Source of the DNA: a bacterium
GTDB lineage: Bacteria > Zhuqueibacterota > Zhuqueibacteria > Residuimicrobiales > Krinioviventaceae
Length of the DNA stretch: 64,000 nt
Assembly: GCA_963674595.2 (NCBI GenBank)
Contig: CAXXFV010000027.1
Span: forward strand, 32,001 to 96,000
Reading direction: 5' to 3'
Shown here: one piece after another, positions 1 through 64,000 of the stretch
How the letters are laid out: each line of letters begins with the position of its first letter
Numbering within the stretch: the first letter of the stretch is position 1
Notes under the pieces: model-generated
The model's input: the letters and a program-made list of their open reading frames with translations, nothing else
Database searches by the model: none
What the model was told of the DNA's origin: nothing
Position numbers and translations under genes: made by a program

Positions 1-2
1 AA

Positions 3-1232
3 AATTTAATAATAGACGGAAAATCTCTCAAAGAACATTTACGATTTTCAATTGCATACTGGCATACATTTTGTGGAACGGGTGATGATCCCTTCGGCCC
101 TGGGACTCAAAAGTTACCATGGCTTGATGGTGATGATCCCATGACCATTGCCTTTCAAAAACTGGATGCAGCCTTTGAGTTTTTCACAAAATTAGGCGCA
201 CCTTTTTATTGTTTTCATGATCGTGATATGGCCCCTGAAGGATCAACCGTCAAGCAGTCCCGTGACAATTTATTAAAATTGGTTGAAAAAGCTGCTGAAA
301 AACAAAAACTTTCTGGTGTAAAACTTTTATGGGGTACGGCAAACGTGTTCTCCCATCCAAGATACATGAACGGAGCCGCGACTAATCCGGATTTTTCTGT
401 TTTAACTCATGCTGCTGCTCAGGTAAAAACAGCTTTGGATGCAACGGTGGCACTTGGCGGAGAAAATTATGTTTTTTGGGGCGGACGTGAAGGTTATTTT
501 TCGTTGTTAAATACGGATATGAAAAGAGAGTTGGAACACCTTGCCATGTTTCTGAAAAAATCCAGGGACTATGGCAGAAAAATTGGATTCAAGGGTACAT
601 TTTTAATCGAACCAAAACCGATGGAACCGACTAAACACCAGTATGATTTTGATTCTGCTACTGTTATCGGATTTTTACAAAAATATGGACTGGATAAAGA
701 CTTTAAAATTAATATTGAAAACAATCACGCGACACTGGCCAGACACACCTTTGCACATGAAATGCAGGTTGCATCCGATGCCGGATTTTTAGGCAGTCTG
801 GATGTCAACCAGGGTGATCCGCATAACGGCTGGGATACCGATGAATTTTTATATAATATTTATGACGCTGTTGAAGCAATGATGGTGCTCATTAAAAACG
901 GTGGAATCGGCAGCGGCGGGCTTAATTTTGACGCCAAAACCAGACGCAGTTCAACCGACCTTGAGGATATTTTTATTGCACATATCCATTCTATGGATAC
1001 TCTTGCCAGTGGTTTTTTGATAGCACATAAAATTTTGAATGATTCTGAATTACCGGCAATGAAAAAAGACAGATATAAATCCTATGATTCCGGATTAGGA
1101 AAACAGTTTGAAAACAGTGAACTGGACCTTGAAACGCTTGCTGATCTGGCTGACAAAAACGGTGAACCGGAGCAAAAAAGCGGAAAACAGGAATTGTATG
1201 AAAGCATTTTAAATCGCTATATTCTCGGTTAA
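3..1232 (+). CDS. xylA: Xylose isomerase (class II), 5' end truncated by window edge
   Basis: Frame is open from base 3 (KEHLRFSIAYWHTFCGTGDDPFG) into the listed ORF; motifs FHDRD, WGGREGY, IEPKPMEP, GWDTDEF, NFDAK. Confidence 0.97.
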   Translation, partial: NLIIDGKSLKEHLRFSIAYWHTFCGTGDDPFGPGTQKLPWLDGDDPMTIAFQKLDAAFEFFTKLGAPFYCFHDRDMAPEGSTVKQSRDNLLKLVEKAAEKQKLSGVKLLWGTANVFSHPRYMNGAATNPDFSVLTHAAAQVKTALDATVALGGENYVFWGGREGYFSLLNTDMKRELEHLAMFLKKSRDYGRKIGFKGTFLIEPKPMEPTKHQYDFDSATVIGFLQKYGLDKDFKINIENNHATLARHTFAHEMQVASDAGFLGSLDVNQGDPHNGWDTDEFLYNIYDAVEAMMVLIKNGGIGSGGLNFDAKTRRSSTDLEDIFIAHIHSMDTLASGFLIAHKILNDSELPAMKKDRYKSYDSGLGKQFENSELDLETLADLADKNGEPEQKSGKQELYESILNRYILG

Positions 1233-1277
1233 GCCTTTTAATTCAACATTTATTATATACATCTATTTAATAATTGA

Positions 1278-1321
1278 GCAGCGCTTAAGATACTTGTAAA
1301 ATTGGTGTTTTAAAGCGCTGC
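1278..1321. terminator. GC-rich hairpin downstream of xylA
   Basis: GCAGCGCTT...AAGCGCTGC inverted repeat; no clear U-tract. Confidence 0.45.
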
Positions 1322-1559
1322 AAATACACTTGAAAAGTAAAAGTTTTTTATTTCCTCATAGAATATTTCCTATGCTATTTGTATATTAAAAGCATAGGAT
1401 AAATCAAATTAATTAAAATTTTGGGAATAATTCCTGATAAAATTTCGTATCTTGCTTAAAACAAACCACAAAGATTAAAAGATTATTCATCATAAAAATA
1501 ATTGACAGTATTTTTAATTTCGTTCTAAACTGCCTGTTTAAAATAAAGGAAAAAATCTA

Positions 1560-2207
1560 TTGGCTCAATTATTTCCCCGCTGGACGAATAAAGCACCACT
1601 TTATGTTTTAATTGCCGTTACCTGTCTTATATTTTTGACTATTTTTGTTATCTGGTATTATGGCTCGCCCAAATATACGGACGCAGGCTATCAACCTCAA
1701 CAACCCATTCCATACAGTCATAAGCTTCATGTTGGGGACCTTGGGATGGATTGCCGGTATTGCCATTCTCAAATCGAATTTACAGCTATGGCCAACATAC
1801 CATCCACACAAACCTGCATGAATTGCCACAGTATTATTTTTAAAGACAGTGATAAATTGATGCCATTGAAGGAAAGCCGGCTGACCAACAAACCCATACA
1901 ATGGATCAAAATTCACAAGCTGCCGGATTATGCTTATTTTGATCACAGCGCCCATCTTTCTGCCGGAATCGGATGTTCATCATGTCATGGTCAGATTGAT
2001 AAAATGGAAGTTGTCCATCAGGTCCAACCATTGAGTATGAGTTGGTGTCTGGAGTGTCATAGAAAACCCGAAAAACATATTCGCCCCGTATCTGAAATAA
2101 CAAATATGAATTGGAAACCTTTGGAAAATCAAAAAGAATTCGCACTTGACGTAATAGATGAAAAAAAATTGAATCCGCCGGTTGAATGTTCAGGATGTCA
2201 TCGATGA
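1560..2207 (+). CDS. actA: Alternative complex III pentaheme cytochrome c subunit
   Basis: N-terminal TM helix; five CxxCH (CRYCH, CMNCH, CSSCH, CLECH, CSGCH); QPIPYSHKLH; first gene of act cluster. Confidence 0.93.
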   Translation: MAQLFPRWTNKAPLYVLIAVTCLIFLTIFVIWYYGSPKYTDAGYQPQQPIPYSHKLHVGDLGMDCRYCHSQIEFTAMANIPSTQTCMNCHSIIFKDSDKLMPLKESRLTNKPIQWIKIHKLPDYAYFDHSAHLSAGIGCSSCHGQIDKMEVVHQVQPLSMSWCLECHRKPEKHIRPVSEITNMNWKPLENQKEFALDVIDEKKLNPPVECSGCHR

Positions 2208-5173
2208 AAAATTTAAAACAAAAACGTTTATGGCACAGTTTGGATCAGTTAAAACAAACCCAAAAATTTAAAGAGTTTGTTGAAAACGAGTTTCCGCCTT
2301 TGCCCGACAACAGTCATCTCGTTTCACGACGCAAGTTTATTTCATTAATGGGAGCATCTTTTGCTCTGGCAGGGCTGGTGTCATGCAGAAGACCTATTGA
2401 AAAAATAATACCCTATGTAAAACCACCGGAAAATTCTATTCTTGGACAGCCCAATTATTTTGCTACAACCATGCCCTTTGCTAATACGGCCCAGGGATTG
2501 TTGATTAAAACTAATGAAGGACGACCGACAAAAGTTGAAGGAAATGATCTGCACCCGGCCAATTTGGGCGCGACCAATATTTTTTCTCAAGCCTCTGTTT
2601 TAAATTTATACGATCCGGACCGTGCTAAATCTGTTACGTTGGAAGGAAAAAAGAAAAGCCGGCAGGATTTTGTTGATGATTGGCAGAACCAGTATAAATT
2701 ATTAGGTGATAAAAAGGGGAGAGGTGTCGCTGTTTTATCGACTGCTTTTTCATCGCCCACATTAGCACGTCTGGCAGATAAGTTTAAAAATACGTTTCCC
2801 CAGGCGGAATGGTATGTTTATGAACCAATCAATAATGAAAATGTATTTCAAGGTATAAAAACAGCAACAGGTGAACAATTTTTCCCTGTTTATCATTTTG
2901 ATAAAGCAAAAGTAATTTTGTCCCTGGACTTTGATTTTTTATATTCTGATCCGGACAGCGTTTTTTACACACAACAATTTTCTTCAGGACGTGAAGCCGG
3001 GCACTCTTTAGAGGACATGAACCGACTTTATTGTGTTGAAAGTGTTTTTTCAGTAACCGGCGCCAATGCAGACCACAGACTGTGTTTAACTTCGCAATAT
3101 ATGTTGCCTTTTCTCCAGAGTTTAATAACTGAGTTAAATGCTCTTGGATTAAAAATTAATATTGATGATGCTGAAATTGGCAGTGATATTGAGCTAAATA
3201 AAGAGTGGATCAAAGCCGTTGCCCGTGATTTATACCTCAACAAAGGCACGTCTCTTATTGTTGCCGGGCCCAATCAACCTTCTGTTGTACATGCTTTAGT
3301 CCTGTTGATTAACAAACATCTATCAAATATAAATAATACGGTAAAATATCGTCAACCTGTTGACAGTTATAGATCAGACACTTCCGGTCTTTATCGACTG
3401 CAAAATCAAATTCAAAACAATGAAATTGATACGCTAATTATTTTAGGTGGTAACCCTGTTTATAACACTCCGGGAGATATTGACTTTGCTTCTTTGTTTA
3501 AAAATGTGGATTATACGGTTCATTTGAGCGAATCGTTTAACGAAACATCTGAAAGAGTCAAGTGGCATATTCCTGAAACCCATTACATGGAGTCCTGGGG
3601 CGATGCATATTCATTGCAGGGAATTGCCGGTATCATTCAGCCATTAATTCAACCCTTGTTTGATGCTCACAGTAATGTTGAATTGTTAAATCTTTTGTCA
3701 AGCGGCGAGGATGTGAAAGGTTATGACCTTGTTCGTGATACCTGGGTGAAAATATTACCCAAAGGAAATTTTGAGTACCAATGGCAAAAATTATTACATG
3801 ATGGATATTATTCAAATACTGTAGATTATAAAACAGATTTTAAAATAAATGAAAAAAATATTTCTAAAAATGTAGTCAAGACTCTGCAAAGCATTAAACC
3901 TGTTTCCAAAGAAAATCCGGAATTGATATGCCTTGCTTCGGGAAATGTATATGACGGACGTTTCAGCAATAACGGTTGGCTGCAGGAACTGCCTGATCCG
4001 ATTTCCAAGCTGTCCTGGGACAATGCCTTGTACATGAACCAAAAAACAGCAGATGCTTTGAGCGTTAAAAACGAAGATCTGGTAAAAATACAACTTGATG
4101 ACAAAACGGTTACAGCCCCGGTTTGGATTGTTCCGGGCTATGCTGATTTTACCCTGGCAATTGCTCATGGTTACGGAAGAACAAAATGCGGTGATGTGGG
4201 CAATAATGTCGGCACCAATATATATCCGCTTCAAAGGCAGAATGCCATGAATGTGATCAGAGGTATTCGTATTGAAAAGACCGGAAAAAAATATTCGTTA
4301 GCTTCTACCCAGGACCACGGTAGTATGGAAGGCCGGCCTCTGGCTTTGGAAGCTTCTTTACAGGAATTTTTAAAACACCCGGAATTTGTTCATGAACACA
4401 GTGAACATCCGCCTCTTAAAAACCTTGGATTTGAGCACAAGTATGATAAAGGTTATCAATGGGGAATGACGATCGATCTAAACCGGTGTATAGGCTGTAA
4501 TGCCTGTACCATTGCCTGTCAGAGCGAGAACAATATCCCTATTGTGGGTAAAAAACAGGTAAAAAACGGCCGGGAAATGCACTGGATAAGACTGGACCGG
4601 TATTTCACCGGAGAACCGGATAATCCGGGTATCATCCATCAGCCGGTTGCCTGTCACCATTGCGAAAATGCGCCCTGTGAGCAGGTTTGTCCGGTTGCTG
4701 CAACGATCCACGACAAAGAGGGTTTGAATTTGATGACCTATAACCGCTGTGTCGGCACACGATATTGCTCCAACAATTGTCCTTATAAAGTAAGGCGATT
4801 CAACTTTTTCAACTATACGTCAGACATGCCGGAAATTTTCAAAATGACACAAAACCCGGATGTAACAGTTCGGTCCCGTGGTGTTATGGAAAAATGTACT
4901 TATTGTGTTCAGCGCATCAACGAAGCCAAGTTGAAAGCGAAAAAACAGGGCACAACAGTAAAAGACGGTGAATTAAAAACAGCTTGTCAACAAGCATGTC
5001 CGGCGCAGGCCATTCAATTTGGAAATATTTTGGAAGAAAACAGCACTGTTGTCAACTTGAAGCAAAATCATCGTGCTTATGAAATGCTGGCCGAACTGAA
5101 TATTCGACCAAGGACTTCTTATCTGGCAAGAATTAAAAATATAAACCCTGAAATAGAAAAGCTGGAAATTTGA
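2204..5173 (+). CDS. actB: Alternative complex III subunit B (TAT, molybdopterin-oxidoreductase-like + Fe-S domain)
   Basis: [12 protein letters not shown] Tat motif, [10 protein letters not shown]-terminal [31 protein letters not shown]; start moved to ATG 2204 (ATGA overlap with actA stop). Confidence 0.93.
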
Positions 5174-5174
5174 T

Positions 5175-6584
5175 ATGGGTGAAACAGTGAATTCTTATAA
5201 AAATCATCATATAGATGTCGATTCGGACCAGGCATTAATACTGGGTAATCCGACGTTCCATTCCATCACTCAGGATGTTTCCGGAATTGTAGAAAAAAGA
5301 ACACCGTTGCCGTGGTATTTTCTTGTTGCTTTGACCACATCACTGGCTTTGCTCATGTTTGGAATGATCGGGTATCTGTTTTTTGAGGGTATCGGCATAT
5401 GGGGATTGAATAACCCTGTCGGCTGGGGATGGGCAATCATCAATTTTGTCTTTTGGGTTGGTATTGGTCATGCCGGAACATTGATCTCGGCGATTCTTTT
5501 TCTGTTGAGACAAAAGTGGCGGACATCAATAAACCGTTTTGCAGAAGGAATGACAATTTTTGCCGTCATTACGGCACTCATATTCCCGGGAATCCATGTT
5601 GGTCGGGTTTGGGTGGTTTACTGGCTTTTACCCTATCCAAATCAAATGTCCATGTGGCCCAACTTTCGCAGTCCATTGGTATGGGATATTTTTGCCGTAG
5701 GAACATATTTTCTGGTTTCCTTTACATTCTGGTATATGGGGCTCATTCCGGATTTTGCAACTTTGCGTGATCGCACCAAAAAGAAATTAAAAAAGATGGT
5801 CTATGGCTTTTTTGCAATGGGATGGAGAGGAGGCAACCGGCAATGGAAACATTATGAACTGGCTTATCTTTTGCTGGCCGGTCTTTCCACGCCGCTTGTT
5901 CTGTCCGTCCATAGTGTCGTAAGTACCGATTTTGCTACCAGTATACTACCAGGCTGGCACACCACTATATTTCCCCCTTATTTTGTTGCCGGCGCGGTTT
6001 TTTCCGGGTTTGCCATGGTGACAACATTGGCTATTATCGTCCGTAAAATTTTTAAAATTGAACACATTATTACCGTTAATCATCTGGAAAAGATGGCTAA
6101 AATCATGCTGGCAACCGGTATGATGGTTGGTTATTCATATTCCATAGAATTTTTTATGGCCTGGTACAGTGGAAATGGGTATGAAGCTTTTACATTTTTA
6201 AACCGGGCTTTTGGTCCCTATGCCTGGGCTTATTGGATTATGATTTCCTGCAACGTTCTTGTTCCGCAGTTTTTCTGGTTTAAAAAACTTCGTAATAGTA
6301 TTCCATTTTTATTTGTGGCAACAATTTTTATAAACATAGGAATGTGGTTCGAACGTTTTGTTATTGTGGTTTCATCGTTATCACGTGATTTTTTACCATC
6401 CAGTTGGGACTATTTTACTCCGACAATGTATGATATTGGCATTTTTGTCGGTTCTTTTGGATTGTTTTTAACACTGTTTTTATTATTTGTAAGATTTCTA
6501 CCCATAATTGCCATGTCGGAAGTGAAAGGCGTATTACCACAGGCACAAGTTGATCATCACAAAACTGATAGTAAAACATTATGA
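5175..6584 (+). CDS. actC: Alternative complex III subunit C (NrfD/PsrC family)
   Basis: Polytopic; [45 protein letters not shown]. Confidence 0.95.
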
Positions 6585-7156
6585 GTAAAGAAAATAAGAT
6601 ACTGGGCATATTAGCCGAATTTGATGGTCCGGACGCATTATTAAATGCTGCGGAAAATGTTAAAAAAGCCGGATATAAAAAATTTGACTGTCATTCTCCT
6701 TTTCCCATTCATGGAATGGATGAGGCTATGGGGCTAAAACGGTCACCATTGGGATGGATTGTTGGTATTTCCGCCTTGACCGGCGCGGCACTCGGTATGC
6801 TGTTGCAATGGTGGACAAGCAGTGTGGATTATCCTCTGGTTATATCTGGTAAATCCTTTTTTAGTTATCAGGCATTTGTGCCGGTAACCTTTGGTGTGGC
6901 TGTGCTTTTTGGAGCGTTGAGTGCCTTTTTGGGGATGCTTGTGCTGAATAAACTACCCAGACTGCATCATCCTGTTTTTTATTCCGACCGGTTTGAAAAA
7001 TTTTCAGATGATGCCTTTTTCCTGAGTATGGATGCGAATGATCCGAAATTTGATTCAGGAACAATTCACGATTTTCTTACAAACTTGAATTCTACAAATA
7101 TAACATTTATTGAACCCGATGATGCTAAAGTTGTTGCGGTTGAGGAGGAACAATAA
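6581..7156 (+). CDS. actD: Alternative complex III subunit D (DUF3341)
   Basis: AEFD...[14 protein letters not shown], two TM helices, position in cluster. Confidence 0.92.
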
Positions 7157-7762
7157 ATGAAAAAAACGAGCCTTTTATTTTGTATTCTATTTTTATCCTT
7201 TTTTGCCAACTGTTATCGCGGTAGTTCTTCTGAAAAACCGCCTGTTCATATAGTGCCTGATATGGACAATCAACCTAAATACAAAGCACAATCCGAATCC
7301 AAATTTTTCGATGATCAATCGACCATGAGGTTACCTGTGCCCGGAACAGTGGCTCAAAATGCTTTCCCAATAGATATTGTATACTCGACAGGAAGAAATG
7401 ACGATTCAAGTTATATTACCATAATTCCTGAAAAATTAACTGCATCTGTTCTAAAACGGGGTAAAGAACGATTTAATATCTTTTGTTCACCCTGTCATAG
7501 CCAGACAGGAGATGGACAGGGAGTCGTTGTGAATCGTGGTTACATTCCGCCACCGTCATTTCACACCGATTATTTGATAAACATCCCGGATGGATATATT
7601 TTTAATGTGATTACCAATGGAATTCGAAATATGCCTTCCTATGCACATCAAATCCCTGTAAAAGACAGATGGGCGATTGTGGGTTATGTTCGTGCTCTTC
7701 AAATATCCCAGAGCGCAAAAATAAATGATTTTCCTGCTGAATTATTATCAGAAATTAAATGA
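7157..7762 (+). CDS. actE: Alternative complex III monoheme cytochrome c lipoprotein
   Basis: Lipobox-like FANC, PDMDNQPKYK, single CSPCH, MPSYA. Confidence 0.9.
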   Translation: MKKTSLLFCILFLSFFANCYRGSSSEKPPVHIVPDMDNQPKYKAQSESKFFDDQSTMRLPVPGTVAQNAFPIDIVYSTGRNDDSSYITIIPEKLTASVLKRGKERFNIFCSPCHSQTGDGQGVVVNRGYIPPPSFHTDYLINIPDGYIFNVITNGIRNMPSYAHQIPVKDRWAIVGYVRALQISQSAKINDFPAELLSEIK

Positions 7763-7772
7763 GATACCGCTT

Positions 7773-8945
7773 ATGCAAGATTCATTTTATTTTAAAGTCA
7801 ATAGTCGTAATCGTAACATATTTTTAATAATCGGTTCAATCGGACTGATCATTTCATTTATAGGCGCATTTTTAAAACCTGATTTGTTTTATAGCTCTTA
7901 TCTGGTCTCTTTTGTCTTTTGGCTTTCAATTGCCCTGGGAAGTTTGTTTTTACTTGTGTTACATTATTTAACCGGGGCTGTTTGGAGTGTGGTGCTGCGC
8001 CGGTTATTTGAGCATTTGACATCTGTTATTCCGTTATTCCTGATTTTGTTTATACCGGTTATCTTTGGGATTCATCATTTGTTTGAATGGAGCCATACAG
8101 AAATTGTTAAAAACGATGCCCTGCTTACTCATAAATCCGCTTTTTTAAACACACCTTTTTTTATTATTCGCTCTCTTGTTTATTTTGTGATCTGGTCATT
8201 TACAGCATTATTCTTTTTTAAATTATCTCTTAAACAAGACCAAACAGGTGACAGTTCAATATTAACAACGTTAAGACGAACCAGTCCGCCGGCTATTATC
8301 TTGTTTGCGCTTACGTTAACTTTTGCGTCGTTTGATTGGTTAATGTCTCTTGAAGCACACTGGTATTCCACTATTTTTGGTGTTTACATCTTTAGTGGTG
8401 CAACCGTAGGAGCTCTGGCAGGCATGATTATATTAGTTTTGTTTCTGCACAAAAATAACATGCTTAAAAATACCATTACTGTTGAACATTATCATGATCT
8501 TGGTAAATTGTTATTCACTTTTACGGTATTTTGGGCTTATATGGCTTTTTCGCAATACTTTTTAATTTGGTATGCCAACATCCCGGAGGAAACGATTTGG
8601 TATCAACACCGCTGGATAGGCTCATGGAAAATTATTAGTTTATTATTGGTTTTCGGACATTTTGTAGTGCCTTTTTTCACACTGCTGATCAGAGCAATGA
8701 AAAGAAGTGCCGGTTTTATTCTGTTTATATCATTATGGATGCTTTTTATGCACTGGATTGATATTTACTGGATTATTATGCCGACTTTTAGTCATCATGG
8801 TTTTCATTTAACACTTTTCGATTTGAGCTGTTTTATAGGAATCGGTGGATTGGGTATTTGGTTTATTTTATCTCAAATCGGCAGATATCCGCTTGTGCCG
8901 ACTAAAGACCCAAATCTTGAAAAATCAATCCTGAAAAAGAATTAG
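7773..8945 (+). CDS. actF: Alternative complex III subunit F
   Basis: Polytopic; DWLMSLEAHWYSTIFG, HDLGKLL, SQYFLIWYANIPEE; likely start ATG 7773. Confidence 0.92.
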   Translation: MQDSFYFKVNSRNRNIFLIIGSIGLIISFIGAFLKPDLFYSSYLVSFVFWLSIALGSLFLLVLHYLTGAVWSVVLRRLFEHLTSVIPLFLILFIPVIFGIHHLFEWSHTEIVKNDALLTHKSAFLNTPFFIIRSLVYFVIWSFTALFFFKLSLKQDQTGDSSILTTLRRTSPPAIILFALTLTFASFDWLMSLEAHWYSTIFGVYIFSGATVGALAGMIILVLFLHKNNMLKNTITVEHYHDLGKLLFTFTVFWAYMAFSQYFLIWYANIPEETIWYQHRWIGSWKIISLLLVFGHFVVPFFTLLIRAMKRSAGFILFISLWMLFMHWIDIYWIIMPTFSHHGFHLTLFDLSCFIGIGGLGIWFILSQIGRYPLVPTKDPNLEKSILKKN

Positions 8946-9289
8946 TAAATTTACTAAAGTCCGTTAACGTTAATTCTGGTTAGTACTATCGGGGGTTTTT
9001 ACACAATATCACAATGTTTTAAAACACAGCACATCAATTTTGAATGAATCAATGACAATTCAAACAATTTCAATTTTTTATTACATAAATATTGGGACAA
9101 CAAACAGGTAATATTAAAAAAATCAGATAAAGCAATTATATTGATAACACAATATTTACCTTATCACACTTTTATAAAGATACTCCTTTGAATAATTTTT
9201 TAAAATTTATGGCATAATTGTCAGCGTTTTTGGTGTTTTCAAGTATGTATGGAAGAGGGGAATTTTATAATTTTTGAAGGAGAATAATT

Positions 9290-9940
9290 TTGAAAATATT
9301 ATATTTATATTTAGGATTTTTCGCACTTTGTGCCGGTATGGCGTTTTCCCAGGACCTTAAAGAGCCGGTTTTAACGGCTTATGTTGAACCGGATTCCGGT
9401 AAAACAAGTATTCGGGTTTCTGACGTTCAATTAAGTTTTAAATTTGCCGGATATGGGGTTTATAATCCTGAAGATTATCCTGTTATGAACAAAATTCCGC
9501 TTGAAAACGGCATGACAATAAAGCTGAACCAGATAGCAGAAATGCAATTCAGAGCGGAACGCGTCTCCTGGAAAAAGTTTATTCCCCAAAAGGAACGGCA
9601 TCAGTATAAAGATGTTGATGAAGAGGGATATCGTCGTTGGTCTGCAGTAGAAGTAAATGCAAAAATTAAAGATTGGGATGGTAAAAGTTTCAACTCGCGC
9701 ATCCTCAGACCGGAATTTGCTGATATATACCTGACAGGACAAACAAATAACGGAGTTTATAATCTGCAAATAGACCAGGAAAATGATAAAGTAATTCATG
9801 TTGTTTTTGAAGCTGAATTTGTCATGCAATGTGAAAAGGATCATCAGCACATTTTTCCAAATAAATCCTGGAAATATTGTCCCTTGTGCGGCGCTAAACT
9901 GAAAAAGCACACACGGAAAGATTATATCAAAAAAGAATAG
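9290..9940 (+). CDS. Secreted hypothetical protein with C-terminal Cys/His zinc-ribbon-like motif
   Basis: AAGGAG RBS, TTG start, signal peptide (AFS-Q), CEKDHQH...CPLCG. Confidence 0.7.
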   Translation: MKILYLYLGFFALCAGMAFSQDLKEPVLTAYVEPDSGKTSIRVSDVQLSFKFAGYGVYNPEDYPVMNKIPLENGMTIKLNQIAEMQFRAERVSWKKFIPQKERHQYKDVDEEGYRRWSAVEVNAKIKDWDGKSFNSRILRPEFADIYLTGQTNNGVYNLQIDQENDKVIHVVFEAEFVMQCEKDHQHIFPNKSWKYCPLCGAKLKKHTRKDYIKKE

Positions 9941-10043
9941 CTTTTTTCTTTGAGCAAGATTCTTGGATTTTACATTTTTTTTTCTTATCATGTCAGTATT
10001 AAACTCTGAAAACGCACTAAATCTTTTTATTTAAAAGTGATAT

Positions 10044-10568
10044 ATGGGCCAAATTCATTACGCAACAAAAGTCAGACTAATTTCCGCATTCTGTTATAAT
10101 GATAAAAAATTAATGCAGCAGGCCGTACAAAAATTTTGTGACAGTGTCGGAGATATTGATTCTACGAGTCAGGTATTTGAATTTGATCATACACCATATT
10201 ATCAAAAAGAAATGGGAAAAGATTTAAATAAAGTTTACATGTCCTTTAAAAATCTGATTAATCCGGAAGAAATAATAGAAATTAAACATTTATCAAATTC
10301 CATAGAAGACCAGCTTAGTTCAAATGGTCAACGCAATGTGAATGTAGATCCGGGATATATTGAAATCCCGAAACTGGTTTTAGCAACGACAAAAAACTAT
10401 GGACACCGCATATATCTCGGGAAAGGTATATACGGTGATGTGCAGCTTTTCTGGAGAGGCGGGGCATTTCAAACCAATCCGTGGACTTATCCGGATTATA
10501 AAGAAATAAAAAGTATTGATTTTTTTACAGATATAAGAAAAAAATTATTAGAAAGAGGAGAAAAATAA
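10044..10568 (+). CDS. DUF4416 family protein
   Basis: YYQKEMG, RNVNVDPGY, LATTKNYGHRIYL, WTYPDY. Confidence 0.85.
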   Translation: MGQIHYATKVRLISAFCYNDKKLMQQAVQKFCDSVGDIDSTSQVFEFDHTPYYQKEMGKDLNKVYMSFKNLINPEEIIEIKHLSNSIEDQLSSNGQRNVNVDPGYIEIPKLVLATTKNYGHRIYLGKGIYGDVQLFWRGGAFQTNPWTYPDYKEIKSIDFFTDIRKKLLERGEK

Positions 10569-11576
10569 TTGTCAGTAACATATAAAGACGCAGGCGTAAA
10601 CCTTGAAGCCGCCGAAGCTTCAACAAAATCCATATCTGCACTTGCAAAATCAACATTTAATTCAAATGTTCTTAAAAATATCGGGTTGTTTTCCGGTTTT
10701 TTCGAACTGGACTTGAAAAAATACTCTCATCCTGTTATTGTATCCAGTGTAGATGGTGTCGGCACAAAACTAAAAATTGCCTTTATGATGGGCAAACATG
10801 ACACTGTAGGTCATGACCTTGTAAATCATTGTGTTAACGATATTATGACATCCGGTGCTGATCCTTTATTTTTTCTTGATTATATTGGTACCTTAAATTT
10901 AACGCCTGAAAACGCCACTCAAATTGTTAAAGGGATGGCTGAAGGATGTAAAGAAAACGGATGTGCATTGATTGGCGGAGAAACCGCAGAAATGCCCGGC
11001 TTTTATCAGGCGGGTGAATATGATCTTGTCGGCTCTATTGTCGGTGCTGTTAATCGTCAGGACATCATTGACGGTTCTACGATAAAAGCAGGGGACGTTT
11101 TACTGGGCCTCCCATCTAACGGCTTGCATACCAACGGATATTCGCTTGCACGTAAAGTAATACTTGATATGGGCTCCATTGATGTTAAAGAATTTGATAA
11201 TGAATTGGGTGATTCATGGGGCAATATGCTTTTAAAAGTCCATAAAAGTTATGCACAACCCATTAAAGCTGTCAGACAGCATAAAGGCCTTGCCGGTATT
11301 AGTCATATAACCGGCGGCGGTATTGAAGGAAATACCAAACGACTTCTTTCTGACGATTTGGGTTTGAGTATAAATTGGGACAGTTGGACCGTGCCCAAAG
11401 AATTTCAGCTTATTCAAAAATATGCCTCCATTTCGGATGAAGAAATGAGACGGGTTTTTAATATGGGTATTGGATTAATTTTTGTTGTTCATCCGGAAAG
11501 TGTAGAGGAAATCAAGTCCCAACTTGAAGCCGTGGGTGAAAACGCGGTTGAAATGGGATCAATTATTAAAGGATAG
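10569..11576 (+). CDS. purM: Phosphoribosylformylglycinamidine cyclo-ligase
   Basis: YKDAGV, DGVGTKL, GGETAEMPG, SNGLHTNGYSL, HITGGG, FNMGIG. Confidence 0.97.
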   Translation: MSVTYKDAGVNLEAAEASTKSISALAKSTFNSNVLKNIGLFSGFFELDLKKYSHPVIVSSVDGVGTKLKIAFMMGKHDTVGHDLVNHCVNDIMTSGADPLFFLDYIGTLNLTPENATQIVKGMAEGCKENGCALIGGETAEMPGFYQAGEYDLVGSIVGAVNRQDIIDGSTIKAGDVLLGLPSNGLHTNGYSLARKVILDMGSIDVKEFDNELGDSWGNMLLKVHKSYAQPIKAVRQHKGLAGISHITGGGIEGNTKRLLSDDLGLSINWDSWTVPKEFQLIQKYASISDEEMRRVFNMGIGLIFVVHPESVEEIKSQLEAVGENAVEMGSIIKG

Positions 11577-11580
11577 TTTT

Positions 11581-12600
11581 TTGTTTGAAAAGTTTAAAAT
11601 ATCAGTTATTGGTGCAGGAAGCTGGGGAATGGCATTGGCGAATCATGCCGCCGGTCTGGGACATGATATCGTTTTATGGGAATTCAACCCTGATGATGCT
11701 TTAAAATTATCGTCTACACGTAAACGAGAAAGCGTTTTAAAAAATGTCATTCTCAACGAACATATACATGTTACTTCAAATCTGGATAAAGCTGTTAAAG
11801 ACGCACATATCATACTTTTGGTTATACCGTCACATGTTTTTCGAAATGTTGTAAAACAAATCGCCCAATGCGACATATTACCGGAATCATTTATCGTAAG
11901 TTGTACTAAAGGTATAGAAAATGATTCTTTGATGAGTATGTCGGAAATTATTTTTCAGGAAATGCCGGGTATTGATCCTGACCATGTCCTTGTATTATCG
12001 GGCCCAAGTCATGCCGAAGAAGTCAGCAGAGGTGTACCGACAGCGGTTGTGGTTGCATCCAAACACGAACACATGGCCACAACCATTCAAAAAGCTTTAA
12101 GTAATGTTTCATTTAGAATTTACAGAAGTAATGATATTATTGGTGTTGAGTTAGGCGGATCGCTTAAAAATGTTATTGCCATAGCCGCCGGTATTTGTGA
12201 CGGTGCCGGTTTTGGTGATAACACCAAAGCCGCTTTACAACCTCGCGGTCTTGCCGAAATTATACGTTTGGGAAGAAAGCTTGGTGCGGCACCAATTACT
12301 TTTTCAGGATTGTCAGGTATGGGTGATTTGATAGTTACCTGTATGAGCATGCACAGTCGAAATCGATACGTTGGCGAACAAATTGGCAAAGGAAACACCC
12401 TGGAATCGGTTTTAGCCAACATGACCATGGTTGCCGAAGGAATTCGTACCTGTAAATCAACCTATGATCTTGCTCAAAAATACAATGTTGAAATGCCGAT
12501 TTGTTCAGAAGTTTATGGAATTCTTTTTGAAAACAAGGAACCCATACACGCTATGACAGACCTGATGAATCGGGACGTAAAACCTGAAATATGGTATTAA
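11581..12600 (+). CDS. gpsA: NAD(P)H-dependent glycerol-3-phosphate dehydrogenase
   Basis: GAGSWG, SGPSHAEEV, LKNVIAIAAG, GDLIVTC, SRNR; probable TTG start 11581. Confidence 0.96.
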   Translation: MFEKFKISVIGAGSWGMALANHAAGLGHDIVLWEFNPDDALKLSSTRKRESVLKNVILNEHIHVTSNLDKAVKDAHIILLVIPSHVFRNVVKQIAQCDILPESFIVSCTKGIENDSLMSMSEIIFQEMPGIDPDHVLVLSGPSHAEEVSRGVPTAVVVASKHEHMATTIQKALSNVSFRIYRSNDIIGVELGGSLKNVIAIAAGICDGAGFGDNTKAALQPRGLAEIIRLGRKLGAAPITFSGLSGMGDLIVTCMSMHSRNRYVGEQIGKGNTLESVLANMTMVAEGIRTCKSTYDLAQKYNVEMPICSEVYGILFENKEPIHAMTDLMNRDVKPEIWY

Positions 12601-12643
12601 ATAATGTTTTTTTCTCTTTGAAATTTTAACTCGGGAGAACAAG

Positions 12644-13480
12644 ATGTTTAAAAATATTATGCTCGCTGTGGATGGTTCACAACATACGGATTCGGTTATC
12701 AAAACCGGAATTGCAATGGCTAAAGCTTTTCATAGCAAGATTCATGTTATCTCCGTTGCCGATATTCGCATATTTGAATGGGCAACAGCCGTAGGTGCCG
12801 ATGGATTTGTGCCCATTGTTCCATCCGGTATTTATCAGGAAGAATCAAAAAAACTTTTGGTTGAAAAGTGTGATAAAGTTTTACAAAAATGTGCAGAAAT
12901 GCTGCAACATGAAAATATTGATTTTATAACCGAAAAGATAATCGGGTCACCGGTCGATTCCATTACCGAAAAGGCACAATTAACGGATTTGCTTATTCTA
13001 GGCAAGCACGGAGAATTTGCCAGATGGGATAAAAAATCATTAGGCGCAACCGTTGAAGCTGTAACAAGAAATATTCGAAAACCTGTCATTGTTGTTCAAC
13101 AAAAAATGCAGCCTGTAAAAAAAATTCTTGTCTGTTATGATGGCAGTTCTCATGCCAACCAGATGCTTCAATATGCAGGACATCTGGCTGAAACGTTGAT
13201 GGCTGTTATTGATATTTTGTGTGTTACAAATAATAAACAACTGGGTGAACATACCTGTACGGAAGCAAAGGTCTACCTGGATAATTATAAGATAAAATGC
13301 AATACCCATGTTATTCCCGGAAATACTGAAAAAGAAATTTTAAAATTTGCTAATGAAAATGATTCCGACATAATAACCCTTGGTTCCTATGGAAAATCCC
13401 GAATACGCGAAGCATTGCTTGGTAGTACAACAGAACATATTTTACGCTTTTCACCATGTCAAGTTTTATTAGGAAAATAA
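12644..13480 (+). CDS. Tandem-domain universal stress protein
   Basis: Two USP domains: AVDGS...LGATVEAV and CYDGS...[10 protein letters not shown]. Confidence 0.9.
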
Positions 13481-13502
13481 ATTCAATAGAAAGGTAAATG
13501 TA

Positions 13503-14798
13503 ATGGCTACAAAATGTTATATTGAATCGGCTGCTGAATATATGGATCAGGAAGTTCAGATATCCGGGTGGCTATATAATAAAACCCATAAAGGAAAATT
13601 AAATTTTTTAATGGTGCGGGACGGAACGAGCACAATTCAGGCTGTTATTTTTAAAAAAGCAGTTTCGGAAGAGGTTTGGGATGCTTGTTTAAACCTGCCC
13701 CAGGAGAGCTCTCTTGAAATTATCGGAACTGTTTCCAAAGATGAACGTGCAAAAGGCGGCTGCGAAATTCAGGTTTCGGATGTTAACGTTATACAGACTG
13801 CTGAAGAATACCCGATTACGCCGAAAGAACATGGCACTGATTTCCTTATGGACCATCGTCATTTGTGGCTGCGTTCATCAAAACAACATGCTATTATGCG
13901 CGTCCGTCATGAAATTATCAAAGCCTGCCGTGATTTTTTTGACAGTAATGGCTTTACATTAATTGACGCACCTATTTTTACTCCTGCCGCATGTGAAGGA
14001 ACAACCAACCTTTTTGAAACAGAATATTTTGACAGAAAAGCATATCTCACCCAAAGCGGACAGCTTTATATGGAAGCCGGAGCAATGGCTTTTGGCAAAG
14101 TTTACTGTTTTGGCCCCACTTTCCGTGCAGAAAAATCCAAAACACGAAGACATTTAACCGAATTTTGGATGATTGAACCGGAAATTGCCTATTGTGATTT
14201 AAACGGTGTTATGGATTATGCTGAGGCATTTATTGAATTTATTGTTCAACGCGTATTGGAAAACAAAAAAGATGAGCTGGAAATTTTAGAACGTGATATT
14301 TCCAAACTCGAAAGTGTTGTCCGGCCTTTTCCGCGTATTGATTATGATGAAGCCGCTAAAATACTTAAAGATGCGAATGCCGAGTTTACCTATGGTGATG
14401 ATTTCGGCGGCACCGATGAAACTATTATTGCCAATGCATTTGACAGACCTGTTATGGTTACGCATTATCCGGCGGCTGTAAAAGCTTTTTATATGAAAAA
14501 AGATAAAGACAGACCGGACCGTGCCCTTGGTGTTGATGTGCTGGCCCCTGAAGGTTTTGGAGAAATTATCGGAGGTGGTCAACGTGAAGATAACCTTGAT
14601 ATTCTCCTGGAAGGTATTAGAACCCACAATCTGCCGGAAGAAGCATTTAAATGGTATACAGACTTGAGAAGATATGGCAGTGTGCCTCACGGTGGTTTCG
14701 GATTGGGTATTGAACGTACGGTTGCATGGATTTGCGGGCGTAGTCATATTCGCGAGACGATTCCGTTCCCGCGTACACTATACAGGTTGTATCCATAA
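13503..14798 (+). CDS. asnS: Asparagine--tRNA ligase
   Basis: [48 protein letters not shown]. Confidence 0.97.
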
Positions 14799-14819
14799 TT
14801 TTAATAAACTGTATTTAAT

Positions 14820-15095
14820 ATGACAGTATGTGCTAAAATTACAGTTAAAGGTGTTGTGCAGGGTGTCGGGTTCCGATATTTTGCACAACAAAACGCCGTA
14901 AAATTTCAATTAAAGGGATATGTGAAAAATCTTTTCAACGGAGACGTTGAAACTGAAGTTGAAGGGGACAAGGGAAATATTATGGGATATTATAACACCC
15001 TTAAAATCGGGTCACGATTTTCACATGTTACTGCAATTGATATTCAATGGTACGAATATACGGCAAAATATAATTCATTCAAGGTCGTCTGTTAA
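14820..15095 (+). CDS. acyP: Acylphosphatase
   Basis: GVVQGVGFR, GYVKN...GDVE. Confidence 0.93.
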   Translation: MTVCAKITVKGVVQGVGFRYFAQQNAVKFQLKGYVKNLFNGDVETEVEGDKGNIMGYYNTLKIGSRFSHVTAIDIQWYEYTAKYNSFKVVC

Positions 15096-15109
15096 TAAAC
15101 GAGGTATTT

Positions 15110-15631
15110 ATGAATTTGGCAGAAACAATCAGAAATGTTCCAGATTTTCCGAAAAAAGGTATCGGATTTAAAGATATAACAACCCTTCTTGGTAATGGAG
15201 AGGCACTTTGCGAATCCATAAGACAGATGAAAAAACTTTTTGAAAATGAACATATTGATGCAGTTGTGGGGATCGAGTCAAGGGGATTTATTTTTGCTTC
15301 CATTCTGGCGCATGAGTGGCGGATTGCAATGGTCCCTGTTCGTAAACCAGGCAAATTACCGGCTGAAACAATCAGTGAATCTTATGATTTGGAATATGGA
15401 ACAGATACCATTGAAATTCACAAGGACGCTGTACAAAAGGGGCAAAAAGTACTGATTGTTGACGATTTACTGGCGACAGGCGGTACTGTGGTTGCGACAA
15501 CAAAACTCTTGCAAAGACTTGGTGCTGAAATTGTTGGCTGTTGTTTTGTAATAGAGCTTGAATTTTTAAATCCCAGAGAAAAATTAAGCCAGTTTCGCGT
15601 AGAGTCTTTGGTTAAATATCAAAGCGAATAA
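15110..15631 (+). CDS. apt: Adenine phosphoribosyltransferase
   Basis: PDFPKKGIGFKDIT, RKPGKLP, YDLEYG, VDDLLATGGT. Confidence 0.97.
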   Translation: MNLAETIRNVPDFPKKGIGFKDITTLLGNGEALCESIRQMKKLFENEHIDAVVGIESRGFIFASILAHEWRIAMVPVRKPGKLPAETISESYDLEYGTDTIEIHKDAVQKGQKVLIVDDLLATGGTVVATTKLLQRLGAEIVGCCFVIELEFLNPREKLSQFRVESLVKYQSE

Positions 15632-15652
15632 TTTTTTACACCGAGTGTAATA

Positions 15653-15681
15653 TTGACTTTGTCACTCTTTTTTTATAAACT
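15653..15681 (+). promoter_or_regulatory. sigma70-type promoter for buk-ptb
   Basis: TTGACT-N17-TAAACT. Confidence 0.5.
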
Positions 15682-15727
15682 AATAACAAGATAAATGCGT
15701 AATACACTCCATTTACAGGGAAAATGG

Positions 15728-16816
15728 ATGTTTAAAATATTCGTAATTAATCCAGGTTCAACCTCAACCAAAGTCGCATATTTTGAAAATGTAACTGAAA
15801 AATATGCTGAAACATTACATCATTCTGTAGATGACCTAACCAGATTTCCGACCGTATTAAGTCAACTGGATTTTCGATTGCAAACTATTCTAACAATATC
15901 GGATAACAATGGTTTTTCATTGCCTGAAATGGACGTCTTTGTAGGGCGTGGGGGACTTTTGAAACCGATTCCAGGAGGTACATATCTTGTTGATGAAAAT
16001 ATGGTGCAAGACCTTACAATTGGTGTGCAGGGCGAACATGCATCCAATCTGGGGGGATTATTGGCAAACGATTTAGCAAAAAAATATCACAAGCCTGCTT
16101 TTATTGTTGATCCGGTCGTTGTTGATGAACTTGATGATATTGCCCGTTATTCCGGCCATCCTCTTTTACCGCGTAAAAGCATTTTTCACGCATTAAACCA
16201 CAAAGCTGTCGGGCGGAAAGTAGCTGAAAAACTGGGAAACCGTTACGACCAAATGAACCTTATTATTGTTCATTTAGGCGGAGGAATATCCGTAGCAGCA
16301 CATCATTATGGAAAAGTTATTGATGTCAATAATGCCCTGGACGGCGAAGGACCATTTACCCCGGAAAGAAGCGGTACCTTGCCTGCCGGAGATCTTTGCC
16401 GCTTGTGTTTTTCCGGCAAGTATGATAAAAAAACTGTCGGAAAAATGATTAAAGGAAACGGCGGTATTGTTTCCTATTTAGGTACAAACGATATGCGCGT
16501 TATTCAAAAAAGAATTAACGAAAAGGATTTGCAAGCTTTATTAATTTATCAGGCTATGGCATACCAGATTTCCAAAGATATATGTGCTATGTCGGCTGTT
16601 CTTAAAGGAAAGGTTGATGCAATTGCATTAACCGGAGGTATTGCAAACGACAATGACTTTGTCGAATGGATAAAAAACCGTGTTGATTTCCTGGCACCCG
16701 TTTATGTTTTTCCCGGTGAAAAAGAAATGGAAGCCCTTGCAATGGGTGCCTTAAGAATCCTTAATGGGGAAGAAACAGCAAAAAACTATTCAACAGAGGC
16801 ACACAAAAATGATTAA
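15728..16816 (+). CDS. buk: Butyrate kinase
   Basis: INPGSTSTK, GRGGLL, HASNLG, HALNHKA, GPFTPERSG; likely start ATG 15728. Confidence 0.95.
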   Translation: MFKIFVINPGSTSTKVAYFENVTEKYAETLHHSVDDLTRFPTVLSQLDFRLQTILTISDNNGFSLPEMDVFVGRGGLLKPIPGGTYLVDENMVQDLTIGVQGEHASNLGGLLANDLAKKYHKPAFIVDPVVVDELDDIARYSGHPLLPRKSIFHALNHKAVGRKVAEKLGNRYDQMNLIIVHLGGGISVAAHHYGKVIDVNNALDGEGPFTPERSGTLPAGDLCRLCFSGKYDKKTVGKMIKGNGGIVSYLGTNDMRVIQKRINEKDLQALLIYQAMAYQISKDICAMSAVLKGKVDAIALTGGIANDNDFVEWIKNRVDFLAPVYVFPGEKEMEALAMGALRILNGEETAKNYSTEAHKND

Positions 16817-17720
16817 AACCTTTAATGAACTTCTTGATGTTATCAAGTCCAAACCTAAAAAGACCATAGCAGTGGCTATGGCCGAAGAATACCATGTTTT
16901 ATCCGCATTATCCAATGCTTTTGATCATGGAATTGCTGATGCTGTACTGGTTGGAAATAAGAAAAAAATTTTAGAAATTAGTAAACAACACAATATAAAT
17001 ATTCAAAACTTTGATATTGTAAACACAACCAGCGAAGACCAGTCTGTTGTGCGTGCTGTACAGTTGGTCCGGGAACGGCTTGCAGATACATTAATGAAAG
17101 GTAAATGCTCTTCGGCAAATTTATTGCGTGGTGTTTTAAATAAACAAAAAGGTGTAAGAACCGACCAACTTCTTTCGCATGTTGCCGCATTTGAAATTGC
17201 AAATTACCCTAAATTATTGCTAATGTCCGATGGCGGAATGAACATTTTACCGGATCTGCAGCAAAAAGTTGGCATCATTAATAATGCTATTTTGGCTGCA
17301 AAACATTTGCAAATTGAAAACCCCAAGGTTGCTTTAATAGCTGCCATTGAAAAGGTAAATCACGGTCCTATGCCGTGTACATCCGATGCAGCAATTCTGT
17401 CTAAAATGGGCGACCGGGGACAAATACAGGGTGCTATTATTGACGGGCCATTAGCGCTGGATAATGCCATCAGTAAAAAAGCCTGTGAAGTAAAAGGAAT
17501 TAACAGTCCGATCAACGGAGAAGCGGATATTTTGATTATGCCGAATATTGAAACCGGTAATGTTTTTTACAAAGCAATTACTTATTTAGGATACGCAAAA
17601 AGTGCGGGAGTAATTTTAGGCGCCAAAGTTCCGATTATTTTAACTTCACGCGCTGATAGTGAAGAATCAAAATTTATGTCCATAGCTTTTGGAATGTTGA
17701 CAAGCGAACACCTGTCATAA
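16809..17720 (+). CDS. ptb: Phosphate butyryltransferase (PTA/PTB family)
   Basis: LMKG, DGPLALDNAIS, GNVFYKA, PIILTSRADS; adjacent to buk. Confidence 0.9.
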   Translation: MIKTFNELLDVIKSKPKKTIAVAMAEEYHVLSALSNAFDHGIADAVLVGNKKKILEISKQHNINIQNFDIVNTTSEDQSVVRAVQLVRERLADTLMKGKCSSANLLRGVLNKQKGVRTDQLLSHVAAFEIANYPKLLLMSDGGMNILPDLQQKVGIINNAILAAKHLQIENPKVALIAAIEKVNHGPMPCTSDAAILSKMGDRGQIQGAIIDGPLALDNAISKKACEVKGINSPINGEADILIMPNIETGNVFYKAITYLGYAKSAGVILGAKVPIILTSRADSEESKFMSIAFGMLTSEHLS

Positions 17721-17735
17721 TCATAAGTTAATGAT

Positions 17736-20678
17736 ATGAGGTACAAATTATTTATGAAATTAATTAAACTTTATTTAATTCTCTTTCTCTGTTTATTCCA
17801 TGAATTTGTTATTCCGATCTATGGACAAACAGTCACAGAAACGAAATCCTGGTCTGATGGTGATCCTGTTTTCAACTATGCTAATTATGAAAAGGACAAG
17901 TTTAATTTCATTATAAACGATTCACTCTACTTTGCACCAACAGACAGCATAACCAGCAATGATGATTCTTTACACATCATTTTGGATGGTATTAACTGGA
18001 CATGGCCGAGACAAAGTATAGACATCAGTTCGGTTGAAGATATTGATTCAAGAACTATTGGTACTCAGGACCTTTATTTGGTCACGGATGCCCTGGCGAG
18101 ACGTGTGTTTGAAATGAATCCAAATCCGGACGATGAAAATATTGTTTGGAACTTTGGAAGTCAAAATGTTTGGGATGTTAAATATCTTGAACGTCCTGTT
18201 GATGCTGATATTTTTACAGAAAATGGACTTGTTAAAGTACTGATTACTGATCAAGGACGACATCGTGTTATCAAAGTTGACCGTCAAACTCAAAATGTTG
18301 AATGGCAATACGGTGACCCAAACGGACTCGAAGGAATTGGAGATAACCAGTTGTCCAATCCGGCAGATGCCGTTAAAATTAAGGGAACAAATGAGTTTGT
18401 CATTGCAGACCGCGGTAACAACAGAGTTATTATCGTAGCAGAGGACACAAACCAACCTGTCTGGGAGATTGATTCCAACGAATTGAATTCACCGGTAGAT
18501 GTTGAATATATACACTCTAAAAATCAGATACTTGTAACGGATCGTGGCAACCATCGTGTTATTATTGTGGATCGTGATTCGAATAATGTCGTCTGGCAGT
18601 TTGGAGAAAAGGGTGTCGCAGGAAATGATTCTCTTCATTTATCAACCCCTATTGATGCCGACACGCTGGCCAATGGCAATATTCTAATAGCTGACAGAGG
18701 AAATAATCGAATTATTGAAGTCAATCAAGATAAAGAGATTGTCTGGCAGTTTGAGCGTTCTTTAAGCGGACTTAGAGACGTCGACCGGCTTGACGATAAC
18801 CGCCATTTAGCTGTTTATCTTGACGAAGATTTAAATGCTTTTTCACCAACACGCCTGGGTTTTCAAGATTCCAGTGTCGTTTCAAAAGTCTATGATTTAA
18901 ATAAAGAAGTCGTTTTTAACCGAATTTTTTGGGATGCGGATACACTCGCCGGTATAACCTCTCTTAAAATGCAAATTCATTCTGCCAATTCGCTGGGCGA
19001 ACTGGAAATTGCACCCTGGATGGACCGGACGGGTCAACGACATATTACCATAATTCAGGTGAAAAACTAAACAGTTATCACAATGGACATCGTTTTTACC
19101 AATTTAAAGTATTTTTATCAACAAATAATCCTTTATATACACCTGTTCTTAATAATGTTCAATTAGAATACCTTTACTTTAATACGACCAAAATTCACCA
19201 TTTTTATTCTCAAAAAATCACAAATACTCCGGGAAATATTATTTCACAATGGAAACAACTCGAATTTAATACAATTCTTCCGGAAGATCGTGAAAAAAGA
19301 GATAAAATAGAACTGGAAATACAAATAGTTGATGGCGAGTCACCTTATCAAGTATTAGCCCGTTATACAGCAAGTCGTACAATAGAGCAAAACTCATACG
19401 CGCTTGATTTGGAAAGTAAACTTGAGGGAGTACAAAGTGTTACTTTACATGGTTATGCTTCCACAATAAACAGTTCTGTGGCACCAATATTGGATTACTG
19501 GAAAATTACCTGGGAATCAGTTCCAATTTCCACGTCTGAAATACGTTTTGTAAATTCAAAAGGGGCAAATGTTAATTATTATCGTGCTACGGATATATTA
19601 CCAGCCGATGAATTAAAAGTCGACAGTTTGGATATTATCCTCCAGGATAATGATCAGGCGCCGTTTAATGCGGTTATTGAGCTGCAAGCAAAAGCGCTTG
19701 TAAGCGGTGATAGTGAAAAAGTCGTTTTAAACCTGCAAACCAACGGTATGTTCTATCAGGATAATAAAATCCCGTTGCTGATAAGCAATCAGTTTACTCC
19801 AAACAATCAAATTCTTGAAGTTTTGGATAGAGATACCCTGGTAGTAACCTATTATGATGACAACCATGAAGGTGAAAGCGCATCAGACACGGTCGTTATA
19901 ATTCAAAATACGCCTGGTGAATTATATATTGAAGATAAAGAAGGAACTGTTTTAGAGGATGCTAAACTGGGTAATATTCTTTATTTCAGAATTAAAAATG
20001 AGTTTGACCAGAACCTTGATCCGTTAAAACAGGAAAGTGTAAAAATTTCCTTATTTGATCGTGCTTACCGTTGACGAAGAAGAGATTGAACTCTTTGAGA
20101 TGGAAGGCCCAGAAAGCAATCAATGGGATACAGGTGAATTTATAAGTGTTGATGGTGTGCGTATTGAAAAAAGTAATAACGGCTTTAAAGACGATGGGGC
20201 CATTCAAACTCTGCCGGGGCATCGTGTAACGGCAGAATATGAAGATAATGTTATATTAACAAAATCCGTACTTTTGCCGGATTCGGGAAGCACATCTGAT
20301 ACCTATATTTATTTAGGCGGCGCGCCGGTTACTGTTGATGTTGCGCCAAATCCGTTTTATGCAAATGAATATGATAATTTCAGGTTACGTGTTGCTTCCG
20401 CAACAGGTACTCTATCGGTCAGAAAGCTTGAAGTTTTTAACCTGGCTGGAGAACTGGTCAGATCCATTGACAGATCTCAATTAAACTTTGACACTGGATT
20501 GGATGTACCCAAAGAACGCTATGGCATTGCCGAACATTGGTGGGATTTACGAAATAACAATGGCTCAATGGTTACCAGCGGAACATATTGGGTAAAAATC
20601 CATGCGGATCTGAACCACGCAGACACAAACAAGTTTGAAAGTGTTACATTTATAAGAAAGTTTGTCCTTGTTCGTTAG
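17736..20678 (+). CDS. Large secreted protein: NHL-like beta-propeller repeats, beta-rich domains and C-terminal FlgD/T9SS-type sorting domain (two apparent indels, near 19020 and 20060)
   Basis: Signal peptide; repeated I(A/T)DRGN(N/H)RVI...VWQ(F/Y)G; frame 2 from ~19022 (GPDGSTTYY...RFYQFKVFL...TPVL) continues into ORF 19409; C-terminus APNPF...VFNLAGELVR...WDLRNNNGSMVTSGTYW. Confidence 0.78.
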
Positions 20679-20710
20679 TTTTCTAATCAACTTACTTTAG
20701 TGGAGTAAGA

Positions 20711-22564
20711 ATGAATTACAATTTATTTATTAAATATAAATCTAGTTTAATCAAAACATTGATTTTACTTGCTTTTATTTTTCCGGCATTAAAATATACA
20801 GATGGAATGGCAGGAAACTCGGGCATTGGCTACAATGGCGCCTCCGTTTTTAAAAATAAGCCCGGCTGCACGTCAAGTGGCTATGGGAGAAGCGTTCACA
20901 GCGCTAGCAGATGATATTAATGTAATGCGATATAATATTGGTGCATTGAGTAATATTCAAAAAACGTCCCTGGCTATTAATTTTCATAACTGGATCGATG
21001 ACACAAAACAGGGATCTGTCGCTCTCGGTCTGCCATTATGGTATGGTACTCTTGGTGTAGAGTTGACCTATTTTGATGAAGGTGAAATTACGGAACTGGA
21101 TGAATACTTTCGGCTGACAGGTGGCAAAGGACATAGTAATGATATTTTATTTCATGCCGGATATGGATCACGCATTAAGGTATTGGACCGTATTATCAGT
21201 GTAGGAGCCGGATTTAAATTGATCAGAATGGATTTGGTTGGTCAACAGAGCACATCCTTTGCAATGGATGCCGGTGCTTATTATCAATTAAAAAATTTCT
21301 CATTCGGTGCTGTTTTCCAAAATTTGGGATATAAAAAAATAAAATTTCAAAATGAAAGCGCTTCTTTACCACAGTCGTTTAAAACAGGTGCTGCCGGCAG
21401 GTTTGCCATCGGTAAAACTCTTAATTTAAATCTGGCGTCTGATATAAAGTGGATTGCCCATGAAAAATTGCATTATGCGGTTGGTGGTGAGCTTGATATG
21501 AACCAATTATTATTTCTTCGTGCCGGATATCAATTTCAAGACACATCGCCGACACCATTATCAATGGGTTTTGGTATAAATATGCCCATGGCCTGGTTTG
21601 CAAATTCTCAAACACGGCTTGATTATGCCTATTCTCCCATTGATGATTTTGAAACTTCCATGCATCGCTTTTCTTTTAATTTTATTTTTGGCACCATTGA
21701 AGATAATCGATATGATGATATCAATGCTAAATTACAGGCACAACTTGAAGCTGCAAATAAAGCACGAATGGCCCTTGAAGATGCAGAAGAAAAAACAAAA
21801 CTGATGCAAAAAGAAATGGCCCGCAGGCTGGCAAATATTATGAAAATTGCCGCTGAAAGTGAAGGAAAAATTGAAGTTGAAGAAAAGGAAAACAAACGAA
21901 TTCTTGTCAGTATGAGAATTAACTTTGATTTTGACAAAGCTGCCGTCCGGCAGGATGATTATCTAACAATGAAACAAGTAGGGCGAAATTCTTAACACAT
22001 ATCCTGAGGCCAAAGTCCATGTGTCCGGCCATACGGATAACATCGGGACAGACCTTTATAACGTCAGACTTTCACATCGACGGGTTGACAGTGTTATGAC
22101 CTATCTGTCACGAAAAGAAAACGTTGCTTCAAATCGATTTTTTATGCCGATAGGCTTTGGCGAATCCAAACCTATTGCTGAAAACGCAACTGCGGAAGGG
22201 CGGTTTAGAAACAGAAGAGTTGAATTTTTGCTGTTCACCTTTGACTCAAAACCGGAAGTTCCAAGCGGTTCAGCCTTGAAAACAATCTATAAAGATTACC
22301 AGGGGCATATTGTTTTAGAATGTAATGGTATTGTTGAATATACTGATAAAATATTGTCTGACCCTGATAAACTAATCATTGATTTACCCGGCATTGTCCC
22401 GTTAACAGAAGTTAAAAATTATGATTTCAATTTCGGTGCATTTATTCGTGCCCCGTGTTGGTTATCATCCGGACGAAAATTTCACACGTGTTGTGCTGGA
22501 TTTAAGCCGAGCTATTACACCACAAATTACAACACTGGAAAATTTGATTCTTATAAAGGAATAG
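20711..22564 (+). CDS. PorV-like beta-barrel fused to coiled coil, OmpA-C and AMIN domains (indels near 20800, 21985, 22452)
   Basis: FLKISPAARQVAMGEA...LDYAYSP...HRFS (PorV-like); INFDFDKA...GHTDNIG...YNVRLSHRR...GFGESKP...RNRRVE (OmpA); DPDKLIIDLPG and shifted RVGYHPDENFTRVVLDL (AMIN), stop 22564. Confidence 0.75.
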
Positions 22565-22714
22565 TTTATTCTAATAAAATGGGGGTAATTCCTTTAATAC
22601 ATTACGTAAAATGAATCTCATGTTGATTTTGATATGATTTATCCTTAAGTTGGCCTTCCCTTATATATTTTAGTAATAACATATTTTAATTTTAAACGTG
22701 TATGAAATGATGTT

Positions 22715-25123
22715 ATGGGTACTGACTATATACTAAACATATAACGATTTCAACAGCGAAAATATAGATATTGTCGGCGCCAAGGCATCCAGACTTGTAC
22801 AGTTAAAAAAAGCTGGATTTACTGTTCCGGACTTTTTTATTCTTTCCTTTTCATGCTTTCAGAAATTTTACAAATCAAACAGATATAAAAATAAAATTCC
22901 TAAAGAGCTAAGTTTAGATTCTCATCTAAAATTTCTTGATTTTGATAAAGACTCATCTTCAAAAATGCTGGCTGTACGCTCCTCAGCTTTAAACGAAGAC
23001 GGATCGGTTTTAACATTGGCCGGTCAATTTGACACAATACTTGGAATTAATAATATTTCAGGATTATGGCAGGGCATACATAAAGTCTGGCATTCTGTTG
23101 AAAACAAAAATGCACGCTGGTATTTAAAACACTTTAACTTTCGTCAGAAAAAGTCTAAAATGGCGGTCATTGTTCAGGACATGCTGCAAGCTGACTATGC
23201 CGGTGTAATTTTTACCAAACATCCCGTTCTTAGCGATCAAAATGAAATATTTGTAGAAATTACTCAAGGCGTTGGTGATAAGCTGGTTTCGCGGGCAGAT
23301 TGAACCTTTTCGGTTTACCATAAACAGGGATACTGAAAAGATTGATAACGACAGTAACATTGATCCCGATATTTTGAATTATTTTTCAAAAAATGGTCTT
23401 TTTCATGATCTTTATAAAACAGCTATGGATATTGAACATTTTTTTGAAGAAGCTCAGGACATTGAGTGGGCTGGTTAAAGACCAACAATTATTTATTCTT
23501 CAATCCCGGTCTATTCATTCTATAAAAAAGAAAAATACAATCGTTAAAGACAAAAAGGGAAAAATCTGGACGGATTATTTTTTTATAGAACGTTTTGTAG
23601 AAGGACTTTCCACCGCTTGGCTGGTCTGTTTTGGAAAAAAGCACTGTAAAAAATGCATTCAAGGAACCCTTGTGGTACCTTGGGTTTTGAAAAGGTGTTT
23701 AAATCCGGTAAAATTACCAAACTTTACAACGGAATGCCTTATACGGATATAAATGTATTTCAGAAACTCTATTCACCTGTACCTTTGTCGTTCATTTTCC
23801 GCTGATAAAATTCATTCATTACAACTTTTAAATAACAGAAAATCTTTTTTATCCGCTTTTTTTCCTTGTTTATATTTTGTTACAGTGCGAATGTTGTTTA
23901 AAGATTGGCAATGGTTGCCGGAAATTAATTTAAGAGAGTGGTATCGGTTTGTATCATCTTCAAATAAACTGATAAATAAATACCGTTCGGAAATCAGTCA
24001 TGATAAAAGTGTTTCAAAAAATGTTGAAATTATTGCCAAGTGTGAACAACTGAATGACCGTTTTCTGGCTGTTCATCGCTGGAGCATTACTTTTGCCGAT
24101 ATTTTTTATGTTCTTTTGCACAGTGTTCTCAAAAGGATTTTTCCGCAAAAAGAAAGTTTAAAGGCATTAAATGCCTTGTTAACCCGGTTTGGATAATTAT
24201 ACTATCCAGGCAAATAAACATTTATTAAAACTGGGCCGCACACCTGGGGACCGAACAGTTTGATGGTGAACAGGAAAAATTTTTACAAATTCATGGGCAT
24301 CGTTCGGAAAGTCTGGATATTGCCAAATCATCCTGGTATGATAACCCCAAAATGATCAAGAAATATCTAAAACATATTGATTTGGAGACAATGTCCTGCT
24401 TTTTAAACCGTTTTGATGAAAAATATAAAGAGCGCAGGGAATATGAAAAGAAAGCCCTGGTTGAAATAAAACAACTCAATATACTGCAACGATTGTATTT
24501 AACGCCGCTTTACCATATTGTTCTTCGGTACAGTCAGCAATTTACACTTTTGCGAGAAAACCAGCGAAACCAGTGGCATAAAATTTTATTTATCATTCGT
24601 CAGGCTGTTCTTAATATCGGACAAGAGCTTTTAAAAGAGGGTGTTATCAGCAATGTTGATGATCTGTTTTTTCTCACTCAAAAAGAACTTTTTCAACTTT
24701 GCATGGATAAAAAGATCGATTTTATACGGATCGAAAAGCGTAAACTAGTAACAAAAAATATTGACCAAAACGAAAAAACATTCAATTCACAACAAACAAT
24801 TGTCGGTGTTGGAGTTAGTCATGGTAAAAGTTTGGGTTTTGTACGTATTGTGCGGAATTTATCCGAGGCATCTGAAGTACAGCCCGGAGAAATTTTAGTG
24901 GCCCCCGTCCGCAGACCCTTCCTGGTCTCCGTTATTTGCTGTTATATCCGGTTTGATTCTTGAAAAAGGTGGTGTTTTATCACATGCTTCCGTTGTGGCC
25001 CGTGAATTTGGTTTGCCGGCCATTACAAGCGTTGAAAATGCCACACATGTATTAAAAAATGGTGATTATATTTCTATTGATGGTGATAAAGGTACCATTG
25101 AATTAAAGGACAAAGCTGCATGA
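22715..25123 (+). CDS. PEP-utilising enzyme (PEP-synthase/rifampicin-phosphotransferase-like: ATP-grasp, middle and His-swivel domains), multiple indels
   Basis: VGAKASRL...[18 protein letters not shown]...[14 protein letters not shown]...[26 protein letters not shown], and unlisted C-terminal [20 protein letters not shown]; stop overlaps next ATG. Confidence 0.8.
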
Positions 25124-27440
25124 ACATTGATCAAATTATCGACGTACTGCAAAGAGATGAAAAGTTTTTATCCTGCGTAACACGATGGGAAAAAATTCCG
25201 GCCCAAGAAGCCCGGTTTCGTGATTTCCCGGAAAGCATTGATCCTCGACTTGCAGCAGCCTTTTACAAACATGGCATCAAACAGCTCTATACACACCAGG
25301 AACAATCCATAAAAAATATTCTCAATAAAAAGAATACGGTTATTGTTACACCTACGGCATCGGGGAAAACACTTTGTTATAACATTCCTGTTTTAAATGA
25401 AATTTTAAAAAATGAAGCGGCACGGGCCTTGTACCATGTTTCCCACCAAAGCTTTGGCCCAGGACCAGTTGGTGGAATTACAACGTGTTGTTGATTTATT
25501 GGAAGGTTCCATTTCTTTTGATATAAAGACCTATACTTTTGACGGCGATACACCGCAAACAGCGCGAAAAAGCATCCGCAGTTCGGGGCACATTGTTGTT
25601 ACCAATCCGGATATGCTGCATAGCGGTATTTTACCGCACCATACCTTATGGGTAAAGAGCTTTTTGAAAATTTAAAATATATTGTTATAGACGAAATTCA
25701 TAATTACCGGAGGCGTTTTTTGGAAGCCATTTGGCAAATGTTCTGCGCAGATTGAAACGCATTTGCACTTTTTATAATAGCAATCCTATTTTTATTTGCT
25801 GTTCCGCAACAATTGCCAATCCTGCTGAATTGGCGGAATCTTTAACAGGCGAACCGGTACAGTTGGTTGATGAAAACGGGGCACCTCGCGGCGAAAAAAC
25901 ATTTTATTCTTTACAATCCGCCGGTTATTAACCGCGAATTGGGTATCCGGCGTTCCTATATTAAAGAAACCCAGCGCATTGCCGCTAAATTTATCACCCA
26001 AATGCAGCAAACTATTGTTTTTGTCCGATCTCGTATGAGTACTGAAATTTTATTAACCTATCTTAAAAAACACCATGCGTTCCTTTAAAAAATCTTCCCG
26101 TCTGGTGCGTGGTTACCGGGGGAGGATACTTGCCATTGCAGCGCCGGGAAATTGAACGCGGTTTACGCGATGGATCCATTATCGGCGTTGTCAGCACGAA
26201 TGCTCTTGAGTTGGGTATTGATATCGGTCAATTACAGGTCTGTGTTATTGCCGGTTATCCGGGCACAGTAGCCAGTACCCTGCAACAGGCCGGCAGGGGC
26301 AGGGCGTCGTCTCGGTGCGTCCGTATCCGTTCTTGTCGCGTCATCATCACCATTGGACCAGTATATAATTTCTAATCCTGAATACATTCTTGGCAAGTCG
26401 CCGGAAGCCGGTATTGTCGATCCTGATAATCTACTTATCCTGCTTAGTCATATAAAATGTGCGGCCTTTGAATTGCCTTTTACTTCTACAGAAAAATTCG
26501 GATTAAAGTTTAACGGATCCGGTGGATTGGACGCCACATTCGAAATTCTTGAATATCTGGAAGAGATGAATGTCATCCACCAGGCCAATGACAAATACCA
26601 CTGGATGGCGGAGACCTATCCGGCTGAAGCAGTCAGCTTGCGAAGTGCGGCTGAAGAAAACATTGTCATTATCGACAAAACCGAACCTAAAGAAAAAGTC
26701 ATCGGTGAAATTGATCTGTTTGCCGCACAATTAATGGTACACGATGAAGCTATTTATATCCACGAGGGCCAGCAGTTTCATGTAGATAAATTGGACTGGG
26801 AACGCAAAAAAGCATACATTCATAAAGTAAATGTCGATTATTATACGGATGCTCAGCTAAAATCCAACCTCAAGGTTTTGGAAGAATTTGAACAAAAAGA
26901 CGATTCAAAAGGGGGGAGGTTCGGTTATGGAGAAGTCGTGGTTACCAGTTTGGCGACCATGTATAAAAAAGTTAAATTCAATACTCATGAAAATGTCGGT
27001 GTGGGGAAAAATCAGCCTTCCGGAACTCGAACTTCACACCATGTCATTTTGGTATAGCTTTACAGATGATATTGCCCGGGAATTGGAATTGGATGAGCAG
27101 CAACTGGGAGACGGACTCAAAAGGCTTGGCCCATGTTTTATCTCATGTTGTTCCGTTGTATGTGATGGGAGATCCGCGTGACTTTTCATCTCTGCCGATG
27201 GTCCGCTCGCCTCTCTGGGAAAGGTCTACAGTGTTTATATGGGAACAATATCCGGGTGGTGTTGGTTTTAGTAAAAAATTATTTCATATTTTTCCTCAGG
27301 TATGTCGTTCCGCTATTGATTTGATTAAAGACTGCCAATGTAAAAACGGATGCCCTTCCTGTGTTGGGCCGACATTGGAGGCAGGTGAATTTAGTAAAAT
27401 AACAGCTATAAAATTACTAGAGCATATTATTTCCGAATAA
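25120..27440 (+). CDS. DEAD/DEAH helicase with DUF1998 (MrfA/YprA/Hrq family), multiple indels
   Basis: [72 protein letters not shown]. Confidence 0.9.
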
Positions 27441-27453
27441 AAGATAACGTAAC

Positions 27454-28699
27454 GTGTCTTCCATAAAATCGAAATTATACGAGTTAAACAAAAACCAGAC
27501 TGGTTTTTCTCCCCCCAAAAGAAAAAATCCAACCTAATGAAAATTCTCATGTTATAGATGCTGTATTGTACTCCAACAAGTTTGGAGAATATCTGGTTCG
27601 TGAAAAAAAGTTTCTTGTTTCCTATAATCACGGTGTGCCTCTGGCAAGACTTTTTCACTGTAAATCCAAAAGAAATTGCCATTGCTTCACGGGACATGTC
27701 TTATACCGAGATGGACTCGAACTGCATTTTTATCGATACGGAAACAACAGGGCTGGCAGGGGGAACCGGTACATACGTGTTTTTAGTTGGTGTCGGCTTT
27801 TTCCAGGACAATTCTTTTCTAGTCAGACAATTTCTTTTAAAAAGTCCTGCTGATGAACAGGGCATTTGTCGAGGCGCTTGCTGAATTTTTTAAGGACAAG
27901 AACACGTTTATATCGTTTAACGGCAAATCCTACGATATTCCGCTTTTAAAAACGCGGTTTGTTTTGAATAAAACAGATATTTTTGAAACGCAACACCATT
28001 TGGATCTTTTATTTATTTCGGCGCAGACTGTGGCGAAAATCAATCGGGTCATGCTCATTATCCAATCTGGAACAGGCCGTACTGGGTTTTAAAAGAGAAA
28101 ATGATATTCCCGGCCATGAAATCCCGGAAATCTATTTTAATTTTTTAAAAACAAACGACTATCTGCCTTTAAAATCCGTTTTGCAGCATAATGTGATTGA
28201 TATCCTGAGCATGGTTTCCCTGACGACGGTTATTTGCCGGTTTATTTCTATGGAAAACCAGGATTTGGATAAAGTCGACGTGCTGAATTTAATGAAATTA
28301 TTTCATGAATTAAAACTTAACAAGGACATCTCCACTGCTTCCGCTAAAATTCCCAAAGACCATGATGATATAATACCGTTGCTGTTACTCAAAGCAAAAA
28401 GTTATAAACAAAACATGAAATATGACCTGGCCGAACAGATATGGCTGGAAATTATAGAAAACCATGCCAGGTTCGAACCTGAACCTTATATAGAACTGGC
28501 AAAATATTATGAACATAAAATACGAGCTTATGATAAAGCGCTCGATATTATTGACCGTATTTTGAAACGGATTGATATCCTTTTTGAATTAAGACCCAAT
28601 TCTATTATTAAAGAACACCGTAAAGAGCTTTTGCATCGAAAACAACGCGTTTTGGCAAAACAACAAAAAGTAAAAATGGAGAATAATATTGACACATAA
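27454..28699 (+). CDS. RNase_H_2 (DnaQ-like) exonuclease with C-terminal TPR-like region (MrfB/YprB family), multiple indels
   Basis: FIDTETTGLAGGTGT, SFNGKSYDIP, HLDL, SLSNLEQ...R-ENDIPG, HNVIDILS, IELAKYYEH; GTG start 27454 inferred. Confidence 0.88.
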
Positions 28700-29876
28700 A
28701 TTATACCAACAAGACAGTTATATATCAAGTTTTTCAGCAGACATTTTAGAACGAAAAATTATCAACAATCAACCGGCCGTACTTTTGGACAAAACTGCCT
28801 TTTATCCGACATCCGGCGGACAAATGAATGACAGAGGCAGGATCGATGATATTAATGTCCTTGACGTTATTATTGAGGATGATAATATCTGGCATGTGCT
28901 TGAAAAGGAGTTGACAGACAAAAATCGCGTTGAATGTAACATAGACTGGCCGCGTCGTTTTGATTTTATGCAGCAGCACACCGGTTTTCATATTTTAGCA
29001 CAATCTTTTTTGAGAACTTTAAGTGCGGAAACTGTTTCTTCTCATCTGGGTGAAGGAATGAGCACCATTGATGTGAATATTGATAACATCTCCTGGGATG
29101 CTGTTGAAAAAGTAGAAACATTATCAAACTCTGTGATATGGGAAAACAGGCCGGTACACATCGTTTGGGCCGATGAAAAGGACCTGGATAACCCGATGCT
29201 GCGAAAAGTACCGGAAAACCATGCAAAACCACGATTAATCGAAATAGAAAATTTCGATCTTGATCCCTGCGGCGGTACCCATGTCTCGCTAACAGGTCAA
29301 GTCGGACTTGTTAAAATCCTCAGTTTTGAACGAATTCGGGGATACCTGCGTTTTAACTTTGTGGCCGGTGAGAGGGCGGTCAGTACATTTCGTAAATATT
29401 TTAACGATATGCAATCCTTGTGTAAAATAATGACAACCGGTCCGGATGAAATTGTAGACAGTATCTATAAACTTTTCGTTGATTATAAATCATTATTTAA
29501 GCAAAATCAGGATCTGGAAAAAACGATTAATGATTTTTATACTAAAGGGTTGCTTGAGCAAGCACAGGAAAGTTCGGTAATATATTCAATTATTCCCAAT
29601 AAGAATATTGACGCTTTAAGAAAAATGGCCGGTGCGCTTGTAAAACAAAGTTCATCTGTTTTTCTGCTGGGATCCAATGATGAAAAAGCAGCTGTTGTGT
29701 TTGCCAGCGCTCGTAACGATTTAAACCTTAAAGACATATTTACCGAAACCATGGATTGTATTAACGGACGGGGAGGAGGCTCGCCAAATTTTTTACAAGG
29801 CGGAGGAACCGATGTTGAAAAGTTGGATGAGGCTTTGATAAATGCTCAAAAAGCAATTCTTGATATGATAAATTAA
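28689..29876 (+). CDS. AlaX-type Ser/Gly-tRNA(Ala) editing protein with DHHA1 domain
   Basis: TAFYPTSGGQ, MQQHTGFHIL, PCGGTHV, GRGGGSPNFLQGG. Confidence 0.9.
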   Translation: MTHKLYQQDSYISSFSADILERKIINNQPAVLLDKTAFYPTSGGQMNDRGRIDDINVLDVIIEDDNIWHVLEKELTDKNRVECNIDWPRRFDFMQQHTGFHILAQSFLRTLSAETVSSHLGEGMSTIDVNIDNISWDAVEKVETLSNSVIWENRPVHIVWADEKDLDNPMLRKVPENHAKPRLIEIENFDLDPCGGTHVSLTGQVGLVKILSFERIRGYLRFNFVAGERAVSTFRKYFNDMQSLCKIMTTGPDEIVDSIYKLFVDYKSLFKQNQDLEKTINDFYTKGLLEQAQESSVIYSIIPNKNIDALRKMAGALVKQSSSVFLLGSNDEKAAVVFASARNDLNLKDIFTETMDCINGRGGGSPNFLQGGGTDVEKLDEALINAQKAILDMIN

Positions 29877-29932
29877 GTCTTTATTCTTTATGAACCAATT
29901 TCATAAAATTTCTTAACCTTTCCGGAGGAACA

Positions 29933-30889
29933 ATGAACAAAACAGTGCTCCTGATAATATCCTTAATGTTATCCCTGACAACAAATCCAATTTGGGCGCA
30001 AAATCAATCCAAAGCAAAAATTGCCCTAGTTCAACTGGAACAGCTAAAGGAACAAAATCCGGATGCCTACATCAAAGCATCTTTGAATGCAATTGACAGC
30101 GCCGGAGCATTGCAGCCGGATTTGATTGTTCTTCCTGAAGCCGTCAACTATGGACCGGGTATTGACCTGCAATATGAGGACGTTGCAATTTCTCTGGAAA
30201 GTGAAACAATTAAAAAGGTGCAATTGCTGGCTGAAAAGTATCAAACCTATATTATTTATTGTTTTATAGAAAAAAATGATACGGATATTTTTAATACCGC
30301 CGCACTGTTCAATCGATCAGGAGAATTAGAGGGAGTCTATCATAAAACTCATGAACCAAGGGCCGTATTAGAGTCTCAAAAAATTACTCTGGGAGATTCT
30401 TTCCCTGTATTTAAAACGGATTTTGGCCGTATTGGAATATTAATTTGTTATGACACCATCACACCGGAGCCGGCGCAGATTTACAGTCTTTTGGGCGCTG
30501 ATATGATTGTTTTTCCGCATCTTATTTCTATTATGGGAAGAGGTGACAAATTTGCAATTCGCACCCGAACCAGAGCTTTGGACGCATGTGTTCACATCGC
30601 TTCCTGCGGCTGGGCACGACCTTTTGATGAGGGTGAACCTGGCCCTGTTTCTGCGACATGTTTTATTGACTTTAAAGGAGATGTTATTGCCCAGGCAGAC
30701 AAGGCAAAAATGGACATCGTAATGGTTGAGATGGATATTACAGAACCCTATATTACTGAAAATTTGGGTGTTTATGGAAAAGCTGAGTGGAAAAAAGTTT
30801 ATTGGGAAGAACGACGCCCGCATTTGTACAAGTTGTTAACGGAAGACAATTTAAACCGTAAAAATTGGGTTGATAAAAAAAATTATTGA
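29933..30889 (+). CDS. Secreted carbon-nitrogen hydrolase (nitrilase superfamily)
   Basis: Signal peptide (IWA-Q); E-K-C triad LPEA, YHKTH, ICYD; ERRPHLY. Confidence 0.88.
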   Translation: MNKTVLLIISLMLSLTTNPIWAQNQSKAKIALVQLEQLKEQNPDAYIKASLNAIDSAGALQPDLIVLPEAVNYGPGIDLQYEDVAISLESETIKKVQLLAEKYQTYIIYCFIEKNDTDIFNTAALFNRSGELEGVYHKTHEPRAVLESQKITLGDSFPVFKTDFGRIGILICYDTITPEPAQIYSLLGADMIVFPHLISIMGRGDKFAIRTRTRALDACVHIASCGWARPFDEGEPGPVSATCFIDFKGDVIAQADKAKMDIVMVEMDITEPYITENLGVYGKAEWKKVYWEERRPHLYKLLTEDNLNRKNWVDKKNY

Positions 30890-30898
30890 GGTGCCAAT

Positions 30899-32245
30899 AT
30901 GCCATTTTCCAGAAGAAATTTTTTAAAATCGGTTGCCTTAAATAGTCTGATATTTACAGGAGCAGGCCATCTTGATCTTTATGGACAAACGCCTCCGGAA
31001 AATAAAGATGTGAAACACTGGGACGTTATTGTTGTCGGTGGCGGTCCTGGTGGTGTACCGGCCGCCGTTGCTGCAGCACGAAACGGAGCCCGGGTTTTGC
31101 TTATTGAAAGGTACGGATTTCTGGGTGGTATGGCAACATCAGCCCTTGTCCATCCTTATATGAAATATAACGCAGGCGATCAAATTATTATTCAGGGACT
31201 TTTTAAGGAATTCCTGGATATTTTGGAGGAAAACGGGGCTTTGTTACCGGACCGCAGGACATTTGATGTCGAATCCATGAAATGGCTTCTTGATCGATTT
31301 GTTTTGGACTCGAATGTTGATCTTTTATTACACACATCTGCGATTGGGGTCTTTCATAAAGATAATCAAATCAAAGCTGTAAAAGTTTATCACAAGGGCG
31401 GCGTTGAAGATCTGAGTGCTGATTTTTTTATAGACGCCACCGGTGACGGAGATATTGCCGCATGGGCCGGTTCAAAAATAGAAATCGGACGCGATAGTGA
31501 TCATGCTGTTCAACCGATGACAACCTGTTTTCGTATGGCAAATGTTGAAATCGATAAAATACCAGAATCAGGTGAAATAAATAAATTATATGATAAAGCC
31601 AAAGCAAACGGTGAAATTGAAAATCCCCGTGAAAATGTATTGAAATTTAAAACCGTTCATCCGGATGTTGTGCATTTCAACACAACACGGATTATCGGCA
31701 AGTCCGCATTAGATGGATGGGAACTAACTCAAGCTGAATGTGAAGGACGAAGGCAGGTTGAGCAAATGGTGAGTTTTTTAAAGAAATATATTTCCGGTTT
31801 TGAACAATCCTATCTTTCCAAAATTGCCGCACAAATAGGTATTCGTGAATCAAGAAGAGTTATTGGGGAATACATTTTAACAGGTGAGGATGTTATAAAA
31901 GCGCGCCATTTTAAAGACGCTATAGCCTGTGCTTCTTATGATATTGATATACATAATCCATCGGGTACCGGGACAGTCATTCGTCGTTTGGAACCAGGAA
32001 CCTATTATCAAATTCCATATCGATGTTTGCTGCCGTTAAATATCGATAACTGTATTGTTGCATCCAGATGTATTTCCGCCACTCATGAAGCACATTCTTC
32101 TTTACGTGTTCAACCGATTGTTTGGGCATTGGGGCAGGCAGCAGGAATTGCTGCCGCCATTTGTATGCAAAGAAATATAATTCCTAAAAATGTAGATATA
32201 AACGAATTACAAAAAACATTAACAGATCAGGGAGCGTTTTTATAA
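30899..32245 (+). CDS. Tat-exported FAD-dependent oxidoreductase (FAD_oxidored family)
   Basis: SRRNFLK; GGGPGG; IDATGDGD; GIRESRR; YQIPYRCL; AHSSLRV. Confidence 0.88.
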   Translation: MPFSRRNFLKSVALNSLIFTGAGHLDLYGQTPPENKDVKHWDVIVVGGGPGGVPAAVAAARNGARVLLIERYGFLGGMATSALVHPYMKYNAGDQIIIQGLFKEFLDILEENGALLPDRRTFDVESMKWLLDRFVLDSNVDLLLHTSAIGVFHKDNQIKAVKVYHKGGVEDLSADFFIDATGDGDIAAWAGSKIEIGRDSDHAVQPMTTCFRMANVEIDKIPESGEINKLYDKAKANGEIENPRENVLKFKTVHPDVVHFNTTRIIGKSALDGWELTQAECEGRRQVEQMVSFLKKYISGFEQSYLSKIAAQIGIRESRRVIGEYILTGEDVIKARHFKDAIACASYDIDIHNPSGTGTVIRRLEPGTYYQIPYRCLLPLNIDNCIVASRCISATHEAHSSLRVQPIVWALGQAAGIAAAICMQRNIIPKNVDINELQKTLTDQGAFL

Positions 32246-32253
32246 ATAAATAT

Positions 32254-34347
32254 TTACTCATAGACCACAACAGAACAGGCTTCGTTTTGCTTAACACTTT
32301 TGATATTGTTTTCTATGGCATTGAATAATATTTCTTTCCGTATCGGTTTTGTTATATAATCATCCATTCCGGCATCCAGACATTTTTCACGGTCACCTGT
32401 CATAGCGTGTGCCGTCATGGCAATTATGGGCAGATGTTTATTCTTTTGTTTCATAATCTCCCGGATGATCCGGGTTGCTTCCAATCCGTCCATTTCCGGC
32501 ATTTGAACGTCCATGAGAACAAGATCAACATCATTTTTTTGTGAAGCTTTGACAGCTTCCAACCCATTATTTACAGAAAGTACGGAATAACCTCTTTTTG
32601 TCAAGAGTGTTTCCGCCAGCTTTTTATTTATAGCATTATCTTCTGCTAATAAAATTTTAATATTTTTTGAATTTGTTTCAAAATTTGATTCCGTTTTTTC
32701 CATTAGCCTGGAATTTGACTGAATTTTATGAAATTGATTGGAATTTGTTTTATCTTTACTAATTTTGATAATATGCTTGAATAATTCCGTCCTGCAAAAT
32801 GGTTTTTCGATATAATAATTCAAATTATATCGTGAACATTTGTAAATTTCTGATTTCCGTTTCGAAGAAGCAAGCATTAATAAGATAGGATAATTCCAAC
32901 CATATTTTTTGCGCAATAAATTTGTTAAATGGAAACCATCAAGACCTGCCATAGTAGAATCAATCAGTGCCAAATTATACTTTTTAAAAGCTTCGGTGTC
33001 GGATTCAAAAAAGTCAATGGCTTCCTGATAATTTTTAAGGATTTTATTTTTAATGCCAAAACTATTCAAATGTTTTTCAATGAGACATGAATGCATTTCA
33101 TGATCATCAATAATGAGAGCAGAAATAAACCCCATATCAAAATATGGGGTTTGTGAAAATACAAATTTTTGCTTTTTCATTCGGCATGGAATTGTAAAAG
33201 AAAAACGTGTGCCGGGACCATCCTGGCTGTTATCAAAAACAGGACTTTTTACATAGATTTTTCCATTCATCATATTTACAAGCTTGTTGCAGATCGTTAA
33301 ACCCAGCCCTGTTCCGCCAAATTTACGGGTTGTAGAGTTGTCACCCTGATTAAATGCCGAAAAAATATTTTCCTGTTTTTCTTTGGGTATACCAATTCCT
33401 GTATCTGTAACAGAATATTTAAGAGTAACACGGTTCCCGTCATGAGATTCTTTTTTCAATCTCAGTATAACATAACCATTCGTCGTAAACTTTATCGCAT
33501 TACTCAATAAATTAAGAATAATTTGTCTGGTCCTGCTCGGGTCTCCGATAATGAGGTCAGGGACATCAGAATCTATATCAACCAACAGTTCAATGCCTTT
33601 TGCGGCCGCTGAGAGCCCGACAATTTTTAAAGCGCCGTTTGTAATACTGCGAATACTGAAATCTATAGTTTCAAGATGTAATTTGCCGGCCTCAATTTTT
33701 GAAAAATCCAAAATATCATTAATTACAGTCAATAATGCATCGGCAGACACGTTTATGGCATCCAGATATTTATATTGATTTTGTGTCAATTGCGTTTCAG
33801 CCATTAAATCTGCCATACCAATAATACCATTAAGAGGCGTGCGTATTTCATGGCTCATATTGGCCAAAAATTCACTTTTAGCCTTATTGGCGTATAATGC
33901 TTCATCTTTGATTTTTTCAATCTCAACACTCGTTTTTTTAATATCCTGTATTTTGCAAGTCAATTCTGTTACATCTTCAACAGTGCATAATGCATTAAAT
34001 TCGCCATTATTATTTCCCGGGATTGACGTTAAAGTAACATTTTGATATCGTTGTTGCCCATTAAATAATAGTGAAGGGAACAAATATTTATGTAAATGAG
34101 AAGAAAAAGTAAGCGGAGGACCGCCGGCCAAAACAGTTTCTATTCGGCTTGTATATTTTAGTTTTCCCAGGTGTGGAAATTTTTCACGAATATCTGTATT
34201 TAAAATTTCCTCTTTATAGATTCCTGTCCAATGTTCCAGACATCTGTTCCAAAAAAGTACTTTAAAATCCTGACCTATTACACACATTCCAATTGGAGAA
34301 TAATCAAGGATAGAGTATTGATTTTCCAGCAAATTTTTATCATCCAT
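32254..34347 (-). CDS. Cytoplasmic PAS hybrid sensor histidine kinase with two receiver domains
   Basis: PAS (WNRCLEHWTG), FLANMSHEIRTPLN, NLLSNAIKFT, GGTGLGL, degenerate REC, then LAEDN...MDVQMP...KP. Confidence 0.93.
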   Translation of the reverse strand: MDDKNLLENQYSILDYSPIGMCVIGQDFKVLFWNRCLEHWTGIYKEEILNTDIREKFPHLGKLKYTSRIETVLAGGPPLTFSSHLHKYLFPSLLFNGQQRYQNVTLTSIPGNNNGEFNALCTVEDVTELTCKIQDIKKTSVEIEKIKDEALYANKAKSEFLANMSHEIRTPLNGIIGMADLMAETQLTQNQYKYLDAINVSADALLTVINDILDFSKIEAGKLHLETIDFSIRSITNGALKIVGLSAAAKGIELLVDIDSDVPDLIIGDPSRTRQIILNLLSNAIKFTTNGYVILRLKKESHDGNRVTLKYSVTDTGIGIPKEKQENIFSAFNQGDNSTTRKFGGTGLGLTICNKLVNMMNGKIYVKSPVFDNSQDGPGTRFSFTIPCRMKKQKFVFSQTPYFDMGFISALIIDDHEMHSCLIEKHLNSFGIKNKILKNYQEAIDFFESDTEAFKKYNLALIDSTMAGLDGFHLTNLLRKKYGWNYPILLMLASSKRKSEIYKCSRYNLNYYIEKPFCRTELFKHIIKISKDKTNSNQFHKIQSNSRLMEKTESNFETNSKNIKILLAEDNAINKKLAETLLTKRGYSVLSVNNGLEAVKASQKNDVDLVLMDVQMPEMDGLEATRIIREIMKQKNKHLPIIAMTAHAMTGDREKCLDAGMDDYITKPIRKEILFNAIENNIKSVKQNEACSVVVYE

Positions 34348-34359
34348 TTGATTAAGCTC

Positions 34360-34962
34360 CTAATTCATATCAAAAATATCGACAGCTTCCAATAGCTTAT
34401 CAAATGATCCGACTTCAAGAAAAAGTACGATATCTCCATTAACAGCCAGTTTTTCAATTTTAAATTGGGCCCTGGCCATTATAATTCTCACATTTGAAAA
34501 ATTTTTGCTCGAAGGCAATATTTCTCTTATAAAACCATCTATATAATTTGGAACAGTATAATTTAAATTAAATTTAAGCAGATTGCTTAGAGATCCCATA
34601 ACAGCATTTAAAACCACATTGCCAATTTCACAAAGAGCTCCTGCACGAATAGAATCCATATCTTCGCTATCTGATTCTTCACCCGCAAAAATATCAATAA
34701 GTTTAACAGCGCTTTCCGAGGGGAAAATAAGCTGTGCATTCCCTGTTAAATTTCCCTTAAAAGGAAGATTAACTGTGGATAATTTTTTTCCATCGTGAAT
34801 GCCGATTTCTTCTTCCAATTGTAGAGGTGTTAATATTTTAATAAAAGGTACGGTCAATATAATAGGAGAGTCAATCATTGTGTTAAGAACACTTGCCCCT
34901 TTTCCGATTCCAATGTTTATTAATTCTGTAATAATATCCAGCTGTTTCAGAGTAGGTATCAT
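34360..34962 (-). CDS. CheC-family phosphatase
   Basis: Two ExxN motifs: ELINIG and EIGNVV. Confidence 0.85.
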   Translation of the reverse strand: MIPTLKQLDIITELINIGIGKGASVLNTMIDSPIILTVPFIKILTPLQLEEEIGIHDGKKLSTVNLPFKGNLTGNAQLIFPSESAVKLIDIFAGEESDSEDMDSIRAGALCEIGNVVLNAVMGSLSNLLKFNLNYTVPNYIDGFIREILPSSKNFSNVRIIMARAQFKIEKLAVNGDIVLFLEVGSFDKLLEAVDIFDMN

Positions 34963-34975
34963 AGGTCACAATCCA

Positions 34976-35341
34976 TTATTTTGAATTAAAAACACCATTA
35001 ATTATGTCCAGCAAACTGCTTAGAGGTTTTAAAGGCTTGTTTAGAAATATCCTGGCCCCTAAATTAAGGCATTTCTCTTTTGTCGATTCTTGAATATCAG
35101 CCGATAAAACAATAACAGGTGTTTTTAAATCCTTTTCTTGAATTGTTTCCAATACTTGAAAACCATCCATTTCAGGCATTAGTAAATCCAGGACAATCAA
35201 GTCAATTTGATTTTTATTTATCGTTTCTAATACTTGATAACCATTTGCAGCTTCCAGGATGTTATAGTTGTTCTTTCGTAATAGGTCGCTCACCGCAAGT
35301 CGAGTCGTACGTGAGTCATCTGCCACAAGTATGGATTTCAT
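34976..35341 (-). CDS. Single-domain response regulator
   Basis: ILVADD, LDLLMPEMDG, LSAD, NKP; start ATG 35341 with GGAG RBS. Confidence 0.92.
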   Translation of the reverse strand: MKSILVADDSRTTRLAVSDLLRKNNYNILEAANGYQVLETINKNQIDLIVLDLLMPEMDGFQVLETIQEKDLKTPVIVLSADIQESTKEKCLNLGARIFLNKPLKPLSSLLDIINGVFNSK

Positions 35342-35571
35342 TCTGTCTCCTATTTTTATGCGTTTGAGAATATGCTTGGTAGTAGCAAAAATTTTGCCAG
35401 CGAAAATACTGTTAAACAAGCTGAAAAAATTCAAATTTTTTGTTTTTTGTGGCGTATTTTACACTATTTGTACCCATTATGTATCACAGGACGGACTTGA
35501 ATTTTACAGTTTACATTTGTATTAATTTTAATTATTTTTAATCCTATAATAAACGTGAAAGGTTTCATTCC

Positions 35572-36618
35572 ATGAGAATCATTGCTTATTTAATGCCGTT
35601 CGTTATTCTTTGCAGTTGTGTAAAAGGAGAAAAAATGAAAAATCCCTCAAATATAACCCCCAAAACGATGAATGAAATATATAATGAAATCAAAACACCA
35701 TATAAATATGGTGTCGTATTAAAAGCTAAAGAACAAAAAATGCTTGATTGTCCATCGGTATTTCGTTATAACGATAAATGGTATATGACATATATTATTT
35801 TTGACAGCAAAGGATATGAAACAGCTCTTGCGGTAAGTGATGATTTATTGAATTGGGAGCCGCTCGGAAAAATTTTATCTTACACAGAGGGAACCTGGGA
35901 TGCCTGGCAGGCAGCCGGGTATGTGGCTTTACAGGATTATCAGTGGGGAGGTTCATATACCCTGCAAAAGTATGATGAAAAATACTGGCTTTCCTATATC
36001 GGAGGTGCTTTACAGGGTTACGAAACAGACCCTCTGGCAATCGGGCTGGCATGGACAGAAGCACCAAATCATGCAAACGAATGGAACCGCATTCCAGAAA
36101 ATCCTATATTATCAGTTGATCAACCGGGTGTACGGGATTTTGAAAAAAAGACCCTTTATAAAAGCCATATTTTTCATGATCCTCAAAAACTGTTGGGGTC
36201 CGAATTTGTCATGTTTTACAATGGCAAGCAGGAAGGCGACTGGATTGAAAGAATTGGAATGGCTGTTTCCGATGATATGGTCCATTGGAAAAGGTATTTG
36301 GACCATGCCGTTATTGATAATCAGACTGGAATTTCCGGGGATCCACAAATAACAAAAATTAATGATGTTTGGGTCATGTTTTATTTTGGTCATAAATGGA
36401 AACCAAAAGCATTTGATACTTTTGCATGTTCCAGCGATCTTGTAAACTGGACAAAATGGGAAGGCCCTCATCTAGTAGAGCCATCAGAACCCTGGGATGA
36501 AAAATACGCACATAAACCCTGGGTTATTAAACATGATGGTGTTGTATACCATTATTATTGTGCTGTTGGTGATCAGGGTCGTGTTATTGCCCTGGCCACA
36601 TCTAAAGATTTGAAATAA
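35572..36618 (+). CDS. Lipoprotein five-bladed beta-propeller glycosidase (GH43/GH32/GH130-like)
   Basis: LCSC lipobox; DCPSVF, repeated A-S-DL-W blades, HKPWVIK. Confidence 0.75.
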   Translation: MRIIAYLMPFVILCSCVKGEKMKNPSNITPKTMNEIYNEIKTPYKYGVVLKAKEQKMLDCPSVFRYNDKWYMTYIIFDSKGYETALAVSDDLLNWEPLGKILSYTEGTWDAWQAAGYVALQDYQWGGSYTLQKYDEKYWLSYIGGALQGYETDPLAIGLAWTEAPNHANEWNRIPENPILSVDQPGVRDFEKKTLYKSHIFHDPQKLLGSEFVMFYNGKQEGDWIERIGMAVSDDMVHWKRYLDHAVIDNQTGISGDPQITKINDVWVMFYFGHKWKPKAFDTFACSSDLVNWTKWEGPHLVEPSEPWDEKYAHKPWVIKHDGVVYHYYCAVGDQGRVIALATSKDLK

Positions 36619-36666
36619 AAATTTATCCTTAATATCTTTGCAACCATTGAATCGGAGGATTCCCCA

Positions 36667-37857
36667 ATGTATGGAAAAATGAAAGAATATCTGCAAAATC
36701 AAATTGATGAAATTAAAAATCAGGGACTTTATAAAAACGAACGTATCATCATGGGGCCGCAAGGTGCGGAAATACGTGTTAAAAATGGTGACCAGGTGCT
36801 AAATTTTTGTGCGAATAACTATCTTGGTTTATCGGGGCATCCCGAAGTTATAAAAGCCGCCCACAAAACTCTTGATGAATGGGGTTTTGGAATGTCATCC
36901 GTACGTTTTATTTGTGGTACCCAGGATATTCATAAAACTCTGGAAGCCAAAGTCTCTCAATTTCTCGGAACAGAAGATACCATTCTATATGCGGCCTGTT
37001 TTGATGCAAACGGCGGTGTGTTTGAGCCGTTTTTAGATAATGATTGCGCTATTTTAACGGATTCATTAAATCATGCCTCTATAATCGATGGAATCAGGCT
37101 GACAAAAGCGCAGCGATTTATTTATCAGCACAATGATATGCAGGACCTGGAAGCCAAATTAAAAGAATCAGCTCACTGTAAATTTCGTATTATTGCCACA
37201 GATGGTGTCTTTTCCATGGATGGGGAAATAGCACAATTGGCGAAAATTTGTGATTTGGCTGAACAATACGACGCGATTGTCCTTGTTGACGACAGCCATG
37301 CAACCGGTTTCATCGGAAAACAGGGTAAAGGCACCCATGAATATTGTGACGTGATGGGTCGAATTGATTTAATAACAACAACTTTTGGAAAAGCGCTTGG
37401 TGGTGCGTCCGGTGGTTGTGTTTCCGGTAAAAAGGAAATGATTGAATTTTTACGTCAAAAAAGCCGTCCCTATTTGTTTTCCAACACATTGGCGCCGGTT
37501 GTGGTTGGTGTAACCATTGCTGTTCTCGACATGCTGTCTGAAACAAGCGCTCTTCGTGATAAGCTGGAGGATAATACAAAATATTTTCGTTCTGAAATTC
37601 AAAAAATGGGATTTGATGTAAAAAAAGGTGTTCATCCGATAGTTCCGATCATGTTATATGATGAAAAGTTGGCGCATTTGATGGCAGATAAACTCCTGGA
37701 AAAGGGAATATACGTTATTGGTTTTAGTTTTCCTGTTGTGCCGAGAGGTCAGGCGCGTATTCGTGTTCAAATTTCCGCAGGTCATGACAAAAGCCATATT
37801 GATAAAGCATTAAAAGCGTTTAATGAGGTAGGAAAAGAGCTGAAAATTATTTCATAA
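36667..37857 (+). CDS. kbl: Glycine C-acetyltransferase
   Basis: [47 protein letters not shown]. Confidence 0.95.
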
Positions 37858-37980
37858 TTTAGATTAATTCAATTTTGTAATACAAATTATTCAATCATAT
37901 AGAAAATTCAATTATAAGGCATAAAGACAAGTTGATTGATTTTTAATAAGTTAAGTTCATTTCATCGATAAAAATAATAC

Positions 37981-37995
37981 TGGCATGGCAGTTGC
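37981..37995 (+). promoter_or_regulatory. sigma54 (-24/-12) promoter
   Basis: TGGCAT-GGCAG-TTGC, GG and GC 12 nt apart, 45 nt upstream of ATG 38040. Confidence 0.65.
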
Positions 37996-38039
37996 GTTAG
38001 TACTTGTAAAGTTGATTACTAACCAAATACGAGAGTTTT

Positions 38040-38486
38040 ATGAAAAAGTACTTGACGACCTGCTGCCTTTTGCTGGTATTATGCTCTTTTGCACATAGCG
38101 AACCGGATATATTAATACGTGTGGAAAAGAGCCAGATGTATGGCGAAATTACCGCCATAGCTGATGATTATCTGGAATTTAAAAAACAGGTATCTCCCGG
38201 CGAATATGAATGGATTAAAGTGCCAAAACAAGAGCTGTTGGCTGTAATTTCCAACAAGGGTAATATTTTATATCCACGTGATAAATATGACGAAAATGCT
38301 CTTAATTATGGACGAATAAAGGTTAAAAGCAGTCAGGATAAAAAGAAATACCTGGAAAGAAAAAAGAACAATAAACAAATACAAAGTAAACTGGAACATG
38401 GTGAAAAAAACAGATATAAAACGGCATTTATAGCTGCCGGAACGAGTTGTTTGGTTATTTGGGCAGTTATAAATAAAAATAGATAG
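38040..38486 (+). CDS. Hypothetical exported protein with C-terminal hydrophobic anchor
   Basis: Signal peptide (AHS-E), C-terminal hydrophobic helix then KNR. Confidence 0.65.
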   Translation: MKKYLTTCCLLLVLCSFAHSEPDILIRVEKSQMYGEITAIADDYLEFKKQVSPGEYEWIKVPKQELLAVISNKGNILYPRDKYDENALNYGRIKVKSSQDKKKYLERKKNNKQIQSKLEHGEKNRYKTAFIAAGTSCLVIWAVINKNR

Positions 38487-38494
38487 GGGGAAAA

Positions 38495-38842
38495 ATGATA
38501 GAATATATTTCTTCAAAACAGTTATCATTATGGAACTATACCATGCTTTCAAAAGACTTGCAAGATGATGAGGACGATTACATCCCGGGATATTATATTG
38601 TAACGGATGTGCTGGATTTACACGGTGTCAATCCGAAATTAGTTAAAGAAATGATTGAAGAGTTTATTGAAAATGCATTAATATTAGAACTTGAAGAGTT
38701 GAGAATTATCCACGGTAAGGGCAAAAGCAAATTAAAGTATCTGACCTATAAAGCTTTGGAAAATAACAAATATGTTGAATCGTTTTTTGATGCCCCTCCT
38801 GAACGCGGTGGTTGGGGAGCGACAATTGTATTATTAAAATAG
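38495..38842 (+). CDS. Stand-alone Smr/MutS2 domain protein
   Basis: LDLHG, IIHGKG, GGWGATIV; start may be 38543. Confidence 0.88.
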   Translation: MIEYISSKQLSLWNYTMLSKDLQDDEDDYIPGYYIVTDVLDLHGVNPKLVKEMIEEFIENALILELEELRIIHGKGKSKLKYLTYKALENNKYVESFFDAPPERGGWGATIVLLK

Positions 38843-38883
38843 TATTAAACGTTGTATATGGGGATATACCTTCCAGAAAAGTC

Positions 38884-38912
38884 TTGACTTTACTTCTTTA
38901 AATATTTAAAAT
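38884..38912 (+). promoter_or_regulatory. sigma70-type promoter for ispG-ftcD
   Basis: TTGACT-N17-TAAAAT. Confidence 0.55.
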
Positions 38913-38963
38913 TATACCCAATTAAAATATTTATATCATTCTAAAATATGGTACGTTATATAT

Positions 38964-40022
38964 ATGTCGTCAAAATTTAAAGTTTTTGTAGGAAGCGTAC
39001 AGATCGGAGGAAATGCTCCTGTATCTGTTCAATCAATGACAAATACAAAAACATGGGATATTCCCAAAACACTTGAGCAGATTCGAAACCTTGAAAATGT
39101 CGGTTGTGACATTATAAGATTAGCGGTTCCGGATGAAAAATCAGCCAAAGCCTTTGGAGAAATTAAAAAACAGGTTAAAACACCTCTGGTTGCTGATATC
39201 CATTTTGACTATAAATTAGCATTAATGGCAATGGACCAGGGTGCGGATAAAATCCGAATCAATCCGGGAAACATCGGCAGTAAGGAAAAAGTTAAAGAGG
39301 TAGTTAAAAAATCCGTTCATTATAATATACCGATTCGAATCGGCGTCAACTCCGGTTCCATTGAAAAAAAAATAGCACAAGAGGAGGGAGGAGCAACTGT
39401 AAGTGCCCTTGTTAAAAGCGCCTTAAATAACATTCAGTTATGTCGTGATTTAGGTGCTGAGCAGCTTGTTCTTTCTCTCAAATCTTCGGATGTTTTAAAA
39501 ACAATACAGGCTTATACTCTGGTATCCTCACAAACTGATGTGCCGCTTCATTTGGGCGTTACCGAAGCCGGAACCGTTAAATCCGGGACCATTCGATCTG
39601 CTGTTGCCCTGGGCACGCTTTTGTATAATGGAATTGGCGATACAATAAGGGTATCACTTACCGGTGATCCGGTTGATGAAGTTATTGTCGGTAAGGAGAT
39701 TTTAAAAAGTTTGGAATTGAGAACAGGGGGGATTCGAATCATCTCCTGTCCCACTTGTGGTCGCACCGAAGTTGATCTTGTAAGTATTGTAGAAGAAGTT
39801 GAAAAGAGATTATCCTTATTTCCCTTAAATATAACGGTGGCTATTATGGGTTGTGTTGTTAATGGTCCCGGTGAAGCAAAAGAAGCGGATATTGGTGTTG
39901 CCTGTGGTAAAAATAGCGGCGTCCTTTTTAAAAAAGGTCAGGTTATTAAAAAGATCAAAGAGCCTGAAATTGCCGATGTGCTTGTTAATGAAATTAAAAA
40001 CTGGTCCGGGGCAACCCTTTAA
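38964..40022 (+). CDS. ispG: 4-hydroxy-3-methylbut-2-enyl diphosphate synthase
   Basis: VQSMTNT, ADIHFD, RINPGN, HLGVTEAG, CPTCGR, GCVVNGPGE. Confidence 0.97.
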   Translation: MSSKFKVFVGSVQIGGNAPVSVQSMTNTKTWDIPKTLEQIRNLENVGCDIIRLAVPDEKSAKAFGEIKKQVKTPLVADIHFDYKLALMAMDQGADKIRINPGNIGSKEKVKEVVKKSVHYNIPIRIGVNSGSIEKKIAQEEGGATVSALVKSALNNIQLCRDLGAEQLVLSLKSSDVLKTIQAYTLVSSQTDVPLHLGVTEAGTVKSGTIRSAVALGTLLYNGIGDTIRVSLTGDPVDEVIVGKEILKSLELRTGGIRIISCPTCGRTEVDLVSIVEEVEKRLSLFPLNITVAIMGCVVNGPGEAKEADIGVACGKNSGVLFKKGQVIKKIKEPEIADVLVNEIKNWSGATL

Positions 40023-40046
40023 TAGTATTCACGAAAAGGAGCAAAT

Positions 40047-41738
40047 ATGAAAATCATCGAATGTGTTCCAAATTTTAGTGAAGGACGAAATAAAGCTGTT
40101 ATAGATAAAATTGCCGATGCCATCAGTCAAACACCAGGTGTTAAGTTACTCAATGTGGATCCTGGATATGATACAAACCGAACCGTAATGACATTTGTAG
40201 GTGAGCCGGATGCTGTTTTGGAGGGTGCGTTTCAGGGTATAAAAACAGCCGCAGAATTAATTGATATGAAAAACCATAAAGGTGAACATGCACGACTGGG
40301 TGCAACGGATGTTTGTCCCTTTATTCCTATAAGTAATACTTTAATTAAAGACTGTATCCGGTTGTCTCAAAAACTCGGAAAAAGAGTTGCCGAGGAACTA
40401 AAAATACCTGTTTATTTATATGAAGCGTCTGCATCCCGGTCTGAGAGAATAAACCTTTCTGATATTCGTTCCGGCGAATATGAAGGTTTGTCTGAGAAAA
40501 TAAAACAACCGGAATGGCTGCCGGATTTTGGTGAGCCTGTTTTCAATGCAAAATCAGGAGCAACAGTTATCGGCGCACGAAAATTTTTAATTGCCTATAA
40601 TATAAATTTGAATACATCTGATCGAAAACTGGCCCATGAAATAGCCTTAAATATTCGTGAAGCCGGACGCGCTAAAAGAGATGGCTCCGGTGCAATTATT
40701 CGTGATGAGAACGGTGTTGCCGTCAAAGAACCGGGTTTATTGAAAAACTGCAAAGCTGTCGGCTGGTATATCGATGAATATAAAAAAGCCCAGGTTTCAA
40801 TGAACTTGACGGATTTTGATGTCACGTCGGTTCATACAGCTTTTGATACAGTTGTTCAGCAAGCTGAAAAATTAGGCCTTCGGGTTACCGGAAGCGAACT
40901 TGTCGGTTTAATGCCGCTTCGCGCCATACTTGAATGCGGAGCTCATTATTATAAAAAGCAGGGAAAATCAGCCGGCCAACCGGAAGCAAAATTAATTGAA
41001 ATGGCCATTCAATCTTTGGGATTGAATGATATTTCCAAATTTAATCCTGAAGAAAAGATAATAGAATACCTTATACAATCACCGGATTATGATATTTTAA
41101 ACTCGATGCCGGTAAAAGATTTTCTCGATGAATTATCAATTGATTCACCGGCCCCCGGCGGCGGTAGTGTTGCTGCATTAACAGGAGCACTGGCAGCCTC
41201 CCTGGGCAGCATGGTTTCAAATTTATCAGTAGGCAATAAAAAATGTGCTGAACATAAGGATGTACTTGACAGCTATGCCGTCGATTTACAGCGAATAAAA
41301 AAACAACTGGCTGAGGCCATTGATAAAGACACGCAAGCCTTTAACATGATCATGGCTGCAATGAGACTGCCGAAAGAAACAGAACAACAAAAAGAATTAC
41401 GAAACAAGGCTGTGCAGGAAGCGACAATTAAAGCCATTAATGTTCCGTTAAGCGTTGCCGAAACAAGCCTCGATTGTTTAAAAATTTTACAAAAATTACC
41501 TGAAAGTGGCTTATCTGCAGCCATGAGCGATATAGCCGTTGCTGTACATTGTGCTATGACAGCTATTCATGGAGCTATTTATAATATAATAATAAATTTA
41601 CCCGGACTGGAGGACAAGGCCCGCATTCAGGAATATTTGGAAAAAGCCAAATCTATAAGAAACAATGCTGAAAAAATTAAAACAAAAACTTGCACAAACA
41701 TTGATGCTTTTCTTGAAAATAACTTAAATAATTCTTAA
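40047..41738 (+). CDS. ftcD: Bifunctional glutamate formimidoyltransferase / formiminotetrahydrofolate cyclodeaminase
   Basis: ECVPNFSEGR, HARLGATDVCPF, GARKFLIAYN; C-terminal SPAPGGGSVAA cyclodeaminase domain. Confidence 0.93.
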   Translation: MKIIECVPNFSEGRNKAVIDKIADAISQTPGVKLLNVDPGYDTNRTVMTFVGEPDAVLEGAFQGIKTAAELIDMKNHKGEHARLGATDVCPFIPISNTLIKDCIRLSQKLGKRVAEELKIPVYLYEASASRSERINLSDIRSGEYEGLSEKIKQPEWLPDFGEPVFNAKSGATVIGARKFLIAYNINLNTSDRKLAHEIALNIREAGRAKRDGSGAIIRDENGVAVKEPGLLKNCKAVGWYIDEYKKAQVSMNLTDFDVTSVHTAFDTVVQQAEKLGLRVTGSELVGLMPLRAILECGAHYYKKQGKSAGQPEAKLIEMAIQSLGLNDISKFNPEEKIIEYLIQSPDYDILNSMPVKDFLDELSIDSPAPGGGSVAALTGALAASLGSMVSNLSVGNKKCAEHKDVLDSYAVDLQRIKKQLAEAIDKDTQAFNMIMAAMRLPKETEQQKELRNKAVQEATIKAINVPLSVAETSLDCLKILQKLPESGLSAAMSDIAVAVHCAMTAIHGAIYNIIINLPGLEDKARIQEYLEKAKSIRNNAEKIKTKTCTNIDAFLENNLNNS

Positions 41739-41808
41739 ATTGTGTGTCAAAAATAAAATTCCAGGTGATAAACAATATAAATATTTCCCTGTTAGGAGGT
41801 CCTGTTTC

Positions 41809-42349
41809 ATGAAATCTGTAATAATCAAACTTTTTGTGGTTTTGTTTAGTTTAAGCTTATTTGTATCCAATGTTATGGCACAAAGAGTGGCAAAAAAAGC
41901 ATATATAAATGTTGCCGAAGAAAATATCAGGGATGTTCCCAAAGGCAAAAAACTCGGCAGTATCCTGGAAGGAACCCAACTTTATGTATTAGAAGAAAAA
42001 GATAATTGGGTCAAGGTTTCATTTACAGGCTGGATTTGGAAAGAATCTCTGGCTGAATTTAAAATCGGCACAACCAAAGGTGAATTCCATGCCTTGCATA
42101 TTCTCGTAAAAACCAGGGCAGAAGCGGAAGATATTTTAAAAAAATTAAATGCCGGTGCAAAGTTTGAGGACCTTGCTAAAGCCAAAATCCATTTCACCGA
42201 GTGCTGCAAAAGGCGGTGATTTGGGATTTTTTGACAGTGGCGATTTTGGTAGTGAAATAGAAAATGCTATCTCTGCTTTAAAAGTTGGTCAAATCAGCGG
42301 CGTTATACAAACATCACATGGATACAATATTTTTAAAAGACTAAAATAA
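41809..42349 (+). CDS. Exported SH3 + parvulin-type peptidyl-prolyl isomerase (indel near 42185)
   Basis: AGGAGG RBS, signal peptide, SH3b (NWVKV...GWIW), HILVK...FEDLAK, shifted SISPSAAKGGDLG...TSHGY. Confidence 0.8.
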
Positions 42350-42357
42350 AAATGTTC

Positions 42358-42386
42358 TTGCAATTTATAAGAATTTTTAATATAAT
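42358..42386 (+). promoter_or_regulatory. sigma70-type promoter
   Basis: TTGCAA-N17-TATAAT, 14 nt before ATG 42401. Confidence 0.55.
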
Positions 42387-42400
42387 TGGTACTTTGGCGA

Positions 42401-43082
42401 ATGAATAATATCTTGATCGCCATCCCTGTTTATAATGAAGATGAATATATTCATCATGTTCTTTCACAAATTCTTGATCAAAATTTGCCGGTTGATGTAC
42501 TTTGTTGTAGATGACGGATCAACTGATAATACTTGTCAGGTTGTAAAAAAAATTTCCAATGTTCGCATTTTAACACATTCTCAAAATGCGGGCAAAGGAA
42601 AAGCGTTATTATCAGCTATTAATTATGCGCAAAAACAAAAATTCAGATGGATTATAACAATGGATGGTGATGGTCAGCATTCACCAAAGCATTTAAAAGA
42701 TTTTATACATCTGATAGAAAAAGGCGGTGCAAATCTGATTTTGGGAAACCGAATCAGCCGAAATAGCAGCATGCCGTTTCACCGACAACTAAGCAATGGA
42801 ATTACATCCATAATTATTTCATTATTTAACGGCAGTAAAAGAATTCGTGACAGTCAGTGTGGTTATCGCGCTATTGATCTGAATTATATAAAACCATCTT
42901 TATATATTGAACCAGGATTTCAGTTTGAGTCGGAAATCCTGCTGAATTTAAGTAAAACTGATTGTAAAATAATAGAGTTGGATATTGAGACAAAATACGG
43001 TAAAGAATCCAGTTCTATTCATCTTTTTAAAGATACATTGAAATTTATACGGCTTATATTTCGTCATTTATTGCGGTTATAA
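42401..43082 (+). CDS. Family 2 glycosyltransferase, DPM-synthase-like (indel near 42500)
   Basis: Reconstructed N-terminus MNNILIAIPVYNE; VDDGSTD, NAGKG, MDGDGQH, DSQCGYR. Confidence 0.87.
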
Positions 43083-43104
43083 GTTCATCAGAAGCGGAGC
43101 AGTA

Positions 43105-43617
43105 ATGACAGGTGAAATTGCATCGTTCTTTGGAAATTTGCCAAAAGAATTAATTACAGTAATAATTGCCATGATACCGATTGCTGAATTACGTGGAGCT
43201 ATTCCATGGGCCGTTGCAAATCCACCCATAGGTGGAGGGTTGAGCTGGCAAACAGCATATATATATGCCGTAATAGGAAATTTAATTCCTGTTTTTCCTA
43301 TTTTAATATTCTTTGACAAAGCATATAACCTGCTAAATCGATTCAAATTTTTTAACCGATTGTTCGAGTGGTTATTTGCACGCACCAGGAAAAAAGGTAA
43401 ATTAATAGAACGATATGAAATAATCGGTCTTGTTCTGTTTGTTGGAATTCCGTTACCTGTAACCGGTGCATGGACAGGTGCTTTGGCCGCATTTTTATTT
43501 GGTATTTCTTTGAAAAAATCGATTCCTGCAATTACCATGGGAGTATTAATTGCCGGAGTTATAGTTACGCTTGCTTCATTAGGTGTTATAAACATCTTGC
43601 AAATATTCGTCAAATAA
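43105..43617 (+). CDS. Small multi-drug export family membrane protein (COG2426)
   Basis: [24 protein letters not shown]. Confidence 0.88.
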
Positions 43618-43618
43618 T

Positions 43619-43692
43619 CGGGGCGTAGCGCAGCCCGGTAGCGCGCCTGCTTCGGGAGTAGGAGGCCGGAGGTTCAAATCCTCTCGCCCCGA
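43619..43692 (+). tRNA. tRNA-Pro(CGG)
   Basis: Acceptor CGGGGCG/CGCCCCG, D-arm GCGC/GCGC, anticodon arm CCTGC-TTCGGGA-GTAGG, T-loop TTCAAAT; CCA not encoded. Confidence 0.97.
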
Positions 43693-43694
43693 CT

Positions 43695-43725
43695 AAAAAG
43701 CCAATACAAATGTATTGGCTTTTTT
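43695..43725 (+). terminator. Intrinsic terminator after tRNA-Pro
   Basis: AAAAAGCCAATACA-AA-TGTATTGGCTTTTTT. Confidence 0.85.
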
Positions 43726-43825
43726 AATTAATATAAAATTCTATTTTTAACATTGCTTTTTTAAGAGTATTTAACTAATTTTTAGTGATTTATGATTCAC
43801 TTTTAAATAAAGTAAGGACCTTCTT

Positions 43826-46297
<2,472 letters not shown>

Positions 46298-46323
46298 AAT
46301 TCAATTATATTTTTTGTTAAAAG

Positions 46324-46356
46324 AAAAAGGCATCTAAATTTTTAGATGCCTTTTTT
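46324..46356. terminator. Bidirectional intrinsic terminator between leuS and convergent gene
   Basis: AAAAAGGCATCTAAA-TT-TTTAGATGCCTTTTTT. Confidence 0.85.
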
Positions 46357-46484
46357 ATTTTCATATAGATAAGAATAACAGGGAAGAACAAGTATCGAAT
46401 TAAAATTCCAACCCAATCTCCATGTTAACATAACTAATATTATGCATAAACAGGTTTATTATTCCCAATAAGCAATGGTCTGTT

Positions 46485-47444
46485 TTAGCTTAATTTGGAC
46501 TCGATTTCCTTTAAAACCTTCATAGACTCTTTTGCTATTACTTGTCCGCCTGGTGAAAAATCAAATACTTCCAGCGAAACCCATTTGTCATAATTCATAA
46601 TCTTTAAGTAACTGAAACGTCCCGACAAATTCCTCGTTAGCTTTTCCGGTACCAAGATAATTGCCGTCCATTTCCTGAACATGCACATGTAGAATATTGC
46701 CATAATATCGTTTTACAAGTGTTTCAAATGATTCGGTTTCATCTGCGGTATTGTGAAAATCAAACATCATATCAATAGCCGGATGATTAACAGCTTTTAC
46801 AATATCCATTGCTTCAGCCAATGTATTGACAACATCGGTTTGTGAATGATCCAAATGTTCGACAAGTATTTTAACATTACGCTGTTGTGCATGGTCTGCT
46901 ACAGCGGCCCAATCCGTCAGCAAAGTATTTTTTTGCTTCATCAACAGAAATTCCCAAAGTATTACGTTGTTTTGGTGAACCGAAAATCATAACCGTGCCG
47001 CCAAGATCGCCGCAAAAATCAATTAAATCATCGAGATAAGATACTGTCTTTTGTCGAATTGCAGCATCAGGCGCCGTAAAGTGTAATCCTTTTGGCGGCG
47101 GCGCCAACAACCAGTGCAGACCAACACATTCCCAGACCATGATCTTTCATAACCTGGACCATTTGACTGCGCTGGGCCTGATCAAGGTCATTTATACTTT
47201 CAGTTACCAGTGTAAATGCAGCAATTTCAATACCTTTGAAGCCTGCATCACTAACGATTTTGCATTGTTCAGCCCAGGTCAAATCTTTCATACTTTCATT
47301 ACACATCGCATATTTAAATCCGGGCCAGGTCTTTTCAGTCTTTTCTTTTTTCGAACATCCTGCAGTCATTGTTCCCAAAGCGGCCATGCTTAAAATTGAT
47401 CCTGAAGCCTTTATAAATTTTCGACGATTATATATTCCATGCAT
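46485..47444 (-). CDS. Tat lipoprotein, sugar-phosphate isomerase/epimerase TIM barrel (three indels)
   Basis: NRRKFIK...AGC; FKGIEIA; GLHWLL; FGSPKQR; VEHL; FDFHN; HVHVQE; WVSLEVF across four fragments. Confidence 0.82.
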
Positions 47445-47457
47445 GCATAAACTCCTT

Positions 47458-48615
47458 TCAACCTATTGTCTTTTCAAATATTGTATATGTTTTTGACGAT
47501 GTCACGTTATACATTTCAATTATCCGGTTGATCATCGTATTATCTTCCAAAACCCAGCCAAGATCGCAGTAATCATAACCTTTTTTCTGAGAATAAAGTT
47601 TTTGCTGATGCAGCATTACACCATCAAGCCCGAATCTTCTGAATTTTTTCTTAACGCCCAAATATCCAAGCCGAAATCCCTGAACACTGTTTTTATACAA
47701 TAGCATTTTTACAGCGCGAATTAAATCACAACGGCGACATATTTTTCCGGGCTTTAATTTTTCAAAAATATTCGGAACACCTCCAAAAAAGGCGGCCGGT
47801 TCTCCGTCGACATAAAGAAATATAAACAAGCCCTTGTCCATAACTAGCATCATATCATTCACAATTGAATAAAACTCTTTTTGCTCAAAAGGCACAAATC
47901 CGAAATTATCATTCCATGCATCATTATAAATTTCGTGCATTTCTTTTTTTCTTACATCCAAAGGTCTTTGGTCCCACGTTTCAAGTGTTACTTTATATCG
48001 TTTTATAATTTTATCATATAGTCTTTCAAGTTTTGGCTCCATGGGATCATTAACCGGCACTTCCCAGGACTTTACTCGTTTAATTCCTTCAAATCCTGCA
48101 GAACGTACCAGGTTTTCATAATATGGTTTGTTATAGTGATAATAAATAACCGGCCGTGTATCAAAACCTTCCGTTAACAGTCCCGGCGTTGCTTCGTTTA
48201 CAGGTAAATTTTGCGGACCGCGTATTCTCTGCATTCCCTGTTGAGACAACCAATCAGCAGCCGCAGTGAACAAATCATTTGCCACGTTTTGATCATCAAT
48301 ACATTCAAATTGACCGAAAAAACCGGTCTTTTCGTTCCAATGTTTGTTAAAGTTATGGTTTACAAAAGCGTTACAACGCCCAACCACTTTACCATCCTGA
48401 TAAGCTAAAAAGAACTTCATGTCCGCATGATTGAAAAAATTGTTTTGTGGTTCAAAAAAACCGGTCATGCCGATAAGATGAAACCCCAAATATTCATAAT
48501 CCAGTAATGGAATATATTGTGCATCCTGTTTGTAATGTTCCCAATGAAAATCAACAAACTCTTTTAACAGTTTTTTATCTGCTGCCGTCTGGTTGGAAAA
48601 ACTTTTTACACCCAT
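47458..48615 (-). CDS. GNAT-fold protein (YghO-like)
   Basis: GFFGQFEC, IRGP, YNKPYY, YNDAW-DNFGFVP, WVLEDN. Confidence 0.8.
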   Translation of the reverse strand: MGVKSFSNQTAADKKLLKEFVDFHWEHYKQDAQYIPLLDYEYLGFHLIGMTGFFEPQNNFFNHADMKFFLAYQDGKVVGRCNAFVNHNFNKHWNEKTGFFGQFECIDDQNVANDLFTAAADWLSQQGMQRIRGPQNLPVNEATPGLLTEGFDTRPVIYYHYNKPYYENLVRSAGFEGIKRVKSWEVPVNDPMEPKLERLYDKIIKRYKVTLETWDQRPLDVRKKEMHEIYNDAWNDNFGFVPFEQKEFYSIVNDMMLVMDKGLFIFLYVDGEPAAFFGGVPNIFEKLKPGKICRRCDLIRAVKMLLYKNSVQGFRLGYLGVKKKFRRFGLDGVMLHQQKLYSQKKGYDYCDLGWVLEDNTMINRIIEMYNVTSSKTYTIFEKTIG

Positions 48616-48683
48616 ACTATCTCCGAATAAAATCAAGAATATATTAAAAATAGATACAAAAGTTTTTAATTAAAATCAAGTTA

Positions 48684-49849
48684 TTACGCGGCTTTTCCCA
48701 AAAATATTGCATGCTCGCCAAACCGGTCACGGATCTTGTCCATAGCCTCTGTCAGCGCTGCTTTTTTTGAATTTTTGGGTTCCGTAAACAGGGACAATTG
48801 CGGTGATTCCTGTACGAGATCACACAATTTTAGCGTTAATTTTCGGACGCGCACCCTCCTGCTTAACGCTTTTTTCAACGTTTCATCAACATACAGACCC
48901 AGAGCATAGTCATCATGGGTCGGCAAAAAACCGTTTTTGTGCAATGTCGGTTTTGTCGTCGGAATAGTTTACCTGGACCAGCAATCGTTGACAAAACAGT
49001 TTTTGATTCCGCAAACGCCGTGTTCCCTGCGTTAATAAACGAAAAAGAATTGCATATAAAACCTGGTGATCATTGCAGTCCTGCGTCAGCGTTTGATTTT
49101 CAACGATCTCGGGAGCACGTTTTGGCGGCTGAACAGGCCGGTTATCAATACCGTGCGCGCGCTGGTAAAGCACCAGTCCCAGCTTGCCAAAGACCATTTG
49201 TAAATTTTCCGCAGAAACAAACGAAAGTTGGCGAATAATGTGAATGTTAAGGTCCCACAGATGTTGCCGCACGTCCTTTTTTACGCCGGGTAAAAAGCCG
49301 ATCTTTAGCGGGGCCAAAAAATTCTGTTCATTTCCATGGGGAACATCACATAAACTGTTGAGCTCGCCGGCATTCGTCACAACATCAGAGGCGACTTTGC
49401 TGACCATTTTGTTGCCGGCAATACCGGCATTTGCTTTCAAACGCAAACTTTCCCGTATCTCTCTTTGGGCTTTTGCCGCCGCATCTTTTATAGGTCCAAA
49501 AAGTTTTCCCGAACCGGACATATCAAGATAGGCATGACCAAAACGCAACGGCTCAATAATCGGAGAGAACCGGCCGAGAATTTTAAGCATTGCTGTTGTC
49601 GCCCGCACATACAATTCTTCATTGGGTGTCAATACCACCAGGTCCGGGCAATATCGTTTGGCCTGCGTCAGCGGCATGCCGGAAAAAACATGATTGCTGC
49701 GGGCCTCTTGTGAGGCCGACGAAATAATTGAACGTGTTGCGGTTTGTACGGCAATAGCAACCGCGCCGTTGCCGTAGTTTCGGCTCCAATACACGTTCAA
49801 CGGCAATATAAAAGTCTGTAATATCAATATGTATGACGGTTCTGTTCAT
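48684..49849 (-). CDS. Y-family DNA polymerase homolog, probably catalytically inactive (ImuB-like); two indels
   Basis: HIDITDFYIAVER, SASQEAR, GMP...CP, EPLRFGHAYLD (GH where DinB has DE), GNKMVSKVAS, LPGV, QLSLF clamp motif, MDKIRDRFG. Confidence 0.85.
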
Positions 49850-49922
49850 TTGTTAATAAATCTCGTTATTTCCTTATATTTTCTGCAAAGGTGCCGATAA
49901 TAATAAAAACAATGGAGGAAAC

Positions 49923-50753
49923 ATGTCTTTATCGACAACTTTGAACACAGCGTCCGGGTTGGCCGGACAACAGATTACGCAGCAACTTTCAAAACAACCC
50001 CGTACCAACACGCCGACCTCCCTCCTTTCGGCTGATTCAAAACAAATGGATGCCGCATCTTTTTCAGAACTGGGCCAATGGGCGTTACAAAATCATTTAA
50101 ATATTGAACAATCATCGGTTACGTCCGGATTTTCCGGTTATAATTTTGATTTACAATTTGATCAGGAACACCTGCAAAGCATCCACACACAAGGCTTTCT
50201 GGATATACAGCAGCAGAAACTTGAATTTGATTTATCTTTTGAACTAAACGCTTCTTCTTTTGAACAGTATCGCGGTAAAAATCAGCAGCTTCGTTTTGAC
50301 TTGCATTTTTCTATGGAAAACGTCCGGGTTCAGCAAGCTCAGGTCCATGAAAAAAAAGAAGATATTTTTCATTTTGTCAGGCGTATTGTTAAACATATCG
50401 CAGATTTTGCCGCCAGTGAGGATTTTGAGCTGGCAGAGTTAATACTAGATGATAAAGATGCTGTGGAAATCGCAGGTCTTGACAACGGAAAAATTCTGAA
50501 AGATATTGCGGCCCTTGTGACAATTCTTTATGCGGCCAACAAATTTCTCGGCAGAGACAAAACAGATGTTTCCATGTATTTAAAACGCGATTCCGAAACA
50601 GAATTACAATTTTCTTCAACCTGGCAGCAAAAGTTAAATTTTTCAGTCAGTGTAACAGCGATTCCGGATTCAGGGACGCCGGAAAAGACCGCAACCGATA
50701 CCGATACGGAACCGACGACTGATGACACAAACACGGAAAAAGACAATAACTAG
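49923..50753 (+). CDS. Hypothetical protein
   Basis: GGAGG RBS; 276-aa ORF with S/T/Q-rich N-terminus and acidic T/D-rich tail. Confidence 0.75.
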   Translation: MSLSTTLNTASGLAGQQITQQLSKQPRTNTPTSLLSADSKQMDAASFSELGQWALQNHLNIEQSSVTSGFSGYNFDLQFDQEHLQSIHTQGFLDIQQQKLEFDLSFELNASSFEQYRGKNQQLRFDLHFSMENVRVQQAQVHEKKEDIFHFVRRIVKHIADFAASEDFELAELILDDKDAVEIAGLDNGKILKDIAALVTILYAANKFLGRDKTDVSMYLKRDSETELQFSSTWQQKLNFSVSVTAIPDSGTPEKTATDTDTEPTTDDTNTEKDNN

Positions 50754-50756
50754 TTA

Positions 50757-51387
50757 TTATTTAATGCTTTCCCGAACCAGGGCAACAACTTTTCCCTGAA
50801 TGGTCCATTCGTCTGTCGGATGAATATCCGGATATTCTGCGTTTTCCGCCTTTAGGTACGCATGGGCGCCGTCTTTTTGTGCAAGCCGTTTTACCGTCGT
50901 TTCACTTCCACCAATCAGAGCAACCACAATGTCACCCCAATTGGCCGTATTTTGTGACCGCACAATAACCAGGTCCTCGTCCAGGATGCCCGCATTTTTC
51001 ATACTTTCTCCCTGCACGCGCAGTAAAAAATGCCGGTCTCCGGAACGGACCAAATAACGCGGTACGGCAATCTCCCGTTCAATTGTTTTCTTCAGCCAGC
51101 ATGGGAAGTCCGGCGGTAACAGCGCCTACAAGCGGCAAACTGATCTTGCTTTCTTCAATGCCCGGCGTTTCATAAGAATTCATCAGTTTTATGCCTCTGG
51201 CCTTGTTTTTTTCCCAAACAATAAAGCCTTTTTTGGCCAGGGCCGTTAAATGTTTCACCGACGAATTTTGAGAGGATACTCCCAACTCTTTTGCCAATTC
51301 CTTTAACGTTGGTGGATATCCTCGATCACTTATCAATTTGGAAATAATATCCAAAACTGTTTTCTGACGTTGTGTTAGTTTTTTCAT
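50757..51387 (-). CDS. lexA: LexA repressor (one indel near 51082)
   Basis: LTQRQ...GYPPTLKEL wHTH, VTAGLP Ala-Gly cleavage site, GESM (Ser), TVKRL (Lys). Confidence 0.93.
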
Positions 51388-51396
51388 GCAGTTCTC

Positions 51397-51426
51397 ATAA
51401 AAGGTGTAATTATATCCACCTTTTAT
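51397..51426. promoter_or_regulatory. Palindromic operator candidate upstream of lexA
   Basis: ATAAAAGGTG-N10-CACCTTTTAT perfect 10-bp arms. Confidence 0.6.
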
Positions 51427-51453
51427 TGTACAAATTCCCCAGGAAAAAGTCAA
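51425..51453 (-). promoter_or_regulatory. sigma70-type lexA promoter
   Basis: Minus strand TTGACT-N17-TACAAT. Confidence 0.7.
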
Positions 51454-51477
51454 TAATATTATTCAAAAATAATATTA

Positions 51478-51711
51478 TTATGTTGTTTCCGGAATGTTTA
51501 AAAGTTTAACAAGTCGTTCATGAATATTTTGTGGTACTTGTTTTTCCTTTAAACATTGGTATAAATTAACAGTTGTGCGCATAGAGTTTACCTGATTGCG
51601 GCAGTCCGGGCAGATTTCAAGATGTTCTTTAATTTTGTGACAAAGCTCAGAATTCATATCTTCTGCAAGCTCGTCACATATTTGCTCTAATATTTTACTA
51701 CAGGCCATCAA
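51478..51711 (-). CDS. Small zf-HC2 (ZAS) anti-sigma-like protein
   Basis: HLEICPDC (HxxxCxxC); GAGG RBS. Confidence 0.8.
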   Translation of the reverse strand: MMACSKILEQICDELAEDMNSELCHKIKEHLEICPDCRNQVNSMRTTVNLYQCLKEKQVPQNIHERLVKLLNIPETT

Positions 51712-51907
51712 AACCTCAATGAATTAAATAAATAACTAGGTTTAAATCATACTAAAAATTTATCCAAAATGCAAGATCATTATTTCTGCTTATTAATTAT
51801 TAGATGCTTAAAAAATAAATATTATTCAAATTAAAACCATTATTTGCAAAATTAAACAAAAATCCTTACATTTGGGCTTTAAAAATAGGATTAAACTGAG
51901 GAATATA

Positions 51908-52738
51908 ATGAAATTATACGAAATTTTAACCAAAGAAGAAATCGCGCCAAATGTAACACGGCTCACGATCTATGTTCCTGAAATTGCGTTAAAACGCAAA
52001 GCAGGTCAATTTGTAATTATTCGAATTTGTGAAGATGGTGAACGTATACCGTTGACGATTGCAGATGCAGATGAAAATAAAGGTACAATTACACTGATAT
52101 CACAAAGTGTGGGCAAGACAACATTTCAGTTGGCTTCTCTTAACACGGGTGATCAATTACAGGACGTTGTAGGTCCTTTGGGTACGCCGACGCATATTGA
52201 AAAACTGGGAACAGTTGTTTGTATTGGCGGCGGGATTGGGGCTGCTCCGCTCTACCCGATTACCCAGGCAATGCAAAAAGCAGGAAACCATATTATTACA
52301 ATACTTGGCGCACGCACGAAAGAACTTTTAATATTAGAAGATGAAATGCGTGGTGTCAGTGATCAGCTTGTCATTAACACAGATGACGGAAGTTACGGCC
52401 AAAAAGGTTTTGTTACAAATTCGTTAACTGACCTTATTGAGCAAAATATTAAAATAGACCAGGTCATTGCGATTGGTCCGTCAATAATGATGAAAATGGT
52501 TTCGGAAACAACACGAGCTCACGAAATTCCTACAGTTGTCAGTTTAAACACCATTATGATTGATGGAACCGGTATGTGCGGCGGCTGCCGGGTAAGTGTT
52601 GCGAATAAAACAAAATTTGTTTGTGTGGATGGCCCTGAATTTGATGGTCATCAGGTTGATTGGGATGAAATGATGAAAAGGTTAAATACATATAAAGAAC
52701 ATGAATGTAAAGCGATGAAACAATATACGGAAAAATAA
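51908..52738 (+). CDS. nfnA: NfnA/SudB electron-transfer subunit
   Basis: GQFVIIR, ERIPLTIAD, GPLG, GGGIG, DGTGMCGGCR, CVDGPEF. Confidence 0.9.
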   Translation: MKLYEILTKEEIAPNVTRLTIYVPEIALKRKAGQFVIIRICEDGERIPLTIADADENKGTITLISQSVGKTTFQLASLNTGDQLQDVVGPLGTPTHIEKLGTVVCIGGGIGAAPLYPITQAMQKAGNHIITILGARTKELLILEDEMRGVSDQLVINTDDGSYGQKGFVTNSLTDLIEQNIKIDQVIAIGPSIMMKMVSETTRAHEIPTVVSLNTIMIDGTGMCGGCRVSVANKTKFVCVDGPEFDGHQVDWDEMMKRLNTYKEHECKAMKQYTEK

Positions 52739-52753
52739 AAATTTAGGTATAAT

Positions 52754-54168
<1,415 letters not shown>

Positions 54169-54192
54169 TATTTTGGCGTAAAAATTATATAT

Positions 54193-54228
54193 AAAAAAAG
54201 CTCTGCAATTTTGTAGAGCTTTTTTTTT
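54193..54228. terminator. Bidirectional intrinsic terminator
   Basis: AAAAAAAGCTCTGCAA-TT-TTGTAGAGCTTTTTTT between convergent genes. Confidence 0.85.
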
Positions 54229-54231
54229 ATT

Positions 54232-55371
54232 CTATTCTGCCACTTTTATTAAAAGTTGTTTAATGAGTTTTGCCTGTTTAAATTCCTCGTCTTCAATTCC
54301 AAGTTTTTTCAACAATGGTGGTGGCGCCAGTCGATATGTCAATGTCGTTTCCAGATAAACGACATTAGAATCCGGTATCAAGTATGTTAAGAGCCGTTTT
54401 TCATCTGGAAGCAGGCGTTGGTCAAATTTTTCCGTAACAGCTTCCCAGGGGGGAACCGGGGCATCACCGTTTTCATTTGCCAAAAGTTTCATAAATATTG
54501 CCTGGGGATCTTCTTTTATTGGATTGATATAGTAATTTTTCCAGACCGGATTTTTGTCAGCATCCTGCGCTTCAATATTAAAAATTACCATTCGCATCGG
54601 AGAACCGGTCGGCAGAGCATGCCCAACAGCGTGATTTTGAATTTCGACCGCCACATCCAAAAGACTGTCTTTTCGTACATACTTAACTTTAATGTCGGCG
54701 CAATTGGTTAAAATTTCATCTGAATAACCGCCAAAAAAGGAATGAGAATGGATTTCATCTCGGACTTTACCCAATGGTGCAGCTTTGCCTTCTTTGGAGG
54801 GCATGTGGCAATCCTGACAGGAAACACCCTGTCTGGCAAAACGGCTGTTCTCCCATTCTGATTTTGTTGAACAAAAGGAAATACCATGAGGATTTTTTTC
54901 ATTACCATGACAGGTAAAACAAAATTCCGAAGTCGTTATACTTGCCGAGAATTCAGATTCATGCACATTTGAAATAGGATCTTTAATTGGCCCGTATTTT
55001 AAATTACCGGGACCAAGTTGAATCCAGTCATAGTTATCCACAACAGCTAGTTGTGTTGCATGGCAAATATCACAGCTAACGCCCTGTTCAAAAACCGCTC
55101 TTGTTTGCTCCGTATCCGGAATCAAAGTTCTGGCAGGTTCATGACATTTACGACAGGTTTCATCCAGAGAATTTTGGGATGATTTATTGGCCCAGTCAAG
55201 CATTTTTTGGAAAAATACATTCTGTGCTTCGGATGAATGTGCATGGCGAGAACTTTTCCACTCGGTATATATTTGTTGATGACAATCACTGCACTCTTCC
55301 GCCGGACTAATTGTTTGAGACCACCCATTTTGAATAAATAAAGTTAATACCAGGAAAAAATAATTTCTCAT
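54232..55371 (-). CDS. Exported pentaheme c-type cytochrome (c554-like N-domain)
   Basis: Signal peptide; CSDCH, CRKCH, CDICH, CFTCH, CQDCH; GHALPTG. Confidence 0.88.
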   Translation of the reverse strand: MRNYFFLVLTLFIQNGWSQTISPAEECSDCHQQIYTEWKSSRHAHSSEAQNVFFQKMLDWANKSSQNSLDETCRKCHEPARTLIPDTEQTRAVFEQGVSCDICHATQLAVVDNYDWIQLGPGNLKYGPIKDPISNVHESEFSASITTSEFCFTCHGNEKNPHGISFCSTKSEWENSRFARQGVSCQDCHMPSKEGKAAPLGKVRDEIHSHSFFGGYSDEILTNCADIKVKYVRKDSLLDVAVEIQNHAVGHALPTGSPMRMVIFNIEAQDADKNPVWKNYYINPIKEDPQAIFMKLLANENGDAPVPPWEAVTEKFDQRLLPDEKRLLTYLIPDSNVVYLETTLTYRLAPPPLLKKLGIEDEEFKQAKLIKQLLIKVAE

Positions 55372-55568
55372 TCTTTCTCCTTGTTAACTTTTTTCTTGCC
55401 CCCTCCTACTGTTAAAATAAAACCAATAACAGCACCATAGCCTGTGCTGATATAACCATTAGATGTAATCGGACACGTACCGGATTGACAGCCGATAAAA
55501 TGATAATAGGCGTATCCCAATAAAGCTCCAATGACAATGCCGAGAGCTAATTTCAAATATTTATTCAT
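55368..55568 (-). CDS. DUF6132-like small membrane protein
   Basis: GYAYYHFIGCQSGTCPITS between two TM helices; stop overlaps cytochrome start. Confidence 0.85.
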   Translation of the reverse strand: MNKYLKLALGIVIGALLGYAYYHFIGCQSGTCPITSNGYISTGYGAVIGFILTVGGGKKKVNKEKE

Positions 55569-55580
55569 ATATTACCTTTC

Positions 55581-56936
55581 TTACCTGCTGGCAACACTGG
55601 CAGCAATATGTATTGGGTCCCACATATTGTTAACAGCAGGCGTATATCCTAAATCAAGTTGTGCTAAATCATTTACAGTCATCTTTGCCGTAACGGCAGT
55701 GGCTAATATATTAATTCGTTGAGCAGCTTCCACTTTACCGCATATTTGTGCTCCCAAAACTTTATTTGATTTTTTATCATAAACCAACGTCAACGTCGTT
55801 TTTGAATCAGTATTCCCGATAAAAGGCGGACGGGCGTTTTGTGTTATTGTAACCTGTTCCGGAGAAAATCCGGAATCTTTGGCCTGATTGAACGACAATC
55901 CTGTTTTACCGACTTCCATGTCAAACAATCTGACCATTGACGTAGCAACAGAACCATTAAAAATTGAACGTTCACCGGCCGCATTACCTCCGGCAACCCG
56001 ACCTTGCCGTGCTGCAACACCGGCAAAAGGAATCCATTGGTTCTGACTGGTTACGATATTAGTTGTTTCACAACAATCACCGGCCGCATAAACATTCATG
56101 CGTTTTGTTTCCTGGTTTTTGTTAACGATAATAGCGCCGCCAGGACCCATTGGAATGCCCGCTTTTTTAGCAAGTTCCGTGTTTGGTTGCATGCCGGCAG
56201 CCAGAATCAAAACATCACATTCGACCTGCTGCTGATCCTCAAAATTTAATTGTCGAACGGAATTATTTTGTATTGCTGCATTAACTATTTTTTTGTTTAA
56301 CAGGATGTTAATACCGGAATTTTTCAAATGTTCAAAAATGTTATCCGCAATTTCTTTGGAAAAACCATCCAAAATCGAGTCTTTTTGTTCTATAACCGTT
56401 ACCTGCAATCCCCGATTGAGTAACGCTTCTGCAATTTCCAGTCCCAGATACCCACTGCCGACAATAACAGCTTTGCGGGGTTGTTTATTTAAAAAGGAAT
56501 TGAGATGTTCCGCGTCAGCAAAATTTCGAACAGTAAACATGTTGGCAGCATTTTCCGGGAAAACAGACGGAATAACAGGAACAGCACCGGTTGCAAAAAT
56601 CAATTTGTCATACTGATAGCTGTCAACACTGCCTGATGTCAAATTTTCAACCAGCACAGTCCGTTTAACAAGGCTAACTTCTTTTACACTGGAAGACAAA
56701 AGGACGTCATAGCCTCTTTTTTGTTTAACCGATTGAACATCATACCCGGAAACCTTGTCGGCTGAAAGCTGATTTGCCAGATAAAAAGGCAAACTACAGG
56801 AAGCATAACCAAAATGAGGTGATTTTTCTATGACAGTAACCTCGGCATCAGGATTAATACGTTTTGCTTTCCCGGCAGCAGCCAAACCGGCATCATTACC
56901 GCCTATAATCAATATTCTTTGTCGTTTTTTATACAA
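55581..56936 (-). CDS. CoA-disulfide reductase / NADH oxidase family flavoprotein
   Basis: GGNDAG, YASCSLP (single redox Cys), ATGA, GSGYLGLE, YAAGDC, LDLGYTP. Confidence 0.9.
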   Translation of the reverse strand: MYKKRQRILIIGGNDAGLAAAGKAKRINPDAEVTVIEKSPHFGYASCSLPFYLANQLSADKVSGYDVQSVKQKRGYDVLLSSSVKEVSLVKRTVLVENLTSGSVDSYQYDKLIFATGAVPVIPSVFPENAANMFTVRNFADAEHLNSFLNKQPRKAVIVGSGYLGLEIAEALLNRGLQVTVIEQKDSILDGFSKEIADNIFEHLKNSGINILLNKKIVNAAIQNNSVRQLNFEDQQQVECDVLILAAGMQPNTELAKKAGIPMGPGGAIIVNKNQETKRMNVYAAGDCCETTNIVTSQNQWIPFAGVAARQGRVAGGNAAGERSIFNGSVATSMVRLFDMEVGKTGLSFNQAKDSGFSPEQVTITQNARPPFIGNTDSKTTLTLVYDKKSNKVLGAQICGKVEAAQRINILATAVTAKMTVNDLAQLDLGYTPAVNNMWDPIHIAASVASR

Positions 56937-56969
56937 TGTTTACTCTCACAACTAAGCTTAATAAACCAG

Positions 56970-57000
56970 AAAAAGGCAAGTAACACATATTACTTGCCTT
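56970..57000 (-). terminator. Hairpin / probable terminator between FmdB gene and reductase
   Basis: Minus strand AAGGCAAGTAA-TATGTG-TTACTTGCCTT followed by TTTCT. Confidence 0.6.
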
Positions 57001-57068
57001 GCAAAAATATAAATATGGGGAATTAGAATCAAGCTAAAAATAAAGACATACAGTCTTTTTTATATTCC

Positions 57069-57284
57069 TCAGCCAAATCCGCTTGTTCCGCAACTGCCAC
57101 CGGACGAACCAGAAGAAACTGAAGCACTTCCTCCACTACCGCCTGATGCAAAAGCTGAAAATATTTTCTCGGGTTTTGCCGCACCACAAGCAGGGCAATT
57201 CAAGTTTGTTCCATCTTCACCAACCCGTTGAAAACTATCGAAAATATGCTGACACTCTATACATCGGTACTCATATATGGGCAT
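57069..57284 (-). CDS. FmdB-family zinc-ribbon protein (possible Sec readthrough to 57060)
   Basis: MPIYEYRCIEC...CPACG; G/S-rich tail ending SCGTSGFG-TGA-GGA-ATA-TAA. Confidence 0.9.
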   Translation of the reverse strand: MPIYEYRCIECQHIFDSFQRVGEDGTNLNCPACGAAKPEKIFSAFASGGSGGSASVSSGSSGGSCGTSGFG

Positions 57285-57286
57285 TT

Positions 57287-57457
57287 TTACTCTTTCTCCT
57301 TTTCTGAATCTAAATCCTGTACTTTATTTTTTTTCTTATCTTCACCCGGAAGATCACATGCACCGGACATTCAAGTAGGCACCCCAAATTTGGGTAAAAC
57401 AAATTTCATTAAAACAAACCACGCAATAAAAATTAATATTATACCTAGATTGTCCAT
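57287..57457 (-). CDS. Putative small membrane selenoprotein (56 aa, in-frame UGA at codon 29); absent from ORF track
   Basis: AAGGA RBS; MDNLGIILIFIAWFVLMKFVLPKFGVPT-U-MSGACDLPGEDKKKNKVQDLDSEKEKE; TAA 2 nt before FmdB ATG; hairpin after UGA. Confidence 0.7.
57338..57354 (-). other. SECIS-like hairpin
   Basis: AUCUUC-CGGGU-GAAGAU, loop starts 22 nt after UGA, G at loop position 2. Confidence 0.55.
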
Positions 57458-57518
57458 TCTGGTTCCTTGATATTTTTCATGTCCATTTATATTTTGATGC
57501 AATTAAAGGAAAAAGTAT

Positions 57519-58412
57519 TCAAAAAAGTTCAAAATTTTCATTATTTCCGACAGATTGCATGTGAGCAAGAGAGGGATAAAATCTTTTTAAATGGGCAGGC
57601 ACTATAGGAGGTTGCTGATAAAGCATTTCCTGGCATTCAAAACCATTAACAATGGCTTGTCCTTTAAAATGATTGTTAAAAACGACAAATGTTTGATTTG
57701 TTGTATTAGAAATTTCCCGGATGTTAGTTATCCAGTCTGTCATTTCATCTTTATTGTATAAATAATTATAACGTTCATCACGCCCGCTTTTTTCGTTAAA
57801 CCAGTTGGAATAGTTGCGTCCATGTAGTCTAACGTAACCGATATCAGAAGTGACGATTTTATCAGGTTTTACAGATTTACCGATGACAGGCTGATCAACA
57901 TTGACAAAACCTATTTTTTGTGACTCTAAGTATTTATAGATTTTTGAATCATTCCAGCTTGAATGCCGAAACTCCACGACCAGGGGAAAGTCAAATTGAT
58001 TTCGGATATTATCTATTTTTTCCAAAGAAGTTTTATTATTTTTAAAACTCCAGGGAAATTGCACCAAAACAGCCCCTAGTAAATTTGCTTTAGTCAGGAT
58101 AGAAAATATAATTTGAAAATCCTGAACATCAGATTCAGTCGGCTTTTCATTAGAATGAGTAAATTTTTGCCACAATTTGACTGTAAATTTAAACCGGTCG
58201 CTTCCTTTTACCAATGACACCCATCTTTCAATGGTCCCCGGATCAATTTTTCGATAAAAGGTAGAGTTAATTTCTACAAGATTAAAATAGTCCTTGAGAA
58301 ATTGCAGCTCGTTAAAATTTTTGGATCTTTTGGGAGGATAAACAATTCCATTCCAGTCTTTATAACTCCAGCCTGCCGGTCCGATATAAATATTTGATTT
58401 TTCGTCGCTCAT
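57519..58412 (-). CDS. DUF72 (YecE-like) protein
   Basis: GPAGWSYKDW, VEINSTFY, QFPWSF, EFRHSSW, YVRLHGRN, FNNH. Confidence 0.92.
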   Translation of the reverse strand: MSDEKSNIYIGPAGWSYKDWNGIVYPPKRSKNFNELQFLKDYFNLVEINSTFYRKIDPGTIERWVSLVKGSDRFKFTVKLWQKFTHSNEKPTESDVQDFQIIFSILTKANLLGAVLVQFPWSFKNNKTSLEKIDNIRNQFDFPLVVEFRHSSWNDSKIYKYLESQKIGFVNVDQPVIGKSVKPDKIVTSDIGYVRLHGRNYSNWFNEKSGRDERYNYLYNKDEMTDWITNIREISNTTNQTFVVFNNHFKGQAIVNGFECQEMLYQQPPIVPAHLKRFYPSLAHMQSVGNNENFELF

Positions 58413-59680
58413 TAGATAAATATATCAATACCGCACAAAATGTTAAAACGGGAATGTTTCAGTTCGACCTTTGTATTTGCTATATCAAATGGTAACTCAT
58501 CTGTCTGATATTGAAGTATTTGATACCTTAATGCAATATTTATTGAAAATGAAGATTTAACAAGTCCCACTCCCGTTGTTATAAAATGGGATGAAACCTG
58601 CTTGCCCCGGTCAAGATTATCATTGTCAGTCGGCTCAAATATTTGCTCCAGTTGAGAAAGAAATCCGAATCGATAAGGCAACAAGTAGCTTTTTTTACGG
58701 ATTGTATATTCCACACCCATTCGAAATGAATTTGCTTTTTCAAAAATCCGATCTGTTTTTTGCTCGTCTATACTGACAACAGCTTTATGCAACGGCTTTT
58801 GCTGAAAATCAAACACAAAGATAAAGTCAGACATTAGTTGAACAGATAATCCATAGGAGACTTGCAAAGGCATTTCGATATAAGGCTCAATATCATACTC
58901 TGTAACGTTATTGTCCGAATCTTTAAAATTTATTTTTGAATAATAAAGTTTGTAGGGAAACGAAACTTTACTGCCCAAGGAAAACACGCGTGATATTTTT
59001 AATAAAACGCCGGCATCCACAGAAAAACCGGAAAACTTGTTTTCCCAGTTGGATGAATTTTTAGAAACAGCCTCATCTTCATAATCCGTATAATTGTCGT
59101 TTTTTTTATAATTACCGGTGATAAAATTCAACGATGAACCGATATATAAATTTTTAAACAAACAATACCCGAACCCGCCAGACAGGGAATAAATACCTCC
59201 ATTGTACTTTTCTTCTATTTCCCTTTCAAATTGGGTGGTTTCATCCAGTCGGGACCAGGTAATATTATTATTAAAATTACTCATCTGTTTAACAGCGAGT
59301 GCAAATGTTAACGGATTGTTCTTTAGCGGAACAGGAATTGTAAAACCGATAAAAGACAAACCTATATTTCCGTTTATCCGGGCTTTAAATTTTTGGTCCA
59401 GTGAAAGTAAGGTCGGTGTTTTTATTGCAAGGTTACCAAATCCAATATTTGACAAGAGTGTAAATGTTGTTTTTGAATTTTGTGCCAATCCGGCAGGATT
59501 CCAAACAAGTGCCTCTGCATTATCAGCTAATCCGGTGTAAGCATTTCCCATTCCTGCAGCCCGAATACCGGCAGGTGGTTCATTAAATATAATCGGACTA
59601 ATGGAAAATGGTTCGTCCTTACTTTGAGCAGCAACAACAGCAAGTAACAGAATGATAAGAGCAAATCGTAAATGTTTCAT
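58412..59680 (-). CDS. Outer-membrane beta-barrel, FadL/PorV-like
   Basis: Signal peptide from ATG 59680; GIRAAGMGNAYTGLADNAEALVWNPAGL; alternating beta-strand pattern. Confidence 0.8.
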   Translation of the reverse strand: MKHLRFALIILLLAVVAAQSKDEPFSISPIIFNEPPAGIRAAGMGNAYTGLADNAEALVWNPAGLAQNSKTTFTLLSNIGFGNLAIKTPTLLSLDQKFKARINGNIGLSFIGFTIPVPLKNNPLTFALAVKQMSNFNNNITWSRLDETTQFEREIEEKYNGGIYSLSGGFGYCLFKNLYIGSSLNFITGNYKKNDNYTDYEDEAVSKNSSNWENKFSGFSVDAGVLLKISRVFSLGSKVSFPYKLYYSKINFKDSDNNVTEYDIEPYIEMPLQVSYGLSVQLMSDFIFVFDFQQKPLHKAVVSIDEQKTDRIFEKANSFRMGVEYTIRKKSYLLPYRFGFLSQLEQIFEPTDNDNLDRGKQVSSHFITTGVGLVKSSFSINIALRYQILQYQTDELPFDIANTKVELKHSRFNILCGIDIFI

Positions 59681-59752
59681 AAAATTCAGATATCCGGTAA
59701 AATTATAAAAAGAATGGGAGAATGAAATCATTCGCCCATTCAAGTGGTATAT

Positions 59753-60502
59753 TTATTTATCTCTTTTTAAAAAGGGTTCCAGCAAATCAATAGGAATTGG
59801 AAAAATTGTTGTTGAATTGTTTTCAGAGGCAATTTCATTCAGAGTTTGCAGGTAACGCAATTGCAATGCCTGTGGATGTTTTGCCATAATTTCTGCAGCA
59901 TTTGCCAATGTTTGAGACGCCTGAAACTCACCCTCAGCATGAATAACCTTGGCGCGTCGTTCTCTTTCAGCTTCTGCCTGACGTGCCATAGCGCGCTGCA
60001 TTTCAACCGGTAAATCAACATGTTTTACCTCAACAAGACTTACTTTAATGCCCCATGGGTCTGTGTGGTTGTCAATAATTCGCTGTAATTCCTGGTTTAT
60101 TTTTTCGCGTGCTGATAAAAGGTCATCAAGTTCTGCTTGTCCCAAAATACTTCTCAAAGTTGTTTGTGAAAGTTGGGATGTTGCAAAAAGATAATCTTCT
60201 ACCTCGACAATGGCTTTACTGGGATCAAGAACACGAAAATATAAAACAGCGTTAACTTTGACTGAAACATTGTCTTTCGTAATGATATCCTGAGGAGGAA
60301 CATCCATCGCGATGGTACGCAAACTGACTTTGACCATACGATCGATAATCGGGATGATAAAAATAATTCCAGGACCTTTTGAGCCGGCCAACCGGCCAAG
60401 ACGAAAAATAACACCTCTTTCATATTCTCTTAAAACTTTGACAGCGCTGGCTAACAATAAAACCAACAGAATAATGACAACGGATAAAGGATTTATGACC
60501 AT
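59753..60502 (-). CDS. SPFH/stomatin (slipin) protein
   Basis: [45 protein letters not shown]. Confidence 0.95.
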
Positions 60503-60533
60503 GTTAAACCTCCTGTACGAAAAATTTCCAATT

Positions 60534-61823
60534 TTAACATTTTCTGACTTTTATAACAAGTCCATCAACTCTGGTAATTTGTACATCATCACCTTTTTTA
60601 ATAGGTTCGTCACTGAATGCTTTCCAAATTTCACCATGAATTTGTACCTGGCCGTCTTTATCAATTTTTGTTATAGCTGTGCCTATTTCACCAATCAACC
60701 CTTCACGACCGGTCGTAGGTTTAGTAAGACGGGTTTTAACAGCCATGCTCAGGGCAAATACAATAAATAAACCCGTAACAAGCGTAACAGCTATGGCCAC
60801 CTTCCAGTCTACCTGAATGGGAAACCCAGGTGTTTCTTCGAATAGCATAATAGAGCCAAGAAACATTGCCACAATACCTCCTATGGTTAAAACTCCATAA
60901 CTCGTTACTTTAACTTCAAGAATAAATAGAATAATAGCAAATAAAATTAATAATAGTCCGGCACCTCTGACCGGTAAAGTTTGTAATGCAAAAAACGCCA
61001 AAATAATAAATATGCCGCCGGCTACACCGGGTATAACAGCTCCCGGGTTGGAAAATTCAAAAAATAAACCGTAAATACCAAGCATTAACAGAATATAGGC
61101 AATAGTCGGATTTGATATTTTGTAAAGAATTTGTGTCCGCCAGCTCATATTAACAAGAACGATTTTTGCATTTGCAGTATCTAATACCTTTTCATTCCCT
61201 TCCAGCTCAATTTTACGTCCATCAAGCTGCTTAATTAAATCGCTTTCGGTTGGGCAAATCATATCAATGACGTTTATTTCAAGCGCTTCTTTTTCGTTTA
61301 TGGAAACACTTTCACGGACCGCTTTTTCCGCCCAGTCTGCATTTCTGCCTCTTTTTTCTGCAATGCCGCGAATCCATGTTGAAGCATAGTTTGTCACTTT
61401 TTCACCCATTACCTGGGATGTGTCCTGCTTGCCCCCAACACCAACCGGATGGGCCGCACCGATATTTGTTCCTTCAGCCATAGCCGCAACATTGCACGCC
61501 AGAGTGATAAATGTGCCGGCTGACACCGCTCCGGAACCGCTTGGGGCAATATACATCACGACCGGAACCTGAGAGCTGAGTATTTTTTTTACAATAGTTT
61601 TGGTTGATTCCAACAGACCGCCCGGTGTGTCCATCTGGATAATAAGACATTGAAAATTTTCCGTTTCAGCCTTTGTAATGTTATCCACGATAAACTTGGC
61701 AGAAACAGGATTGATGTCGCCTTCGATAACTATTTTAAGTATTTCATCCTGTGCAGAATGAGCGGCAACAGGCAGAATCAAAAAAATTAAAAGAACATAA
61801 AGTCTTTTCATTTTAATTCTCAT
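60534..61823 (-). CDS. nfeD: Long NfeD (ClpP-class protease + TM + OB fold), stomatin partner
   Basis: [32 protein letters not shown]. Confidence 0.92.
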
Positions 61824-62102
61824 CCATAAATTTATATTTCGATTACACTTTAAATGTATTAAACCGTTTGGCTAAAATCAATATTTTTTACAAAGCAACC
61901 ACTTTAAAAGATTCGTTTTTTACACAACAAAAGAGTTATAACATTAAATTCCGTTATATTGTGACATAAAGTGACTTGTTAATATTACACAACACAAATG
62001 TTGGATTTTAAATAATTTTTGTTTACGTTCCATATTTGAAAAAGCAAAATTTGAGCAACACATTTCTATTTCTTCTTCAAGAAAACTTGCAAAGGACAAT
62101 TT

Positions 62103-63107
62103 TTGACACCTGAAAATCTTGAAATACTATTTTATCAATACTTTAAACAAGAATGTAAAACGGTTATTCAGCTACGCGGAGACGGCTCGGACAGGCGTGT
62201 TTATCGTTTAATAAATGAAAACTTTTCTGTTATTGGCGTTATCGGAAAAGATAAAGCCGAAGATGAGGCATTTGTTTCATTTACTCAACATTTTCATAAA
62301 AATGGTTTACCGGTACCTGAAATATTTATCGCTGATTTGAACAAAAATATATACCTGGAAAAAGATTTGGGAGATTTAACCCTGGCAGAATTTGTTAAGG
62401 AAAATGTAAATAACGTTTCCCAAATAACAGAAATATACCGTAACGTCCTTGAAAACCTGACACATTTTCAAATTACTGCCGGGAAAAGTATAAACTTGAA
62501 AAAGTGTTATCAGCATCCGGTATTCGCTTATGATTCCATGATGTGGGATTTACATTACTTTGAACAACGATTTTTAAATGCTTTTTACAAGGAAAAGTTT
62601 GATATAAATAAATTACACAAAGAATTTGAGGTCCTTGTTGCCCATTTGCAGGAAGAAGAGTCTAATTACTTTATGTATCGTGATTTTCAGTCGCGTAATA
62701 TTATGATCCAAAAAGATAGTCCCTGGTTTTTAGATTACCAGTCCGGGCGCAAAGGTGCACTGGCTTACGACGTCGCTTCACTTTTATACGATCCGTATGT
62801 TGATCTCACCGAGGATTTTCGCTCTGAGATGCTAAACCATTACTTGAACTATACCAACCAATTCATTGCTATTTCAAAAGATAGATTTTTAGGTTATTTC
62901 CCTGGATTTGCGTTTATTCGAATGTTGCAGGCCCTGGCTGCCTATGGATTTTTATCTGTTATAAAGGGGAAAAAAGAATTTTTATCCAGCATAAAACCGG
63001 CTGTAAATAATCTTGTTATCATTATAAATAACGTTGCTGTAAAAAATGAGTTGACTGAACTGGAAAAGATCATTCATAACCTGGGAAAATATAATTTTGA
63101 TTTTTAA
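62103..63107 (+). CDS. APH-family phosphotransferase (AmgK-like sugar kinase)
   Basis: GDGSDRRVYR, EKDLGD, YRDFQSRNIM, LDYQSGR, YDVASLLYD. Confidence 0.82.
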   Translation: MTPENLEILFYQYFKQECKTVIQLRGDGSDRRVYRLINENFSVIGVIGKDKAEDEAFVSFTQHFHKNGLPVPEIFIADLNKNIYLEKDLGDLTLAEFVKENVNNVSQITEIYRNVLENLTHFQITAGKSINLKKCYQHPVFAYDSMMWDLHYFEQRFLNAFYKEKFDINKLHKEFEVLVAHLQEEESNYFMYRDFQSRNIMIQKDSPWFLDYQSGRKGALAYDVASLLYDPYVDLTEDFRSEMLNHYLNYTNQFIAISKDRFLGYFPGFAFIRMLQALAAYGFLSVIKGKKEFLSSIKPAVNNLVIIINNVAVKNELTELEKIIHNLGKYNFDF

Positions 63108-63248
63108 AAATTGCATACCATTTAGAAAATAAATGTTTTAATGCTTGCTTTTTTAAGTGACATTGTTATCTTTACTGTCGTAACAAAAATAAATACAATA
63201 GAATACTATTAAAACAATATCTATATAAATTTAAAGGAAATTTTATTC

Positions 63249-63989
63249 ATGGACAAAAGAGAGCTTGAACAAACACTTGTGCTCCTTAAACCCGATGCAC
63301 TTAAAAATTCTTTAACGGGTTATTTATTATCGCAATTATCCGAATTTCATACAGGACTCCATTTTTCTGCTGCCAAAGTTTTACATGTGCACAAAATGTT
63401 GGCTGAAGAGCACTATTCCGAACATCGTGAAAAAGCCTTCTTTCCGGCCCTTTTAGAATATATTACCGGCGCTGTTCACTATGCCAAAGAACCGTGGAAA
63501 CAACGCGTTATTGCCATTGTTTATCAGGGAACAGATGCTGTTAAAAAAATTCGTGCCATAGCCGGTCCCACAAATCCACATGTTGCACGTGACGAAAAGC
63601 CGGGCTGTATTCGGGCACTTGGAACTGTCGTTACGATAAAAGACGAAAACGGAAAAGTTATTGGTGACAGATTGGATAACCTTATCCATGCGTCCGCCAG
63701 TATTGAAGAGGGTGAACGGGAAATAAAACTCTGGTTCAAACCCAATGAAATCCCCCCGCTGATGCAGTCTTTTGAAACAGAAATGAGCGACAGTTTCTAT
63801 TATTATAAAGATCACAAATTATACACAGAACGCCAGAAAGACAGTATTTGCATATTGGCCCCTCAGGATATGGCATGGAAATCTGATCTCGAAACATTGC
63901 GTAATATTGCCGACGGTAAACCTGCTGCAGATACACTGGAAACAGTTGTGGCAAAATATCTCATCAATGAAAACCGTGGTATTGAATAA
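63249..63989 (+). CDS. ndk: Nucleoside-diphosphate kinase with C-terminal extension
   Basis: EQTLVLLKPDA, EHYSEH, GPTNP...PGCIR, NLIHAS, EREIKLWF. Confidence 0.88.
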   Translation: MDKRELEQTLVLLKPDALKNSLTGYLLSQLSEFHTGLHFSAAKVLHVHKMLAEEHYSEHREKAFFPALLEYITGAVHYAKEPWKQRVIAIVYQGTDAVKKIRAIAGPTNPHVARDEKPGCIRALGTVVTIKDENGKVIGDRLDNLIHASASIEEGEREIKLWFKPNEIPPLMQSFETEMSDSFYYYKDHKLYTERQKDSICILAPQDMAWKSDLETLRNIADGKPAADTLETVVAKYLINENRGIE

Positions 63990-64000
63990 ATTTTTAACAC

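Follow-up and report, generated by a model that had tools for sequence, protein, structure and literature searches.

A predicted 56-residue membrane selenoprotein and a neighbouring FmdB-family gene with a probable second selenocysteine codon

The locus and its annotation

The genes described here lie on the minus strand of the window, a term we use for the whole stretch of 64,000 nucleotides that was analysed. A frame running from position 57457 to position 57287, where no gene had been called, very probably forms a single gene for a 56-residue predicted selenoprotein, in which an internal TGA is translated as selenocysteine (Sec). Directly behind it lies a zinc-ribbon gene of the FmdB family. 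The features of the locus are listed below in the order in which they are read.

57519..58412, minus strand: DUF72 gene, upstream (PF01904, 179 bits)
57464..57468, minus strand: SD-like motif AAGGA, read from the sequence, 6 nt ahead of the ATG
57287..57457, minus strand: predicted gene for the 56-residue single-helix selenoprotein, TAA included, with relatives in 54 of 61 genomes
57371..57373, minus strand: predicted Sec codon UGA, residue 29 of the small protein
57338..57354, minus strand: SECIS-like hairpin AUCUUC-CGGGU-GAAGAU inside the coding sequence (codons D-L-P-G-E-D), covarying in relatives
57060..57284, minus strand: FmdB zinc-ribbon gene (TIGR02605, PF09723), 74 residues ending in SCGTSGFG-U-G-I if its TGA is read through
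57069..57071, minus strand: probable second Sec codon, FmdB residue 72
57042..57058, minus strand: SECIS-like hairpin AAAGAC-UGUAU-GUCUUU behind the FmdB stop, with covariation over 45 loci
56973..57000, minus strand: terminator-like hairpin with a T run, the only terminator-like site between 56900 and 57560 and likely the end of the transcription unit
55581..56936, minus strand: gene for a flavoprotein resembling CoA-disulfide reductase (CoADR-like), downstream (TIGR03385 at 374.7 bits, below the cut-off of 578.8; PF07992)
55368..55568, minus strand: DUF6132 gene for a small two-helix membrane protein with the motif G-C-x-[ST]-G-x-C-P (PF19628; alignment A5)

The small gene starts with an ATG at 57457-57455, and GGAG/AGGA-like motifs precede the start in most relatives. 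Its product would consist, in order, of MDNLG, a 17-residue hydrophobic stretch, LPKFGVPT, the residue encoded by the TGA, MSGAC, DLPGED and a tail rich in Lys, Glu and Asp. The terminal TAA occupies 57289-57287, and 2 nt separate it from the FmdB gene, whose ATG begins at 57284. A previous sequence-only reading of this DNA had described the frame, the AAGGA, the TGA, the TAA, the 2-nt gap and the hairpin, and each of these elements was borne out at its coordinates. It had also proposed that the gap without a called gene holds one that gene callers miss. We concur, since the first half of the frame, at 28 residues, falls under the usual gene-length thresholds and no Pfam or NCBIfam model matches either the Sec form or six stand-alone relatives with Cys in place of Sec (Cys forms). 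The small protein is therefore a clean case of a predicted selenoprotein that is lost wholly by standard annotation.

TGA serves as an ordinary stop elsewhere in the window, as had been noted before, ending 8 of the 35 open frames of at least 250 codons. Among the 50 loci of the small gene that we read, the terminal stop is TAA in 21, TAG in 15 and TGA in 14, so that 14 of them end in a second, terminal TGA. A sequencing error, which had been raised as a possible source of the internal TGA, is contradicted by contigs from three other studies (runs X3, X5 and X6). Over the stretch they show 3-9 differences, all of them outside the TGA codons of the small gene and of FmdB. The contig of a further run, X1, is identical over the stretch and keeps the TGA; it is possibly the source of the window itself and was set apart from the other three.

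The internal UGA of the small gene

The genome to which the window belongs (6.6 Mb, 37 contigs) encodes the Sec machinery for which the sequence-only reading had suggested a search: selA (574 bits), selB (354 bits), selD (389 bits) and tRNA-Sec (65.9 bits) were all found above their cut-offs, and selD also has one in-frame TGA. When 61 genomes from the same class were searched in six frames, the small gene was detected in 54, with matches reaching E <= 4.6e-5. The match contains one in-frame TGA in 53 of these and extends beyond it, to query residues 40-56. The remaining genome (G009) has no in-frame stop, and at its locus, L054, the Sec position is taken by TGC (Cys). Loci were read for 50 of the 54 genomes (G031, G047, G059 and G060 were left out), and the codon aligned with UGA-29 is TGA in 49 of them and TGC in L054; all these relatives share descent within a single class, so that such counts do not add up independent cases. 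In alignment A2, which combines 48 Sec forms with L054, P22, G25, T28, U29 (Cys in L054) and C34 are invariant in all 49 sequences. Conservation past the UGA, which had been anticipated, is thus seen most plainly at Cys34.

Relatives from further afield point the same way. A profile built from the alignment and run against 1.84 billion proteins matched about 1,090 protein clusters at E <= 0.001. We read 41 of these and found Cys at the Sec position in 31, Trp in nine and one protein that ends just ahead of it. All 31 Cys-type proteins keep the motif LPxxG[VI]PTCMSGxC, so that the earlier expectation of an aligned TGA or Cys in homologs holds both within the class and in the database. The nine Trp residues indicate that some gene caller read TGA as W, and some public protein sets accordingly give the Sec of the small protein as Trp. 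A word-indexed protein search with the 56-residue reading returned no match, a result that reflects the search method, as the profile search, which uses no word index, gave the 1,090 relatives. From these comparisons, the part of the protein that carries its function would be LP-[KR]-x-G-[VI]-P-T-[U/C]-M-S-G-x-C.

The length of the open frame proved less informative. In each of the 49 Sec forms, 17-40 open codons follow the UGA in frame. Among the control frames, +2 reaches 17 codons in 11 of 49, and +1 is long in 40 of 49, perhaps by running into FmdB; because of the latter, this control is of little use.

A bacterial SECIS-like hairpin with a G early in its loop had been proposed just behind the UGA. 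In the window, its loop begins 22 nt past the A of the UGA, with G at loop position 2. Its folding energy is unremarkable (z = 0.12; 102 of 200 shuffles fold as well) and does not by itself single the hairpin out, so the case for it rests on relatives. A helix lies 19-36 nt downstream of the UGA in all 49 Sec forms, with a sequence that varies and a pairing that stays, as in the stem variants GAUCUUC/GAAGAU, AUCUCC/GGAGAU, GUGUUCC/GGAACGC and CGUCUCCC/GGGAGACG. It is 6-8 bp long and encloses a loop with GG, the first G being invariant and the second kept in at least 90%. Among 48 distinct relatives the helix is preserved through compensatory changes: in the ungapped alignment, 82.6% of cells are paired compared with 70.6 +/- 1.1 in shuffles, and 51 cells show double changes compared with 13 +/- 3, neither value being reached in any of 500 shuffles, figures that are not probabilities because the sequences are kin. 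Sliding the partner by 1-3 columns, a control that preserves the relatedness, yields only 40-62% pairing, far below the observed value. The proposal of a SECIS-like element is in this way upheld by covariation and by the invariant loop G. A comparison with Rfam at E <= 10 over 56900-57600 gave chance matches only, with no bacterial SECIS family among them.

Conservation of the peptide behind the UGA, as implied by the sequence-only reading, was confirmed for its MSGAC part. The DLPGED that follows the second Cys behaves differently: it overlaps the hairpin and is conserved in Sec forms only. At this site L054, the Cys form, has neither DLPGED nor the GG-loop hairpin, and the Cys forms from the database have unrelated residues there. 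Since DLPGED is kept in Sec forms only and its codons form the helix, it is probably the RNA that is conserved here.

Two other explanations of the small gene were considered. In the first, the UGA would be a true stop, and the locus would encode a 28-residue membrane micropeptide followed by a 27-residue MSGAC... peptide made by re-initiation at the UGA-AUG overlap. An AUG does follow the UGA in 44 of 49 Sec forms, and the listing of open reading frames gives the two pieces separately. In the other five, however, the next codon is CUG, CUU or GUU, and CUU (two loci) is no start codon. The Cys forms, moreover, are one continuous protein, both in L054 and in 31 of the 41 database proteins read, and re-initiation would leave the conserved GG-loop hairpin and the Sec machinery without a role. 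We regard this explanation as very improbable. Slighter still is the chance that the conservation after the UGA belongs to a noncoding RNA element only, such as one tuning FmdB translation: the DLPGED codons are indeed the hairpin, their peptide is not preserved in Cys forms and the stability of the window's hairpin is nothing unusual, but M-S-G-x-C sits between the UGA and the hairpin and also follows the Cys in Cys forms, Cys34 varies synonymously between TGT and TGC, and the frame is open throughout in 49 of 49.

The FmdB neighbour

The sequence-only reading had treated the FmdB neighbour as an ordinary gene. Contrary to this, our data suggest that it probably has a Sec codon of its own. 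In 45 of the 50 Sec-form loci it is the next gene downstream and has the same orientation. It belongs to the FmdB family by its scores (TIGR02605, 63 bits with a cut-off of 31.3; PF09723, 54.6 bits with a cut-off of 34.4) and encodes a zinc ribbon whose two CxxC pairs, C8/C11 and C30/C33, are invariant. All 45 loci have a TGA at its end, just behind C-x(3-5)-G-F-[GST]; in the window, reading through this codon leads to a TAA at 57062-57060. The two stops are separated by two codons in 41 of the 45 loci, by three in two loci and by one in one, with a different FmdB tail in L037. All three kinds of codon serve as the second stop (TGA 21, TAA 14, TAG 9). The first residue past the TGA is G or A in 40 of 41 and the next is S, I, F, V or G, and third codon positions vary freely: nine hexamers are in use for Ala-Ser, and each of the four GGN codons for Gly. 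Only translation through the first TGA would account for a second stop at a fixed place with synonymous change between the stops.

Behind the FmdB stop lies the second SECIS-like hairpin, whose loop begins 19-23 nt past the U of the UGA in 42 of 45 loci. The first or second loop nucleotide is G in 41 of 45, and a U-rich tail is found in only one of 45. The hairpin folds with a mean z of -2.07 relative to shuffles. In the MAFFT alignment, 75.8% of cells are paired compared with 57.3 +/- 2.0 in shuffles, and 89 cells show double changes compared with 36.6 +/- 6.3, both reached by 0 of 500 shuffles; slid controls give 39-53% pairing. Taken from the sequences, the FmdB gene thus probably encodes a second selenoprotein, with C-x(3-5)-G-F-x-U-x-x-stop at its C-terminus behind a Gly/Ser-rich linker.

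We consider it improbable, though far from negligible, that the FmdB TGA is an ordinary stop, that the hairpin acts as a terminator or stabilising element and that Sec is confined to the small protein. The sequence UUUAUUUUU, which comes after the hairpin in the window, would suit such a role. We read 47 database hits and met no Cys at precisely the site proposed for Sec; these proteins either end before it (...GF-x) or have other Cys-rich tails (...GGSC-x-x-C-G-H), and the NCBI-sourced records stop at ...GF-x. Set against this are the TGA in 45 of 45 loci, a second stop of any of the three kinds exactly two codons on in 41 of them, and the synonymous variation in those two codons. The near absence of a U-rich tail, the early loop G and the fixed distance likewise argue against a terminator, for which the site at 57000-56973, further downstream, offers a candidate. 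A genome-wide search with the pattern ...GF-x-U-[GA]-x-stop gave nine matches compared with two in the control, and the only real open reading frame among them was the FmdB gene itself.

Published families provide two points of comparison for a Sec codon in this gene. The first is the FmdB family itself: in the GOS metagenome, 'Putative regulatory protein, FmdB family' was listed as a predicted selenoprotein (Zhang and Gladyshev 2008, PMC2398784, in the sections available to us). The GOS protein and ours share a domain family (TIGR02605/COG2331) and, on those sections, the status of predicted selenoprotein. They differ in layout, as the GOS form has Sec in the first CxxC of the ribbon (U/CxxU), while the FmdB protein of the window retains all four Cys and would have Sec in its C-terminal tail. 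The accessible tables of published families list only the form with Sec in the N-terminal CxxC. The MPIYEY... protein is absent from the known and new selenoproteins of the deep-Sep supplements.

The second point of comparison is given by UXX-star families 1 and 2 (NF041114, NF041211), which are named in a 2026 review (PMC13188914) and credited there, in the part available, to Haft and Tolstoy 2025. As in our FmdB protein, Sec is third from the C-terminus (U-x-x-stop), an arrangement seen in 41 of the 45 FmdB loci if their TGA is read as Sec. With Sec so close to the end, there is room for the SECIS only at the stop or beyond it. The UXX-star proteins are glutaredoxin-like (NF041211 is gluta_UXX_star_2), whereas the FmdB protein joins a zinc ribbon to a Gly/Ser linker. 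The NCBIfam search of four read-through FmdB proteins gave no hit to the UXX-star models, and the best NF041211 score in the genome was 16.9 bits with a cut-off of 100. If our reading is true, the FmdB protein with C-terminal Sec constitutes a new selenoprotein subfamily that current annotation truncates.

Gene neighbourhoods, proposed function and known families

We examined the neighbours of Sec forms within about 1.5 kb in 50 loci and those of Cys forms within 4 kb in 61 loci. Besides FmdB, the neighbours of Sec forms are DUF6132 (28/50), DUF72 (25/50, upstream and on the same strand) and the CoADR-like flavoprotein (11/50, downstream). The Cys forms come from Planctomycetota, Acidobacteriota, Myxococcales, Omnitrophota, Nitrospirota, Chloroflexota and Verrucomicrobia. 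Their most frequent neighbour is a YgaP-like TM-domain (DUF2892) protein (31/61), followed by a zf-HC2 anti-sigma-like protein (21/61, where it is the nearest conserved neighbour), the membrane-fusion protein of an efflux pump (18/61), an MBL-fold/rhodanese fusion of the persulfide dioxygenase/rhodanese type (16/61), thioredoxin (15/61), an RND pump or transporter (10/61), a CoADR-like protein (7/61, all directly downstream), an ArsR-type regulator (5/61) and DUF6132 (3/61). FmdB is found beside none of the 61, and its pairing with the small gene therefore appears limited to the Sec-form lineage. At least one of the YgaP-like TM, MBL-rhodanese, thioredoxin, CoADR-like and DUF6132 proteins occurs in 40 of the 61 Cys-form loci. 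Gene clusters for the detoxification of sulfide and persulfide usually contain MBL-rhodanese fusions, rhodanese-DUF2892 proteins, CoA-disulfide reductases and ArsR-type regulators.

The charges around the helix bear on the topology of the small protein. No Lys or Arg precedes the helix in 47 of 49 sequences, and at least one follows just after it in 49 of 49, a bias that, by the positive-inside rule, would place the tail and the Sec/Cys pair in the cytoplasm, close to the membrane.

The explanation as a whole, comprising the small selenoprotein, its FmdB partner and a working model of the two, is one we hold with good confidence; the individual steps of the model are more conjectural. In it, SelB with Sec-tRNA would read the hairpin and insert Sec at UGA-29. 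The N-terminal helix would anchor the product in the membrane with its tail in the cytoplasm, and Sec29 and Cys34 would come to lie a few residues from the inner membrane face. As a selenol/thiol pair, these two residues may open and close a selenylsulfide, or they may carry an atom of sulfur, selenium or a soft metal. The soluble counterpart of the membrane site in the Sec lineage would be the zinc-ribbon protein's Cys/Sec tail, and the flexible tail of the soluble FmdB partner could exchange with the membrane-anchored Sec/Cys site.

Joined in this way, the U-x4-C membrane protein and the translationally coupled FmdB protein would form a two-selenoprotein module, with sites that exchange selenylsulfide or pass on sulfur, selenium or metal, and with DUF6132 as a third partner. 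We give this module slightly less than an even chance. Its FmdB arm would use its flexible Gly/Ser stretch and its end C-x(3-5)-G-F-x-U-x-x for transfer between cytoplasm and membrane. If true, the module is undescribed in those portions of the selenoprotein inventories that we compared.

As to what is handled at the membrane site, the gene neighbourhoods of the Cys forms tentatively suggest that the family acts at the membrane on thiols, persulfides or related chalcogens or metals. A 'redox' role, as the sequence-only reading had it, may apply to the small protein. Our best guess, equally tentative, is that a selenol/thiol site tethered to the membrane accepts or reduces sulfur of the persulfide type, or else a chalcogen related to it. 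The main rival to this sulfur reading is a role as soft-metal ligand, in which the Sec/Cys pair would bind a metal or metalloid (Hg, Cu, As) during a stress or efflux response rather than take part in sulfur redox. The efflux genes beside Cys forms would suit it (membrane-fusion protein and RND transporter, at the counts given above), and with zf-HC2 anti-sigma-like and ArsR-type proteins also in place, metal or envelope stress fits these neighbourhoods as well as sulfur does. In several families with C-terminal Sec, moreover, this residue is possibly a metal ligand (2026 review, PMC13188914, in the part available). The sulfur-linked neighbours are nevertheless commoner when taken together (40/61), and no metal-transport ATPase or mer gene adjoins the Sec forms within their 1.5-kb flanks. 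We therefore rate the metal role as unlikely, and retain handling of persulfide-type sulfur or a related chalcogen as the preferred function.

The sequence-only reading could assign the small protein to no named family. We find that the family is already catalogued as a predicted selenoprotein under the label 'Geobacter lovleyi', and the gene in the window is a further member of it. Compared by eye, four catalogued entries share the build of the window protein: a short N-terminus, one hydrophobic helix, LP-[KR]-LG-[VI]-x-T-U-[ML]-x-x-x-C and a short charged tail. Three of them have about 50-60 residues and the fourth has a long N-terminal extension. By the same inspection, the window protein has the features of the family (about 50-60 residues, an N-terminal helix and LP-[KR]-x-G-x-x-T-U-x(4)-C), and no defining difference separates the two. 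In the text available, the family has neither a description nor a function. It is missing from Table S1 of the cataloguing paper and, in the portions available, from the family tables of a 2022 review, and a full-text literature search did not turn up its name, which is also lacking in the accessible text of the ISME J 2016 paper, of the GOS paper and of the 2022 review. The small-protein family is also absent from the 119-family table of the 2026 review (PMC13188914). What is new here is that FmdB probably has a second Sec, that the two genes stay paired in 45 of 50 loci and that the Cys relatives occur in a sulfur-redox context. Together these points give a lead, open to testing, on what two widespread families do, namely FmdB ribbons with Cys-rich tails and small LPxxGxPT[C/U]MSGxC membrane proteins, and adds more predicted selenoproteins to the tally of sulfate-reducer-like genomes.

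Other small membrane proteins resemble the small protein in part. DUF6132 (PF19628) and the YgaP-like TM protein (PF11127, DUF2892) are likewise small, reside in the membrane, have a Cys motif by a helix and are encoded by adjoining genes, and the spacing of C-x-[ST]-G-x-C in DUF6132 equals that of U-M-S-G-x-C. They have two helices, in contrast to the one of the small protein. Homology with DUF6132 found no support: hhalign gave a probability of 3.4% over the 12-column motif only, and the small protein had no Pfam hit. Among eukaryotic proteins, SELENOK and SELENOS cross the membrane once and have their Sec in a disordered tail on the cytosolic side. Their Sec is at the extreme C-terminus, whereas that of the small protein would sit beside the membrane, and no sequence relation is expected. 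As a side observation, in one database protein (P0106) the small-protein family is fused to thioredoxin.

The FmdB and selD genes as probable further selenoprotein genes

The FmdB gene, a zinc-ribbon gene directly downstream of the small-selenoprotein gene, ends in TGA in all of the related loci that carry it (45/45). Behind this TGA lie two conserved codons and a second stop, followed by a covarying hairpin with G in its loop.

Window 57060-57284, minus strand: FmdB zinc-ribbon gene; TGA at 57069-57071, hairpin at 57042-57058

As read from these sequences, the FmdB product is probably a C-terminal-Sec (U-x-x-stop) selenoprotein shortened by annotation. Its tail (C-G-S-G-G-F-T-U-G-x) resembles, as judged by eye only, that of the radical SAM selenoprotein TIGR04167, listed in deep-Sep Table S1, whose Cys-rich region closes with ...C-T-A-G-S-G-F-T-U-G-G...

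G000:C4:13190-14113 (genome of the window, locus L010), plus strand: selD, with one in-frame TGA

Since selD holds this in-frame TGA, SelD is itself probably a selenoprotein in this genome.

Relatives of the small selenoprotein in protein collections

Nine public-collection members of the family (P0002, P0006, P0008, P0024, P0040, P0105, P0119, P0145 and P0150) show Trp at the Sec position (...PTWMSG...), evidently TGA taken as W by a caller with a different code, and some Trp-bearing records extend into downstream sequence. Another member, the 208-aa protein P0106, combines the small membrane protein, in a Cys form, with a thioredoxin (TIGR01068, 105.7 bits), a fusion that is either real or made by the gene call.

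DUF6132 and its neighbours

Window 55368-55568, minus strand: DUF6132 gene (two-helix small membrane protein)
Window 54232-55371, minus strand: multiheme cytochrome c gene

Directly after the first helix, DUF6132 carries G-C-x-[ST]-G-x-C-P, both in the window and in loci L025-L069. Its C/U-x4-C spacing, with S/T-G in the centre, is identical to that of the small selenoprotein, and hhalign matched the two at motif level only. Because the cytochrome c gene overlaps the DUF6132 end by 4 nt, these two genes and the CoA-disulfide-reductase-like flavoprotein gene look like a single unit.

Divided reading frames

Window 51079-51453 and 50757-51053, minus strand: lexA, two ORFs in different frames
Window 52754-53551 and 53497-54168, plus strand: GltD-like oxidoreductase (Fer4_20 + Pyr_redox_2), two ORFs

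LexA has its DNA-binding domain on one ORF and Peptidase_S24 on the other; the gene is either frameshifted or split. The GltD-like oxidoreductase is likewise divided, between overlapping ORFs in differing frames.
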